Numbered from the stretch's first letter, positions 1-64,000 are shown. The stretch: DNA of 64,000 bases from an uncultured Planctomycetota bacterium (GCA_963752285.1 CAVVXN010000005.1:1344001-1408000), one strand, 5' to 3'. Program-made: numbers and translations. The notes: generated by a model not told the origin, from the sequence alone.

Positions 1-310
1 TCGCTCCGAGGTTCGCGCGGCCCACGTCCGACCGGGGGTCGAACCTCGACATCGTGCTCTCGACGCGGCGAAGCGCCGCGATCGCGTCCTCGAGGGCGGC
101 CTCGGCGACGTGCGGGTCGTCGTGCACGACGGCGAGGTCCGCGAGCGTGCCCATGATCGGGATCGTCCGACGCGCGAGCGGCCGGCCACGACGACGCAGG
201 GCCACGGGAACCGAGAGCGCGACGAACGCGCCGACGCCGAGCGCCAGCACGTCGCGGCGACTCGGACCGCGCGCGGCGCACCCGGGGCGGGGGTCAGGAC
301 TGGAGGTCAT
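1..310 (-). CDS. apbE: FAD:protein FMN transferase ApbE (N-terminal part, runs off window)
   Basis: Manual translation from ATG 310 (GAGGAG RBS): MTSSPDPRPGCAARGPSRRDVLALGVGAF...IMGTLADLAV...STMSRFDPRSDVGRAN. Tat-like SRRDVL signal, MGT and MSRF.P.SDV motifs of ApbE; last visible gene of the rnf operon. Confidence 0.85.
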   Translation of the reverse strand, partial: MTSSPDPRPGCAARGPSRRDVLALGVGAFVALSVPVALRRRGRPLARRTIPIMGTLADLAVVHDDPHVAEAALEDAIAALRRVESTMSRFDPRSDVGRANLGA

Positions 311-494
311 CGGTGGACTCCTCGGACGGGGCGGACGCGCGCGCGCAGCCGGCGCAGCCGCCGGAGCGGGCCTCCTCGCAGTCCCGGCGCGCGTCGCAGC
401 CCGGCCCGTCGTCCGGCGACCCGAAGCGGTGCTGGATCCAGACGAAGCCTCCGAAGAGGGCGCCGGTCACGACGATGGCGACGAGCGGGCTCAC
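294..494 (-). CDS. Small single-TM Cys-rich protein (66 aa)
   Basis: GTG overlaps the rnfA stop (GTGA). Hydrophobic N-terminus SPLVAIVVTGALFGGFVWI, then C-x5-C-x7-CxxC. Confidence 0.6.
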   Translation of the reverse strand: MSPLVAIVVTGALFGGFVWIQHRFGSPDDGPGCDARRDCEEARSGGCAGCARASAPSEESTDDLQS

Positions 495-1072
495 GACGCC
501 GTCCCCAGGCCCGCGAAGCCCATGAACGCGAGGGAGAGCGTGCCCGCGATGATCAGCGTGAGGGCCGTCCCCCGCGCGATCGAGGGGACGTCCGCGAGCT
601 CGGTGGTCTCTCGGATCGACGCCATCAGGACGAGCGCGAGCGTCAGCCCGAGGCCGGCGCCGAGCGCGTAGAAGAGGCCCTGGACCAGGGTGTAGTCGTA
701 CTTCGTCGTCTGCCAGAGCGCGAGGCCCAGGATCGCGCAGTTGGTCGTGATGAGGGGGAGGTAGATTCCGAGCTGGCGGAACAGGGTGGGGCTCAGCTTC
801 TTGATCGCCATCTCGGTGATCTGTACGAGCGAGGCGATCACCACGATGAACGAGATGAGCCGGAGGTAGGGCGCGGCGCGGAGCACGGTGTTGTGCAGCG
901 CCCAGGCGCACACCGAGGTCATCGTGAGCACGAAGATGTTCGCGAGCCCCATGCGCAGCGCCGTCGCGATGCGCGACGAGACGCCCATGAAGGGGCAGAG
1001 CCCCAGGAAGAGCATGAGGGTGAAGTTGTTCACCACCATGGCGGAGAGGAGGATCCAGAGGAGACCGCCCAT
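491..1072 (-). CDS. rnfA: Rnf electron transport complex subunit A
   Basis: NNFTLMLFLGLCPFMGVS and LGIYLPLITTNCAILG motifs; multi-TM; ATG overlaps the rnfE stop. Confidence 0.95.
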   Translation of the reverse strand: MGGLLWILLSAMVVNNFTLMLFLGLCPFMGVSSRIATALRMGLANIFVLTMTSVCAWALHNTVLRAAPYLRLISFIVVIASLVQITEMAIKKLSPTLFRQLGIYLPLITTNCAILGLALWQTTKYDYTLVQGLFYALGAGLGLTLALVLMASIRETTELADVPSIARGTALTLIIAGTLSLAFMGFAGLGTAS

Positions 1073-1770
1073 CACGGAGCCCTCCCGTCGAGCGAGCCCG
1101 CGCCGAGCGCGGCCCGCACCGCCTGGGGCGCGTCGGCGTCCGCCGCGTCCGGCCCCTCCGCGGGTCCGCGGGCGCGCGCCCGCCGCCACGCCGCGAGACC
1201 GAGGAGGAGGAAGCCGAGCGTCAGGAAGCCGCCGGGCGGCAGCTTCATGATGACCCAGGGCTGGTAGCTCGCGCCGAAGAGCGAGACGCCGAGGAACGTG
1301 CCGTTCCCGAGGACCTCGCGGAACGTGCCCATCAGGAGGAGCGCGATCGTGAAGCCGAGGCCCGAGCCGATCGCGTCGAGCGCCGCGCGGCCGACCGGGT
1401 TCCGGGCCGCGAACGCCTCCTGTCGGCCGAGGATGATGCAGTTCACGACGATCAGCGAGATGAACGCGCCGAGCGCCTTGTGGATGTCGGGCACCGTGGC
1501 CTCGAGCCCCATGTCGGCCACCGTCACGAAGGTGGCGATGATCAGCACGTACGTCGAGATGCGGACCTCGTGGGGGATCCACCGCTTCAGGGACGACACG
1601 AGGACGCTCGACCCGAGCAGTACGAAGAAGGTCGCGATGGCCATGGCGAGGCTGTTCGCGACCGTGTTCGTCACGGCCAGCGTCGGGCACAGGCCGAGGA
1701 GCTGGACGAGAACCGGGTTCTCGCGCCAGATGCCCCTCACGAGGTCGGCGGAGGCCGGGCGGGCGGTCAT
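1072..1770 (-). CDS. rnfE: Rnf electron transport complex subunit E
   Basis: ENPVLVQLLGLCPTLAVT, LIVVNCIILGR and LPPGGF motifs. Confidence 0.95.
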   Translation of the reverse strand: MTARPASADLVRGIWRENPVLVQLLGLCPTLAVTNTVANSLAMAIATFFVLLGSSVLVSSLKRWIPHEVRISTYVLIIATFVTVADMGLEATVPDIHKALGAFISLIVVNCIILGRQEAFAARNPVGRAALDAIGSGLGFTIALLLMGTFREVLGNGTFLGVSLFGASYQPWVIMKLPPGGFLTLGFLLLGLAAWRRARARGPAEGPDAADADAPQAVRAALGAGSLDGRAP

Positions 1771-2492
1771 CGCGGAACCTCCTTCCCGGGGCCCGGGGCG
1801 GTCGGCCCGGACGGCGACGCCGGGTCCGGCCCGCCGCCCGGGTGCGCCGCGAGCCACGACGAGAGCACGGGGTCGAGGCGCTCGAGCGCGCCCCGGACGA
1901 TCCCGACGACGGCCCGGGACGAGATCGTCGCGCCCGTGATCATGTCCACCGCGTGCGTGTCGCCGTTCGACTCGCCCTGCTTGACGCCGTGGATCGGGAA
2001 CTCCTTGCCCTCGAACTGCGCGGCGAAGTGCGGGTCCTTCTCGATCGAGTCGCCGAGGCCGGGCGTCTCCTTGCTCTCGAGCACCTTGAGCCCCCGGATC
2101 TTCTTCGTCGTCGGGTCGTACCCGACGATCAGCCGGATCTCGTCCGCGTACCCGTTGGCGCCGGCGACGATCGCGAACCCGACGGGCTTCCCGGCCGCGT
2201 CGAACCCGAGGTAGACGGGCTCGAGCGTCTTGGGGTCGGCGCCGGGCGGCGGCTCGGCCGAGAGGTCGGCCCCGCGCACGTAGAGCGTCGTGGAGCGCGC
2301 GGGCGCGCCGAGGACCTCGCCGATCGCGGCCTTCAGCATCTCGGCCTTGTGGGCCAGGATCGCGGGCTGCGTCGCCTGGTACACGAACACGAGGAGGCCG
2401 CCCGCGACCGCCCCCGCCAGCGCGAGCGTCGCGACGAAGCGCCAGCTCGGCGTCTCCGGGCGCACGGACGGGGCGGCGTCGCCGGGACTCAC
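1767..2492 (-). CDS. rnfG: Rnf complex subunit G (FMN-binding)
   Basis: N-terminal TM, ETPGLG motif and covalent FMN site ITGATISS; GTG overlaps the rnfD stop. Confidence 0.92.
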   Translation of the reverse strand: MSPGDAAPSVRPETPSWRFVATLALAGAVAGGLLVFVYQATQPAILAHKAEMLKAAIGEVLGAPARSTTLYVRGADLSAEPPPGADPKTLEPVYLGFDAAGKPVGFAIVAGANGYADEIRLIVGYDPTTKKIRGLKVLESKETPGLGDSIEKDPHFAAQFEGKEFPIHGVKQGESNGDTHAVDMITGATISSRAVVGIVRGALERLDPVLSSWLAAHPGGGPDPASPSGPTAPGPGKEVPR

Positions 2493-3535
2493 GACAGGAT
2501 CCTCGCGGCGCGCGTCCCGAAGACGCGCGGCTGCGTGGCGCGGTTGATGAAGGGCACGAGCGCGTTCATGAGGAGGATCGAGTACTGCACCCCCTCCGGA
2601 AGCCCGCCCCACAGGCGGATCGTGACGACGAGGAACCCGATCCCCACCCCGAAGACGACGCAGCCGCGGTGCGTGACGGGCGACGTGACCATGTCGGTCG
2701 CCATGTAGACGGCGCCGAGCGCGAGCCCGCCGGAGAGGAGCATGAAGCCCGGGCCGGGGAAGCGGTCCGGACCGAGAAGGTGGAGGACCCCCGAGAAGAG
2801 GCCGACGGTGGCGAAGATCGCCACGGGGATGCGCCAGTTGAGCCGGTTTCGGAGCGCCAGGTAGAGGCCGCCGAGGAGGATGAGGATCGCCGAGGTCTCG
2901 CCGAGCGAACCGCCGGTCGTGCCGAGGAGGAGGTGCGCGAGGTCCGTCCCCTGGTGCTGGAACTTCATGAGGCCGAGGGGCGTCGCCGCCGTGGTGCCGT
3001 CCACGACGTGCGGCGCCATCAACGGCAGCGCGAGGTTGTCGCCGCGCAGCCGGAGCCAGTCGGAGATGCGCTCGAAGGAGAAGGCGGAGAACCGGCCCCC
3101 CGAGACGAGGTTCGCAGGCCACGTCGTCAGCGCGACGGGGAACGCGGCCTGGAGGAACGCGCGCCCGACCAGCGCGGGATTGAAGGGGTTCTGGCCGAGG
3201 CCCCCGAAGATCAGCTTGCCGAAGCCGATGCCGAACACGCCGCCCACGAACGCCATCCAGAGGGGGACCCCGGCGGGGAGCGTCAATCCGAGGAGCAGGC
3301 CCGTGATCACGGCGGAGCCGTCGCCGAGCGTGCCGCGCCGCCCGAACGCGCGCTCGGTCAGGAGCGCGCCGAGGGTGGCCGCGGCCAGGACGAGCACCGC
3401 GCTCGGCCCGAAGAACCAGATCGAGGCGAGGATCACCGGCACGAGGCTCAGGACCACGGACCACATGATCCGCGGCGTGCTCTCCGGCGAGCCGAGGTGG
3501 GGCGAGGCGGTGACGAGCCAGCGGGGCGATCTCAC
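2489..3535 (-). CDS. rnfD: Rnf complex subunit D
   Basis: SPH, FGGLGQNPFNPALVGR, FMN site DGTTAATPL, GSLGETS and MATDMVTSP motifs. Confidence 0.95.
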   Translation of the reverse strand: MRSPRWLVTASPHLGSPESTPRIMWSVVLSLVPVILASIWFFGPSAVLVLAAATLGALLTERAFGRRGTLGDGSAVITGLLLGLTLPAGVPLWMAFVGGVFGIGFGKLIFGGLGQNPFNPALVGRAFLQAAFPVALTTWPANLVSGGRFSAFSFERISDWLRLRGDNLALPLMAPHVVDGTTAATPLGLMKFQHQGTDLAHLLLGTTGGSLGETSAILILLGGLYLALRNRLNWRIPVAIFATVGLFSGVLHLLGPDRFPGPGFMLLSGGLALGAVYMATDMVTSPVTHRGCVVFGVGIGFLVVTIRLWGGLPEGVQYSILLMNALVPFINRATQPRVFGTRAARILS

Positions 3536-4941
3536 GACGGCGCTCCCGGGGCGACCGGCGCGGACGCCGGGGCCGGCGCGGCGCCGCCCGACGCCGCGGG
3601 CGCCGGGGCCTTCGCCTGTCGCACGCGCAGCGCCGTGCGCGAGGCCTGGAAGAGCTGGCTCAGCGGGATGTGGGAGGGGCACACGTACGAGCAGCAGCCG
3701 CAGAGCATGCAGTCGGACAGGTGGTGGCCCGCCATCTCGTCCTCGCGGCCCGCGAGGGCGAGCTGGCCGAGGATCTGCGGGTTCAGGAACACGGGGCACG
3801 CGTCGAGGCAGTGTCCGCACCGGATGCACGGGTACGTCTCGGGGCGGCGGACCTCGCCCTCCACGAGGACGACGATGCCCGTGGTGCCCTTCGTCACGGG
3901 CGCGTCGAGGTTCGCGATCGAGGCGCCCATCATGGGCCCGCCGTTCACGACCTCGCGCGCGTCCTCGGTGAGCCCGCCGCTCGCGTCGAGGAGGTCGCGG
4001 ATCTTCGTACCGACCGGCACGATCCAGTTCCCGGGCCGACGGACGCCGTGGCCCGTGACCGTCACGATGCGCTCGATCAGGGGCAGCCCCGTCTCGAAGA
4101 CCTCCGCGATCGTGGCCACCGACGCGACGTTCTGGACGATCACGCCCACGTCCATGGGAAGGCGGCCCGTCGGCACGCGGCGCCGGAGGAGGGCGTCGAT
4201 GAGCATCTTCTCGGCGCCCTGCGGGTATTTCACGGTGAGGCCCACGATCTCGACGTCGAGGTCGGTCGGCCGCGTGGCCTTCATGCGTTCGAGCGCGTCG
4301 GGCTTGTTCTTCTCGATCCCCACGATCGCGCGCGGCACGCCGAGACAGCGCATCATCAGGCGGATGCCGAGGTGCACCCGCTCGGGAAAGTCCACCATCG
4401 TCCGGTGGTCGGTCGTGAGGTACGGCTCGCACTCGCAGCCGTTGATCACCAGCGTGTCGATCGACTTCCCGTCCGGGGGCGACAGCTTCACGTGGGTCGG
4501 GAACGCGGCGCCGCCGAGGCCCACCACCCCCGCGTGGCGGACCGCTTCGACGGTCTCCTCGCGCGTCAGGCGCTCCCAGGCCGGGACCAGGCGCGGCCTC
4601 GGCGCCTGCGCGGACCAGGGCTCGACCTCGATCCGGACCGAAGTCTCCATGGAGCCGTCCGGGTGCGGCCAGAGTCCGACCGACACGACGCGCCCGGACG
4701 CCGACGCGTGGATCGGCACGGAGACCCAGCCGTCGGCCTCGGCCACGACGTCGCCGCGCTCCACGCGGTCGCCCTCCCGGACGATCGGCCGCGCGGGCCG
4801 GCCCGCGTGCTGTCGCACGGGGAGGACGACCTCCGCCGGGAAGGGCATGCGACGCACAGGCAGGTGCGCCGTCAGCTCCTTCGCCTCGGGCGGGTGGACG
4901 CCGTGCCGGAAGCGGGGCTTCGTGTGGTTCGGCTTCGCCAT
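3532..4941 (-). CDS. rnfC: Rnf complex subunit C
   Basis: GVHPP, AGVVGLGGAAFPTHVKL, NGCECEPYLTTD, KYPQGAEK, GGPMMG, CIRCGHCLDACP and CMLCGCCSYVCP. Confidence 0.96.
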   Translation of the reverse strand: MAKPNHTKPRFRHGVHPPEAKELTAHLPVRRMPFPAEVVLPVRQHAGRPARPIVREGDRVERGDVVAEADGWVSVPIHASASGRVVSVGLWPHPDGSMETSVRIEVEPWSAQAPRPRLVPAWERLTREETVEAVRHAGVVGLGGAAFPTHVKLSPPDGKSIDTLVINGCECEPYLTTDHRTMVDFPERVHLGIRLMMRCLGVPRAIVGIEKNKPDALERMKATRPTDLDVEIVGLTVKYPQGAEKMLIDALLRRRVPTGRLPMDVGVIVQNVASVATIAEVFETGLPLIERIVTVTGHGVRRPGNWIVPVGTKIRDLLDASGGLTEDAREVVNGGPMMGASIANLDAPVTKGTTGIVVLVEGEVRRPETYPCIRCGHCLDACPVFLNPQILGQLALAGREDEMAGHHLSDCMLCGCCSYVCPSHIPLSQLFQASRTALRVRQAKAPAPAASGGAAPAPASAPVAPGAPS

Positions 4942-4946
4942 GGTGC

Positions 4947-7900
4947 TCAGCGGAAGCGCTCCGCGCGCTTCACCCACTTGTCCAGGTCCCTCTCCTTCGG
5001 GTCGAGCGGGGTCCCCGGGTGGATGATCTTGACGGGGCACTTCTCCGCAGCGACCACGAGGTCGCGATAGGGCCCGCCGCGCGGGTCCTTCACGACGGCC
5101 TGCTTCTTGTCGTTGTAGGCGAAGAGGCGCCGGTTCAAGTTGACGCACTCGTGGCAGGTCGTGCAGCGCGCGGACTCGATCCACGGCTCCACGTCGAGCG
5201 TCTCGTCGGCGGGCGCCTCCGCGGTGGACGTGGCCGTCGCCGCGGGCGCCGACGGCGAGACGGCCGTCCCGCTGGCCGCCGCCACGCCGCCCGGTGCCGC
5301 GCCGGCCGGAGCCGCAGCGGCGCCGGGGGCCGCGAACAGGCCGTCGGTACCCGCCGCCACGGGCTCGAGCCCGGCCGCCTCGACGCGCGCCAGGATGTCG
5401 GCCAGCGTCGCGCCGGCGTCGCCCTGACGCAGGAGCCCCTCGGCCATGCGCCGTGCGACCGCGAGCGGGATCCGCGCCCTCAGGTCGGCGATCTTCGCCT
5501 CGTACTCCGCCTTGAGCGCCTGGAGCTTCTCCTCGTACGCCGCGGCGACCTCCCGCTCTACGAGGTCGTGGACGGGCGGCGACGCCTCGGTGCCGGCGAG
5601 CTGACGCAGGTGCCGCCACGCGTCGATCCGGTCGTCGGCCAGGTGCACGATGGACGACGAGACGAGGAGGCGCGCGAGGTGGTTCTCGGCGTCCAGCGTG
5701 TAGATGAACGGGATGGCGTCCCCACGCTCGGCGGCCGGCATCGCCACGTAGTCCGCGAACGGGACCACGTCGTCGTCGGGCCTCGCCGGCTTGAACTGCT
5801 TCTGGAAGCGGCCCTCGGTCGCGGCCCAGTCGGCGATCGTGAGCGGCAGCGTCAGGGTCTTCGCCTGGCCCTGCTCGTCCTCGTACGAGAGCTCGTACGT
5901 CGGCCAGAGGTCTTCGATCGCGGGGTTGCCGTCGAGGCTCATGCGCTCCGCGATCGAGGTCCCGGCGTCGGGGTCGTACACGAGGAGCGGGAACGCGCGG
6001 CTCTCGAGCGCGAGCTTCGCGGCGCGCATCGACGAGTAGTCGGCGAGACCGTGCTCGGGCGGGCACGGGGCGTGGAGGACGAAGAGCGCCGGGCGTCGCG
6101 CCTTCAGCCCCCTGATCACGCCGCCGAGCAGATGGCTCGGCAGCGCCTGCGAGGACTGCAGCACGTAGGCCTGGCGGTGGGCGATGCCGACGAGCGAGAG
6201 CTCCTTCCGCATCTCCTCCTTGCCCTGGTGCGCCTTCCCGAACGCCGCCATGTCGGAGACCTGGCCCGTGAACGAGCCCGTGGACGCCTGGCCGCCGGTG
6301 TTGGAGTACACCTGCGTGTCGAGCACGACGACGCGGACGGGCTTGTCGGACGCGAGCAGGCGCGACAGGTTCTGGAAGCCGATGTCGAGCATCGCGCCGT
6401 CGCCCCCCACCGCGATGATGGGCGGGCAGAGGAGGAACTCCTCCTCGGAAAAGTCGTGCCAGTCGAGGCGCGCGAAGACGGCTTCGTCGCGCTGGGCGTC
6501 GTACTCGTCCTTCGCGAGGAGATCCGCGCGGCGGACCGCGACGAAGTTGTCGGTCATCTTCCGCATGTGCCCTTCGAAGATGCCGATGGCGATCGAGGGG
6601 GCGTCCTGGAAGAGGTGGTTCACCCAGGGGAAGGGATACGGGTTGTACGGGTACGTGCTGCCCCACACGGACGAGCAACCGGTCGAGTTCGTGAACCCGA
6701 GCGACGCCCGACCCTTGCCGCTCGGCCCCTCGACGTAGCGCCACCGGAGGTCCTTCACCTCGCGGATCGACCGCACGATCCGCTCGATCTCGCGCCGGCG
6801 CTCCGGGTCGAGCGCGACCTCGGCTCCGACGCCGCCCTCGACCATCCGGTCGAGGTCGGCGTCCGAGGAGAGGAGCATCCGTGCCTTCTGGTCGAGCGTC
6901 TCCACGATCTCGTCGAGGCGCTTCACGAACGCGTGCACCCGAGGCCGCATCACCGCGTTCACGGCGGCGACCACGAGGTGGATCCCCGTCTTCTCGCCGC
7001 AGCCCATGCAGGCGCCGTCGCCGCCCACCATGGACATGTAGTTGTCCTTCTTGAGCAGGAGCGACGAGAGGATCCCGATACCCTCGTCCAGGCTCGCGAC
7101 GTCCACGAACCGGTCGTCGGTGTCCGGCAGGTGCCGCCAGAGCGACCACCGCCGGCGCAGGTCCTCGACGACCTGGTCCGTCTGCTTGATCGTGACGAGC
7201 GCGCCCGTGGGGCACACGTTCACGCAGATGTTGCAGCCCTTGCAGGTCTCGGGGTTCACGGTGACCGAGAGGAGGCCGCCCGACCCCGGCTCCGCCGACT
7301 CCGGCACGTCGAAGAACGGGGCCGTCTTCGCCAGCGGGAAGTCCTGCAGCTCGGCCGCCACCGCCTGGAACTCCTGGTCCAGGGCGTGGCGCCGCTCGGG
7401 GTCGAGGTCGAGCTTCGCCGCGACGGTCTCGTAGCTCTGCGTCAGCACCTCGGAGAAGGAGGCAAACGGCCCGCTCTTCATCACGCGGCGCGCCTCGCGG
7501 CCCAGGTGCTTCACGATGGGCTTCAGGCGGTCGTACGTGCGGCCGTTCGAGATCGTGCGGATCGCGGCGTCGAGGACGTCCTCGATGCCGCTCACGACGC
7601 CGGGAATGGCCGAGTCGGGGCACTGCGTCCAGCAGGCCGCGCAGCCCGTGCACTTCGACGCGACGAACTCCGGCACCTCGAAGCGCATGTCGGTCATGTC
7701 GCGGATCGACGACGTCGCGGCGGGGATCGCGGAGATCGCGGCGAACGGGTCGGCGATCCCGTCGGCGCCCGACTTGTACAGGTGGCAGACCTGCTCCCAG
7801 AAGCGGCCGGGGTGCGCGATGCCGTCCTGGGCCGCCGCGTCGCCGAGGATCTCGGGCATGACGGGAACGTGCCCGCTCTCCGGCCCGTCGTCGGAGAGGG

Positions 7901-10004
7901 TCGAGAGGTCGAGCGTCTTCGCCTCCGAGAAGCCGCGCCGGACGACCTCGAGGTTCTCCTCCACCACGCGCCCGCCGAGGTGACCGAACTTCTTCTTCGT
8001 CTGCGCGAGGATGCCCGCGAAGAGACGTTCCTCGTCGAGGTCGTGCTCCTTGACGAGCGAGGAGGCGCGGAAGAAGGCGCCCATGAAGGCCGCGCCCTGC
8101 ATGCGGTAACGCAGGTCCGGGTTCGTCGCGACCTCGGACGCGATCTGGAACGCGTCGAGCGACCAGACGCGGATCTCCCGCTCGCGGATCTGGCGCTGCG
8201 CGGTCCGCGGGAGCGTGTTCCAGAGCTCCTGCGGCGCGAGACTGCTCTGGATCACGAACACGCCGCCCTTCGCGAGGCCGGCGAGCGGGTCGGAGTGCCG
8301 GAACACGTTCGGGTCCGGCGAGAGGACCACGTCCACGTGCTTGAGCTCGCAGTTCGTCCGCACCGGCTCGCTCGCGAGCGTGGCGTAGAACGTGGTCGGC
8401 TGGCCCTTCTTCTCGGAGCCGTACTTCGGGTTCGCCTGGATCTGGAGGCCCAGCAGGTCCGCCGCGGTCACGGCGAGGTTCTTGCCCATCGTGATCGCGC
8501 CCCACCCGCCGACCGAGTGGATGCGGATCGAAGTGGACCCCTTCGGCAGGAGGTTCACGTCCGCACCCGGGTCGAGCGCGAGCCCCTCGAGGAGGGGATA
8601 GCTCTCGAGCAGGCGCTCCTGCCAGATCTGGAGCTTGGGGAGCCGCGTACCCTTCCGGACGAAGTCGATCCCGAGGTAGAAGAGCCGGCGGTTCGCGCCG
8701 CCCTCGAGCATGTTCTCCACGGCCGCGACCAGGTGGTTCGGCTGCAGGTCCCGGCTCCCGAGCCCGTACACGCCCGCGTAGAACTCGGGGACCTCCTCGG
8801 GCCGGCACGCCGTGACGCCCAGGTGCGGGGTCTTTGCGCGCGCGCGCCCGTTCTCGACCGCCTTGCCCATCGCCGCGCGGATCTCGCGAAGCAGCGGCTG
8901 GTCCGCGGCGAGCGGCTGGTCGGTGCGCTCGAGCACCACCACCCCCTTCTTGCCGCGGAGCAGCCGGGTCACCTGGTCCGAGGGGAAGGGACGGAACATC
9001 GCCATCTGCACCACGCCGACCTTCAGCTTCTTCGCGGCGCGCAGATGGTCGGCCACCGCCTCGGCGTTCTTCACGACGGAGCCCTGTCCGACGATGAGCC
9101 AGTCGGCGTCCTCCGCGCGATACCCCATCACGCGGGCGTAGGCGCGGCCCGTGAGCGCGGCGTACTCCTCGAACGCGCGGTCGGCGAGCTCGGCGAGGTG
9201 GTCGAAGTAGAACGGCCGCTGCGCGGCGACGCCCTGGGCGTACGCGTCCTGGTTCTGGACCACGCCGAGCATCGCGGGGTAGTCCACGTCGTACAGCTCC
9301 GGCACACGACGGCGGCGTTCGCCGAACACGAGCCGCTGGGCGGGCGTGGGCGACGGGATCTGGTCCGCCGGGTCGCCGAGGTACTCGTCCACCAGCGCGC
9401 GCTCGGGCAGGAGGACCGACTCGATCACGTGGCTCGTGAGGAACCCGTCCTGGGCGCAGATCCCCGGGTTCAGCGAGAGCTCCGCGATGCGGTGTGCGAT
9501 CAGGTCGAAGTCGGCGGCCTGCTGCACGTCCTTCGCGAAGATCTGGAAGAACCCCGTGTCGTCCACCGCGTGGTAGTCGTCGTGACCCGCGTGCACGTTG
9601 AGCGCGTGCTTGGTCATCGCGCGGCACGCGACGTTGAGCACGTACGTGAGCCGCTTGCCGACCGCCGCGTACAGCGACTCGTGCATGTACGCGATGCCCT
9701 GCCCGCTCGAGAAGTTCGTCGCGCGGAGCCCCGTCAGGCTCATGCCGGCGGTCACGGCGGCCGCGGCGTGCTCGCCCTCGGGCTCGAAGAAGATGAGCTG
9801 ACGACCGCGCACGTTGGGCGTGCCCGCCGCCATCGCCGCCGCGAAGCCCTCGCCCATCTGCGTGGAGGGTGTGATGGGATACGCGCCGGCGGCGTCCGAC
9901 GCGGCCGTCTCCATCGCGACGACGGCGCCGCTCCCGTCCGTGGCGGTCGGGACCCCCGGGTACTTCGGGGCGGCCGCGTTCGCGTCCTTCGGGCTGGTCT
10001 TCAT
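4947..10004 (-). CDS. Giant single-chain 2-oxoacid:ferredoxin oxidoreductase (PFOR/NifJ-like, 1685 aa) with extra C-terminal ferredoxin
   Basis: YPITPS; gamma-like domain SVGGWGAITMGK...KYGSEKKG; two CxxCxxCxxxCP motifs; ACMGCGE, NSTGCSSVWG, TPP motif GGDG...YSNTGGQ; C-terminal CTTCHEC...EKCP. Confidence 0.92.
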   Translation of the reverse strand: MKTSPKDANAAAPKYPGVPTATDGSGAVVAMETAASDAAGAYPITPSTQMGEGFAAAMAAGTPNVRGRQLIFFEPEGEHAAAAVTAGMSLTGLRATNFSSGQGIAYMHESLYAAVGKRLTYVLNVACRAMTKHALNVHAGHDDYHAVDDTGFFQIFAKDVQQAADFDLIAHRIAELSLNPGICAQDGFLTSHVIESVLLPERALVDEYLGDPADQIPSPTPAQRLVFGERRRRVPELYDVDYPAMLGVVQNQDAYAQGVAAQRPFYFDHLAELADRAFEEYAALTGRAYARVMGYRAEDADWLIVGQGSVVKNAEAVADHLRAAKKLKVGVVQMAMFRPFPSDQVTRLLRGKKGVVVLERTDQPLAADQPLLREIRAAMGKAVENGRARAKTPHLGVTACRPEEVPEFYAGVYGLGSRDLQPNHLVAAVENMLEGGANRRLFYLGIDFVRKGTRLPKLQIWQERLLESYPLLEGLALDPGADVNLLPKGSTSIRIHSVGGWGAITMGKNLAVTAADLLGLQIQANPKYGSEKKGQPTTFYATLASEPVRTNCELKHVDVVLSPDPNVFRHSDPLAGLAKGGVFVIQSSLAPQELWNTLPRTAQRQIREREIRVWSLDAFQIASEVATNPDLRYRMQGAAFMGAFFRASSLVKEHDLDEERLFAGILAQTKKKFGHLGGRVVEENLEVVRRGFSEAKTLDLSTLSDDGPESGHVPVMPEILGDAAAQDGIAHPGRFWEQVCHLYKSGADGIADPFAAISAIPAATSSIRDMTDMRFEVPEFVASKCTGCAACWTQCPDSAIPGVVSGIEDVLDAAIRTISNGRTYDRLKPIVKHLGREARRVMKSGPFASFSEVLTQSYETVAAKLDLDPERRHALDQEFQAVAAELQDFPLAKTAPFFDVPESAEPGSGGLLSVTVNPETCKGCNICVNVCPTGALVTIKQTDQVVEDLRRRWSLWRHLPDTDDRFVDVASLDEGIGILSSLLLKKDNYMSMVGGDGACMGCGEKTGIHLVVAAVNAVMRPRVHAFVKRLDEIVETLDQKARMLLSSDADLDRMVEGGVGAEVALDPERRREIERIVRSIREVKDLRWRYVEGPSGKGRASLGFTNSTGCSSVWGSTYPYNPYPFPWVNHLFQDAPSIAIGIFEGHMRKMTDNFVAVRRADLLAKDEYDAQRDEAVFARLDWHDFSEEEFLLCPPIIAVGGDGAMLDIGFQNLSRLLASDKPVRVVVLDTQVYSNTGGQASTGSFTGQVSDMAAFGKAHQGKEEMRKELSLVGIAHRQAYVLQSSQALPSHLLGGVIRGLKARRPALFVLHAPCPPEHGLADYSSMRAAKLALESRAFPLLVYDPDAGTSIAERMSLDGNPAIEDLWPTYELSYEDEQGQAKTLTLPLTIADWAATEGRFQKQFKPARPDDDVVPFADYVAMPAAERGDAIPFIYTLDAENHLARLLVSSSIVHLADDRIDAWRHLRQLAGTEASPPVHDLVEREVAAAYEEKLQALKAEYEAKIADLRARIPLAVARRMAEGLLRQGDAGATLADILARVEAAGLEPVAAGTDGLFAAPGAAAAPAGAAPGGVAAASGTAVSPSAPAATATSTAEAPADETLDVEPWIESARCTTCHECVNLNRRLFAYNDKKQAVVKDPRGGPYRDLVVAAEKCPVKIIHPGTPLDPKERDLDKWVKRAERFR

Positions 10005-10852
10005 CCGTTGACACTCCTCGCGAGCTCGCGCGGAGGCGTGAGCTGCGCGTGCTCGACCCAGAGGATGGCTCCCGTCGGGCACCGTGTGGCGGCCTCGGGC
10101 CGGGCCGCGTCGTTCTTCGTGTAGTCGATCACCGCGAGACCCCGGCGGATCTCGATCAGGCCGGGCGCGGCGTCGTCTACGCAGCGGCCGCATCCCGTGC
10201 AGGCCACCTGGCACTGCGCCTGTGCCTCGTCGCCCTCGAGGAGGCTCCGGCACTGGACGATCAGGTGCTGTTCCACCGGCATGATGGAGAACAAGTCCTT
10301 CGGGCACGCGTCCACGCAGTCGCCGCACGCCGTGCAGCGCTCGGGCGTCACGACCGGCAGCCCGACGGGGTTCATGTGGATCGCGTCGAACGTGCAGGCG
10401 CGGGCGCAGTCGGCCAGGCCGAGGCACCCCCACGAGCACGCCTTCCCGCCCCCCGCGACCGCGGCCGCGGCGCGGCAGGTCAGGAGGCCCGTGTAGTCGG
10501 CGCGCTGCACGGCGACGTCGCACCCGCCCGCGCAGAGCAGCCGGGCGACGCGCTTCACGGCCTCGCCCGCCTCGACGCCCAGGTAGTCGGCGACGGCCTG
10601 GATCCCCTCGGGGTTCATGTTCGTGCACTTCGCGGGCTGGGCCGCGCCGCCGACGAGCCCCTCCGCGAACGAGCGGCAGCCGGCGAAGCCGCAGGCCCCG
10701 CAGTTCGTCCCGGGGAGCAGGTCGGTCACCGCGTCGATCCGCGGGTCCTCCCAGACCCTCAGACGGCGGTTCGCCAGCGCGATGAGCGAGCCGAACACGA
10801 GGCCGACGCCGCCCAGCACGAGCACCGAGTCGAGGATCTGGGTGGGATCCAC
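10001..10852 (-). CDS. rnfB: Rnf complex subunit B
   Basis: N-terminal TM, LLPGTNCGACGFAGC, GCLGLADCARACTFDAI, CTACGDCVDACP; GTG start with AGGAGG RBS. Confidence 0.93.
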   Translation of the reverse strand: MDPTQILDSVLVLGGVGLVFGSLIALANRRLRVWEDPRIDAVTDLLPGTNCGACGFAGCRSFAEGLVGGAAQPAKCTNMNPEGIQAVADYLGVEAGEAVKRVARLLCAGGCDVAVQRADYTGLLTCRAAAAVAGGGKACSWGCLGLADCARACTFDAIHMNPVGLPVVTPERCTACGDCVDACPKDLFSIMPVEQHLIVQCRSLLEGDEAQAQCQVACTGCGRCVDDAAPGLIEIRRGLAVIDYTKNDAARPEAATRCPTGAILWVEHAQLTPPRELARSVNG

Positions 10853-10860
10853 GTCGCCTC

Positions 10861-11865
10861 CTACGAGCCCGAAACCGGTCCGGCCTGCTGCAGGAGCCAC
10901 GCCGCGAGGCGCCCCGCGGGGTCGGCCGGCGGTCCTGAGGCGCCCGACGCGGGCGTGGCCGCGGTCTGCGCCTCGAGGAGACGGGACAGGTGTCGCATCG
11001 TCTCGGCCTGCTGGAACACGCTCCACGCGCCGACCGGACGCGCGGGCGCCGTCTCGGGGAGGTGGACCGCGCCGAGCGCGTTCGATGCGCCGCCCTCGAC
11101 CGCGGGGTCGTGGACGAAGCGCGCCGCACCCTCCGGCACGACGGCCGCGACGCCGGGGCCCTTCCACGCGCCGAGACCCGCGAGGCCCGCGAGCGACGTG
11201 ACCTGGGCGACGTACGTGCCCGGCGTCACGAGCCGGGCGAGCGGCGCGACCGGGCACGCGCCGCGCACGAGGAGCACGAGCTTCATCTCTCCGTCGAGGT
11301 AGCCGGCCAGACAGTCGGCGAGGAGGTCGCCTCCGTCCACGTCCACGACGAGCGGCGGGGCGATCCGGCGCTCGCCGCGGTTCCAGCGGAGGAAGGGAAA
11401 GGGGCGCGCGAGGTCCGTCGCGCCGGCCGCGTCCGGCCGTCCCGCGCGCGCGAGCTCGGCGGCGCGGGCGGCCGCGAAGGCGCGGCCCACCTCGCCGAGG
11501 CGCGCCTCGACGACGTGGTGGAGGCTCGCGCCGGAAGGCACCTCCACGCGGAACGCCGCGTCGCCCCGTTCGAGGAGGTCGGTCAGGACGCGGAACGCCT
11601 GCTCGACGATCGCCATCGCGCCGGGCTCGACGACGGCACGCTCCCGGCGCGCGACGGCCTCGAACAGGTCGCCGCGGATGCGCCCGAGGGCGAACGCCCC
11701 GAGGTCCGCCGCCCCGCCGCCCCGCGGGTCGGTCGCGTCGCCCTGCGCGTCCGTCGCCATGTCGCGGAGACGCTCGATCGTGGCCGCCAGCGCCGATCGG
11801 AACGCGCCGAGCGGTCGGCTCAGGGTCTCGAAGACGTTCGGCTCGTTCGGCTTCTCAGACGGCAT
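10861..11865 (-). CDS. Hypothetical protein embedded in the OFOR-Rnf operon (334 aa)
   Basis: Protein-like composition, overlaps the korB end, stops 8 nt before rnfB; no motif recognised. Confidence 0.75.
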   Translation of the reverse strand: MPSEKPNEPNVFETLSRPLGAFRSALAATIERLRDMATDAQGDATDPRGGGAADLGAFALGRIRGDLFEAVARRERAVVEPGAMAIVEQAFRVLTDLLERGDAAFRVEVPSGASLHHVVEARLGEVGRAFAAARAAELARAGRPDAAGATDLARPFPFLRWNRGERRIAPPLVVDVDGGDLLADCLAGYLDGEMKLVLLVRGACPVAPLARLVTPGTYVAQVTSLAGLAGLGAWKGPGVAAVVPEGAARFVHDPAVEGGASNALGAVHLPETAPARPVGAWSVFQQAETMRHLSRLLEAQTAATPASGASGPPADPAGRLAAWLLQQAGPVSGS

Positions 11866-12814
11866 GGCGGTCGAGCTCCCCGTTCAGGATCGAGATGCGC
11901 TCCTCCGCGGTCAGCACGGGGAGGCGCCGGATCTCGTCGTAGCGCGCCCGGGTCGGGTCGCAGAAGAACAGGCCCAGGCGCACCCGCCCCGCGTCCTCCG
12001 CGAGCTCGCGGGCCCGCGAGAGGTCGTGCGGGTCGTGGCGAACCTGGTTCTTGTAGACCGACTCGGTGTCGTCGTCGCGGATCCCGTCCGCGTGGACGAG
12101 GATCTCGGTGTGGTCGGGGTTCTGCGCCGCGTCGCGGTAGATCCCCGGCGTCCACACGGGACAGCGCTGGAGGATCCGCACGAACGCGAAGCCCGGGTGC
12201 TTCCACGCGGCCTCGAGCGTCGCCGCGAGGTGACCGGGCGCCCAGTCCGCCGTCTGCGCGACGAAGGAGGCGTTCGTCACGCCGAGGGTCGCCGTGAGCG
12301 GGTTCAGCGCGGGCAGGTACGAGCCGTGGGGCTGCGTGAGGCTCGGGTGACCCTGCGGCGTCGTCGGGGACGTCTGGTTCTTGGTGAGACCGTAGATGTT
12401 GTTGTCGAGGAGCAGCGCGACGAGGTTCACGTTGTACCGGACCGCGTGGATCCAGTGGGCCGCGCCGATCGAGCAGCAGTCGCCGTCGCCCATCACCGTG
12501 AACACGTCCAGGTCGGGGCGCGCGAGCTTGACGCCGATCGAGACGGGCAGGGCGCGGCCGTGGATCCCGTGGAAGCCGTACGTCTTCAGATAGTGGGGGA
12601 AGCGGCTCGAGCACCCGATCCCCGAGACGAAGACCGTCCGCTCCGGCTCGAGCTGCTTCGCCGCGAGCAGGCGCAGCGTCGCGCCGAGGATCGCGTGGTC
12701 GCCGCATCCCGGGCACCAGCGCGCCACCGGACCTTCGTAGTCCCCGACCTCCCACGTGCGGTCGTCCTCGACGACCGCCGCGCAGCCCGCGAGGGCACAG
12801 CTCGGCTCGATCAC
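11855..12814 (-). CDS. korB: 2-oxoacid:ferredoxin oxidoreductase beta subunit
   Basis: WCPGCGD, SGIGCSSR, HGIHGRALP, GDGD...DNNIYGLTKNQTSPT. Confidence 0.92.
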   Translation of the reverse strand: MIEPSCALAGCAAVVEDDRTWEVGDYEGPVARWCPGCGDHAILGATLRLLAAKQLEPERTVFVSGIGCSSRFPHYLKTYGFHGIHGRALPVSIGVKLARPDLDVFTVMGDGDCCSIGAAHWIHAVRYNVNLVALLLDNNIYGLTKNQTSPTTPQGHPSLTQPHGSYLPALNPLTATLGVTNASFVAQTADWAPGHLAATLEAAWKHPGFAFVRILQRCPVWTPGIYRDAAQNPDHTEILVHADGIRDDDTESVYKNQVRHDPHDLSRARELAEDAGRVRLGLFFCDPTRARYDEIRRLPVLTAEERISILNGELDRHAV

Positions 12815-14736
12815 GCGTCACCTCCCTTCGCGGTCTTCCCGAAGCGTTCGCGGACGGCCCGGAGGATCTGGCCCGGCCGCAGCGGCTCGCCCGGCACGCG
12901 GGTCCAGCAGTCGGCGTCCACGAGCAGCTGCCCGCGCAGGAGCCAGGCGAGCTGGCCCCGGCGACGGTTCTCGTCGTTCACGTGCGGGGCGTCCGGCTCG
13001 TCGCTGTAGTTGATCTCGACGGTCAGGACGCGGCGGTACCGCCGGCAGATGTCCTTCACCCCGGGCGGGAGGGGCGAGAGGAACGTGAGGTGCATCGACG
13101 CGACGGAGAGGCCCTCCGCCCGCGCGCGCTCGGCCGCCTCCTCGATCGCGCCGCGCGTGCTCCCCCACCCGACGATCAGCAGGTCGCCCTCGCTCGGGCC
13201 GACGACGGGCGGCGGCTCCAGCATCGACTGCAGCGTGGCGAGCTTCCGGCTCCGCATCGCGTGGGCGCGCTGGTTCACCGCGGGGTCGTACGTGACCTTC
13301 GATCCCTCGTCGTGGCAGAGCCCCGTCGCCGTGAACATCCCGCCCGGCTGGCCCGGCACGAACCGACGCGAGAGCCCGGTCGCGGGGTCCCACTGGTACG
13401 GCTTCGCACCGGGGGGCAGCGCCGACTGGTCCGGGGGCCGCGCCTGCCAGCGCTCGTCCGGCTCGGGCCGCGCGAACGGCTGCACGCCCGTGGCGAGGTT
13501 CGCGTCGGAGAGGACCATGACGACGCATCGGAACGTCTCCGCGATGCGCCGCGCGGTCACCATGCAGTGGAAGCACTCCTCGATGGTCGAGGGCGCGAGC
13601 ACCACCTTCGGCGCGTCGCCGGGCTGGCCGAACATCGCGGCGAGCAGGTCCGACTGCTCCACCTTCGTGGGGAGCCCCGTGCTCGGGCCGCCGCGCTGCA
13701 CGTCCACCAGGACGAGGGGGGTCTCGGTGATGACGGCCAGGCCGAGGAACTCGGTCTTGAGCGCGAGGCCCGGGCCCGACGTGACCGTGAACGCGACCTT
13801 GCCCGCGTACGAGGCGCCGATCGCGACCCCGATCGCGGAGATCTCGTCCTCCGCCTGGTGCAGCACGCCGCCCGTGCGGTCGAACACCTCGCCGAGGTAG
13901 TGCGACACCGAGGTCGCCGGCGTGATCGGGTACATCGCGCAGAGCTCGAGCCCCGCGGCGATGGCGCCCATCCCGATCGCCGTGTTCCCGTTCATCACGA
14001 CCATCGGCTTCTCGATCGGTCGTGACGGCACATCGACCCGGAACTCGATGTGCTCCTCCGCCCACTGCATGCCCCGCTCGAGGAGCTGTACGTTCTTCTC
14101 GTACACCGCGGGGGACTTCTTGCGGAACTGGAACGCGATCTGTTCCTTCACGCGCTGGGGGTCGCGGCCGTAGATCGTGGTCAGCAGCCCGAGCGCGAAC
14201 ATGTTCTTGCCGCGTCGCGGGTTGTCCACCACCTCGAGCGACTCGGCCTCCATCGGCACCGGCACGAAGCGGTACCGCCGCGTGCCGAGCTCCTCCATGG
14301 CCGCGGTCCAGGCCTTGACGACGTCCGGGTCGGGGTGCTCGCTCCACATCGACTCGATGAGGATCACCGCGTCCTCGGCGAGCGCGCCGAGGCGGTGTCG
14401 CGAGAGGAGGACCTGCTCGTTGAACGCGACGACGAGCTGCGCCTCGTCGCCCCAGTTCGTCACGGGGTCCGTCCCGAGCCGGATCCGGACGCCGGACGCG
14501 CTCCCCGGGCTGCGCGGCGGGGGCTGGATCTCGGCCGGGATGATCTCGACCGTCCAGACGCCGTTCCCCATCTTCGCGGAGACGGCCCCGAAGGTCTGAC
14601 CGCACTTCTGCGCGCCCTCCCCGGAGTCCGACACCACCTCCACGGTGTGCTCGGGCACGGTGATCCTCCGCGGCGTGGTCGCCTGGGGTGCCGGCTCGGC
14701 GTGGTTCGCGGTCGCGGAGGGCTGCTCTCGAGTCAT
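12811..14736 (-). CDS. korA: 2-oxoacid:ferredoxin oxidoreductase alpha (gamma-alpha fused) subunit
   Basis: SDSGEG, PAEI, YPITPATS, QAEDEISA, TSGPGLALKTE, QRGGPSTGLPTKVEQSD, GWGST. Confidence 0.92.
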   Translation of the reverse strand: MTREQPSATANHAEPAPQATTPRRITVPEHTVEVVSDSGEGAQKCGQTFGAVSAKMGNGVWTVEIIPAEIQPPPRSPGSASGVRIRLGTDPVTNWGDEAQLVVAFNEQVLLSRHRLGALAEDAVILIESMWSEHPDPDVVKAWTAAMEELGTRRYRFVPVPMEAESLEVVDNPRRGKNMFALGLLTTIYGRDPQRVKEQIAFQFRKKSPAVYEKNVQLLERGMQWAEEHIEFRVDVPSRPIEKPMVVMNGNTAIGMGAIAAGLELCAMYPITPATSVSHYLGEVFDRTGGVLHQAEDEISAIGVAIGASYAGKVAFTVTSGPGLALKTEFLGLAVITETPLVLVDVQRGGPSTGLPTKVEQSDLLAAMFGQPGDAPKVVLAPSTIEECFHCMVTARRIAETFRCVVMVLSDANLATGVQPFARPEPDERWQARPPDQSALPPGAKPYQWDPATGLSRRFVPGQPGGMFTATGLCHDEGSKVTYDPAVNQRAHAMRSRKLATLQSMLEPPPVVGPSEGDLLIVGWGSTRGAIEEAAERARAEGLSVASMHLTFLSPLPPGVKDICRRYRRVLTVEINYSDEPDAPHVNDENRRRGQLAWLLRGQLLVDADCWTRVPGEPLRPGQILRAVRERFGKTAKGGDA

Positions 14737-14906
14737 GACATCTCCCGGGGACGGCGCGCGCGGCGCGCGACGGGGCGGGGCGGGGTCGCTACGGCGCGTG
14801 ACCGAACCTCTTCCCGACGCGAGACCGACGACCGGTCGTGCTCCCGGACGGCGGCGCCAAGGGGGTTCGAAGGTCGCACATGCGAGGTCGATCCCGCGGT
14901 CGGGTT

Positions 14907-14927
14907 CGTTGCGACTCATTCGCAACG
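14907..14927. promoter_or_regulatory. Putative operator palindrome upstream of the korA-rnf operon
   Basis: CGTTGCGA-ctcat-TCGCAACG perfect 8-5-8 inverted repeat; minus-strand TACAAT (-10-like) at 14944-14949 just upstream. Confidence 0.5.
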
Positions 14928-15059
14928 GACGCTTCGAGCGTGCATTGTAGGCGGTCCGGGATCCGCGCCGCAGGAATGCCGTGCGTTCACGAGAGCGCGA
15001 ACGGCGTCTTCAAACGACGTGAACGGGACGCGCCGCGCCCTTCCCCGGGGCGCGCGCGC

Positions 15060-15653
15060 TCATCCGCGATGGCGGCGTCCGAGGCGCGCGAGGAGCGCGC
15101 GCCAACCGTGCCCGCGCCCTCGCTCGGTCTCCTCGCGCCGGCGCTCGCTCGGCGTGGCGACGGTCACCACCTTGCTCTCGCGCACGAGCACCTCGACGGC
15201 GGTCGCCTTGTCGGATACAGGACCGGCGCGGTCCGACAAGGCGCGCACGCGCGGACACGGCGTCACGACGCCCGATTCCGCCCACGCGCGGGCCTGGTCG
15301 AGCGCACGCTCGACGACCTCGGCGACGTGCTCGGCCTCGAACGGCTTCAGCAGGTAGTCGAAGGCGCCCGCGTAGATGGCGGCCTTCACGCTCTCGCGGT
15401 CGCTGTGGCTGCTGACGATCAGGAACGGCACCCGCTCGTGGATGCGGGGCAGCAGCGCCTGCAAGAGGTCGAAGCCGTTCATCGTGGGCATCATCACGTC
15501 GGAGACGATCAGGTCGAAGGTCCCCTCCTCGTAGAGGTCCAGGGCCTCGGCGCCGTCGCGAGCGAGGACGGAGTGGTGCCCCTGCCGCGCCAGGAGGCCG
15601 GCGAGGGCCTCGCGGACCGCGGGTTCGTCGTCTACGAGCAGGACGTGGGCCAT
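15060..15653 (-). CDS. Response regulator receiver protein (no recognisable output domain)
   Basis: VLLVDDE, IVSDVMMP (phospho-Asp), YLLKPF. Confidence 0.9.
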   Translation of the reverse strand: MAHVLLVDDEPAVREALAGLLARQGHHSVLARDGAEALDLYEEGTFDLIVSDVMMPTMNGFDLLQALLPRIHERVPFLIVSSHSDRESVKAAIYAGAFDYLLKPFEAEHVAEVVERALDQARAWAESGVVTPCPRVRALSDRAGPVSDKATAVEVLVRESKVVTVATPSERRREETERGRGHGWRALLARLGRRHRG

Positions 15654-15734
15654 GGAGTCCCTCCTGGGGGGATCCGAGTTCGCGTGGAGAGCATCGGACG
15701 GACTCGGGCCGGGGGACGGGCCCCCGACCCGAGC

Positions 15735-16250
15735 TCAGGAGGCGTCCGGGGCCTCGATGATGAAAGCGCCGGTCGTCTCGTCGCGGCGGGGCAGGAGCTC
15801 CTCCGCCAGGCGGCGTTCGCCCTCGGCCATCGCCTCGACGCGCTGCGCCCGCACGTTGCCGCCGTACAGCAGCTCGTTCAGCACGCGGCGCATCTCCTCG
15901 TTGTCCCAGGGCTTCGTGAAGAAGCGGTGGATGCGGCCCTCGTTGATCGCGCTGATCACGAGGTTCAGGTCGGCCTGGGCCGTCAGCAGGATCGTGGTGA
16001 CCCGCGGATGGCGGGCGCGCACGTCCTTGATGAGGTCCAGACCGTGGGTGCCCGGCATGTAGTGGTCGCAGATGATCAGGTCCACCTCGGGGTGGCGTTC
16101 GAGGATGCCCCAGGCCTCGGCGGCGTCGTACGCGTGCAGGAGCTTAAACGGCTCCCGTCGGAACGTTCGCTGCAACGCCCGGTGAATGGTCTCCTCGTCG
16201 TCCACGATCAGCACCGTCTTCGGGTCGTCGTGGCTCGGGTCGTGGTTCAT
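15735..16250 (-). CDS. Response regulator receiver protein (no recognisable output domain)
   Basis: VLIVDDE, IICDHYMPG, LLTAQAD...AINEGRIHRFFTKPW; GGAG RBS before ATG 16250. Confidence 0.9.
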   Translation of the reverse strand: MNHDPSHDDPKTVLIVDDEETIHRALQRTFRREPFKLLHAYDAAEAWGILERHPEVDLIICDHYMPGTHGLDLIKDVRARHPRVTTILLTAQADLNLVISAINEGRIHRFFTKPWDNEEMRRVLNELLYGGNVRAQRVEAMAEGERRLAEELLPRRDETTGAFIIEAPDAS

Positions 16251-17595
16251 GTCGGAACTCCGATCGGTCGCGGCGGATGAAAACGGGCAACTCCACCCGG
16301 AAGCAGGCACCGCCCCCGGCCGCGGTCTCGTAGCGGATGGTGCCTCGGAGGGACTTCGTGATCTCGCTCACCAAATGGAGCCCCAGGCCGGTCCCATGGC
16401 CTGGATCCTTCGTCGTGAAGAAGGGCTCGAAGACCCGCTGGCGGATCTCCTCCGGGATGCCCGGTCCCGTGTCCTCGACGACGAAGGCGATGTGGAAGGC
16501 GTCGGCGTCCTCGGCACGGACCTGGAGGACGCCCTCCTTCTGTCCGTCCATCGCGTCGAGCGCGTTCGACGCGAGGTTCAAGAGCACCTGGAGCACGCGC
16601 CCGGGGTCCGCCAGGATCAGACGCCGCGTCTTGGCCTCGGAGCGGAACACCAACGGCGGCCGGACGCGCGTCTTGAGGATCCGCGCGGCGCCCTCGATGG
16701 CCTCGAGCGGGTCCACGGGGAGCGGCACCGCGCGACCGCCCCGCGCCATCGTGGTGAGGTCCTTCACGACGCGCATGAGCTGGCGGCACGCAAGGCTGCA
16801 GTCGTCGAAGACCTCCTGCAGCTCCCGGGCCTCTCCCGCGCCGTCCTTGCCCTCGGCGACGGCGCGCTGCATGTCCTCGAGGATCTCGCGCGCCGGCTCG
16901 ATGCTGTTCGCGATGGCCGCCAGCGGGTTCTTCATCTCGTGGGTGATGCCCGCGGAGAGCATGCCGAGGGTCGCGAGGCGGTCGTTCGCGCGCAGCACCT
17001 CGCGCGTGGCCTTCAGCTCCTCGGTGCTGTGCTGCAGCTCGTCGGAGGTGTGGCGCAGCGCCTCCTCGACCTTCGCCTTCCCCTGCGCCTGCGCCCGCGC
17101 CGCGTGGGCGAGGTGGCTCATGAACAGCGCGACGACGAAGAAGAAGGCGAGGTGCGCGAGCGTGCCGAGCGAGAAGAGATCCGACGGTCCCGCCCCCCAC
17201 CGCGTGATCGTCGCGAACGCGACCGAGACGAGGATCGCGTTCACGAGCGCTGTGCCCACCCCCTCCAGGATCGCCGCGAGGAGCACGAGGCTGAGATACG
17301 CCGCGAGGAACCCAGGAACCGGCGCCCCGCGGATCACGACGAGGACGCCGACCGTCACGACGTCGAGCCCGAGGACCAGGCCGAGGAGGGTGCGCGAGCG
17401 CGCCCGGCGCCGCGGCCGCACGAGCGGGACCGAGAGCCCGTACGCGCCGACGAGCAGCCAGTAGAGCGCGCGGTGCCCGGGCGCGGCGCCGAGCCCGAGC
17501 AGAACGAGCCCGACCGCCGTCAGCGCGCGCAGCGCGCCGAGCACGGGACCCGGCTCGCTCGGCGTACGGGGCGTGGGCTCGCCGGCCGCCGTCAC
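16144..17595 (-). CDS. Membrane sensor histidine kinase
   Basis: Several TM helices; H-box ITHEMKNPL, N-box QVLLNLASNA, G1 EDTGPGI, F-box FEPFFTTK, G2 GTGLGL; GTG overlaps the upstream stop. Confidence 0.9.
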   Translation of the reverse strand: MTAAGEPTPRTPSEPGPVLGALRALTAVGLVLLGLGAAPGHRALYWLLVGAYGLSVPLVRPRRRARSRTLLGLVLGLDVVTVGVLVVIRGAPVPGFLAAYLSLVLLAAILEGVGTALVNAILVSVAFATITRWGAGPSDLFSLGTLAHLAFFFVVALFMSHLAHAARAQAQGKAKVEEALRHTSDELQHSTEELKATREVLRANDRLATLGMLSAGITHEMKNPLAAIANSIEPAREILEDMQRAVAEGKDGAGEARELQEVFDDCSLACRQLMRVVKDLTTMARGGRAVPLPVDPLEAIEGAARILKTRVRPPLVFRSEAKTRRLILADPGRVLQVLLNLASNALDAMDGQKEGVLQVRAEDADAFHIAFVVEDTGPGIPEEIRQRVFEPFFTTKDPGHGTGLGLHLVSEITKSLRGTIRYETAAGGGACFRVELPVFIRRDRSEFRHEPRPEPRRPEDGADRGRRGDHSPGVAANVPTGAV

Positions 17596-19649
17596 GACAC
17601 CGCCTCCTCGACGGACCGCGTGCCCATCTCGCCGATGCCCGGTGGGAGGTCGATCCGAAGCGTCGAGGTCTCCCCGTCGCGGTCGGCGACCAGGTCGGCC
17701 CCGGCCAGGCGCACCTCGGACGCCAGCTCCTCGACGCCCGGGCACGCCTCGCACTCGCCCTTCCCGGGGGCCCAGATCTCGATCGAAGGGCGCCCGTCGT
17801 GACGACCCACGTCGAGGATGAACGACGCGGCGCCGCACTCGGCCACGTGCGTGAGGAGTCGGAACAGCCACCGGACCAGCTCCCCCGTCGGGATCCCGCA
17901 GGCCACCCGCCCGTGCTCGCGCACGACGGGCGGCGACAGGTCGGGCACGGCGACCGAGAGGTGGCGTACCGCGTCCCGCACCGCGGCGCCGACGTCGGTG
18001 CGTACGGCGGCGAGGCGATGCGTGACGGCCTGACCGAAGAGCGAGCCCACGAGCCCCGCGATGCGTCGCGCGTCGGCGCGGGAGTCGCCCACCGCCTCCC
18101 CGACCTCGGCGAGGTCCTCGGCGTCCACCGGCGTTCCGATCGACCACCGTTCGAGGGACTCGGCGACGAAGTCGAGCGTGGCGATCATCGCGCCGAGAGG
18201 GTTGTTGATCTCGTGCGCGATGCCGGCGGCGAGGCGATGCACGCCCTCTTGCCGCTCGCGGTCGAGCATGCGCCGCTCGCTCTCGAGGGCCGCGCGCTTC
18301 GCGATCTCGAGCTCCTGGGTGCGCATCCGGACCCGACGCTCGAGAGACTCCTTCTCCTCCCGGAGCGCCTCCGTCCGCTCGGCGACCGTCTCTTCGAGCC
18401 GGTGGTTGCCCTCGCGGAGCGCCGTGATCGCCTCCATGCGCGCGACCGCGAGCCCGAGGAACTGGAGCGCGGTGGGAAGCACCCCGCCCACGTCCGGGGG
18501 CAGGCCGACCTGGCGGGGTCCGAGGAGCAGCAGCCAGCCCGTGCGGGGGCCCGCGACGGGGAACGAGATGAAGAGCCCCCGTCCGCCCGCGGCATCGCCC
18601 GGCAGCACCGCGGTGACGCTCTCGTCCACGGGCACGGGCAGGGCGACGGGCGCGCGCTCCTCGAGCTCCCGGGCGACGCGGTCGAGGAGCCGGGAGTCGG
18701 ACTCGACGCCGCGCGTGCCGTGCACCCAGCGCCGACCGTCGCTCCGGGGCAACGCCAGCCAGCCCGTGGTCGCGTCGAGGTTCATCACCAGCCGGACGAG
18801 CAGCCCGCGCGCGAGCGTGGGCACGTCGTCGGCCGCCGCGCACACGGCGCCGATCTCGATCAGGAGACGGCGGAGCGACCGCTCCCGGTCGAGCTCCTTC
18901 AGGTCCGCCTCGCGGACCTTCATCCAGTGGACGACCTCCTTGTCGGAGGCAGGCGCCGGGGCCTCCCACGGGAGCGGCGCGGGGGGATCGGGCTCGACCG
19001 CGGTCTCGGGGCGGAATCGCTGGCCGACCTTCGACGCGTACCGCGCGGCGTCCGGGTCGTCGCGCCCCGGCGGGAGGGCGCGCGACGCCGCGCTGGCGAC
19101 GAGCGTCGGCAGGACTTCGAACACGTCGTCCGCAACGCGCACGCCGACGCAGCCGGTCGGCGCGGGCCCCGCGTCGGCGAGCCAGGGCGGAAGGAGCACC
19201 CCGCCGAGCGGCACGTCGGCCGCGTCCCGCACGAGGACCGCGAGCGGCAGGTCCGAGGCGGGCGGACCGACGTGCGCGAGGTGGCCGACGAGCTCGCGCC
19301 ACGACGCGGCGGCGGCGGAGCGGGCGCCGGGCCCCGCGGGGAGCACGAAGAGCAGGAGATCGGTCTCGGCGAGCAGGCGCCGGCGGAGGTCCTCGAGTCC
19401 GGACGAGTCCCCGGCCGTCAGGCAGTGGAGCCGGAGCTGATGCAGGCCGTGAGGGGGCAGGTCGAGGAAGGCGTACTCGACCTGGCCGGCCGCGTTCGAG
19501 CCCTCCTCGAGGCGGACCCTCCCGCCGCGCGAGGGGGCCTCGCAGGCCGAGTGGATGCGGGCGAGGAGCGCGCTCTTCGCGGAGCCCGGGGGCCCCCAGA
19601 GCACGAGCCTCAAGTGTGCCCGTCCATCACTTGCCTCGACGCGTGCCAT
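17592..19649 (-). CDS. MglA-like (degenerate) small GTPase domain + GAF-like region + coiled coil + HisKA with degenerate ATPase domain
   Basis: N-terminus RLVLWGPPGSAKS...LRLHCLTAG...RRRLLAETDLLLFV aligns by eye with MglA; H-box LAAGIAHEINNPL; no N/G1/F/G2 boxes. Confidence 0.75.
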   Translation of the reverse strand: MARVEASDGRAHLRLVLWGPPGSAKSALLARIHSACEAPSRGGRVRLEEGSNAAGQVEYAFLDLPPHGLHQLRLHCLTAGDSSGLEDLRRRLLAETDLLLFVLPAGPGARSAAAASWRELVGHLAHVGPPASDLPLAVLVRDAADVPLGGVLLPPWLADAGPAPTGCVGVRVADDVFEVLPTLVASAASRALPPGRDDPDAARYASKVGQRFRPETAVEPDPPAPLPWEAPAPASDKEVVHWMKVREADLKELDRERSLRRLLIEIGAVCAAADDVPTLARGLLVRLVMNLDATTGWLALPRSDGRRWVHGTRGVESDSRLLDRVARELEERAPVALPVPVDESVTAVLPGDAAGGRGLFISFPVAGPRTGWLLLLGPRQVGLPPDVGGVLPTALQFLGLAVARMEAITALREGNHRLEETVAERTEALREEKESLERRVRMRTQELEIAKRAALESERRMLDRERQEGVHRLAAGIAHEINNPLGAMIATLDFVAESLERWSIGTPVDAEDLAEVGEAVGDSRADARRIAGLVGSLFGQAVTHRLAAVRTDVGAAVRDAVRHLSVAVPDLSPPVVREHGRVACGIPTGELVRWLFRLLTHVAECGAASFILDVGRHDGRPSIEIWAPGKGECEACPGVEELASEVRLAGADLVADRDGETSTLRIDLPPGIGEMGTRSVEEAVS

Positions 19650-19721
19650 GCGGACCCCGGACGGACCCCGCCCGGTCCGTCGAAGCGCTATCGACCGGGC
19701 CCCCGAGGCGTCCCCATGCCA

Positions 19722-19749
19722 TCTTCAGAAAGCCTGAAGAAACCCTGAA
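19722..19749. promoter_or_regulatory. Putative regulator-binding site upstream of the signalling operon
   Basis: TCTTCAG-N5-CTGAAGA inverted repeat overlapping an 11-bp direct repeat GAAAGCCTGAA/GAAACCCTGAA in an AT-richer patch. Confidence 0.4.
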
Positions 19750-19756
19750 CGGCGGG

Positions 19757-22207
19757 TCAGGCGAGGGGCGCGAAGCGCGCGAGGAGATAGGCCCCGACCC
19801 GTGCCGGCGTGGCCTCCCGTACCCGGTCCCGCCACGCCCCGAGGTCCACCCGCCCGGGCGGCCCGCCGAGCAGGGGCGAGAGGTGGATGCGGTCGTTCGC
19901 CCCGAGTCCGAGCTGGCCGACGAACGCGGCCGTCCGCTCTCGGTGGCGCGTCTCCACCTCACGCTCCCCGATCCCGACCAGCACCGTCAGCGATACCGCG
20001 ACCCCGGCCGCGCGCATCCCCCCTACCTCGTCCCGCACGCGTGCGAGGTCGCCCTCCTTGCCGAGCGACCGGCGGAGCTGCGGGTCCCCGGTCTCGAGGC
20101 CGATGGCCCCCTCGACGACACCGGCGGCCGCGAGCCTCCGCCACGCCGCGGCGTCCCGCCGCGGCGCGCGGTCCGGGTCGAGGAACGACGCGACGCCGCG
20201 CCGCAGCGCCCCGATGCGCGCCCGCACGCGGTCGAGCCGCCGGAGCAGGCGGTCGTCCCCGATCGAGAGCGCCGACGCGGACCCCAGGAACGCGCCGTCG
20301 CGCTCGGCCAGCGCGGGACCGAACCAGCGGACCACCCGGTCCAGATGCCGCTCGAACGACGCGGTGTCGAGCACCCGGAACGGCCTACCGCGCCACAGCG
20401 CGCAGAACGAGCACCGCGCGTTCGGACAGCCCGTCGCGGGCAGCACCACCACGTCCCGGTACCGGTGCGGGAGCAGCGCCGGCACCGACTCGGGGTACGC
20501 CCGACGGTACAGGGCCTCGTCCTCCGCGAATCGCTCCGCCGTCCACGAACGGGCGGCCTCGAGCCTGCGGAAGAGCGCCGCCCGCGCTCGCGGTCCGCCC
20601 GTAGGCGCGCGCTCCGCGTCGAGCTCGCCGCTCGGGTCGCTCGACTCGACCTCGCCGACCTCGCCGACCTCGCCGACCTCGCCGACCTCGCCGACCTCGC
20701 CGATCTCGCCGATCTCGCCGAGGAACGCCTCCACGCGGCGCCGCACGCGCTCGTGCACGCGGTCGCGCGCGTCGCGCTCGAGACCCGCGCCGCGCGCGAG
20801 ACCCTCGAACACGCGCCCGTCGAGAGCGCGCCGGTACCGCGCGCGCCCCTCGGCGAACGCGGCCCAACGACCGCTGGCGTCGAGGCGGAGGTGGAAACGG
20901 TCTTCCTCCTCCACCACGGCGGCCCAACGCGACACGTTCACGTGGAGAGACACGGCAGACGATGGTAGGCCGGCGCGGCCGCGGGTCCCCACGATGGCCG
21001 CGCCCCGCGTCACGGCGGCGCGCGCGGCCGCCCGGCCTGCCCGGCCTGCCCGCCCGCGCGCCTGCGGCGGGCTCTGGCGCTCCCGCCCTGCGGCGGGCTT
21101 ACCACGCTCCCGCCCTGCGGCGGGCTCGCGCCGCCCTCGCCGCGGCGTCTTCCCGACCGCGCGGAGCAGCCACGCCGGCCGCTCGGGCGGCTCGCGATCC
21201 TCGGGGAGGGGCTTGGGCGCGAGGAACGCGCCCGTCGCCGCGATCACGAACAGCGGTCGCCCGTCCGTGGACCAGCACCGAAGCGCGATCATCCCCAGGT
21301 CGTAGTTCTTGTGGTGGACCACGCAGCCGTCGAAGAGGTCCTTCGCCTCCCGACCGCTCCCGTCCGCGTGCGGCCTCACGTGGCACAGCTCCGCCGCTAC
21401 GCGCGTGCAGAGCCCGACCTCGCACAGGCCTCCCGAACGCCGACGGATCGCCCGGACCACCTCCGCCGGGACCTCCCGGTCCCCGGGGCGCTCTTCGGTC
21501 GGCGGAAGACGCCGCGGCCTGGGCTCCTTCCGCGTCGGGTCCCACCGTGCCCGGTACGCGTACGCGAGCACCGCCAGGAGCTGGCCGTTGTCGATCGCGC
21601 ACTCGGCCTTCTTCTTCGCGATCCTGCGGCACGCCCGCAGGTCGTCCGCGGCGTCGGGTCCCACGTGCGCGACGAAGGTCGTGACGTCGGACTCCGGCGC
21701 GACGTGACGTCGCGCGGCCAGGCGGCGTCCCACGCGACGGCGGAGCGCGCCGACGCGCAAGGACCTGGCGAGGTCGAGCCAGTCGTCGCCCGCCTCGAGG
21801 TAGCGCTCCGGGTCTACGAAGACGTCGCCGAGCAGGATGGCCGCCGCGAAGGAGATCCCGCCCGCGCGGACCTCCTCCTCCAGGCCGGGCAGGCGCTCCA
21901 GGGCGTAGCCGAGCATCAGGAGCTGACGCCCCCGCGCGCCGTCGAACCCGTAGCGCTCGGAGAGCTCCCAGGTCGAGGCGGCGCTCTCCCACACGCAGGA
22001 GCCCTGCTCGTGGAGGCGGACCATCAGCTTCGCGTAGGCGATCTCGGCGTCGCCGAGCGCGCGGCTCCGGGCCCGCAGGAGCGCGATCCCCTCGGGGTCC
22101 TTCTCTCCGCGGAGGGTGCGCCGGTCGATGCGCCGCTCGGAGATCCCGCCCTCGGAGGGGCGGCGCTCGGGGTCGCTTCGTTCGTGGAGTTCGCGTTCCG
22201 ACAGCAC
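19757..22207 (-). CDS. HNH-type (DUF222-like) protein in frame with a radical SAM protein; possibly two genes (radical SAM about 19757-21013)
   Basis: N-half: REVPAEVVRAIRRRSGGLCEVGLC...CHVRPH...GCVVHH. C-half: TGCPNARCSFC, AFLGSASAL, IGLETGD, TVLVGIG. Confidence 0.7.
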   Translation of the reverse strand: MLSERELHERSDPERRPSEGGISERRIDRRTLRGEKDPEGIALLRARSRALGDAEIAYAKLMVRLHEQGSCVWESAASTWELSERYGFDGARGRQLLMLGYALERLPGLEEEVRAGGISFAAAILLGDVFVDPERYLEAGDDWLDLARSLRVGALRRRVGRRLAARRHVAPESDVTTFVAHVGPDAADDLRACRRIAKKKAECAIDNGQLLAVLAYAYRARWDPTRKEPRPRRLPPTEERPGDREVPAEVVRAIRRRSGGLCEVGLCTRVAAELCHVRPHADGSGREAKDLFDGCVVHHKNYDLGMIALRCWSTDGRPLFVIAATGAFLAPKPLPEDREPPERPAWLLRAVGKTPRRGRREPAAGRERGKPAAGRERQSPPQARGRAGRAGRAAARAAVTRGAAIVGTRGRAGLPSSAVSLHVNVSRWAAVVEEEDRFHLRLDASGRWAAFAEGRARYRRALDGRVFEGLARGAGLERDARDRVHERVRRRVEAFLGEIGEIGEVGEVGEVGEVGEVGEVESSDPSGELDAERAPTGGPRARAALFRRLEAARSWTAERFAEDEALYRRAYPESVPALLPHRYRDVVVLPATGCPNARCSFCALWRGRPFRVLDTASFERHLDRVVRWFGPALAERDGAFLGSASALSIGDDRLLRRLDRVRARIGALRRGVASFLDPDRAPRRDAAAWRRLAAAGVVEGAIGLETGDPQLRRSLGKEGDLARVRDEVGGMRAAGVAVSLTVLVGIGEREVETRHRERTAAFVGQLGLGANDRIHLSPLLGGPPGRVDLGAWRDRVREATPARVGAYLLARFAPLA
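20651..20722. repeat. 9-bp tandem repeat (CTCGCCGAN)x8 encoding (GEI)2(GEV)6
   Basis: Directly visible: five CTCGCCGAC, two CTCGCCGAT, one CTCGCCGAG. Confidence 0.95.
21078..21126. repeat. 22-bp direct repeat (27-nt period) in the HNH/radical SAM linker
   Basis: CGCTCCCGCCCTGCGGCGGGCT at 21078-21099 and 21105-21126; encodes PAAGRER twice. Confidence 0.85.
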
Positions 22208-22289
22208 GAACGAAACGATAACGAATGGGGGGGACAGTCCCGGAGAGCCCGGAAATCAGGGGTCCGAGCCGGGCCGAGGTGACCGCGAC

Positions 22290-23948
22290 GTGATCCCGCC
22301 GCGCGACGCTCCCCCCGTGACCCGCCCCCTCCTCCTCGCAACCGCCGCCGCGGCCCTCGCCCTCCTGGTCGCGATCGGTGTCGGGCGGCCGGGTCCCGCG
22401 ACGCTCGACGCCGCGCCGATCCCGTCCGCGCGGCCCGTGGCCCTCCCCGCTCCGAGCGACGGCCCGATGTTGCTGGGCCGGGCGACGCCCGCGCCGGCGG
22501 CGACGTCGGCCGATCCGTGGGTGGAGGACGGCGGCGTTTCTCGCAGAGACGCGTGGGTCCCCGCGTCGCCGCCTCCTCCGGTCCCCCAGGTGTTCCGGCA
22601 CGGCCCGACGTTCGTGGCGCGCGTGTCGGACGACGACGTCTCGGACGCGAGATCGGCGTGGCAGGTCCCCCTCGACGACGACGCGCACCAGCTCGTCGCC
22701 TACGACCTCGCCTCGCTCCGCCCCACCGTGGACGGACTCGACCCGCCCACGCCCGACGTCCCGACGCGGTGGTGGCGGCGGTTGGTCGAAGACGTGGCGG
22801 ACGCGGTCGGACGCGATCGGTGGACCGACGCCGACACGCTCCTCGCGTTCGACGCCGATCGCAACACGCTGTTCGTGCGCCAGGACGAGGACGGGCGGGA
22901 ACGCGTGGAGGCCGTGCTCGCCGTACGGGCCGCGGGACGGCTGTCGTTCGTGCCGCTGCACGTCGAGCTCGAGCCCGCGGACGGCACGCCACCCCAGTCC
23001 GTGGACGTGGACGTCCCCTGGGGCTCGATCGTCGAGGCGAAGCGCTCGACGGCCTGGCCGTACCTCGAGGACTACGACCTCGACGTCAGCCAGTGCGGCT
23101 GCCAGCTGTCGGATCCGATCCTCGGCGCGCTGGACATCGGCGTGGTCGTGCGCGCCTGCCGGATCGAAGAGACCGACGACGAACCCCGCCTCCAGGCGGA
23201 GATCCTGTACGCGACCGGCGAGCCTCGATCCGAACGCTTCCGCACGAGCCTCGCGGGCTGCTACGTGCCCATCGAGATCGAGCTCCCGACCGTCCCCCAC
23301 CAAGAGCACGCGCGCGTGGCGGTGCGCCGCGGTCGTCGAAGCCTGCGTCTCGAGGACGGCAGCACGGTGACGCTGACGGCCGGGCGGGAGCGAGCGGGCC
23401 CGGACGCGTCGCCCGTCGGCACGAGGTCGTTTCCCGCCGCGGACGCGCCAACCCGCCCGGCACGCGGCCCACGCGCCTTCCGGGTCGTGTGGGAGGACGA
23501 CGCGTTCGTCCCGTCGTGCGCGGCCGACCTCGTGCTGCGAGGGTCGGACGACGCGACGGCGTCCTCCGCGTTCCAGGGCTACACGATCGCCTCGCCGAAC
23601 GAGATCGCATCGCGCGCGGGGGCACCCGACGGCGACGCGTCCGCGCCGCGCCTGGGTCTCACGATCACGACCCGCGCGCTCTCCCTCGCAGGGGGGCACC
23701 TGCTGGATCTCGCGCTCGTCCGCGCCGAGGCGACCGGCGTCTCGCGGTCCGTGGAGGCCCTGTTGCCGGGGATCGAGTACGGCGCGGAGACGACGAGGAC
23801 GCTCCACCTGGCCGTGCGGGGTGTGCGCGAGGACCACCGCCAGGTGTGGGTCCCCGAGGGCGGATCGGCGCACGTCGAGGTCCGCGATCCCGACGGCCCC
23901 TCGTACTCCGTCACGTTCGTTCGCGAGGAGCCGCCGGTGCCGCGCTGA
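22290..23948 (+). CDS. Exported protein with divergent secretin-like (type II/III secretion system protein) domain
   Basis: Signal/TM segment, YDLASL...W...TLFVRQ N-domain-like motif, YLEDYDLDV...DPILG...GVVV...TSLAG...IELPTV; start uncertain (22290 or 22317). Confidence 0.55.
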   Translation: MIPPRDAPPVTRPLLLATAAAALALLVAIGVGRPGPATLDAAPIPSARPVALPAPSDGPMLLGRATPAPAATSADPWVEDGGVSRRDAWVPASPPPPVPQVFRHGPTFVARVSDDDVSDARSAWQVPLDDDAHQLVAYDLASLRPTVDGLDPPTPDVPTRWWRRLVEDVADAVGRDRWTDADTLLAFDADRNTLFVRQDEDGRERVEAVLAVRAAGRLSFVPLHVELEPADGTPPQSVDVDVPWGSIVEAKRSTAWPYLEDYDLDVSQCGCQLSDPILGALDIGVVVRACRIEETDDEPRLQAEILYATGEPRSERFRTSLAGCYVPIEIELPTVPHQEHARVAVRRGRRSLRLEDGSTVTLTAGRERAGPDASPVGTRSFPAADAPTRPARGPRAFRVVWEDDAFVPSCAADLVLRGSDDATASSAFQGYTIASPNEIASRAGAPDGDASAPRLGLTITTRALSLAGGHLLDLALVRAEATGVSRSVEALLPGIEYGAETTRTLHLAVRGVREDHRQVWVPEGGSAHVEVRDPDGPSYSVTFVREEPPVPR

Positions 23949-23963
23949 GCACGGCCGCATCGG

Positions 23964-23996
23964 GTGACGACTTGAGAACCGTTCTCACGTCGTCGC
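23964..23996. promoter_or_regulatory. Inverted repeat with Fur-box-like core
   Basis: GTGACGAC-t-TGAGAA-ccg-TTCTCA-c-GTCGTCGC; could be an operator or an RNA hairpin after the upstream gene. Confidence 0.4.
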
Positions 23997-24163
23997 GCGC
24001 GTCGTCCACTGCCGCACCGCGCGCGCTTGATCGCGCGACGCGAGGTCCACGCTCCCGCGCGAAAGGAGGGCCCGGAGACGCCAGCGGTAGACTCCGCCGG
24101 ATCGGGATCGACGGCGCGCACCGTTCGCGCGTCGCGAGTCGTCCCCGTTGGAGCATCGACGCC

Positions 24164-25321
24164 ATGACCACTCCTCCTCCCACTCCGTCCCCCACGGCCA
24201 AGAAGAAGGCGGACCTCGCGGGGCCCGGCGTCAGCACGTACGAGGAGGTCGCGAAGATCCTCCCGAAGGACTACCAGAGCGTCCTCACGCCCATGGAGAC
24301 CATGAAGGCGCTCTACGAGGTGAAGCGCTCGATCGAGGACGGACTCGCCCGCGAGCTGAACCTGCAGCTCGTTCAGGTCCCGCTCATCGTCGACAAGGCC
24401 TCGGGCGTGAACGACATGCTCGACCGCGACGGCTCGCGCACGCCGGTGGAGTTCGACTGCGGCCTCGGCATCTCGCCGCGGATCCGCGGACAGGTCGTCC
24501 AGGCCGCGACGAAGTGGAAGCGCGTCGCGCTGAAGCAGTTCGGCTGCCAGGTCGGCCAGGGCATCAACACCGACATGCGCGCGGTCCGCAAGGACTACTT
24601 CCTCGACCACGACCACTCCTCCTACGTGGACCAGTGGGACTGGGAGCGCGTGATCACCGCGAAGGACCGGAACCTCGACTTCCTGAAGGACGTCGTCCGG
24701 AAGATCTGGAGCGTGATCCGCACGGCGGGCGTGCAAGTCCGCGAGCACTTCCCGAAGCTCAAGGACCCGCGCTTCCCGGAGATCCCCGAGGAGCTCACGT
24801 TCCTCCACGCCGAGGATCTCCTCGAGATGTTCCCGGACCTCCCTCGGAAGGAACGCGAGACGCGCATCCTCCAGAAGCACCCCGCGGTGTTCATCGTCGG
24901 CATCGGCCATCCCCTGAAGGACGGCCTCCCGCACGAGCTCCGCGCCGTGGACTACGACGACTGGATCACCCCCACGATCCAGAAGAACGGCGAGCAGTAC
25001 CACGGCCTGAACGGCGACATCCTGGTCTGGAACCCCATCACGAAGCGCCGCCACGAGCTCACCTCGATGGGCATCCGCGTCACGAAGGAGACGCTCCGCC
25101 AGCAGTGCGAGATGGCGAAGACCGAGGACGTCCTCTCGCAGCCCTACCACCAGGCGATCCTGAACGACCAGATCCCCCTCAGCATCGGCGGGGGCATCGG
25201 ACAGGCCCGCACCTACATGTACCTGCTCCGCAAGGCGCACCTCGGCGAGGTCACGGTGACGGTGTGGCCGAAGCAGCTGAAGGACATCTGCGCGGCGCGG
25301 AACATCCACGTCCTCGAGTAG
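24164..25321 (+). CDS. asnA: Aspartate--ammonia ligase
   Basis: VVQAATKWKR, TDMRAVR, HSSYVDQWDWE, RAVDYDDW, GLNGDILVW, ELTSMGIRV, SIGGGIGQAR. Confidence 0.95.
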   Translation: MTTPPPTPSPTAKKKADLAGPGVSTYEEVAKILPKDYQSVLTPMETMKALYEVKRSIEDGLARELNLQLVQVPLIVDKASGVNDMLDRDGSRTPVEFDCGLGISPRIRGQVVQAATKWKRVALKQFGCQVGQGINTDMRAVRKDYFLDHDHSSYVDQWDWERVITAKDRNLDFLKDVVRKIWSVIRTAGVQVREHFPKLKDPRFPEIPEELTFLHAEDLLEMFPDLPRKERETRILQKHPAVFIVGIGHPLKDGLPHELRAVDYDDWITPTIQKNGEQYHGLNGDILVWNPITKRRHELTSMGIRVTKETLRQQCEMAKTEDVLSQPYHQAILNDQIPLSIGGGIGQARTYMYLLRKAHLGEVTVTVWPKQLKDICAARNIHVLE

Positions 25322-25370
25322 CGTCGTCACCTGGGGCCCGCGACCCGGTCGCGGGCCTCCAGGCGCCCCC

Positions 25371-26813
25371 ATGTCCGAGCCCACCCCCCTCCTCTGGGAC
25401 GAGCCCGCGTTCGACGCCGGACCGTCCTCCACGGGCCCGCGCGGCACCCTCGAGGCGCGCCTGGGTGCGCCGCGCGAGGCGTGGGCGGCCGAGGACCTGG
25501 TCCGGTTCTGCCGGCACCACGACGTCCGGCTCGTCTCGCTCATGCACGTGAGCGCCGACGGCTCGCTCAAGGCGCTCGACTTCGTGCCCCGGAGCGACGA
25601 GCACCTCCTCGACATCCTCACCGGCGGCGAACGCGCGGACGGGTCGAGCCTCTTCGCGGGCGTCGGCATCCCCACCGACGCGTCCGACATCGTGCTCCGC
25701 CCGCGCCCGTCGAGCGCGTTCCTCCACCCGTTCGAGGAACGGCCCACGCTCGTCGTGCTCTGCGGGCACGCCGACCGCGGAGGGAACCCCCTCGCCGTGT
25801 CGCCCGACACCGTCGCCTGGCGGGCGTGGGCGAGGCTTCGGGAGGAGACCGGCCTCCAGCTCTGGGCCCTCGGCGAGGTCGAGCTGTACCTCGGCCGGCG
25901 CGCGTCCGAGGGCGAAGCCGAGCGAGCCGACGACCGCGGCTACCACGCGACGGCGCCCCAGGTCTTCGGCGAGGGGCTCCGCCGGCGCGCGCTCTTCCAC
26001 CTCTCGGAGATGGGGGTGCCGGTCAAGTACGCCCACGGCGAGGTGGGATCCATCGGCCCGGCCGACGGCGGCGGCACGGCCTGGGAACAGCACGAGATCG
26101 AGCTCGACCTGCTGCCCCTGCCCGAGGCGGCGGACGCGATCGTGCTGGTCCGCTGGGTCCTGCGCTCGCTGGCCCGCCAGGAGGGCCTGCTCATCAGCAT
26201 GGCGCCGGTCGTCGCGCCCGGTCACGCCGGGAACGGCCTCCACCTGCACCTCGCGCCGCGCGAACGCGGGGTGGACCGCGCGGGGCGAAACGCACAGGGG
26301 CGCCTCACCGACGCGTCGCGCTGGCTCCTCGGCGGGCTCGTGGGGATGGGCGACGCGCTCATGGCGTTCTCGAACCGCGTCCCCGAGTCGTTCGTGCGCC
26401 TGGCGGGCGGCCGCGAGACGCCGCGCGCGCTCACGTGGGGCGAGTTCGACCGGTCCGCCCTCGTACGCATCCCGGCGATCCCGCGCGCGGCCGACGGGCG
26501 CCCGGTCGCGGCGCCGACCATCGAGCTGCGCCTCCCCGACGGCTCCGCGCACCCCCACCTCGCGCTCGCCGGCGCCGCGCAGGCGATGCGGTGGGCGCGC
26601 CGGTGGGACGACCTCGACGCGCGCCTCGAGCGCACGTCCTCACGGGCGACGCCCGACCGCCGCGACGCGGCGGTGGTGCCGCGCTCGTTCGCCGAGGTCG
26701 GCGCGGCGTTGCGGCGGACGCGCGACGCGTTCGAGGCCGGCGGCGTGTTCCCGCCGGCGTTGATCGACGCGTACCTCGAGCGCCTGGAGGCGAACCGCGC
26801 CCCCGGCGCGTAG
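25371..26813 (+). CDS. Glutamine synthetase family protein
   Basis: DGSSLF, GEVELY, HGEVG, EQHEIE, GNGLHLH, DRSALVRIP, IELRLPDG. Confidence 0.88.
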   Translation: MSEPTPLLWDEPAFDAGPSSTGPRGTLEARLGAPREAWAAEDLVRFCRHHDVRLVSLMHVSADGSLKALDFVPRSDEHLLDILTGGERADGSSLFAGVGIPTDASDIVLRPRPSSAFLHPFEERPTLVVLCGHADRGGNPLAVSPDTVAWRAWARLREETGLQLWALGEVELYLGRRASEGEAERADDRGYHATAPQVFGEGLRRRALFHLSEMGVPVKYAHGEVGSIGPADGGGTAWEQHEIELDLLPLPEAADAIVLVRWVLRSLARQEGLLISMAPVVAPGHAGNGLHLHLAPRERGVDRAGRNAQGRLTDASRWLLGGLVGMGDALMAFSNRVPESFVRLAGGRETPRALTWGEFDRSALVRIPAIPRAADGRPVAAPTIELRLPDGSAHPHLALAGAAQAMRWARRWDDLDARLERTSSRATPDRRDAAVVPRSFAEVGAALRRTRDAFEAGGVFPPALIDAYLERLEANRAPGA

Positions 26814-26821
26814 CCGTAGGC

Positions 26822-27061
26822 TCAGCGACGCGCCGAACCGGGCGTCGGCAGCAGGCGGAGGTTCGCGGTCGCCTCGGCGCGAAGGCCCGGCGGCAGCGCC
26901 GCGTGCGAGCCGAACGTCCGGAGCACCAGCGGATGCCGCGGGTCGTCCTTCGGGATACGCCCGGTCCCGTCGATCGAGGCGGACGCGGCCTCGCGATCGG
27001 TGGCGCAGAGCCGCACCACCTCGTCCCGGAGCGCGGCGAGCCACGGGTGGGCCGCCCCCAC
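26822..27061 (-). CDS. Possible small hypothetical protein or gene remnant downstream of tRNA-Leu
   Basis: Protein-like reading [15 protein letters not shown]...[11 protein letters not shown]; only a weak GTG start. Confidence 0.25.
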
Positions 27062-27101
27062 CGCCGCCTCGTCCCCCGCGCGGGCGTCCGGGACGCGGGC
27101 A

Positions 27102-27186
27102 TGGTGCGAGAGGGGGGATTCGAACCCCCACGGGTTGCCCCACAGGATCCTAAGTCCTGCGCGTCTGCCGGTTCCGCCACTCTCGC
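27102..27186 (-). tRNA. tRNA-Leu (TAG)
   Basis: GCGAGAGTGGCGGAACCGGCAGACGCG-CAGGA-CTTAGGA-TCCTG-long variable arm-GGGGGTTCGAATCCCCC-CTCTCGC-ACCA; encoded CCA. Confidence 0.97.
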
Positions 27187-27292
27187 GCGGGCGCCACGGC
27201 CGGCGAGTGTACGGGCGGCGCCGGCGGCGCTCCGCGCTCCCCCCCCGCGTCGGCTTCGCGGTAGGGTGACGCGGCACGAGGAGACCCTCGCC

Positions 27293-29545
27293 ATGGCGGA
27301 CAAGGACCCTTCGGCCGGACGGCACGAGCCGCCGCTCGGGACCCGGCTCGGACGGTACCGGCTCGACGAGATCGTCGGACGCGGCGGCATGGGCACGGTC
27401 TACCGGTCGTTCGACGAGCAGACGCGCCGCGAGGTGGCCGTGAAGATCCTCCTCCCCGGCCTGCCCGACTCGCTCGTGCAGCGCTTCCTCGCCGAGAGCG
27501 AGGCCGAGGCCAAGATCCGCCATGCCCACGTGATGCCGGTCTACGACCGCGGGATCTTCGAAAAGGACCGGCACTACTTCGTGATGGAGCTCCTGTACGA
27601 GCCGATCACGCTCGCCGACGTCGTGGACCGGGTCCAGAAGGGGACGCTCGGGTCGGAGTGGCCGCGCCTCCGCCACTGGTCGAACCCGGCCCGCCTGATC
27701 CAGGACGTCCTCGTCCCGGTGGCCCGCGGCGTGGACGCCGCGAATCGCGACCACGACATCCTCCACCGCGACCTGAAGCCGGACAACGTCCTCATCGACG
27801 TCCGGACCCGCCGCGCGTACCTGATCGACTTCGGGATCTGCCATAGCGCGGGCCAGCCGGCGGAGGCCGGCAAGATCGTCGGCACTCCGCGGTTCCTCTC
27901 GCCCGAGCAGGCGCGCGGTGACCTCGACCCGCGCACGGACGTGTGGGGCCTCGGCGCGCTCATCTACTTCGTGCTCTCGGGCCGGCCGCCCATGCGCTCG
28001 TCCTCGCCGCTTCGGCGGGCGGAGCGCGACAAGCGCATCGAGGAGCTCCGGGAGGCCGAGTCGAACGCGCGCGCAGGCGGCGACACGACGTACGCGGGTG
28101 AGCTCCACAGCCGCTGCATGGACCTGCTCGCGCCGAGCTTCCGCACGCTCGACGACATGCTCGACGACGCGCGGCTCGGGCGCTACGAGGGACTCCCCGA
28201 CACGGTGCCCGCCGCGGCCCGCGCGATCGTCCACAAGGCGATGGCCCTCGCGCCCGCCGATCGCTACGAGAGCGCGGCCGACCTGGCGGACGACCTCGAT
28301 GCCTGGGTCGGCGGGGGCAACGTCCGCGCGCTCTCGGAGCAGCACGCCGCCGGCGCGGCCATGGCCGTCGCCCAGCGCACGGCGCGTCGTGCGTTGGGGC
28401 CGGCGCTCCTCTCGATCGCCGGTCTGCTCGCGGGGCTCGGTGTCGGCGCGGCCGTGTTGTCGGGCCCGACCGAGTCGGTCGTGGAGCAGAACGCCGCGGT
28501 GACGTCGGGCGTGGAAGACCTCGCGACCGAGGTGGATGGGCTCGCGGGCCACGTTCCGTCTCCCGCCGAGGGCCAGGTGATCTGGCGGTCCGTCCGGACC
28601 CGCGTGCAGGAGCTCGAGGGCCGGGCGAACAGCCTGCCGGAGGGTCCGGCCCGACGGTCCGCCCTCGCGAAGCTCGACGACATCGACCGCCGGACGGCCG
28701 TGCCCGTCACGCGCGTCTCGCGTCCGACGACGGGCACGTACGTGATCGAGAGCGTCTTCGACGGGTCCCGCGTGCCCCTCGACGCGCCGGAGATCCCGCT
28801 GGCGCCCGGCCCGTACCTCGTGCGACAGGAGGGGTCCGAGCACCTGCGCGTCCCGTTCTACGTCCCGTGGCCGATGCGTCTGCCGCCGCCCGCGCCCGTC
28901 GAGGTCACGGTGCCGACGCGCGCGGGCGCGGACCCCGAGGGCATGCGGCTCGTCCCCTCGGGCCCCCCGCTCACGGGCGAGGACCCGATCCCGACGTTCT
29001 GGATCAGCGCGACGGAGATCGGCTGCCTCGACTGGGCGGAGTGGCTCGACGAGCTCCCCGACGAGGAGCGCGACCGGCACCTCCCACCGCAGGGGTTCGC
29101 GCCGGACCCCGCCGCGCGGGGCCACTACATCCTCGTCCCCGGCTTCGAGAACCGGCCCGTCACGGGCATCCCTCCCGCGTCGGCCGCCGCCTACGCCGCG
29201 TGGCGCGCGCAGGTGTTCAAGCGGGCGTTCCGGCTCGCGACGCCGGCCGAGTGGCGGCGCGCGGCGGGCGGTGCCCTCCTCGACGCGGACGACGCGATGT
29301 TGTTCCGACCCCTCGGGGTCTCGCCGGAGGGGAAGGCGGTCCCCGATCGGTCGCCGTACGGCGTCGAGAACGCGCTCGGCGCGCCCGCCGAGATCGTGCT
29401 CGGTCCCACCGGTGCGTACCGCCTCGTGGGGAGCGGCGACCCGGCCGGAATCCCGCGCACGGCCGAGGCCCTCCGGGGGGAGGTGGAGGTGCCGGGGGAA
29501 CAGCCCGTCGCCGCCGGTTTCCGCCTCGTCCTGCCCGTCGAGTGA
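27293..29545 (+). CDS. Ser/Thr protein kinase with TM segment and C-terminal FGE-sulfatase-like domain
   Basis: [41 protein letters not shown]-terminal RPVTGI...FRLATPAEW...SPYGVEN...GFRLV. Confidence 0.9.
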
Positions 29546-29587
29546 CGCGGGCGCGCCGCGCGGGAGGCGGGCGCGCGCCCCCGCGCG

Positions 29588-30073
29588 CTACCGCGGCGCC
29601 GCCAGGACCGCGTCCCGGCGTCGCTCGAGGAGTCGCGTGCCGTCTCCCTCCACGAAGGCCTTGTACGCGACCACGCCCGCGGAGGCCGCGGCCACGAACC
29701 GATCGTGGATCTCGAGGGAGAGCGGGTCGCGCTCCTGCCAGTCCGCGCGGGACGCCTCGCCCCCGACCAGGAGCTGCACGGTCATGTCGCCCGCGATGTT
29801 CGCGAGGTCGGCGTGCACGTGCCGGGCCGTCCTCGCCGCCTCCGTGTCCGTCGGCCAGAGGACGAGGGCGACCTCCTGGACGTCGCGCGTCCAGGTGCCG
29901 TCCGAGATGCCCTCGCCGCCGCCGACCCGGTCGGCGAGGTGCCGGAGCAGGGCCGTCCCGGGCGGCGGCCCGGGGGGGGCCTCGTCCTCGTGACCGCAGG
30001 CCGCGAGGCCTACGACGGCGACGAGCAGGGCGGCGAGGAGACCGGGGAGCGAGGGGGCGCGGGACGGACTCAT
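29588..30073 (-). CDS. Hypothetical lipoprotein
   Basis: Hydrophobic signal ending in lipobox LAAC. Confidence 0.65.
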   Translation of the reverse strand: MSPSRAPSLPGLLAALLVAVVGLAACGHEDEAPPGPPPGTALLRHLADRVGGGEGISDGTWTRDVQEVALVLWPTDTEAARTARHVHADLANIAGDMTVQLLVGGEASRADWQERDPLSLEIHDRFVAAASAGVVAYKAFVEGDGTRLLERRRDAVLAAPR

Positions 30074-30120
30074 CCCGGCGATCGTACGGCGCGGGCCGTG
30101 CCGTCCCGGGCCGCCACTTC

Positions 30121-30137
30121 GATTGCAATCTGCAATC
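30121..30137. promoter_or_regulatory. Palindromic operator candidate in the divergent promoter of the 2-oxoacid dehydrogenase operon
   Basis: GATTGCA-atc-TGCAATC perfect 7-3-7 inverted repeat; AT-rich island in very GC-rich DNA. Confidence 0.5.
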
Positions 30138-30237
30138 ACTTGGCCCCGTCCGGGCCCAGCGTCGCTTGCGGGTCCGCCCGGGGGCCCCTATTCTCCCCGC
30201 TCCCCCGTTCGAGCGCGCCGAGCCCCGAGGAGGAGCC

Positions 30238-31359
30238 ATGCCCACCGCCCCGCCGCTTCGTCAGGTGCTCGACCCCGAGGGGAAGGCGTCGGGGAAGGTC
30301 CCCCCGGAGCTCACGAAGGAGGACTTGAAGTCCCTCTTCGCCGCGATGGTGCGGACCCGCCTCTTCGACCAGCGGGGTCTGAACCTCCAGCGTCAGGGCC
30401 GCATCGGGTTCTTCGTGCCCGGGGCGGGCCAGGAGGCGAGCCAGATCGGCGTCGGGTTCGCGATCGGCGCGGAGGACTGGATCTTCCCGTCGTATCGCAT
30501 GCACTCGGTCGCGCTCCAGAAGGGGATCCGCCCGCGCACCCTCCTCGACCAGATGTGGGGAAACCAGCGAGACCTCGTGCGCGGCCGTCAGATGCCGAAC
30601 CACTTCTCGTTCCGGCAGATCCACTGGGTGTCGATCTCGTCGCCCATCGGCACGCAGATCAGCCAGGCCGCCGGCGCGGCGCGGGCCGCGCAGATCCAGA
30701 AGGACCCGTGCGTCGCCTGGGCGTTCTTCGGCGACGGGGGCACGTCGTCGAACGACTTCCACGCGGGCCTCAACTTCGCCGGCGTGTGGAAGGCGCCCGT
30801 CGTCTTCGTGTGCGAGAACAACCACTGGGCGATCTCGGTGCCGCAGACGAGCCAGACGGCGAGCGAGACGTTCGCCCAGAAGGCGAAGGCATACGGGATC
30901 GCGGGCGTCCGCGCCGACGGCAACGACGTGCTCGCGGTCTACGAGGCCGCGCGCGAGGCGCGCGAGCGCGCCCTGGCCGGCGAGGGGCCGACGCTCCTCG
31001 AGACGGTCACGTTTCGGATGGGTCCGCACTCCTCGTCGGACGACCCGAAGCGCTACCAGGACCCCGAGCTCCTCGAGTCCTGGCGGCGGAAGGACCCCAT
31101 CGAACGCTACCGCGCCTTCCTGAAGGCGAAGCGGATCTGGACCAAGGCCTGGGAGGAGGAGGTCGTCCAGGCCTTCCAGGACGAGCTCTCGAAGGCGATC
31201 GAGGAGGCGGAGGGCACCCCGCCGCCCGGCGTCGAGACGCTCTTCGAGGACGTGTACGCGAAGATCCCCGCGATCCTCGCCGAGCAGCGGGACCAGCTGC
31301 TCGAGCAGATCCGCCGGGGCGGTGACATCGAGGACACGGGCGGCGCGTTCCCGCTCTGA
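30238..31359 (+). CDS. pdhA: 2-oxoacid (pyruvate/branched-chain) dehydrogenase E1 alpha, copy 1
   Basis: LQRQGRIGF, GQEA, GRQMPNH, GDGGTS...NFAGV...ENNHWAIS, RMGPHSSSDDP; substrate specificity not determinable by eye. Confidence 0.9.
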   Translation: MPTAPPLRQVLDPEGKASGKVPPELTKEDLKSLFAAMVRTRLFDQRGLNLQRQGRIGFFVPGAGQEASQIGVGFAIGAEDWIFPSYRMHSVALQKGIRPRTLLDQMWGNQRDLVRGRQMPNHFSFRQIHWVSISSPIGTQISQAAGAARAAQIQKDPCVAWAFFGDGGTSSNDFHAGLNFAGVWKAPVVFVCENNHWAISVPQTSQTASETFAQKAKAYGIAGVRADGNDVLAVYEAAREARERALAGEGPTLLETVTFRMGPHSSSDDPKRYQDPELLESWRRKDPIERYRAFLKAKRIWTKAWEEEVVQAFQDELSKAIEEAEGTPPPGVETLFEDVYAKIPAILAEQRDQLLEQIRRGGDIEDTGGAFPL

Positions 31360-31389
31360 CAGCCGGTCGGTCACGGAGGGCTCGGCGCC

Positions 31390-32367
31390 ATGCCGCAGAT
31401 GACGATGATCCAGGCGATCAACGACGCGCTCCACGTCGCGATGGGCAAAGACGACAAGGTCGTCGTCCTGGGGGAGGACGTCGGCAAGAAGGGCGGCGTG
31501 TTCGGCGCCACCGCCGGTCTCTACGAGAAGTTCGGCGAGCAGCGGGTCATGGACACGCCGCTCAGCGAGTGCGGGATCATCGGGAGCGCGATCGGCATGA
31601 GCCTCTACGGCCTGCGCTCGGTCCCCGAGATCCAGTTCCTCGACTTCATCTACCCCGCCTTCGACCAGATCGTGTCCGAGGCCGCGAAGATGCGCTACCG
31701 CTCGGGCGGCGAGTGGACCGTCCCCATGACCATCCGGACGCCGTCGGGCGGCGGGATCCGCGGCGGGCACTACCACTCGCAGTCGTCCGAGGCGTACTTC
31801 GCGCACACCGCCGGCCTGCGCGTGGTCATGCCCAGCACGCCGCGCGACGCGAAGGGCCTCCTCCTCGCCTCGATCTTCTCCGAGGACCCCGTCATGTTCC
31901 TCGAGCCGAAGGCGCTCTACCGTCACGGCAAGGAGGAGGTGGAGGAGGGCTTCTTCACCGTCGAGCTGGACCGCGCGCGGACCGTGCGCGAGGGCAAGGA
32001 CCTCACGGTCGTGACGTGGGGCGCGATGGTGACCGTCACCGAGGAAGCGGCGAAGAAGGCCGCCGAAGAGGGCGTGGACGTCGAGATCGTGGACCTTCGG
32101 ACGATCTACCCCTGGGACGTGGACGCCGTGCTCGAGAGCGTCCGGAAGACGGGCCGGCTGCTGACCGTCCAGGAGGCGCCGCGCACCGGCGGCTTCGGCT
32201 CCGAGGTCGCCGCGACGGTCGCCGAGAAGGCGATCGAGCACCTCGAGGCGCCGATCGGACGTGTCGCGGGCTTCGACACGCCCTTTCCCTACGCACTCGA
32301 GCACGTCTACAAGCCCGATCGCCAGCGCGTGCTCGCGGCCATCCACTACGTCGCGGCGTGGGCCTAG
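31390..32367 (+). CDS. pdhB: 2-oxoacid dehydrogenase E1 beta
   Basis: GEDVGKKGGVF, DTPLSE, EIQFLDF, GGHYHSQS, FLEPKALY. Confidence 0.92.
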   Translation: MPQMTMIQAINDALHVAMGKDDKVVVLGEDVGKKGGVFGATAGLYEKFGEQRVMDTPLSECGIIGSAIGMSLYGLRSVPEIQFLDFIYPAFDQIVSEAAKMRYRSGGEWTVPMTIRTPSGGGIRGGHYHSQSSEAYFAHTAGLRVVMPSTPRDAKGLLLASIFSEDPVMFLEPKALYRHGKEEVEEGFFTVELDRARTVREGKDLTVVTWGAMVTVTEEAAKKAAEEGVDVEIVDLRTIYPWDVDAVLESVRKTGRLLTVQEAPRTGGFGSEVAATVAEKAIEHLEAPIGRVAGFDTPFPYALEHVYKPDRQRVLAAIHYVAAWA

Positions 32368-32390
32368 CCCGGACGCCGAGGAGGCGCACC

Positions 32391-33770
32391 ATGGCGTTCG
32401 AGTTCAAGCTCCCGGACATCGGCGAGGGCCTCACCGAGGGCGAGGTCGTGAAGTGGCTCGTGAAGGAGGGGGACCTGGTCGAGAACGACCAGCCGATGGT
32501 CGAGGTCATGACCGACAAGGCGACGGTCGAGATCACCGCGCCGCGCGCGGGCCGCATCCAGAAGATCGTGGCGGCGGAGGGGAAGACGATCCCGGTCGGC
32601 TCCGTGATGGTCGTCATCGACGTCGGCGCGGGCGGCGACGAGAAGGCGGGACCGGCTTCGAGCCCGCCCCAGGCGGAGAAGCGCGACGCGGAGGCCGAAG
32701 CGCCGTTCGCGGCGGCGGCGGAGCCCGCCGCGGAGCCCAGCCCGGCGCCGGAGCGCGAGGCCGCGTCGCGGGCGAAGGCGCCCCCCCGCGGCGAGGCGGC
32801 CGTACGGCGCCCGCCCGCGGCGCGCCGCACGCAGACGCTGGCCGCGCCCGCCACGCGACGGCTTGCGCGCGAGCTCGGCGTGGACCTGGACGAGGTGCCG
32901 GCCACGGGACCGAACGGTCGGGTGACGCGCGAGGACGTCGAGCGCTACGCGAAGGAGGGCGCGAGCCCGGAGCCCGCCCCCTCGCGCGCGCCCGCCGCGC
33001 GAGAGGGGGCCGCGCCCGAGGCCGCGGCCCTGCCCCCCCGTCCCCCCGCGCCGACCGTCGGCGCGCCCCGGGAGGACGAGCACGTCCCGCTCCGCGGGCT
33101 CCGCGGCAAGATCGCCGAGCAGATGGTCCGCGCGAAGCAGGCGCCGCACTTCACGTACGTGGACGAGTGCGACATGACGGAGGTCGTCGCCCTCCGCGAG
33201 AAGGCGCGCCCGCTCGCGGAGGCCCGCGGCGTCAAGCTGACCTTCCTGCCGTTCGTGATCAAGGCGCTCGCCGCCGCGATCCGCCGGCACCCCGTCGTGA
33301 ACGCGATCGTGGACGACGAGGCCGGCGGGTACGTGATGAAGCGGGACGTCCACGTGGGTCTCGCGACCGACACGGACGCCGGCCTCATGGTTCCCGTCGT
33401 GAAGCACGCCGACCGCCGCTCGCTCCTCGACCTGGCGGCCGAGATCCAGAACCTGACGACGCTCGCGCGAACTCGCAAGATCGAGCGGGAGGACCTGAAG
33501 GGCAGCACGATCACGATCACGAGCGCGGGGTCGCTCGGCGGCATCCTCGCGACGCCGATCCTCAACTACCCGGAGGTCGCGATCCTCGGCGTATACCGCG
33601 TGAAGGACCGGCCGGTGGTACGCGACGGCCAGATCGTGGTCCGGAAGATGACGAACCTCTCGATCACCCTCGACCACCGGATCGTGGACGGCGCGACCGC
33701 GGCCCGCTTCCTGAACGACCTGATCCGCTTCCTCGAGACGCCGGGCCTGCTCCTCATGGAAGGCGCGTGA
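32391..33770 (+). CDS. pdhC: Dihydrolipoamide acyltransferase E2
   Basis: Lipoyl domain EVMTDKA, binding domain APATRRLARELGVDL, catalytic DHRIVDG. Confidence 0.92.
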   Translation: MAFEFKLPDIGEGLTEGEVVKWLVKEGDLVENDQPMVEVMTDKATVEITAPRAGRIQKIVAAEGKTIPVGSVMVVIDVGAGGDEKAGPASSPPQAEKRDAEAEAPFAAAAEPAAEPSPAPEREAASRAKAPPRGEAAVRRPPAARRTQTLAAPATRRLARELGVDLDEVPATGPNGRVTREDVERYAKEGASPEPAPSRAPAAREGAAPEAAALPPRPPAPTVGAPREDEHVPLRGLRGKIAEQMVRAKQAPHFTYVDECDMTEVVALREKARPLAEARGVKLTFLPFVIKALAAAIRRHPVVNAIVDDEAGGYVMKRDVHVGLATDTDAGLMVPVVKHADRRSLLDLAAEIQNLTTLARTRKIEREDLKGSTITITSAGSLGGILATPILNYPEVAILGVYRVKDRPVVRDGQIVVRKMTNLSITLDHRIVDGATAARFLNDLIRFLETPGLLLMEGA

Positions 33771-33773
33771 CCC

Positions 33774-34928
33774 TTGGCGAAGGCGCGCCGCCCCGCGAAC
33801 CCCTCCCCCCCGCGAGCATCGGCGGGAGGCGCCGACCCGTTCGCGGTCGGCCCCGAAGGGCTGTACCGGCTCGTCGGGGAGGACGGACGCGAGGTCGCGC
33901 CGGTCCCCGACCTTCCGGAGGGCCTCGCGGCGCGGCTCCTCGAAGCGATGTACGTCCAGCGCGCACTCGACCAGCGGATGCTGAACCTCCAGCGTCAGGG
34001 TCGCATCGGCTTCTACGGCACCGCGCGCGGCCAGGAGGGCTCGACGCTGGGCACCGGCGCGGCGTTCGAGGAACGGGACTGGGTGTTCCCGGCGCTCCGC
34101 GAGGGCGCGATCGCGCTCTGGCGCGGCATGGCGCTGGAGACGTACGTCGGGCAGTGCTTCGGCAACGCGGCCGACCCCTGTTTCGGACGGCAGATGCCCT
34201 GCCACTACTCGGACCGCGCGGCGCACTTCGTGTCTCTCTCCTCCCCCATCGCGACGCAGCTCACGCACGCGACCGGCGCGGCGCGCGCCGCGCAGATCCT
34301 CGGCGACGACATCGTCGTCGCCGCGTACCTCGGCGACGGCGCGACCTCGGAGAACGACTTCCACGCCGGCCTCAACTTCGCCGGCGTGTGGAAGGCGCCC
34401 GTGGTCTTCGTCTGCCAGAACAACCAGTGGGCGATCTCGGTTCCCGCCTCCCGGCAGACCGCGAGCGTGACCTTCGCGGTGAAGGCCGAGGCCTACGGCC
34501 TCCCGGGCGTGCGCGTGGACGGGAACGACGTCCTCGCCTGCTGGGTCGCGACGCGGGCCGCCGTGGACCGCGCGCGGCGAGGCGAGGGCCCGTCGCTCGT
34601 GGAGTGCCTCACGTACCGCATGGGCGGCCACTCCTCGAGCGACGACCCCACGAAGTACCGCGACGAGGCCGAGACCCTCGCGTGGGAGGGACGCGACCCG
34701 CTCTTGCGCCACCGCGCGTGGTGCGTCGGCCGCGGGCTCTGGGACGACGCGAAGGAGGCGGAGGTCCTCGAACGGGCCGGTCGCCGGATCTCGGAGGCGA
34801 TCGAGCGGGTCGAGGCCGCGGGGGCGGTCGGGATCGCGACCCTGTTCGAGGACGTCTACGCGAAGATGCCCCGTACGCTCGAGGAACAGCAAAAGGCCCT
34901 CCTCCCGGACGAGCCCGGACGAGGATGA
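33774..34928 (+). CDS. 2-oxoacid dehydrogenase E1 alpha, copy 2
   Basis: LQRQGRIGFY, GRQMPCH, GDGATS...QNNQWAIS, RMGGHSSSDDP; TTG start uncertain. Confidence 0.9.
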   Translation: MAKARRPANPSPPRASAGGADPFAVGPEGLYRLVGEDGREVAPVPDLPEGLAARLLEAMYVQRALDQRMLNLQRQGRIGFYGTARGQEGSTLGTGAAFEERDWVFPALREGAIALWRGMALETYVGQCFGNAADPCFGRQMPCHYSDRAAHFVSLSSPIATQLTHATGAARAAQILGDDIVVAAYLGDGATSENDFHAGLNFAGVWKAPVVFVCQNNQWAISVPASRQTASVTFAVKAEAYGLPGVRVDGNDVLACWVATRAAVDRARRGEGPSLVECLTYRMGGHSSSDDPTKYRDEAETLAWEGRDPLLRHRAWCVGRGLWDDAKEAEVLERAGRRISEAIERVEAAGAVGIATLFEDVYAKMPRTLEEQQKALLPDEPGRG

Positions 34929-34986
34929 CCGCGCCACCCGCGCGCAGACAGACCTGCGAGGCGTCCGCCTCGCGAAGGAGGCCCCG

Positions 34987-36393
34987 ATGGCCGAGGACGC
35001 GTTCGATCTCGTGGTGATCGGCTCGGGCCCGGGCGGCTACGTCGCCGCGATCCGCGCCGCGCAGCTGGGGCTCAAGACGTGCGTGATCGAGGAAGACCGG
35101 ATCGGCGGGGTCTGCCTGAACGTCGGCTGCATCCCCTCGAAGAGCCTCATCTACGCGTCGGGCCTCGCCGAGCGGATCCGTCACGGCGATGTGATGGGCC
35201 TCATGGTGGGCGAGCCGAAGCTCGACGGGAAGAAGCTCCAGGCCTGGAAGTCGGGCATCGTGAAGCGGCTGACGACGGGCGTCGGGTTCCTGCTCGACAA
35301 GAACGGCGCCACCGTGGTGCACGGCCACGCCGATTTCACGTCGCCGCACACGCTCGAGGTCCGGGCGTCGGGAGGCGAGACGCGGGAGATCCGCTTCGAG
35401 AAGGCGATCGTGGCGGTGGGCGCCCGCGCGGCGACGCTGCCCTTCCTGCCCGTCGGCAAGCGCGTCATGACGTACCGGGAGGCGCTCGACATCGACTGGG
35501 TGCCCGAGACCTTCACGGTGGTGGGCGGCGGCGTGATCGGGCTCGAGCTGGGCGGCGTGTTCCAGCGCTTCGGCTCGAAGCTGACGGTCGTCGAGCTCAC
35601 CGACTCGCTGCTCCCCGGCACGGACCCCGACCTGGTGAAGGTGCTCGAGCGGGAGATGAAGAAGGAGAAGGCCACGGTCCACCTCTCGACGTCGGCCACC
35701 GGCGTGATCGAGAAGGACGGCCGCCAGGTGCTGACGGCGAAGACGAAGGACGGCAAGATCCTCGAGATCCCCTCCGAGGTGATCCTCGTGGCGGTGGGGT
35801 TCAAGCCGAACACCGACCGTGTGGCCCTGGAGAAGGCGGGCGTCGAGGTGGACGGCCACGGGCACATCCCCGTGGACGCGCACCGCCGCTCGAACGTGCC
35901 GCACATCTACGCGATCGGCGACGTGACGGGCCTCCCGTGGCTCGCCCACAAGGCGAGCAAGGAGGGACTCGTCGCCGCCGAGCACGCGGCCGGCCGGCCC
36001 ACCGCGTACGACGTCCGGGCCATGCCCGCCGCCGTGTACACCCACCCCGAGATCGCGACGGTCGGCCTCCAGGAGCACGAGGCGCGCGCCCGGGGCCTCG
36101 ACATCCGCGTCGGGAAGTTCCCGATGAGCGCGCTCGGCCGCGCGCTCTCGATCTCGGCGCCCGAGGGCTTCGTGAAGATCGTCGCCGACGCGAAGACGGA
36201 CGTCGTGCTCGGGGTCTCGGCCGTGAGCTACCAGGCGTCGGACCTGATCGCCGAGGCGGCCCTGGCGATCGAGATGGGCGCCACGGCGGAGGACATCGCC
36301 CTGACGGTCCACGCCCACCCCACGTGGCCGGAGTCGATGATGGAGGCGGCGGAGGCCGTCCACAAGCAAGCCATCCACATCCTGAACGGCTGA
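34987..36393 (+). CDS. lpdA: Dihydrolipoyl dehydrogenase E3
   Basis: GSGPGGYVAA, GGVCLNVGCIPSK, GGGVIGLE, HAHPTWPE. Confidence 0.96.
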   Translation: MAEDAFDLVVIGSGPGGYVAAIRAAQLGLKTCVIEEDRIGGVCLNVGCIPSKSLIYASGLAERIRHGDVMGLMVGEPKLDGKKLQAWKSGIVKRLTTGVGFLLDKNGATVVHGHADFTSPHTLEVRASGGETREIRFEKAIVAVGARAATLPFLPVGKRVMTYREALDIDWVPETFTVVGGGVIGLELGGVFQRFGSKLTVVELTDSLLPGTDPDLVKVLEREMKKEKATVHLSTSATGVIEKDGRQVLTAKTKDGKILEIPSEVILVAVGFKPNTDRVALEKAGVEVDGHGHIPVDAHRRSNVPHIYAIGDVTGLPWLAHKASKEGLVAAEHAAGRPTAYDVRAMPAAVYTHPEIATVGLQEHEARARGLDIRVGKFPMSALGRALSISAPEGFVKIVADAKTDVVLGVSAVSYQASDLIAEAALAIEMGATAEDIALTVHAHPTWPESMMEAAEAVHKQAIHILNG

Positions 36394-36483
36394 CCGCCGG
36401 GCGCCGCGCCACCGCGTCGCGCGGCGGCCGCCGGCCTCGACGTCCGGGGCGTTGGCGGTACGCTGGCGGGGCGAGGTCGGCTC

Positions 36484-37110
36484 ATGTCCGTCATCCCCCA
36501 CCCCGATGAGACCGCTTTGCCCCGCGCGCCGCTGGACCAGCTGGCGCTCGACGTGGCCGGCGCGCTCCACGAGGACGCCCTCCTCCGACGGGTCGTCGAG
36601 GGCCTGACCCAGGACTTCGGCGCGGCCCTCGCGCGCGTCTGGGTGGTGCGGCCCGGCGCCGACTGCGCACGGTGCGCGGAGGCGGCCGCGTGCGAGGACC
36701 ACGGGTCGTGCCTCCACCTCGCGGCGAGCGCCGGACTCTCCGAACGCCTCGACGGCGAGTACGGAAGGGTCCCCCTGGGCCAGAAGAAGATCGGCGAGAT
36801 CGCCGCCCGGCGCGAGGCCCACTGGACGAACGCTGTCCTCCAGGACCCGCGGGTCGCGCACAAGGACTGGGCGCGCGACAACGACCTCAAGTGCTTCGCG
36901 GGCCATCCCCTCGTCGTGGACGGCCGCCTCCTCGGCGTGCTCGCCACGTTCGGCCGGCAGCGCCTGCCCGTGGACAACTTCCGCCGCCTCGGGTTCCTCG
37001 CGGACCTCCTCGCGATCGCGCTGAGGAATGCGCGCACGCTCGCCGGGAGCGCCGACGCCCGGGCCTCTGCGGAGGGGCACGGGAGAAGCCGAGACGTCAG
37101 GGAGGCGTGA
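36484..37110 (+). CDS. Stand-alone GAF domain protein with Cys-rich insert
   Basis: ARVW...CARCAEAAACEDHGSCLHLAASAG...KIGEIA...FAGHPLVVDGRLLGVLATF. Confidence 0.8.
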   Translation: MSVIPHPDETALPRAPLDQLALDVAGALHEDALLRRVVEGLTQDFGAALARVWVVRPGADCARCAEAAACEDHGSCLHLAASAGLSERLDGEYGRVPLGQKKIGEIAARREAHWTNAVLQDPRVAHKDWARDNDLKCFAGHPLVVDGRLLGVLATFGRQRLPVDNFRRLGFLADLLAIALRNARTLAGSADARASAEGHGRSRDVREA

Positions 37111-38587
37111 AGAGGAACGCCTCGTCGTGCTCGGGGGCGCCGTAAGTCTCGTTCAGGCCCCCGCAGAACAGAACCGCCCCGTCGGGCAGGCGCGTGGCGG
37201 TGTGGAGCGCCATGGGCACGGGGAAGAGCAGTTCCGTCCCGTACGTGCGGCTCCCGGCGATCCCGCCCTCCACGACGAGGTCCGCGGTGTGGAGCGTGAG
37301 GCCCTGCGTGAAGTCCACGCCGCCGACCACGAGGACCTCGCCGCCCCCGATCGCGGTCGCCGTGCCGTACGCGCGCGGGCGGTCGAGCCCGCTCCCCGAG
37401 TTCACGACCACCGCGGACGTGGCATCGACGTGCAGGACCGTCCCGAGGCTGTCGCCGCCCGCGACGCACATCGAGCCGCTCGCGAAGGTCGCCGACATGG
37501 CGCCGAAGCGGGCCTGCGCCGCGGCGGGCGGGGCGAGCGGCCAGAACGTCTCCGTCGTCTGGTCGAACCACTCGGGCCGCTGGTCGAGGTCGCTTCCCCC
37601 GACCAGAACGATCTTCCCGCTCGCGAGACGCTCCATCACGTGCGCGGCGCGCGTGTGCACCATCGGCGCGAGCACCGGCGAGAAGGTCTGGGTCTGGGGA
37701 TCGTAGATCTCGGCGCTGTCGAGGTCGATCACGTGCCCCGCCTCGATCCGGGACCCGCCGGTGATCAGCACGCGGCCGTCGTCGAGCTTGATCGCGGCGT
37801 GGTCTATGCGCTCCGTCCCCATCGGCCCGACCTCCACGAAGGTCGAGGACTGGGGCAGGAAGAGCTCGGCCCGGTCCGTGGTCGCGAGCTGTCCGACGGA
37901 CACCTCGTACTCCCCGCCCGCCAGCAGCACCGTGCCGTCGTCGAGGAGGGTCGCCGTGTGGCCGGCCCGCTCCTGCTTCATGGTGTCGCCGACGAGCGTG
38001 AACGTCTCGGAGAGGTACGTCTCGGCGGTGTCCGTGATCGCGGTCGCCTGCGTGAAGCCGCCGGCGAGCAGGACCCGGCCGTCGAGGAGCAGCGTGGCGG
38101 TGTGCGACCGCCGGCCGACGTTCAAGTGCCCGATCGTGGAGCGGAGCGACGAGGCCGGAGGTAGGTTGACCGGCATGCCGCTGTTGCCGGTCCGGAAGAT
38201 GAAGTCGCGTGTCCCGGAGAGGGCGTGCCCCGCGACCGAGCGGAGCTTCCCCGAGATCTGGCACTGGTGCGACGCGATCGGCGCCATCGTCGCGCCGGGG
38301 GTCCAGAGGAGCGTCGTCCCCACGCCGTCGTCTACGAGGACCGTCGTGCCCGGCACCGCGCCGGCGTCGAGGCTCCCCACCGCGAGCGCGTCCGTCTTGA
38401 CCGTCGCGGGGTCGATCGCCTCGCTCAGGACGACCGAGACGGTGCTGTCCACCGGGACGTTCTGGCTGCCGGCCGCCGGCTGGCTCGAGACCAGGTAAAA
38501 GCTCGTGTCGGTCGAGCCCCCTCCGCCGCCGCCCCCGCCACCGCACCCGAGGAGGAAGAGGAGGAGGGCGGTCGCGGCGGGACGCAT
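37097..38587 (-). CDS. Lipoprotein with Big_5-type Ig domain and Kelch-repeat propeller
   Basis: Lipobox LLGC plus poly-Gly linker; PAAGSQNVPVDSTVSVVLSEAIDPATV; repeated R..HTATLL.DG.VLLAGG. Confidence 0.85.
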   Translation of the reverse strand: MRPAATALLLFLLGCGGGGGGGGGSTDTSFYLVSSQPAAGSQNVPVDSTVSVVLSEAIDPATVKTDALAVGSLDAGAVPGTTVLVDDGVGTTLLWTPGATMAPIASHQCQISGKLRSVAGHALSGTRDFIFRTGNSGMPVNLPPASSLRSTIGHLNVGRRSHTATLLLDGRVLLAGGFTQATAITDTAETYLSETFTLVGDTMKQERAGHTATLLDDGTVLLAGGEYEVSVGQLATTDRAELFLPQSSTFVEVGPMGTERIDHAAIKLDDGRVLITGGSRIEAGHVIDLDSAEIYDPQTQTFSPVLAPMVHTRAAHVMERLASGKIVLVGGSDLDQRPEWFDQTTETFWPLAPPAAAQARFGAMSATFASGSMCVAGGDSLGTVLHVDATSAVVVNSGSGLDRPRAYGTATAIGGGEVLVVGGVDFTQGLTLHTADLVVEGGIAGSRTYGTELLFPVPMALHTATRLPDGAVLFCGGLNETYGAPEHDEAFLFTPP

Positions 38588-38805
38588 CGCCCTCATGAAG
38601 CCGCAAACGACGGTCCCGTGCGAGGGGGCGTACTTCGGGGTCGGCGGGCCGAAGACGTGCGCGCGCGCACGCGCCCGGGCGGGGACCGTGCGCTTCCCCT
38701 CCCGGGCCCCCGCGCCGGGAGCGGGCCGGGCCTCGGACCTTCGACCCGGGACGGTCCGGGGGCGCGGTCGCCCCGGTCGGGTCCGCGTCGCGCGCACGGC
38801 GCGAT

Positions 38806-39351
38806 TCACGTCGTCTCCAGGTCGCGCGGGCGAACGAGGAGGACGAGACCACCGGCGCCCGGCGCGAGGTCGGGCCACCCGACAGGGACCCGGAGCCGCG
38901 CGAGCGCACAGGTGGTGATGAGCTTCCCGTCGTCCGTCCGGAGCGGGTCGTCCCGGGAGAGCCAGAGGAGCAAGTCGTCGAGCCCCGGGTTGTGGCCCAC
39001 CAACAGCACGCGGTGCGCGGTCCGGGGCTGGTCGCGGAGCACCTCCACGAGATCCGAGAGGGAGGCCTCGTAGACGCGGTCGTCGAGCCGGACCTCCGGG
39101 CCGTCCGGCCCGAGCGCGGCGAGGACGAGGTCGGCGGTCTCCCGGGCCCGTCGGGCCGGCGAGGCGACCACGCGGTCGGGGCGGATCCCCTGGGCCGCCA
39201 TCCAGGCGCCGAGGCGGGGCGCGGCCTCGCGCCCCCGCCGGGCCAGCGGGCGGTCGAAGTCGTCCCCCGCGCCCGCGTGGCTCGACTTCGCGTGCCGCAG
39301 GAGGAGGAGCTCCTGCTCCGTGCCGACCGGCCCTCTGTGCGCGCCGCCCAT
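38806..39351 (-). CDS. sixA: Phosphohistidine phosphatase SixA family
   Basis: LLRHAKS, DFDRPL..RG, SPARRARET, LLVGHNPG. Confidence 0.85.
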   Translation of the reverse strand: MGGAHRGPVGTEQELLLLRHAKSSHAGAGDDFDRPLARRGREAAPRLGAWMAAQGIRPDRVVASPARRARETADLVLAALGPDGPEVRLDDRVYEASLSDLVEVLRDQPRTAHRVLLVGHNPGLDDLLLWLSRDDPLRTDDGKLITTCALARLRVPVGWPDLAPGAGGLVLLVRPRDLETT

Positions 39352-39436
39352 CGTCGTGACCTCCCGCGGGGAGGAAGGATCGTATCCGGGCGAGCCCGCG
39401 GGCGCGCGGCCGCTCGGCCGCGGCTACCTTTCCCGC

Positions 39437-40369
39437 ATGGTGGAGGACGAGCGCCCCGGTGGCCTCGCGGTCGAGGCGCGGGGCGTGACGAAGCGCTACG
39501 ACGGCGTGGCCGCCGTCCAGGGGATCGACTTCGACGTCGGGCTCGGGGAATGCGTCGGCTTCCTCGGACCGAACGGCGCGGGCAAGACGACGACGGTGCG
39601 CATGGTCTCGTGCTTCACGCCGGTCGGCGAGGGCACGATCCGTGTCTTCGGCCTCGACGTGGCGGAGCACCCCCGCGAGGTGAAGCGCCAGATCGGCGTC
39701 TGCCCGCAGGAGGACAACCTCGACACCGACCTCGGCGTCGAGCGAAACCTGCTCGTGTACGCGCGATACTTCGACATCCCGCCGGCCGAGGCGAAGGCGC
39801 GGACGACGGAGCTGCTCCGCCTGCTCCAGCTCGAAGAGAAGCGGCGCGCGCGCATCATGGAGCTGTCGGGCGGCATGAAGCGGCGGCTGGTCCTGGCCCG
39901 CGCGCTGCTGAACCGTCCGAGGCTCCTCGTGCTCGACGAGCCGACCACCGGGCTCGACCCGCAGGCCCGCCACCTCATCTGGAACCGCGTGGAGGCGCTC
40001 AAGGCGGAGGGCACGGCGATCCTGCTCACCACCCACTACATGGAGGAGGCGGAGAAGCTCTGCGACCGCGTGATCCTCATGGACCGCGGCCGGGTCCTCC
40101 TCGAGGGGGAGCCGCCCCGACTGGTCGAGCGCGAGGTGGGCCGGGAGGTGCTCGAGGTCTGGAACCACGAGGAGGCCCTCGTCCGGTTCGTCGAGGAGCA
40201 GGGCTGGGAGCACGAGTCGTACGACCGGCACCTGTACGTGTACCTCCCGGCGGGAACGGACGCGGTGAAGGCCGTAGACGACCGATTCCCCCACCAGGAA
40301 CACCGGCTCCGCCTCGCCACGCTCGAAGACGTCTTCCTCCGCCGCGCCGGCCGCGCGCTCCAGGACTGA
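39437..40369 (+). CDS. ABC-2 transporter ATP-binding protein (NodI-like)
   Basis: GPNGAGKTT, LSGGMKRRL, LDEPTTGLDPQAR, TTHYMEEAE. Confidence 0.92.
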   Translation: MVEDERPGGLAVEARGVTKRYDGVAAVQGIDFDVGLGECVGFLGPNGAGKTTTVRMVSCFTPVGEGTIRVFGLDVAEHPREVKRQIGVCPQEDNLDTDLGVERNLLVYARYFDIPPAEAKARTTELLRLLQLEEKRRARIMELSGGMKRRLVLARALLNRPRLLVLDEPTTGLDPQARHLIWNRVEALKAEGTAILLTTHYMEEAEKLCDRVILMDRGRVLLEGEPPRLVEREVGREVLEVWNHEEALVRFVEEQGWEHESYDRHLYVYLPAGTDAVKAVDDRFPHQEHRLRLATLEDVFLRRAGRALQD

Positions 40370-40374
40370 GATTC

Positions 40375-41205
40375 GTGGCCCGGGCGTCCGTCCCCCCCCA
40401 GGAGCCGCCCGCCGCGCGCACGCGGCTCCTCGCGAACGTCTCGCGCCTCGCGTGGAAGGTGTGGCGCCGCGACCTCGACGTGTACCTCGCGACCTGGAAG
40501 ACGAACCTCCTGCCGCCGCTCCTCGAGCCGCTCCTCTACGTGCTCGCGTTCGGCTTTGGGCTCGGCTCGTTGATCGGGAAGCTCCACTACCAGGGCCGCG
40601 AGATCGGGTACCTGCGCTTCATGGCGCCGGGCGTGGTGGCGGTCGCGATCATGTTCTGGGCGTACTTCGAGAACACCTACGCGTCGTTCGTCCGCATGTA
40701 CTACCAGAAGACGTTCGACGCCCTCCTCGCGACCCCGCTCCTCGTCGAGGACGTGATCGTCGGCGAGGCGCTCTGGGGGGCGACGAAGAGCGTGCTCGCC
40801 GCCACGATCATGCTCGGCGTCCTGTCGGCCCTCGGCCTCGCGGCGTCGCCGACCGCGCTGCTGGTGCCGCTCGTCGCGGTCGCGGGCGGCCTGCTGTTCG
40901 CGTCCCTCGGCCTGATCACCACGGCGATCTCGCCGACGATCGACACGTTCAACCTGCCCGTCTTCGTACTGGTCTTCCCGATGTTCATGTTCAGCGGCAC
41001 GTTCTTCCCGCTCGACGTCCTGCCGCCGTGGGCGGCGGGCATCGCGTGGGCGCTGCCCCTGACGCACGTGGCCCTCCTCGTCCGAGGCGCGTTCCTCGGC
41101 TGGTTCCCGTCCTCCTGGCCGTGGAGCGTGCTCTACCTCGCCGTCGTCGTGCCCCTCGTCTTCCGGATCGCGCTCGGCGCGATGAAGCGCCGCCTGGGCG
41201 CGTGA
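40375..41205 (+). CDS. ABC-2 transporter permease (NodJ-like)
   Basis: EPLLYVLAFGFGLG, YLRFMAPG, FSGTFFP, LPLTH; six-TM pattern. Confidence 0.9.
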   Translation: MARASVPPQEPPAARTRLLANVSRLAWKVWRRDLDVYLATWKTNLLPPLLEPLLYVLAFGFGLGSLIGKLHYQGREIGYLRFMAPGVVAVAIMFWAYFENTYASFVRMYYQKTFDALLATPLLVEDVIVGEALWGATKSVLAATIMLGVLSALGLAASPTALLVPLVAVAGGLLFASLGLITTAISPTIDTFNLPVFVLVFPMFMFSGTFFPLDVLPPWAAGIAWALPLTHVALLVRGAFLGWFPSSWPWSVLYLAVVVPLVFRIALGAMKRRLGA

Positions 41206-41253
41206 GAACGCCGTCGCCGCGGCGGCGGTTCGGGCGAGGAGGCGCGCCGGCGG

Positions 41254-42891
41254 TCAGAAGCCGGCGGCCTGCCCGTCGAGACGCGACTCGGAGGCGCCGG
41301 CGAGGACGTCCCGTTCGGGGTCGTACCCGACGGCCTGGTAGCCGCCGAAGCCGCCCCACTGCGTGCTCAGGCGGTGCCCGCGGCTCCGGAGGTCCTCGCG
41401 CGTCCCTGCGGTGAAACCCGACTCGAGCGCGAGCGTCCCGCCGCCCTGCATGCGGGCGCCGGTGGGAGACGACGAGCCCGAGTGGCACGCGCGCGGGGCG
41501 TCGCCCGCCTCCTGGAGGTCCATGCCGTAGACGAGGTGGTTCAGGAGCACCTGCACGAGCCCCTGGGGCTGCATGTCGCCCCCCATCACGCCGAGCGCCG
41601 CGAGGGGACGGCCGTCGCGGGTGAGGAAGGCCGGCACCAGCGTGTGGAAGGGGCGCTTCCCCGGCTCGTACACGTTCGGGTGCCCGTCCTCGAGCGCGAA
41701 CAGACAGCCTCGGTTCTGGAGACCGAACCCCAGCTCGGGGATCGACACCCCGGAGCCGAAGCCCATGTAGTTGCTCTGCATGAGCGAAACGAAGAGACGG
41801 CGCGAGTCCGCGACGGCGAGGCTCACCGTGTCCCCCTGGGCGAGGCGGGGATCGCCCGCCGACACCTCGGTCAGGGCGCGCGCCGCGCCGAGGAGCCCGC
41901 GGCGCTCGTCCGCGTACCTTCGCGAGAGGAGGTGGTCCACCGGCACCTCGACCCGGGCCGGGTCCGCGTAGTGGCGTGCCCGGTCCTCGTAGCTGATCTT
42001 CTTCGCCTCGACGACGTGGTGCAGGTGGTCCCCGGACCCGAAGCCCATCCCCTCGAGGTCGAACGGCTCGAGCAGGTTCAGCATCTGCAGCGCGGCGAGC
42101 CCGGCGCCGTTCGGAGGGGGAACGTGGACCTCGGCGCCGCGGAACCCCACGCGGATCGGCTCCACCCACTCCCCGCGGTGCGACGCGAGGTCCTCGACGT
42201 CGAGCAGCCCGCCCACGCGGCGACACGCGGCCTCGATCGCGGCCGCCGCGGCGCCCGCGTAGAACGCGTCGCGACCCTCGTCGGCCAGGCGCTCGAGCGT
42301 GCGCGCCAACGACTCGTTCCGGAACACGTCGCCCTTCGCGGGCGCGCGCCCGTGCGGAAGGAACGTCGCCCGAAACCCCACGGCGTCGCCGAGGACCCGG
42401 GCGCCGCGCTCCCAGGACGCCGCGATCGTCGCGGAGACCGGGAAGCCCTCGCGCGCGTGCTGGATCGCTGGCGCGAGCACGCGTGACATCGGCAGCCGGC
42501 CGTATCGTTCGTGGAGCAGGAACCAGGCGTCGACGCAGCCGGGCGTCGAGACGGAGAGCGGCCCGCGCTCGGGAATCCGCTCACCGAGGGACCTCAAGTG
42601 CTCGAGGCGGAGGCGCCGCGGCGACCGGCCGGCGCCGTTCAAGGCCACGAGGCGTCCGAGGTCGGGGTCCCACACGAGGGCGAAGAGGTCGCCCCCGAGC
42701 CCGCAACCCGTGGGCTCCACGACGGTCAGCGTGGCGTTGGCGGCGATCGCGGCGTCCACCGCCGACCCGCCCTGCCCGAGGATGCGCAGCGCGGCCTCGG
42801 TGGCGAGCGGCTGGCTCGTGGCGGCCATCGCGTTCTTGGCCCGGACCTCGCTCCGGGACGCGAAGACCCAGCCGACGAGCCGATCCCCCAT
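41254..42891 (-). CDS. ggt: Gamma-glutamyltransferase family protein
   Basis: SQPLA, GGSAVDAAIA, GLGGDLF, catalytic GDTV, QSNYMGFGSG, KRPFHT, MGGDMQPQG. Confidence 0.92.
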   Translation of the reverse strand: MGDRLVGWVFASRSEVRAKNAMAATSQPLATEAALRILGQGGSAVDAAIAANATLTVVEPTGCGLGGDLFALVWDPDLGRLVALNGAGRSPRRLRLEHLRSLGERIPERGPLSVSTPGCVDAWFLLHERYGRLPMSRVLAPAIQHAREGFPVSATIAASWERGARVLGDAVGFRATFLPHGRAPAKGDVFRNESLARTLERLADEGRDAFYAGAAAAAIEAACRRVGGLLDVEDLASHRGEWVEPIRVGFRGAEVHVPPPNGAGLAALQMLNLLEPFDLEGMGFGSGDHLHHVVEAKKISYEDRARHYADPARVEVPVDHLLSRRYADERRGLLGAARALTEVSAGDPRLAQGDTVSLAVADSRRLFVSLMQSNYMGFGSGVSIPELGFGLQNRGCLFALEDGHPNVYEPGKRPFHTLVPAFLTRDGRPLAALGVMGGDMQPQGLVQVLLNHLVYGMDLQEAGDAPRACHSGSSSPTGARMQGGGTLALESGFTAGTREDLRSRGHRLSTQWGGFGGYQAVGYDPERDVLAGASESRLDGQAAGF

Positions 42892-43081
42892 GTCTCGTTC
42901 CCCCGCGGGAGCCGATGGCCCACCTACCCGAGCCGACCGGGGGACGAAGCGAGGGGGCGCTCCGCCCGCCGACGACATGCCGATGCTACCCCCAAGCGAG
43001 AACGGTGCCCCTCGGGGCACGTGGGGCTCGGCGTCGAGAATCGTCGACGCGAACTCGGACCGCGTTCGTCCTCGATCGCGC

Positions 43082-43825
43082 TCAAGCCGGCGTTCGAAAC
43101 ACCCAGATCGCGAAGCCCACGCAGTCCTTCCCCCAGCGGAGATAGGCGTGTCGGCTCGGCTCCGCCCGCCTCCGGACCGCGTCGACATCGGGGTGATCCG
43201 CGTGCTCGCGGAGGAAGTGGTCCATCGACGCCGCCTGCAGCATCTCGTAGCGGTCCCAGTCGGCCGACGTGGAGCGGCGCATCCACACGAGGGTGAGGCC
43301 GCGCGCGCGCGCGCCGTCCGCGTACCCCTCGAAGGACGGGAACTCGTCGCACCGGAGCCGCTCGGAGGCGAGGTACGGGGCCGGTGGCTCCCCGATCCAG
43401 AACGGCTCGCCCGTCACCACGAGCCCTCCGGGTCGCGCGTGCGCGCAAAGCGCGTCGAGCGTGCCCGCCCACCCGTCCCAGATCCACGAGGCGCCGATGC
43501 AGATCGCCACGTCGAAGGGGCGCGGCGCGACGTACGACTCGCCGCGCGCGAGCACGAGCTCGAGGTCGCGGTCGGGACAGCGCGCGTCCCGCGCGGACTC
43601 GGCCCGCCCCAGGGCGTAGGGCGAGACGTCGACGCCCACCCCGGCGACGTCGAAGCGCTCCACGAGGCGGAGGAGGAGCTCCGCGTGGCCGCACGCGATG
43701 TCGAGGACGCGCGCGCCGGCGCGGGGCGCGAGGACCGAGAGGAGCTCCTCGACCGCCTCGTCGGACACCGGGTTGCAGAACGCGTGGAGCCGGTGCACCA
43801 CGTCGTAGTAGAACCAGTCGTCCAT
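43082..43825 (-). CDS. Class I SAM-dependent methyltransferase
   Basis: VLDIACGHAE, GVDVS, FDVAICIGA, GGLVVTGEPFW. Confidence 0.88.
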   Translation of the reverse strand: MDDWFYYDVVHRLHAFCNPVSDEAVEELLSVLAPRAGARVLDIACGHAELLLRLVERFDVAGVGVDVSPYALGRAESARDARCPDRDLELVLARGESYVAPRPFDVAICIGASWIWDGWAGTLDALCAHARPGGLVVTGEPFWIGEPPAPYLASERLRCDEFPSFEGYADGARARGLTLVWMRRSTSADWDRYEMLQAASMDHFLREHADHPDVDAVRRRAEPSRHAYLRWGKDCVGFAIWVFRTPA

Positions 43826-43913
43826 CGCGCGCTCCTCGCACCGACCCGCGGCACGGATTCTCGCCAGCCCGGGAGGGCCGATTGGCGGCCCGTCGATGGG
43901 AAACGGAGGGTCC

Positions 43914-45056
43914 ATGTCCCGCCTCGCGCGCCGCATCGGCTTCGCCTGCCTCGCCGTCCTGCTCCTCGGCTCGGTCCTCCGCGCGGACGATGAGCCCGCT
44001 CCGACCGCCGCCCGCGCACCGCTCGGTCCCTCGTGGCGCGAGCTCGGCGTGTCCGCGTACGAGCGCGGCGACCACGACGAGGCGGTCTACCAGTGGCGGC
44101 GTTGGCTCGAGGCCGACCCGAGGGACGAGACGACCTGGTACGACCTCGCGTGCTCGTACGCGCTGCTCGGCAGGACGGAGCTCGCGATCGCCGCGTACGA
44201 GCGTGCGGTCGATGCGGGGTGGCACGACGCGGCGCACGCGAAGGAGGACCCGGACCTCGCGTCCCTCCAGTCCGACGCGCGCTTCCAGACGGCGCTCCGG
44301 CGGACGACCGAGTCCGCGGGGGCGGAGGGCCCGAAGGAGGCGGTCCGGCACTGGGTGCGCATCGTCACCTTGGGCACGTACCTCGCGCTGCTCCCTCCCG
44401 ACTACGAGAAGTCGGGTCGCGCGTACCCGCTGGTCGTGATCCTCCACGGCGCCGGCTCCTCGGAGACGGGACACGGCACGCTCGCGGACCGGCTCGGTCG
44501 GGAGGGCGTGATCTGGGTCGTCCCGCGCGCGCCGTACCCGACGTTCCAGACGGCCCGCGCGACGGGCCGGCCCGGCTGGATCTCGCGGCCCGAGGACGCG
44601 GACCCGGACGCGATCCGGCCCTTCGACCCGACCGCCATGTACGTGGACACGATCCTCGCGGCGGTCGCGGACGCCCGGAAACGCTACCGCGTGGAGGGCG
44701 AACGCTTCCACGTGCTCGGGCACAGCATGGGCGCGTACGGCGCGAACATCCTGGCGGCGCTCCACCCCGACCTCGTCGCGACGTACCTCGCGTACGCGGG
44801 GGGCCTGCCCGAGGAGGTCGGGACGAAGGAGCGCCTCCACGCGGAGGCCCAGAACCACGTCCGCGCCTGGCTCGTGCACGGGCGGAGCGACAAGACCGTC
44901 GATCCCGCCGGGTCCGAGGACGCCGCGCGGCGCCTCGAGGCGGCGGGCGTCGAGACGCACCTCACGATGCTCGACGACGTGGACCACCGCGTGCGGCCGC
45001 CCGCGCTGGAGGCGATGCGCCGGTGGCTCGACGAGGCCGTGCGGAATCCGAAGTGA
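43914..45056 (+). CDS. Secreted TPR + alpha/beta hydrolase (esterase-like)
   Basis: Signal peptide; YDLACSYALLG TPR; YPLVVILHG, GHSMG, VHGRSDKTV and terminal His of a catalytic triad. Confidence 0.85.
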   Translation: MSRLARRIGFACLAVLLLGSVLRADDEPAPTAARAPLGPSWRELGVSAYERGDHDEAVYQWRRWLEADPRDETTWYDLACSYALLGRTELAIAAYERAVDAGWHDAAHAKEDPDLASLQSDARFQTALRRTTESAGAEGPKEAVRHWVRIVTLGTYLALLPPDYEKSGRAYPLVVILHGAGSSETGHGTLADRLGREGVIWVVPRAPYPTFQTARATGRPGWISRPEDADPDAIRPFDPTAMYVDTILAAVADARKRYRVEGERFHVLGHSMGAYGANILAALHPDLVATYLAYAGGLPEEVGTKERLHAEAQNHVRAWLVHGRSDKTVDPAGSEDAARRLEAAGVETHLTMLDDVDHRVRPPALEAMRRWLDEAVRNPK

Positions 45057-45067
45057 GCGCGGGAGAC

Positions 45068-45517
45068 TCAGGCGGTCCGCGGACGCGCGCGCACGCGGGC
45101 GAGCCCGCGCCAGAGCGCGCTCGACCCCGCGAGGAGCGCCATCCCGACGGCCGCGTACACGAAACCGACGGTCGGCCGCGGGAGGAGCCCCCCCCGCAGG
45201 AGCCGCCCGGTGACCATCATGACCCCGACCAGCAACCACGACCGCCACGACAGGAACCCGCCGAGACACCGCCCGTCCCCGCGCTCGAGGATGCGCTCGA
45301 GGTTCTTCTGCGCGGTCCGACGGAGCACGAAGAGTCCCTTCGCGAGTCCGACCGCGAGCGCGCCCGCGAGGATCCACGCGGCGCCGGGCGCGGCGGCGCC
45401 GAGCGCCCACGTGACGCCCAGGACGCCGAGGAGCGTCCCCACCGCCGTCCAGAGGGACGCGGCGACGAGGACGTGCACCCAGACGGGCGCCGCGGGCTTC
45501 CATCGCGCGAGCGACAT
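45068..45517 (-). CDS. Hypothetical membrane protein
   Basis: Four hydrophobic segments; CLGGFLSWRSWLLV. Confidence 0.7.
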   Translation of the reverse strand: MSLARWKPAAPVWVHVLVAASLWTAVGTLLGVLGVTWALGAAAPGAAWILAGALAVGLAKGLFVLRRTAQKNLERILERGDGRCLGGFLSWRSWLLVGVMMVTGRLLRGGLLPRPTVGFVYAAVGMALLAGSSALWRGLARVRARPRTA

Positions 45518-45588
45518 GCCGACACGGTAGCCCGCTCGCCGGCCGGCGCCAGGGACGGGCCGGGCACGTGACGGGTCTCGGAGGATCG

Positions 45589-46266
45589 TCAGGCGGGCGC
45601 CCGCTCGTAGACGTGGACGTGGGCGTCGGCGGCCCCGGCGTGCGCCACGAGGAGCTGGGCGAGCGCCTCGCCGCGACGACGCACGTCCTCGCCGTCCCAC
45701 ACGACGCGCGTCGCGTAGAGGAAGGCCACGACGGCGGTGGTCCGCACGTCCACCTTCGTCTCCATCGCGTCCTTCACCGGGTTCGCGAAGAGCGCGCCGC
45801 CGGGGCGCGCCACGCCGAGGAGTCCCTCGACGTCGATCACGTGTCCCGCGGCGTTGAACACGTACGCCTCGCCCGGATGGCCCTCGCGCACCTCGAGCGC
45901 GTCGCCTCCGCCGAGCGCGCGCTCCCGATCGACGATCGAGACCGGGATCCCCGAGGCGAGCGAGACGAGGTTCGCGGCGTCCACCACGCCGTTCACGCGG
46001 GGGAAGACGTCCCCCATCGCGGCCCCGGCGAGGTACTCGCTCGCGGGCTTGGAGCGGCCGGTGGGCTTGAAGCCCCCGTGGCGGAGGAGGTCGCGGACCG
46101 CGCGTCGCCGACTCTCGCCCGGGGGTTCCTCCTTCGCGGCCCGCGCCGCCTCGAGGACCGCGCGGTCGAGGGCCGCGGGCGCGTCCTCCACGCGGACCCG
46201 GAAGGCCTCGACGAGGCCGAGCCGAAGGTCGGGGTTCGTCGTCAGGAGGCGGACGCCGAGGGACAC
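45589..46266 (-). CDS. B3/B4 domain protein (PheRS beta editing-like)
   Basis: VRDLLRHGGFKPTGRSKPASEYL, VNGVVDAANLVSL. Confidence 0.8.
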   Translation of the reverse strand: MSLGVRLLTTNPDLRLGLVEAFRVRVEDAPAALDRAVLEAARAAKEEPPGESRRRAVRDLLRHGGFKPTGRSKPASEYLAGAAMGDVFPRVNGVVDAANLVSLASGIPVSIVDRERALGGGDALEVREGHPGEAYVFNAAGHVIDVEGLLGVARPGGALFANPVKDAMETKVDVRTTAVVAFLYATRVVWDGEDVRRRGEALAQLLVAHAGAADAHVHVYERAPA

Positions 46267-46303
46267 GGGTGGCCGCCGGGGTCCTCGACGCGCGGCGGCG
46301 GCG

Positions 46304-47563
46304 TCAGCGACCGCCCGCGTTGAGGCCGCCGCCGGCGCGGTTCCGGAGGCGCTCGAGGAGGCGCTTCTCGGCCTCGGTCAGCCGCCGGCCGGAGTCGCCG
46401 CGCCGCTCGAGCTCGTTCAGGCCCTCGCGCTCCGGGTTCGCCGTGATCTCGGTCGGCGGCTCGAGCGCTCGGCTGAAGAGGGCGTCCTCGAACGGGTCGT
46501 GCGGGAACACCACGAGGTGGAGCAGCCGCCCGTCGAGGCCCACCGCGCGGCCGCGCGTCCCGTCGCTCGTCCTGAGCAGCAGGGCCTCCCCGAGCTCGCC
46601 CTCGTCGAGGTCGTCGGACCGGTACCGCGCGAGCATCAGGCGCTCGAGGAGCCGCTGCGCCTGCTCCCCGACCGTCGCGAGCGTGGCGTCGGGGTCGTCC
46701 TGGCCGGGGATGGGGATACCGGCCTTCTTGGCACGCAGCTCGATGGCCGCGGCCGCGAACGCATGCCCCTTGAGCATCGGCTCGAACCAGGCGCGGAGCA
46801 GCGCGTTGTCGCCGAAGATGACGAGCGACTGGACGCGCCCGCGCACCGCGGAAACGCCCCCCACCACCTGCTGCTGGGGCTCCTTCGGCTCGGGGAAGGA
46901 AGCGAGCGTCCGCTGGCAGATCACGCAGTACTGCGCGAGGAGATCGGACTGGTTGATCGACACGAGCGACTTGCGCTCGTCCCCGGTGTTGCGGAACTCC
47001 AGGAAGTGCGTGACGAAGATCGGGACGAGGTTCGACGGCGCGCCGAAGAGCGCGTCCTCCTGGAGGTAGGGCGGCGCGAGGACGTTCGAGACCACGAACG
47101 GGGTGGGGAGCTTGCGGATGTCGTCGGTCGAGGCCGCCGGCAGGGTCCGGACCTCGATGGTCTGTCCGGGGGGGAGCACCACGTCGCGCGGGACGAGACG
47201 GTCGCGCTCGCCGCCCTCGACGACGGTGCCGCCGAGGAGCAGGGTGGGCTCGGCCTCCCCGTTCATCACCTCGAGGTCGTAGCGGTGCCGGGGGAACTCG
47301 GGCTCGCGGAAGGAGAGGTGCTTCGTGCGGGTGTCCGCCTTCACCGCGAGCGGTGCCGGCGCGGCGTTCGACACGAGCGGGAAGATCGTCACCTGGTTCG
47401 CCTGGATGCCGCCGCCGAGGTGGATCGACTGGAGCATGCGCTGGGCGAAGTTGAGCCCGTCGTCGGCCTTCGCGCCCCCGTCGCCCGCCCGCGCGGTCGT
47501 GACGCCCGGGGCGAGGAAGAGCAGAAGGGAGAGCAGGGCGAGGCGGGCCGGCGTGCGCGACAT
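46304..47563 (-). CDS. Secreted DUF6569/ARPP-1-like protein (divergent)
   Basis: Signal peptide; VTIFPL...LEVMNGEAEPTLLLGGTVVEGGERDRLVPRDVVLPP; GGAGG RBS. Confidence 0.55.
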   Translation of the reverse strand: MSRTPARLALLSLLLFLAPGVTTARAGDGGAKADDGLNFAQRMLQSIHLGGGIQANQVTIFPLVSNAAPAPLAVKADTRTKHLSFREPEFPRHRYDLEVMNGEAEPTLLLGGTVVEGGERDRLVPRDVVLPPGQTIEVRTLPAASTDDIRKLPTPFVVSNVLAPPYLQEDALFGAPSNLVPIFVTHFLEFRNTGDERKSLVSINQSDLLAQYCVICQRTLASFPEPKEPQQQVVGGVSAVRGRVQSLVIFGDNALLRAWFEPMLKGHAFAAAAIELRAKKAGIPIPGQDDPDATLATVGEQAQRLLERLMLARYRSDDLDEGELGEALLLRTSDGTRGRAVGLDGRLLHLVVFPHDPFEDALFSRALEPPTEITANPEREGLNELERRGDSGRRLTEAEKRLLERLRNRAGGGLNAGGR

Positions 47564-47660
47564 GGGACGTCCTCCGCTCGTCATGGTGGCACGCGGGGGA
47601 GGAGGGAGCAATCGAGCGGACCCCGCGGTCCGCCGCCCGCCGCGCCGTAGACTGAGCCCG

Positions 47661-48404
47661 ATGGCGGGAACGGACCACGTCGAGAGCGAGCCCGTCGGCC
47701 CCGTCGTCGCTCTGCTCTCGGGCGGCATGGATTCCGCGGTCGCCGCGGCCGTGGCCCTCGCCGAGGGCCACGTGCTCCACGCGCTCTCGGTGGACTACGG
47801 GCAACGACACGCGGCGGAGCTCGAAGCCGCGCGTCGCGTGGCCGAGCGTCTCGGAGCCGCGTCGCACCGCGTGGTCCGGGTGGACCTCGGCCGCTTCGGC
47901 GGGAGCGCGCTCACCTCCCCGGTGCCCGTCCCGAAGGACCGCGCCGAGGCCGAGATCGGGAACGGGATCCCGGTCACGTACGTCCCGGCCCGCAACACCG
48001 TCCTCCTCGCGCTCGCGCTCGCGGCCGCCGAGGCGAGCGACGCGACCGCGATCGTCGTGGGCGTGAATGCGGTGGACTACAGCGGCTACCCGGACTGCCG
48101 CCCGGACTACCTCGACGCGTTCCGCGAGGTGGCCCGCCTCGGAACCCGCCGGGGCGTCGAGGGACGCCCCGTCGAGATCCGCGCGCCGCTCCTCTCGTGG
48201 TCGAAGGCCGAGATCGTGCGACACGGCACCGAGCTCGGCGTGCCCTTCGCCGAGACGCTCTCGTGCTACGACCCGGTCGCCGGCGCCGAGGGACAGGAGG
48301 GCTGGCTCCACTGCGGCCGATGCGACGCGTGTCGGCTCCGGGCCCGGGGCTTCGCGGAGGCGGGCGTCCCCGACCCCACGGCGTACCAGGCGAGGCCCGC
48401 CTGA
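47661..48404 (+). CDS. queC: 7-cyano-7-deazaguanine synthase
   Basis: SGGMDS, DYGQRH, TYVPARN, DYSGYPDCRP, SCY...CGRCDAC. Confidence 0.95.
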   Translation: MAGTDHVESEPVGPVVALLSGGMDSAVAAAVALAEGHVLHALSVDYGQRHAAELEAARRVAERLGAASHRVVRVDLGRFGGSALTSPVPVPKDRAEAEIGNGIPVTYVPARNTVLLALALAAAEASDATAIVVGVNAVDYSGYPDCRPDYLDAFREVARLGTRRGVEGRPVEIRAPLLSWSKAEIVRHGTELGVPFAETLSCYDPVAGAEGQEGWLHCGRCDACRLRARGFAEAGVPDPTAYQARPA

Positions 48405-48474
48405 GCGGACGCGCGGCGGGCCGCGTGACCGGACGCCCCGCCGAGACGATGGTGGCGAGGCCGAGCGCGTGGAC

Positions 48475-48503
48475 TTGGCAGAGGTACCCCTCTGCCGTAT
48501 GGA
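48475..48503 (+). promoter_or_regulatory. Possible promoter with palindromic spacer
   Basis: TTGGCA-N17-TATGGA overlapping the perfect inverted repeat GGCAGAGG-tacc-CCTCTGCC (48477-48496). Confidence 0.3.
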
Positions 48504-48530
48504 TGCCTTCGGTCGGCGGAGACTTCGAAG

Positions 48531-49673
48531 ATGCGCGTGATCATGACGGGGCAGGTCGGCATCGACAAGAAGACCTACCTCGAGGAGGTGGCGCGCCGCG
48601 GCGCGGCCGCCGGTCGGCCGATCGACCTCTTCCACGTCGGCGACCGCATGTACGCGGAGGCGACCGACTTGAGACCGGGACGCATCCTCGACCTGCCCCT
48701 CAGCCGGCTCCACGCCCTCCGGCGCAGCGTGTTCAAGGACATCATGAGCGAGTCCGCCGGCCGCGAGAACGTGATCGTGAACACGCACGCGACGTTCCGC
48801 TGGCGCCACGGGCTCTTTCGCGCCTTCGACTTCGACCAGATCGAGCAGTTCGAGCCGGACCTCCTCATCTGTCTCGTGGACAACGCCGAGTGCGTGCACC
48901 AGCGCCTCGTGTCGGAGCACGCGCTCGACGCGACGCTCAAGGACACGATGGTCTGGCGCGAGGAGGAGATCATGGCGACCGAGCTCCTGGCCCGGGCCGT
49001 CGGCTGCGACCACGCCTTCTACGTCCTCTCGCGGGGTCGTCACCAGAGCACGTCCGAGACCTGCCTGAAGCTCGTCACGGAGCCGGACACGCCCCGGGTC
49101 TACCCCTCCTTCCCCATGAGCCACGTCGTGGACATGCCCGACGTGCTCGCCGAGATCGACGCGTTTCGCGAGATCCTCGGGCGCCACTTCATCTCCTTCG
49201 ACCCCGGGGACGTGGACGAGAAGCTCCTGCTCGAGCGGGCGCTCGCGGCCATGAAGGAGGGCCACGACTTCATCGAGGGGCGCCTCGTCGGCGAGGACGG
49301 GTCCGTCACGACGTTCCCGGTGTCGGTGAAGCAGACCCTCGACTGCGCGCGCGACATCGACGGGCAGATCTACGCGCGCGACTTCATGCTGATCGACCAG
49401 TCCGACATGATCTGCTCGTACATCCCGGAGCTCGAGGGCGGCATGCCGGGGCTCAGCAGCGGCGTCGAGCGCGAGCTCCACCACGCCTTCGAGCACGGCA
49501 AGGAGGTCTACGTCGTCTGGAAACCGGTGCGCAACCCGAGCCCGTTCGTGACCGAGACCGCGACCCGGGTGTTCCGCTCCGTCGAGGAGGCCCTCGAGGA
49601 GTTCGAGCGGCGGGGCTTCTTGACCCGGTCCCCCCCGGCGTCGCGCGTCGGCGCCGAGGACCGGCCCGCCTGA
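48531..49673 (+). CDS. Archaeal-type adenylate kinase-like domain fused to nucleoside deoxyribosyltransferase/Rcl-like domain
   Basis: Variant P-loop TGQVGIDKK and VIVNTHA; C-domain VYPSFPM...RDFMLIDQSD...SSGVERELHHAFEHGKEV. Confidence 0.7.
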   Translation: MRVIMTGQVGIDKKTYLEEVARRGAAAGRPIDLFHVGDRMYAEATDLRPGRILDLPLSRLHALRRSVFKDIMSESAGRENVIVNTHATFRWRHGLFRAFDFDQIEQFEPDLLICLVDNAECVHQRLVSEHALDATLKDTMVWREEEIMATELLARAVGCDHAFYVLSRGRHQSTSETCLKLVTEPDTPRVYPSFPMSHVVDMPDVLAEIDAFREILGRHFISFDPGDVDEKLLLERALAAMKEGHDFIEGRLVGEDGSVTTFPVSVKQTLDCARDIDGQIYARDFMLIDQSDMICSYIPELEGGMPGLSSGVERELHHAFEHGKEVYVVWKPVRNPSPFVTETATRVFRSVEEALEEFERRGFLTRSPPASRVGAEDRPA

Positions 49674-51443
<1,770 letters not shown>

Positions 51444-51458
51444 GGGCGGCCGCGCCTC

Positions 51459-53106
<1,648 letters not shown>

Positions 53107-53117
<11 letters not shown>

Positions 53118-54057
53118 GGCGTACCTCCAGCGCTTCCGCGGCGAGGCCCGCGGCGCCGATCATCCCGGCGAGGTCCTTCGCGGCCGACGGCACCACGCAG
53201 AGTCGTCCGCGCTGGACCGGCAGCACGTCCTCGTCGAGGCGCCGCCGGAGCGCGCCCGCGAACGCGTCGAACGAGAGCGAGAGCCCGCCGCCGACGACGA
53301 CGTCCGCCACGTCGAGGATCTTCGCGACGTGCGCGAGGGCCGTCCCGAGCGCCGTGCCGGCGCGTTCGAACGCGCGGCGCGCCGCCTCGTCGCCGCGCGA
53401 CGCGCGCAGGGACGCCTCCTCGGCGTCCACCTTCTCGCCCGTGTCCACCCGGTACGAGATCGAGACCCCGGTGGCCGACGCGTACTGCTCGAGGCAGCCG
53501 CGGTTGCCGCAGCCGCACGGCCGCCCCCCGCGCTCGACGATCAGGTGACCGACCTCCATCGCGACGCCGTGGGCGCCGCGCCACGGCCGGCGGCGGAGGA
53601 CCGCGCCCCCCCCGACGCCCGTGCCGAGCCCGACGTAGAGCAGGTCGTCGGGACGCTTCGGGTGGAGCTGCCACTCGCCCCAGGCGGCGGCGAGCGCGTC
53701 GTTCTCGACGACCACCGGGAGGCCCACCTCCGCGGCCAGCGGTTTGGCGAGGTCCACGTCCTCGAGCCCGGGCAGGTTGGGCGAGCGCGCGAGCTTGCCC
53801 GTCGCCGGGTCGATGAAGCCGGGCACCGCCACGCCGACCGCCCGTGCGTCGGGCGCGCGGGAGAGCGCCGCGCGGATCGCGGCGGCGAGCACCGACACGA
53901 CCAGGTCGCGCGGTCGCTGCGACGGACCGCCCTCGAGCGTTCCCGAGAGATCCACCTTCTCGCGGTGCTCGAACACGACGCGCGTGCCCGCGACCACGCC
54001 CGCGCGCACGAACGTGCCGCCGACGTCGAGCCCGAGGACCGGCGCGGCGTCGTTCAC
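53107..54057 (-). CDS. ROK family sugar kinase (glucokinase-like)
   Basis: GLDVGGT, VEND, GTGVGGG, EVGH, CGCGNRGCLE. Confidence 0.9.
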
Positions 54058-54491
54058 GAGCTCCTCAGGCGTCGCACAGCCGCGGCGACGGTGCGGCCGT
54101 CCACGGCGGCGCCGACCGACCTCAGGTGCTTCATCGCGACCCCCGTGGCCTGTCCGTCGCTTCCCGCCGCGCGGACCTGCTCCACCACCGGCGCGAGCGC
54201 GTCCGCCGTGGCGTCCTCGTCGAGCGTGGCGGGCAGGAGCGTCGCGAGCGTCTCGTTCTCCCGCGCGAGGACGTCGCGTCGCGCGGCGTCGGTGGTCGCG
54301 GCCCGGGACTCCTCGTTCGACTTCACGAGCTTTCGAACGATCTGCTGGGACTCCTCGTCCGTCAGCTCCCGGCCCTCCCGCACGGCCGTGGCCTGGATTT
54401 CGCCGAGGGCGACCTTCAACACGTTCTTCACGAGCGGCTCGCCCGCCTTCATCGCCTCCAGCATGCGAGCGCGGATCACGTCACGCAGCAC
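54054..54491 (-). CDS. GatB/YqeY domain protein
   Basis: MLEAMKAGE...LGEI...IVRKLVK...LLP...VDGRTVAAAVR; GGAGG RBS. Confidence 0.8.
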   Translation of the reverse strand: MLRDVIRARMLEAMKAGEPLVKNVLKVALGEIQATAVREGRELTDEESQQIVRKLVKSNEESRAATTDAARRDVLARENETLATLLPATLDEDATADALAPVVEQVRAAGSDGQATGVAMKHLRSVGAAVDGRTVAAAVRRLRSS

Positions 54492-54704
54492 GAACCGCCT
54501 CCCGACCCCGCGAATCCCCGAACGGGCGGATCGTCGGGCCCGCACGATGCTATCGCCGCCACGGGCGGACGCCCGCGAGCGCCGTCCGCCGGCGGGGGCG
54601 GGGACCCGGCGACCGGACCTCGGTCTCGGCCGTCCCGGGAGAGCGCCGCGGGCGCGGTTGCGCTATGCTCCTTCCCGGAGGAGCCGGCGCGGGAGGCCGA
54701 TCTC

Positions 54705-55256
54705 TTGGTCAAGAAGGACACGCCGCTGCACCAGGTCCTCTTCCGCCTCGCCGCGCGGGCGCCGGCGCTGGACCGGGCCGCCGTGATGCAGCGTCTGTGC
54801 ACGGCCATCGCGAACAACCTCGGGGCCGTCGCGTGCTCGATCCACGGGGACGTGAGCGGCTGGCCCGTCGTCACGGCCGCTCCCGTGCGCGAGATCGAGC
54901 AGATGGACCCCCTCGACCGCGCCCGGAGGGAGACCATCGAGGCCCGGCTCGTGAAGGAGACCTTCGCGCGGGACGGCATGATCAGCGCGCTCGACCTCGA
55001 GGGCCGCCAGGAGGTCGAGGCCTTCTTCCAGCGCACGCTGGGCATCATCGACATCTTCGCCTTCCCCCTCCGCGAGGGGGGGGAGACCCGGGGCGTCCTC
55101 GTCGTCTACCTCTCGCTCGACTCCGACCCGCTCTCCGACGGCGACGTCCACGGCCTGCTCGCGTGTGGAGAGCTCGTCGGCATGGCGGGCACCGGGTATC
55201 CCGACGACCCCACGCCGGCCTCCGAGCCCGGGGAGGGCGGCGCGAGCCGGCCGTAG
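54705..55256 (+). CDS. Hypothetical GAF-like protein
   Basis: IFAFPLREGGETRGVLVVY GAF-type strand; TTG start with GGAGG RBS. Confidence 0.6.
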   Translation: MVKKDTPLHQVLFRLAARAPALDRAAVMQRLCTAIANNLGAVACSIHGDVSGWPVVTAAPVREIEQMDPLDRARRETIEARLVKETFARDGMISALDLEGRQEVEAFFQRTLGIIDIFAFPLREGGETRGVLVVYLSLDSDPLSDGDVHGLLACGELVGMAGTGYPDDPTPASEPGEGGASRP

Positions 55257-55347
55257 CGCGCACCCGCGCGCCCCGGCGCCCCCCCGGCCCGGAGCCCGGT
55301 CCCGGACGCGCGGCGCCGGACGCGCGCCCGTCCGTCCCGCTCGGCGC

Positions 55348-58300
55348 CTACCGGCCCGCGAAGAGGACGCCGTAGCGACGCTCGGGGAACGCATAGGACG
55401 TGGGCCCCCCCTCGGCGGCGGCGGCGCCGACCCGCACCCGGACGAGCTGCTGCTCGTTCTCGTCCGCGGCGGGCCCGAACGAGAAGTAGAGACGGGCGCC
55501 GGTCGAGTCGAAGCCCATCTCCGGCCCCGCGCGTCCCCGCTCGCCGGTGAGCGCGCGAAACGTCGGCTCGCCCCTAAGCTCGCCGGTCGCGGGGTCGAGG
55601 TCGATCCCCGTGACGATCGCGACCTTCTCGCGGTAGTACGCGACCGTGCCGCCGTCTCCGTAGACGAACGCCACCGCGCCGCCGCCCGGCGCGACCTCGA
55701 CGTAGACGACCGGCCGACTCGCGGCGCTCGACGCCGGGCCCAGGCCCGGGACCGTGAGGAGCGACACCGGTCCGCCGAGGTCGGCGTCGAAGACGGCGAC
55801 GTGTCCGTTCACGTGGCCCGCGTCGCCGTACGCCGTGTCGCGCACGGGACCCCCCGCCTCGTACGGCTCGTCGGCGTCCCCGACGGAGAGCGGCCCCTGT
55901 CGCTGCTCGTGGGTCACGAAGAACACCCGGCCCGTACCGGCGCCGAGCACCTGAAGCCCCGCGCCCGTCGCGCCACCGGGCGCGTGCTGGCCGTAGTACG
56001 CGGGCGAGGTCGCGTCGTACCGCGCGCTCCCGATCCCGACGTACGACCACGGCCCGTCGCCGTACCGTGGCAAGAACCCGCGGCGCCCCGGCATGCCGGC
56101 CACCCGGAACGCCCTTCCGTCCGGGTGCCCGCCGATCGAACGCGAGCCGTCGAGGCTCCGGACGGGGACGCCGAGCAGGGCGTGGTCCGACGGGTCCTCC
56201 TCCGAGAGCGCGCCCGCGTTCACGAGGTAGAGGAAGCAGCCGTTCGGGGAGACGAAGCCCCCGACCGGCTTCACGACGCCGCCCGCGGCGCTCCACGCCG
56301 CGGTCGGGCCGAGGACGGGGTGCGCGGCGTCGTGGACCGCGCCGGCCCCTTCGGACGCGCCGCCGTCCCGTGCGTCGAGGATCGACACGACCTGCCCGCG
56401 CCCCGGGTCGTACGCGTAGAGGGTGCCCACGTAGGACTTCGCGCGGTGACGGCCCGCGATCGCGTCGGGCTCGGTCGCCGCGGGCCCCGCCGCGGAGAAC
56501 CCGCCCCAGAAGAACAGCCCCCCGCCCTCGCGGGCGAACGCGAGCGCCCCGAAGCGCCAGACCGTGGGGCCGGAGAACACCGGCGCCGCGCCCGACTCCG
56601 AGCCGGTGACCTGCGCCTCGACGACACCCGACGACCACGATGCGCCGTCGGCGGCGCGAAGGAGGACCACGTCGTCGCGCGCGAGCGGCCCGGCGTCCGC
56701 CCCGCCGCCGTCGCCATCGAGGCGCGCGGCCCGGCTCACGACGAGCGCGAGGGAGAGCCCGTCGTCCGAGATCTCGAGCGACGGCGTCGGACCGCTCCGG
56801 GATCCCGCGTCGAGCCGGGGGAAGATTTCGGGACCGTCCCGGAGCGCGTACCCGCGCCCGCCCCCGCGCGGCACGCGTCGGGGCGTCCCGCTCGCCGGGT
56901 AGAGCGTGCCGTCCTGATCGACCCACGCGCGGTACCTGCGGACGTCGGGCCCCTCCGTTCCGCTCGGCGCGGGCGCGGCGAGGATCGCGATCGAGCGCCC
57001 GTCGGCGCTCACCCGGAACGGATGCGAGGCGAGCGAGGTCTCCGTCGCGTCGTAGCCGCCGCGGCCGACCATCGAGCGACCGGGGCGGTTCGGACCCTCC
57101 GTGAAGGGCTCGACGTAGCGCTCGAAGGGCGTCTGAAGCGCCCGGCCCGGCGCGTTCGTCCAGCCCTCGTACGCGTCCGGCTCGAGGAGCGCGCCCGCGC
57201 TCCCCGACGAGAGGATCTCGATCCTGTAGACGTGGTGCTCCTTCCACGACCACGAGGCCACGTCGCCGCCCGCCGCGAGGACGTAGGCGAAACGGTCGGT
57301 CAGCGCGAGGCTCGAAGCGAACGCGACGCGTCCCTCCGCGTCGCTCCCGTCGGACCCGACGTCCACGACGTGCCATTCCCGCCCGCCCCACGCGGCGGGC
57401 CGCTCCCCGGTGAGGGTGAAGAGCACGATCGGCGTGGTCTCGACGTTCTCCAGGCGGTCGTACGTCTGCGCGAGCTTCATCGCGGCGAAGCGCCCGTCGG
57501 GGCTCACCGCCATCTCCGGGAGGTTCACGAGGCTGTGCGTGCCCTCGGACGACCAGGGCTGGCTCCAGGAGTCGCCGAAGCGCACCCAGGTCGTCTTCTC
57601 GAACGCGATGGGCACGTCGATCCGCCCGTCCCGTCGGATCACGAACACGCCGAACCGCTCCGCCGCGTCGAACACGAAGAGGCGGCCGCCCGACGCGTAC
57701 GTGCCGGTCGCGGGGTCGTCCACGACGTCCGGGCTCGTGCACGCGGGCAGCTCGACGGCCGTCGCGTCGGGCTGGCACGCGCCGAGGGTGGACGTGGTGA
57801 CGGTCGCCCCGACGTACCCCGTGCCCACGTACGGGACGTACGCGTTCCGGTCGCCGTGCTGGAGCGGGCGCGCCGCGCGCGGGTCGAGGCCGGTGACGTC
57901 GTCCCACCACCCGTTCGGGTTCACGGAGACGCGCAGGCAGTCGATGCCGGAGAGGAGCGTCGCGAGGTCCACGCCCTCGCCCGCGGGGGCCGGCACCTCG
58001 TGGGTCGCGGCGAGGTCCTGCGCGTCCGACGGATCGCGGAGGACCGCGCCGCTCGAGAACGGCTCGAGAACGCGGATCGAGGTGGCGGCGTCGTCGAGCC
58101 CCAGCGTGTCGGCGCCCGTGGCCGAAGACGAGGTCGTGGACTCGGTCACGATCACGACGTCGGGTCCCACCTCGAAGAGGACGGTGGCGCCGGCCACCTG
58201 GCGCGCCGCGAGGGGCAACGCCTCGTCCCGGGCCGTGAAGCGGATCTCCTGCGGCTGCTGCGGCACGAGCGCGTCGGGATCGGTCGCGCGCCACAGCCCG

Positions 58301-59823
58301 CGCTCCGCGTCGAGTTCCATCGCGGGCACGGGGTCGCGCCCGCCGTCGTGGTCGGGATCGAGGTCCACGGACCACGTGTACCCCCCGTCGGTCTCCCCGC
58401 CCTCCCCCCCGCCCGAGAGGCGCAGGGCCTCGGACTCGTGCGGCGCGTCCGTCCAGCCGTCCTTCCCGACGCCTCCCGTCGCGCGAAGCGACAGCCCCGG
58501 CGTCCCGCCGTCGGGGTCGTAGGGCACCGTGCGCTCCGCGGCGGGCAGGTGCGCGTACGGGGGCGCGGAGGAGAGCGTCCCCTCGGTCGTGAGGCCCGGG
58601 TCGAGCGCCAGGAGGGCGGCGGGCGCGAACGACAGGTCGAAGGTGCGCCACGCGTGCTGGCCGTACGCGTCCGGCAGCACGGTGCTCCTCACGTGCGCGT
58701 GCACGCGAAAGGTCCCGCGACGCCGTGGGACGCCGTGCCACCGTCCGGTCGTCTCGACGAGCCGGAGCCCTTCGGGCGGGGCGCCCGGCGCGGCCGTCCG
58801 GTAGTCGGGCCCGGCGAGGTCCTCGGGCGGGTACACGGACGCGTCGATCCGCGTGAGCGCGTCCGGCGGATCGACGAGCGGCGGTCCGCCCGGCTCGTAC
58901 ACGACGTCGGCCGTCATCGGCGCGCGCGCGACCGTGTAGTCGTCCGCGGGCGCCGCGCGAACGAGCTCCCGCCAAAACGGCGGCACGCCGCCCTGCACGA
59001 CGATGTCCGCCTCGTACGGCGCGCCTGCGACGCCGTCCGGCAGCGCGGCCGTCACGAACGAGACGGGCGGCGTGTCCACCGTCCACCGGACGGTGAGCCG
59101 CCCCGACCGTCCGCGGGCGTCGGTCGCCTCCAGCGTGAACGTGAACGCGCCGCCCCCCGGCCCGACCTCGACCGGCGCGCCGACGAGGGCGGTCGAGCCG
59201 GCGGGGATCGCGACGCCCAGCGGCAAGGCACCCCCGTCGCCCGACGCGTCGCCGGAAACGACGGCCAGCCGGTACGGCGGTTCCCCGCCCGCGACCACGA
59301 CGGAGACGACGGTCCACTCGTCGTACACCACGGGATCGAGGACCGGGAGCGCGCCCACGGGCGCGTCGTCGGAGGGCCAGGCGAGGGCGGAGGCGCCGTT
59401 CCTCGTCGCGCCGACGATCGCCACGTCGCCCGGCTCGACGGCGACGCGCCACGTCGCGACGCACGACAGGAACGGGTGGGCGCCCAGGTCGAGCACCTCC
59501 AGCGTGAACTGGTAGAGGCCGTCCAAGAGGAGCGTGCCCTCGATCGCGGGCGGGTCGCGCGCGAGGGAGAGGCCGGGCGGGAGCGCGCCCGCGATCCGCC
59601 GCACGAGGTACGGTCCGCCCGCGCCGCCCGAGATCCGGAGGGGCCAGCGGACCCGCTGGCCCGAACGGCACGGCCCGAGCCCGGTACTCGTGACCTGGAA
59701 CGATCCCGAAGGGACCCCCGTCGCGCCCGGCGGCCCGCACGCGACGAGCGTGGCCAGCGCCAGGAGGGGGATCGGCGCGAGACACCGCGCGAAACACCGC
59801 GCGAGGAGGCGAAGACGGCGCAT
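55348..59823 (-). CDS. Large surface lipoprotein with putative Ig (He_PIG-like) domains and probable beta-propeller
   Basis: Lipobox LVAC; repeated GG.PPY...LP.GL/V...G.FTFT motifs; VSPDGRF, VSADGRS, ISDDG and VSPNG blades. Confidence 0.75.
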   Translation of the reverse strand: MRRLRLLARCFARCLAPIPLLALATLVACGPPGATGVPSGSFQVTSTGLGPCRSGQRVRWPLRISGGAGGPYLVRRIAGALPPGLSLARDPPAIEGTLLLDGLYQFTLEVLDLGAHPFLSCVATWRVAVEPGDVAIVGATRNGASALAWPSDDAPVGALPVLDPVVYDEWTVVSVVVAGGEPPYRLAVVSGDASGDGGALPLGVAIPAGSTALVGAPVEVGPGGGAFTFTLEATDARGRSGRLTVRWTVDTPPVSFVTAALPDGVAGAPYEADIVVQGGVPPFWRELVRAAPADDYTVARAPMTADVVYEPGGPPLVDPPDALTRIDASVYPPEDLAGPDYRTAAPGAPPEGLRLVETTGRWHGVPRRRGTFRVHAHVRSTVLPDAYGQHAWRTFDLSFAPAALLALDPGLTTEGTLSSAPPYAHLPAAERTVPYDPDGGTPGLSLRATGGVGKDGWTDAPHESEALRLSGGGEGGETDGGYTWSVDLDPDHDGGRDPVPAMELDAERGLWRATDPDALVPQQPQEIRFTARDEALPLAARQVAGATVLFEVGPDVVIVTESTTSSSATGADTLGLDDAATSIRVLEPFSSGAVLRDPSDAQDLAATHEVPAPAGEGVDLATLLSGIDCLRVSVNPNGWWDDVTGLDPRAARPLQHGDRNAYVPYVGTGYVGATVTTSTLGACQPDATAVELPACTSPDVVDDPATGTYASGGRLFVFDAAERFGVFVIRRDGRIDVPIAFEKTTWVRFGDSWSQPWSSEGTHSLVNLPEMAVSPDGRFAAMKLAQTYDRLENVETTPIVLFTLTGERPAAWGGREWHVVDVGSDGSDAEGRVAFASSLALTDRFAYVLAAGGDVASWSWKEHHVYRIEILSSGSAGALLEPDAYEGWTNAPGRALQTPFERYVEPFTEGPNRPGRSMVGRGGYDATETSLASHPFRVSADGRSIAILAAPAPSGTEGPDVRRYRAWVDQDGTLYPASGTPRRVPRGGGRGYALRDGPEIFPRLDAGSRSGPTPSLEISDDGLSLALVVSRAARLDGDGGGADAGPLARDDVVLLRAADGASWSSGVVEAQVTGSESGAAPVFSGPTVWRFGALAFAREGGGLFFWGGFSAAGPAATEPDAIAGRHRAKSYVGTLYAYDPGRGQVVSILDARDGGASEGAGAVHDAAHPVLGPTAAWSAAGGVVKPVGGFVSPNGCFLYLVNAGALSEEDPSDHALLGVPVRSLDGSRSIGGHPDGRAFRVAGMPGRRGFLPRYGDGPWSYVGIGSARYDATSPAYYGQHAPGGATGAGLQVLGAGTGRVFFVTHEQRQGPLSVGDADEPYEAGGPVRDTAYGDAGHVNGHVAVFDADLGGPVSLLTVPGLGPASSAASRPVVYVEVAPGGGAVAFVYGDGGTVAYYREKVAIVTGIDLDPATGELRGEPTFRALTGERGRAGPEMGFDSTGARLYFSFGPAADENEQQLVRVRVGAAAAEGGPTSYAFPERRYGVLFAGR

Positions 59824-59877
59824 GGAGGCTCCGGAGAGGCAGGGGCTGCCTCCCCATCGCGCGAGCCCCCCGCCCGG

Positions 59878-61302
59878 TCACGTCGTGCGGTCGTTCCTCC
59901 CCGCCCCGCCGAGGCGCGACCGCCAACGCCGCGTCTCGCGGCGCACGTTCGCCGGCGCCGTGCCCCCGACGGCGCGGCGTGCGGCGACGGCGGCCTCCGG
60001 CGTGAGCGCGCGCCGCACGTCGGGAGAGAGCCTCGGGTGGACCGCGCACAGCACGTCGTCCGGGAGGTCCGCGAGCCCGACCCCGCGGCGTTCCGCCTCC
60101 CCCACGAGACGCGCCACGGCGGCGTGCGCCTCGCGGAACGGGACCCCCTGACGGACCAGCCAGTCCGCCGCCTCCGTCGCGAGGAGGTGCCCCCGCGGGT
60201 CGAGGACCGCGGCCCGCATGCGCCCCACGTCGAACGTCACGTCCTCGGCCATCGCCGACGCCACGTCGAGCATCGCCTCCAGCGCGTCCTCGGCCTGGAA
60301 CAGGTGGACCTTGTCCTCCTGGAGGTCCTTCGCGTAGCCGAGGGGGAGGCCGCGCACGAGCTCGAGGAGCGCCGCCTCCGCCTGCTGCACCCGGATGGCC
60401 TGCGCGCGGAGCAGCTCCGCGCCGTCCGGGTTCCGCTTCTGCGGCATGATGCTCGAGCCGGTCGAGACCGCGTCGCCGAGGCGCGCGAACCCGAACTCCG
60501 CGCTGGTCCACAGCACGAGCTCCGCGCCGAACCGAGAGAGCGTCGTGGCGAGGCGCGCCATCGCCCCGGCGAACGCCGTCGCCTCCTGGCGCCCGGACAC
60601 GGACGCGAGGCTGTTCGGCGACGGCCGCGCGAAGCCCAGCGCACGCGCGGTGTCCTTCCGGTCCACCGGGTACGCGACGCCGGCGCCGGCGCCGCTGCCG
60701 AGCGGGCACTCCAGCAGGGGGACGGCGAGCCCCGCGCGGTCCCTGTCGAGCATCTCGACGTACGCGAGGAGCACGTGTCCGAGCAGCACGGGCTGGGCGC
60801 GTTGCAGGTGCGTGTAGAAGGGGAGGATCGCTGCGCCGTCCCGCTCCGCCAGGGTCACGAGCGCGCGTTCGAGCGCGCGGGTCCGCTCGGCCAGGCGCTC
60901 CGACACGGCGCGGAGGTGGAGCAGGAGGTCGGTGGCCACCTGGTCGTTCCGGCTGCGCGCGGTGTGGAGGCGCTTCCCGTCCTCGCCCACGAGCTCCGTG
61001 AGCCGCCGCTCGACGGCCATGTGGACGTCCTCGTCCTCCGGACGCGCGACGAACCGACCCGACGAGAGCTCCGCCGCGACGGCGTCGAGGCCGTCGAGGA
61101 TCCGGCGGACCGCGCCGGCCTCCAGGATCCCGGCGCGCCCGAGCATCGACACGTGCGCGCGGGAGCCCGCGACGTCCTCGGCCCAGAGCCGACGGTCCAC
61201 GTCGAACGACCGGTTCACCCGGTCGAGCGCGGGATGCACCGACTTCGCGAGCCGTCCGCGGGCGAGGCCGCCGCCGTCCGCCCGCCTCCGCTTCCCGCTC
61301 AT
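59878..61302 (-). CDS. argH: Argininosuccinate lyase
   Basis: EDVHM, HTARSRNDQ, YTHLQRAQP, TGSSIMPQKRNPD. Confidence 0.95.
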   Translation of the reverse strand: MSGKRRRADGGGLARGRLAKSVHPALDRVNRSFDVDRRLWAEDVAGSRAHVSMLGRAGILEAGAVRRILDGLDAVAAELSSGRFVARPEDEDVHMAVERRLTELVGEDGKRLHTARSRNDQVATDLLLHLRAVSERLAERTRALERALVTLAERDGAAILPFYTHLQRAQPVLLGHVLLAYVEMLDRDRAGLAVPLLECPLGSGAGAGVAYPVDRKDTARALGFARPSPNSLASVSGRQEATAFAGAMARLATTLSRFGAELVLWTSAEFGFARLGDAVSTGSSIMPQKRNPDGAELLRAQAIRVQQAEAALLELVRGLPLGYAKDLQEDKVHLFQAEDALEAMLDVASAMAEDVTFDVGRMRAAVLDPRGHLLATEAADWLVRQGVPFREAHAAVARLVGEAERRGVGLADLPDDVLCAVHPRLSPDVRRALTPEAAVAARRAVGGTAPANVRRETRRWRSRLGGAGRNDRTT

Positions 61303-62381
61303 CGCGCGTCCTCCCCCGCGCCGCCGGCGCCGAGCCACGCCTCGACGATCTCGCGGTACGCGCGCGCCGCGAGCCGCACCTGCTCCACGGCGACGGACTC
61401 GTCGGGCGCGTGGCTCTGGTCGCTCGTCCCCGGGCCCATCACGACGCCGGGCACGTGACGCACGTGGTAGAGGTCGGAGACCCCGCCGAAGCCGCGGACG
61501 CGCCCGGTGGGGCTCGCCCCCCGGGCCACCTCGAGGATCCGCGCGTCGTCCCGGGTGCGGACGGGCTCGAACCGACGGCTCTTCACCTCCACGTCCGACG
61601 CCGCCACGGAGCGGATGCGCGCGAGCATCTCGTCGTTTCCGCAGCCGGGCGTGGTGCGCCCGTCGAGGTCCACGACGCACTCGCCGGGGACGACGTTCGC
61701 CCGCGTGCCGCCGTGGATCACCGTGGAGACCAGCGTCGCCGGGCCGAGGAGCGGGTCGGCCTCGCCGAGGTCGATCTCGGTGAGGCGGACGACGTCCCGC
61801 GCGGCCTTCTCGATCGCGTTCTCGCCCTCCCACGGCCGCGACGCGTGGCACGCGCGGCCGCGCGCGACGAGCCGCGCGCGGAGCAGCCCGCGCTGACCGG
61901 GGCACACGTCGAGCCCGGTGGGCTCGCCGATCACGGCGGCGGAGAAGGCGGGCAGCGACGGCGCGAGCGCCTCGAGCCCCTCCCCGCCCGTCTCCTCGTC
62001 GCAGACGAGCGCGAGGACCAGCCGCCCCGCGAGCCGCGCCGGGTCCAGCTCCGCCACGGCAAAGGCCATCGCGGCGACGCTCGCCTTCGCGTCGTTCGCG
62101 CCGCGCCCGAAGACGCGTCCGTCCTCGAACGCGCCGTCCCACGGATCGCGCGTCCAGCCGGGCCCGACGGGGACGACGTCCGTGTGCGAGCAGAGGAGGA
62201 GGCCCTCGCCCGGGCCGAGGCCGCCCTCGAGGCGGGCGAGCACGTTCCGGCCGGACGCCTCGGCGGGCACGCCGCGCGCGCGAAGCCACGCGAGGAGGAG
62301 GTCCCGGCACGCGACCTCCTCGCCCGACACCGAGGGGATGCGAACGAGGCTCTGGAGGAGGTCCACGACGCCCTCGCTCAC
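61299..62381 (-). CDS. argE: M20 deacylase, ArgE-like (probably N-acylcitrulline/ornithine deacylase)
   Basis: SHTDVVP, GRGANDAK, DEETGG, GEPT, HAPDE; lies within the arg operon. Confidence 0.85.
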   Translation of the reverse strand: MSEGVVDLLQSLVRIPSVSGEEVACRDLLLAWLRARGVPAEASGRNVLARLEGGLGPGEGLLLCSHTDVVPVGPGWTRDPWDGAFEDGRVFGRGANDAKASVAAMAFAVAELDPARLAGRLVLALVCDEETGGEGLEALAPSLPAFSAAVIGEPTGLDVCPGQRGLLRARLVARGRACHASRPWEGENAIEKAARDVVRLTEIDLGEADPLLGPATLVSTVIHGGTRANVVPGECVVDLDGRTTPGCGNDEMLARIRSVAASDVEVKSRRFEPVRTRDDARILEVARGASPTGRVRGFGGVSDLYHVRHVPGVVMGPGTSDQSHAPDESVAVEQVRLAARAYREIVEAWLGAGGAGEDAR

Positions 62382-63280
62382 ACGATCGTCCCGTCGGGGT
62401 CGGGCTCGATCAGCGTGCCCACGCCGGTCGCGGTGAAGAGCTCGAGGAGGAGCGCGTTCTCGTCGAGGCCCGACAGGATGTGGCCGGCCTCGACGCCGCC
62501 CGCCACGGCGTCCACGATCGTCTCGACCTTCGGGCGCATCCCGCCGACCACGCTGCCCGACGCGAGCGCCCGGCGCGCCTCCGAGACCGTGAGCCTCGAG
62601 ATCACGCTGGACGGGTCGTTCGCGTCCCGGAGCAGGCCGGGGACGCCCGTGAGGCTCAGGAGCTTCGCCGCGCCGAGGTCCTTCGCGATCACGGACGCGA
62701 CCGTGTCGGCGTTCACGTTCAGGACGTTCCCCTCGGCGTCGCCCGCGAGCGAGGAGACGACGGGCACGTAGTCGTGCTCGACGAGGAGCGAGAGGAGCGA
62801 GGTGTCCACGTGGGTCACGTCGCCGACGTGGCCGAAGTCCACCACCTGGCTCTCGCCGGTCTTCGGGTCCCGCACCTCGGTCGGGGGACGGCGCGTCGCA
62901 TGGAGGATGTCGCCGTCCACGCCCGAGAGGCCCACCGCGTGCACGCCCTGCGCGCGCAGCGCCGAGAGCAGGTCGAGGTTGATGCTCCCGGCGAACACCA
63001 TCTTCGCGACGTCCAGCGTGGCCTCGTCCGTGATGCGGCGGCCCTGCACGAGCTTCGGCTCGAGCCCGAGCCGCCGGGACAGCTCCGTCGCCTGCGGGCC
63101 GCCGCCGTGCACGACGACGAGCCGGATGTTCACGTGGGCGAGGAGCGAGACCTCCTGCGCGAACGAGAGGAGCGCGGACGGGTTCGCGGCGATCTCGCCG
63201 CCGAGCTTCACGACCATCTTCCGGCGGCGGTGGCGCCGCAGGAACGGCAGGGCCTCCTTCAGCAGCGAGACGTCCCTCAC
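62378..63280 (-). CDS. argB: Acetylglutamate kinase
   Basis: VVKLGG, VVHGGGPQ, GRRITD, NVNAD, GGMRPK. Confidence 0.93.
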   Translation of the reverse strand: MRDVSLLKEALPFLRRHRRRKMVVKLGGEIAANPSALLSFAQEVSLLAHVNIRLVVVHGGGPQATELSRRLGLEPKLVQGRRITDEATLDVAKMVFAGSINLDLLSALRAQGVHAVGLSGVDGDILHATRRPPTEVRDPKTGESQVVDFGHVGDVTHVDTSLLSLLVEHDYVPVVSSLAGDAEGNVLNVNADTVASVIAKDLGAAKLLSLTGVPGLLRDANDPSSVISRLTVSEARRALASGSVVGGMRPKVETIVDAVAGGVEAGHILSGLDENALLLELFTATGVGTLIEPDPDGTIV

Positions 63281-64000
63281 GAGCCCACCTCCACGCCGAG
63301 CGCGCGGCAGAGCGTGGCCTTCTGCACGTCGAGACGCGCCCCCGCCTCCGCGATCACCAGGCTCGCCTTCGAGTCGAGCACCTCGTCCGTCACGACCACG
63401 CCGCGACGCACGGGGAGGCAGTGGAGGAACACCGCGTCGTCCGTGTCGGCCATGGCCCGCGCGTCCACGATCCAGTCCCGCCGCGCCGCCAGGTCCCGGC
63501 GCGCCGCGTCGAGGTCGCCGTAGCGGCCGCGCGCGCCCCACGACTTCGCGTAGACCACGTGCGCGCCGCGAAGGCCGGCGCCGCGCGTGGTCGTCGTCTC
63601 GACGCGTCCGCCCGCCTCCCGCGCGCGGCGCTCGGCGTCGGCGAGCACCTCCTCGTCGAGCTCGTAGCCCGGCGGGTGCTCGACGACGACCTCGTGGCCG
63701 TCCGTCGCGAAGGCGAGGAGCGCGGCGTGCGGCACCGCGAGGGGCAGCGGGTTCACGTGCGGCGCCCAGCGGATCGCGACCCGGACCTTCCGGCCGCCGA
63801 ACCGGCGTCGGACCGTCAACGCGTCCGCGAGGCCCTGGTGCGGGTGGTCCATCGCCGACTCGAGGCTCAGGACGGGGACGCGCGAGGCCGCGGCCACGCT
63901 CCGGATCACGGGATCGCGCCGGTCCTCCGCGGCGTCCTCGAGCCGCGCGAAGCTCCGGACCCCCAGGAGGTCGAGCATCGTGCCGAGCACGGGGATCCCC
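63277..64000 (-). CDS. argF: N-acyl(acetyl/succinyl)-ornithine carbamoyltransferase ArgF' (5' end outside window)
   Basis: GVRSFA, ESAMDHPHQ, WAPHVNPLPLAVP, YAKSW, HCLPVRR. Confidence 0.88.
   Translation of the reverse strand, partial: GIPVLGTMLDLLGVRSFARLEDAAEDRRDPVIRSVAAASRVPVLSLESAMDHPHQGLADALTVRRRFGGRKVRVAIRWAPHVNPLPLAVPHAALLAFATDGHEVVVEHPPGYELDEEVLADAERRAREAGGRVETTTTRGAGLRGAHVVYAKSWGARGRYGDLDAARRDLAARRDWIVDARAMADTDDAVFLHCLPVRRGVVVTDEVLDSKASLVIAEAGARLDVQKATLCRALGVEVGS

Follow-up and report, generated by a model that had tools for sequence, protein, structure and literature searches.

The window analysed here is a 64,000-nucleotide stretch of DNA from an uncultured Planctomycetota bacterium, and all positions are counted from its first letter. 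On the minus strand it carries a gene for a protein of 685 residues (P0001, the pseudokinase), together with genes for a histidine kinase (HK2) and two receiver proteins (RR1 and RR2). The features are, in the direction of transcription:

19744..19761, minus strand: hairpin resembling a terminator, immediately past the end of the upstream radical-SAM gene
17592..19649, minus strand: pseudokinase gene (pseudo-GTPase, GAF, signalling helix, DHp and CA stub)
19065..19649, minus strand: MglA-type G domain with dead motifs, residues 1-195, assigned by profile search, alignment and model
18441..18929, minus strand: N-terminal helix and predicted GAF domain, residues 241-403, with a core at about 273-403
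18255..18440, minus strand: signalling helix or coiled coil, residues 404-465, lying within a continuous helix (387-505) in the AF2 model
18009..18254, minus strand: DHp domain (HisKA-type), residues 466-547, with the H-box AHEINNPL and the codon of H479 at 18213-18215
17595..18008, minus strand: modelled CA (Bergerat) fold, residues 548-685, lacking the ATP lid, the N-box Asn and both the F and G2 boxes
16144..17595, minus strand: partner kinase HK2, 483 aa, with about 5-6 hydrophobic segments in residues 15-166, then HisKA and an intact HATPase_c
15735..16250, minus strand: single-domain response regulator RR1, 171 aa when started at the ATG at 16250; its C-terminal tail is conserved
15060..15653, minus strand: second receiver protein RR2, 197 aa, a receiver

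The interval 17592-19649 on the minus strand is a real gene. The reading frame starts with the ATG at 19649, its N-terminus (MARVE...) is the same in the homologues P0006 and P0007, and its composition is of the coding type (GC1/2/3 = 0.80/0.53/0.93). The peptide strings quoted in a sequence-only reading of this DNA are all present in the translation: RLVLWGPPGSAKS at residues 14-26, LRLHCLTAG at 72-80, RRRLLAETDLLLFV at 89-102, DLPLAVLVRD at 133-142, DVFEVL at 175-180 and AHEINNPL at 478-485. The hairpin at 19744..19761 suggests that the gene opens its own transcription unit. At the other end, the GTG start of HK2 overlaps the pseudokinase stop (GTGA, 17592-17595), which suggests that the two genes are translationally coupled, and the adjacent kinase postulated in that reading is real.

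The gene product is a cytoplasmic protein of four modules: a G domain with the MglA fold, a predicted ligand-sensing GAF domain, a DHp domain and a CA fold. Its AF2 model has a mean pLDDT of 85.1. Pfam and family scans of the pseudokinase returned no G-domain, GAF or HATPase_c match, and recovered only a sub-threshold HisKA match (24.8 bits, under the 26.9 cut-off), a weak AAA_16 match and partial kinase equivalogs far under their cut-offs. The sequence-only reading had described a pseudo-GTPase joined to a His-retaining pseudokinase and tied to His-Asp signalling. This anatomy stands, but a predicted GAF domain between the two halves had been overlooked. Specifically, residues 273-403 align with Pfam GAF/GAF_2 matches of six homologues, and a Foldseek search with the model matches bacteriophytochrome GAF-kinase chains, so that a GAF domain is predicted at about 273-403.

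The G domain resembles MglA much more closely than chance would allow. A profile built from the pseudokinase and four relatives, run with hmmsearch against the PDB, matches Thermus MglA (3t12) over residues 1-169 (E-value 1.1e-13) and also Myxococcus MglA (E-value ~2e-11), in line with the MglA likeness first noticed at the N-terminus. The AF2 N-domain adopts the small-GTPase fold, falling on the MglA structures 3t1o, 6h17 and 6hjo with target-normalised Foldseek TM values of 0.71-0.79. The motifs, however, are lost. In particular, the Walker A consensus GxxxxGK[ST] of G1 has become GPPGSAKS, with Ala in place of the second Gly (GPPCARKS, GPPCAGKP and GPAGSGTS in the nearest relatives), and switch I reads SNAAGQ, without the Arg/Thr of the [DE]RT found in relatives. 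G3 reads LTAGD, missing the catalytic Gln of TVPGQ, while the N/TKxD of G4 is absent, with VLVRDAAD standing where relatives carry NKxD. The alignment thus bears out the reported loss of the G3 Gln and of NKxD, and adds G1 and the switch-I Arg/Thr to the losses. The P-loop Lys-Ser is still present, and some nucleotide binding by the G domain may therefore persist. The genome holds two matches to Roadblock/LC7 (PF03259), both adjoining a different MglA-like gene on another contig (C1, the window being on C5), and no Robl_LC7 match was found among 29 neighbour ORFs scanned from five relatives' loci.

The kinase half combines an intact phospho-acceptor site with a heavily reduced ATPase domain, as had been proposed. 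The H-box AHEINNPL is canonical, with H479, E480 (H+1) and N483 (H+4) all present, and 35 of the 36 family rows have the phospho-acceptor His at this place. The ATPase half has another residue instead of the N-box Asn, keeps only DGR/DGP of the G1 box, and lacks the F and G2 boxes together with about 25 residues of the ATP lid; the stub bears a clade signature, GIPxxELxRWLFRLL. The remaining C-terminal domain keeps, in the model, a true kinase CA fold. VIA-align superimposes the stub on the CA domain of VanS with a Z of 15.4 and an rmsd of 2.1 A over 120 residues, and the CA domains of VanS, HK853 and NtrB together give 2.1-2.4 A over 120-123 residues. In all, 59 chains match the stub with a Z of at least 8, including the degenerate CA domain of DivL (4q20, Z 14.4) and the kinase region of RetS (6dk8, Z 13.4); Foldseek also matches 7n0e (RetS-GacS). 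Spo0B and ChpT are absent among the best 50 fold matches listed, which still allows a relationship.

The pseudokinase belongs to an ATP-blind clade of 19 sequences, which descends from a large uncharacterised MglA-GAF-HisKA-HATPase_c family known from metagenome-assembled genomes. This family has the same domain order as the pseudokinase, is homologous over the full length and forms its sister group, the full kinases splitting from the ATP-blind clade with a support of 100/100. Unlike the pseudokinase, it has an intact ATPase domain and mostly intact GTPase motifs; CA intactness was judged from alignments and Pfam matches, and 16 of the 32 proteins scanned with Pfam have a HATPase_c match. The existence of this family also corrects the view that MglA is normally a stand-alone protein, because MglA-type domains occur fused in it as well. 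In the survey by Wuichet and Sogaard-Andersen (PMC4316618), the family was excluded by a 240-aa length cut.

Within the clade, the ATP lid is lost in all 19 members (alignment A2), and HATPase_c matches none of the seven representatives scanned with Pfam. The His and the Asn at H+4 are nevertheless kept in 19/19 and the acid at H+1 in 18/19, so that retention of the His alongside decay of the ATP motifs, which the sequence-only reading had proposed to check in homologues, is true of every member. The GTP motifs are dead in six members, the pseudokinase among them, partly lost in five and intact in eight. The fully intact motifs in the more distant members indicate that the two degenerations arose at different times. 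The closest homologues, P0006 and P0007 (47-48% identity), show the same motif losses and share many invariant replacement residues, and their G domains are 54-55% identical to that of the pseudokinase, as against 54-61% for the DHp domain; the gene is thus not a decaying copy. Furthermore, the G domain is better conserved than the CA stub (35-36%), which argues for purifying selection acting on it. Among the genomes searched, the pseudokinase family is limited to one family-level lineage. A search of genome contigs with the back-translated H-box pattern yielded generic kinases only: the 80 loci kept matched just residues ~310-640, at 23-51% identity, and included no orthologue.

In all nine loci with DNA downstream of a full-length homologue, the pseudokinase gene is followed by that of the multi-pass membrane kinase HK2 (40-52% identity) and then by that of RR1 (53-60%). 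Across the clade, RR1 is 53-62% identical. HK2 has a complete H-box and is not a hybrid kinase, and RR1 belongs to a subtype marked by D-x-x-MPG, LTAQAD and KPW. At the four sister-family loci examined (L105-L108), a homologue with full CA motifs has a regulator of the RR1 subtype directly downstream, and, unlike at the pseudokinase locus, there is no HK2 or other separate partner kinase. Outside the source genome, RR2 was found only in the locus of the closest relative (L095), one of nine relatives' loci, and so it probably does not belong to the core module. Three relatives' loci (L098, L100 and L101) have OmpR-type regulators a few genes away at most. HK2 was also considered as a recent duplicate of the pseudokinase core, an idea that found no support: among the 24 DHp matches of the genome it comes 14th (E 0.006, 30% identity), giving no sign of a recent common origin with the pseudokinase DHp, and BLASTP aligns the two proteins at 24% identity. 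The partner-specificity residues below the His vary among orthologues of both the pseudokinase and HK2 (~10 triads), so the main partner of RR1 cannot be told from them. A complex prediction for the full-length pseudokinase with RR1, run without controls, scored 0.30 (mark 0.32) and speaks neither for nor against an interaction.

The pseudokinase may be a scaffold or phosphotransfer protein, as the sequence-only reading proposed, and is probably a non-catalytic partner of the downstream membrane kinase and response regulator. Its most likely task would be phosphoryl handling on the shared regulator, as a phosphatase or a phosphate sink. Taken as a whole, the data are best explained, if only tentatively, by an ATP- and GTP-blind co-sensor that docks RR1 and opposes or buffers the HK2 signal. 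A once bifunctional G-protein-regulated kinase would have been split into HK2 and this co-sensor: autophosphorylation of the pseudokinase would be lost, while its DHp domain would still dock RR1, the ancestral partner, and handle its phosphoryl group. HK2 would be the source of ATP-dependent phosphorylation, triggered by a membrane signal, and the pseudokinase, under GAF control, would counter or buffer this signal, either by dephosphorylating RR1~P or by acting as a back-transfer sink. The dead but well-conserved G domain would offer a constant surface for interaction or regulation, nucleotide switching having gone. According to Willett and Kirby (PMC3510030), HisKA kinases need Thr or Asn at H+4 for phosphatase activity and an acid at H+1 for kinase activity. 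The H+1 acid, dispensable for a pure phosphatase and present in 18 of the 19 clade members, thus favours the readings in which H479 is phosphorylated.

One such reading, a real but lesser possibility, holds that the CA domain of HK2 phosphorylates H479 in trans, within a hetero-oligomer or heterodimer, and that the phosphate then passes to RR1, whose phosphorylation would require membrane input through HK2 and cytoplasmic input through the GAF and G domains. It would account for the conserved His and the conserved acid, whose kinase-specific role is taken from PMC3510030, and for the presence of HK2 in those lineages that have lost the ATP lid; co-assembly would be helped by the overlap of the start and stop codons, and the strongly conserved RWLFRLL surface motif of the CA stub is a possible contact site. 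However, identity between the two DHp domains reaches only 24-30%, other DHp paralogues in the genome come closer than HK2, and with its complete H-box HK2 could phosphorylate RR1 directly. The full form of this arrangement, a natural split kinase in which the pseudokinase supplies DHp and cytoplasmic sensing, HK2 the sole ATP-binding domain and the fossil G domain a permanent dock, we regard as doubtful. Should it hold, the locus would give the first example of an obligate hetero-oligomeric histidine kinase and, together with the relatives that have an active GTPase, an evolutionary series of a G-protein-gated kinase taken apart. H479 could also work in a relay of the Spo0B/ChpT type, running from HK2 to RR1, to H479 and on to a terminal regulator (RR2 here, OmpR-type elsewhere). 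A DHp domain with its His beside an ATP-blind CA-like domain is the hallmark of Spo0B and ChpT, RR1 is a single-domain receiver with a second receiver gene, RR2, in the window, and OmpR-type regulators lie near in the three relatives' loci. Yet we consider the relay quite unlikely, since no terminal regulator is conserved, RR2 being found in one of nine relatives' loci, and neither Spo0B nor ChpT is among the best 50 fold matches listed, which does not amount to an exclusion.

A carrier-free role is conceivable as well. In the manner of DivL-CckA or RetS-GacS, the pseudokinase might bind HK2 or sense the state of RR1 and toggle HK2 between its kinase and phosphatase modes, carrying no phosphate itself. 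The fold matches to DivL and RetS and the tight coupling of the two genes agree with such an allosteric regulator, but a deep clade has retained the His together with the H+1 acid and the H+4 Asn, which is hard to explain without phosphoryl chemistry and makes this role unlikely. That two sets of catalytic motifs are gone might finally point to a functionless, decaying gene. This is disfavoured as very improbable: the frame is intact with a GC3 of 0.93, the model is confident (pLDDT 85), synteny is conserved, and the degenerate state is common to homologues at 47-48% identity, with G domains at 54-55%.

In the searchable literature, which leaves most subscription journals uncovered, we found no paper on an MglA-histidine-kinase fusion or on such a pseudokinase. 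To our knowledge, there is no experimental study of any histidine kinase that contains a Ras-like G domain as its own gate, and the multi-protein conservon is the only described case of a link between an MglA-type GTPase and a histidine kinase. The present family offers a natural series within one lineage, from a complete GTPase-GAF-kinase, through an ATP-blind form with an active GTPase and a recruited partner kinase and a form impaired in GTP hydrolysis, to a fully dead G domain. The series makes it testable how a G domain affects a kinase core, how a kinase without an ATP pocket stays useful (as phosphatase, phosphate sink or substrate of trans-phosphorylation), and whether the pseudo-GTPases of bacteria, like those of eukaryotes, work as fixed interaction modules. 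The stakes are moderate, given an uncultured organism and the narrow range of the family, a single family-level lineage in the genomes searched.

With the group 1 MglA proteins of Myxococcus xanthus and Thermus thermophilus, GTPases of the Ras superfamily, the pseudokinase shares the G-domain fold and a colinear sequence, down to an additional strand at the N-terminus and a long region between beta2 and beta3, and its G domain superimposes on MglA with a TM of 0.77-0.79. The MglA signature (GxxxxGKT, switch-I RT, TVPGQ and NKxD) is complete in fused relatives, whereas the pseudokinase has lost all four motifs, is fused to a predicted GAF domain and a kinase core, and has no Roadblock/MglB gene in its window. 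According to PMC4316618, the Streptomyces conservon (CvnA kinase, CvnB Roadblock, CvnC and the MglA-like GTPase CvnD) and mycobacterial Mfp tie an MglA-family G protein to a membrane histidine kinase. The pseudokinase locus makes the same link in another way. The conservon consists of separate proteins, its GTPase is active and has a Roadblock partner, and it includes no response regulator; in the pseudokinase, by contrast, the GTPase is dead and part of a fusion, and its locus has no Roadblock gene close by but a conserved regulator.

Among kinase-derived proteins, Spo0B and ChpT consist of a DHp-like bundle with a conserved His and a CA-like domain unable to bind ATP, an architecture that the pseudokinase matches. 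No similarity specific to these two, in sequence or fold, was found in the pseudokinase, which differs from them by its extra G and GAF domains and by having no conserved second regulator for a relay. DivL of Caulobacter and RetS of Pseudomonas likewise derive from kinases, and regulate another kinase without signalling through autophosphorylation. Their CA domains are full-length, whereas the ATP lid of the pseudokinase is deleted; and DivL carries Tyr in place of the phospho-acceptor His, while the pseudokinase keeps H479.

The window has a G+C of 70–77% in each 2-kb step, so long spurious ORFs are plentiful, and genes were called from G+C by codon position. The ORF at 17592–19649 (− strand), with GC1/2/3 of 0.80/0.53/0.93, displays the same pattern as the genuine genes of the window. 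Its translation comprises 685 residues and contains every sequence string quoted in the sequence-only reading; the start ATG at 19649 opens the product MARVE..., and the N-terminus matches those of homologues P0006 and P0007. Upstream, the radical-SAM gene ends in front of a terminator-like hairpin, and 107 nt of intergenic DNA separate it from the pseudokinase gene, which therefore probably heads its own transcription unit. In the 816-codon frame at 19757–22207 (−), a GE[IV] tandem repeat (EIGEIGEVGEVGEV...) separates a Cys/His-rich N-terminal half from a C-terminal half that contains a radical-SAM domain. The frame may represent a fusion or a pair of genes; in the locus of the closest relative, only the radical-SAM half recurs. 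Three genes lie downstream of the pseudokinase:

16144–17595, − strand: HK2, a 483-residue kinase with intact HisKA and HATPase_c (2.2e-25)
15735–16250, − strand: RR1, a single receiver domain with a conserved C-terminal tail
15060–15653, − strand: RR2, a receiver protein, the next gene after RR1

Pfam and NCBIfam scans of the pseudokinase return nothing GTPase-like, only sub-threshold HisKA and weak AAA_16 matches. A profile built from the pseudokinase and four relatives matches Thermus MglA (3t12) over residues 1–169 at an E-value of 1.1e-13 and Myxococcus MglA at about 2e-11. Furthermore, the full-length AlphaFold2 model, computed from a 36-row alignment (mean pLDDT 85.1, pTM 0.40), superimposes on MglA structures with target-normalised TM scores of 0.71–0.79. 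On the basis of these profile matches and superpositions, the N-terminal 195 residues form an MglA-type G domain. Alignment with relatives shows that this domain has lost its motifs: G1 reads GPPGSAKS, switch I is SNAAGQ versus [DE]RT in relatives, G3 is LTAGD versus their TVPGQ, and NKxD and G5 are absent.

Residues 273–403 are modelled as an alpha/beta domain and align with the Pfam GAF/GAF_2 matches of six homologues; the feature as a whole is real and ordered, and the sequence-only reading had its anatomy right and overlooked this probable GAF domain. A single long helix (residues 387–505 in the model) runs into the DHp, whose H-box is AHEINNPL with H479, E480 and N483. The last 138 residues, folded on their own (pLDDT 88.2, pTM 0.83), match kinase CA domains at a Z-score of 15.4 (VanS, HK853 and NtrB; rmsd 2.1–2.4 Å over 120–123 residues), and also the degenerate CA of DivL (Z 14.4) and RetS (Z 13.4). 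Set against complete relatives, the protein has a substituted N-box Asn and a G1 box shrunk to D-G-R/P, and it lacks the ATP lid, a deletion of about 25 residues that takes out the F and G2 boxes. With these elements altered or missing, ATP binding in the usual way cannot be expected of it.

A word-indexed search retrieved only four relatives (P0006–P0009, 39–48% identity) plus three generic kinases; an exhaustive profile search listed 18,056 proteins at E ≤ 0.001, 730 at 1e-10 and 37 at 1e-30. Among the 32 of these covered by a Pfam scan, 16 carry HATPase_c, mostly with HisKA, GAF and Arf/Ras-type matches, and are complete MglA-GAF-histidine kinases of about 680–790 residues. Pfam finds no HATPase_c in seven close relatives (P0013, P0014, P0017–P0021), and 6 of the 32 have neither HATPase_c nor a protein-kinase domain. 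Three other proteins (P0104, P0136, P0155) join an MglA-like G domain to a Ser/Thr protein-kinase domain, one with TPR repeats, an architecture that loosely recalls eukaryotic Roc-kinase proteins. Database names of the relatives are generic ('ATP-binding protein', 'GAF domain-containing protein', once 'MglA'), and all named records are from metagenome-assembled genomes.

Motifs were surveyed in a 36-row alignment of 17 complete kinases and 19 members of the ATP-blind clade, to which the window's copy belongs. Loss of the ATP lid is common to all 19, and the phospho-acceptor His (19/19), an acidic H+1 (18/19) and Asn at H+4 (19/19) are retained. All four GTPase motifs are present in eight members; five keep G1 and NKxD without the catalytic Gln (four of these also without the switch-I Arg/Thr), and the remaining six, the window's copy among them, have none. 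All 17 complete kinases have G1 and a G4-like box, and 12 have PGQ. Only P0067 among these 17 lacks the phospho-acceptor His (ADRLQQP) within a complete GTPase-GAF-HATPase_c protein, a degeneration opposite to that of the window's protein, which kept its His. The maximum-likelihood tree splits the family into the complete kinases and the ATP-blind clade (100/100), with GTPase-intact members of the latter basal, the 11 impaired or dead members in one derived clade (91/98), and the five partly impaired ones in a subclade (96/97). On this tree, which is midpoint-rooted and whose groups are defined by the same motifs as those mapped, the 'dead' G-domain state needs at least two changes.

The HK2 GTG start overlaps the pseudokinase stop (GTGA), and HK2 residues 15–166 contain about five or six hydrophobic segments with very short loops. 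RR1 begins inside the 3′ end of HK2, in another frame, so that the two genes share about 107 nt (16144–16250, −), and a terminator-like hairpin (16284–16299) lies inside the HK2 tail, just past the last CA strand. Among loci L095 and L097–L104, eight relatives have an overlap of about 53–95 nt, with RR1 ATG starts picked heuristically. Searching relatives' loci with the window's proteins gave 12 loci with ATP-blind-type homologues, and the order pseudokinase, HK2 (40–52% identity), RR1 (53–60%) holds in all nine with DNA downstream of a full-length gene; L096 and L086, whose DNA ends within the pseudokinase gene, are outside this count. At the twelfth locus, L109 (G022:C51, 464–1933, +), a shorter paralogue with G domain and GAF only (490-residue frame, intact P-loop) has no HK2 or RR1 match downstream; the same genome has a full triad of pseudokinase, HK2 and RR1 at L099. 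Among the loci searched, L095, that of the closest relative, is the only one in which RR2, the radical-SAM gene and pyruvate:ferredoxin oxidoreductase genes recur. In the two genome loci from the subclade with G1 and NKxD but without the catalytic Gln (L100, G025; L101, G023), a conserved block adjoins the triad upstream, comprising a Ser/Thr kinase-AAA_16-TPR protein, a GAF-sigma54 activator, a transglutaminase-like gene, a nitroreductase and an OmpR-type regulator.

In four sister-family loci (L105–L108), the homologue has full CA motifs, and the very next gene encodes a short regulator of the RR1 subtype (D-x-x-MPG, LTAQAD, KPW), with no HK2. RR1 orthologues are extended at the C-terminus, and the extension closes with a conserved D-x-x-G-A-[FWY]-[ILV]-I motif; as the regulators paired with sister-family complete kinases lack this tail, the extension appears to have arisen along with HK2 and the loss of the ATP lid.

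With the first 350 residues as query, 17 of 40 genomes of the order have a match, the window's own counted; leaving it out, these are 11 of 28 in its family and 5 of 11 in the sister family, and the only other genome of the genus (80% complete) has none. Of 401 genomes sampled across the phylum, six gave a match to the ATP-blind CA stub, again counting the window's own. All six are in the window's family (5 of the 16 sampled there), and the stub, used as query, had no match in the six sister-family genomes or in any other family sampled.

The ancestor was most likely a bifunctional kinase regulated by its G domain and GAF, with an RR1-type regulator as its partner. A membrane kinase would then, in the window's family, have come to sit between the fused protein and the regulator, and the fused protein would have lost its ATP lid once; later, in one sub-lineage, the G domain would have lost catalysis and then its nucleotide-binding motifs.

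That the H-box is complete is an argument for continuing phosphoryl chemistry. The phosphatase activity of HisKA kinases depends on the H+4 Thr/Asn, and their kinase activity on the H+1 acid (PMC3510030). Given both points, we tentatively favour a pseudokinase that continues to dock RR1 and, controlled by its GAF domain, takes off or buffers the phosphate of RR1, with HK2 as the phosphorylating enzyme. Conservation of the kinase-specific H+1 acid speaks for phosphorylation of H479 in trans by HK2, which we regard as possible if somewhat doubtful. An allosteric role like that of DivL or RetS is unlikely, and a relay of the Spo0B or ChpT kind is improbable. Identity to the nearest homologues is 54–55% in the G domain, 54–61% in the DHp, 40–44% in the GAF and 35–36% in the CA stub; the dead G domain is thus conserved as well as the DHp and better than the other two. 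This conservation despite motif loss suggests retention for some role, the simplest being that of a fixed surface for interaction or regulation; gene decay is highly improbable.

No Roadblock/MglB gene was found near any triad examined (29 neighbour ORFs, 5 loci). The window's genome has only two Robl_LC7 matches, one on each side of another, distant MglA-like gene that lies on a separate contig (C1:716918–718764; L002, L110, L111) and is 22% identical to the pseudokinase G domain; this layout resembles a group-3-type MglA system with two MglB genes (PMC4316618). The Wuichet and Søgaard-Andersen survey of prokaryotic Ras-superfamily GTPases excluded sequences above 240 residues and, in the part drawn on here, links kinases only to conservon and Rup GTPase neighbourhoods (PMC4316618). 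The full-text literature searched, largely outside subscription journals, nowhere describes an MglA-histidine-kinase fusion or this pseudokinase. The window's copy has kept the His, lost both ATP pocket and GTPase, and gained a partner kinase. With a mechanism that we infer, it adds a new variation to the pseudo-histidine-kinase theme within an uncharacterised family of G-protein-kinase fusions.
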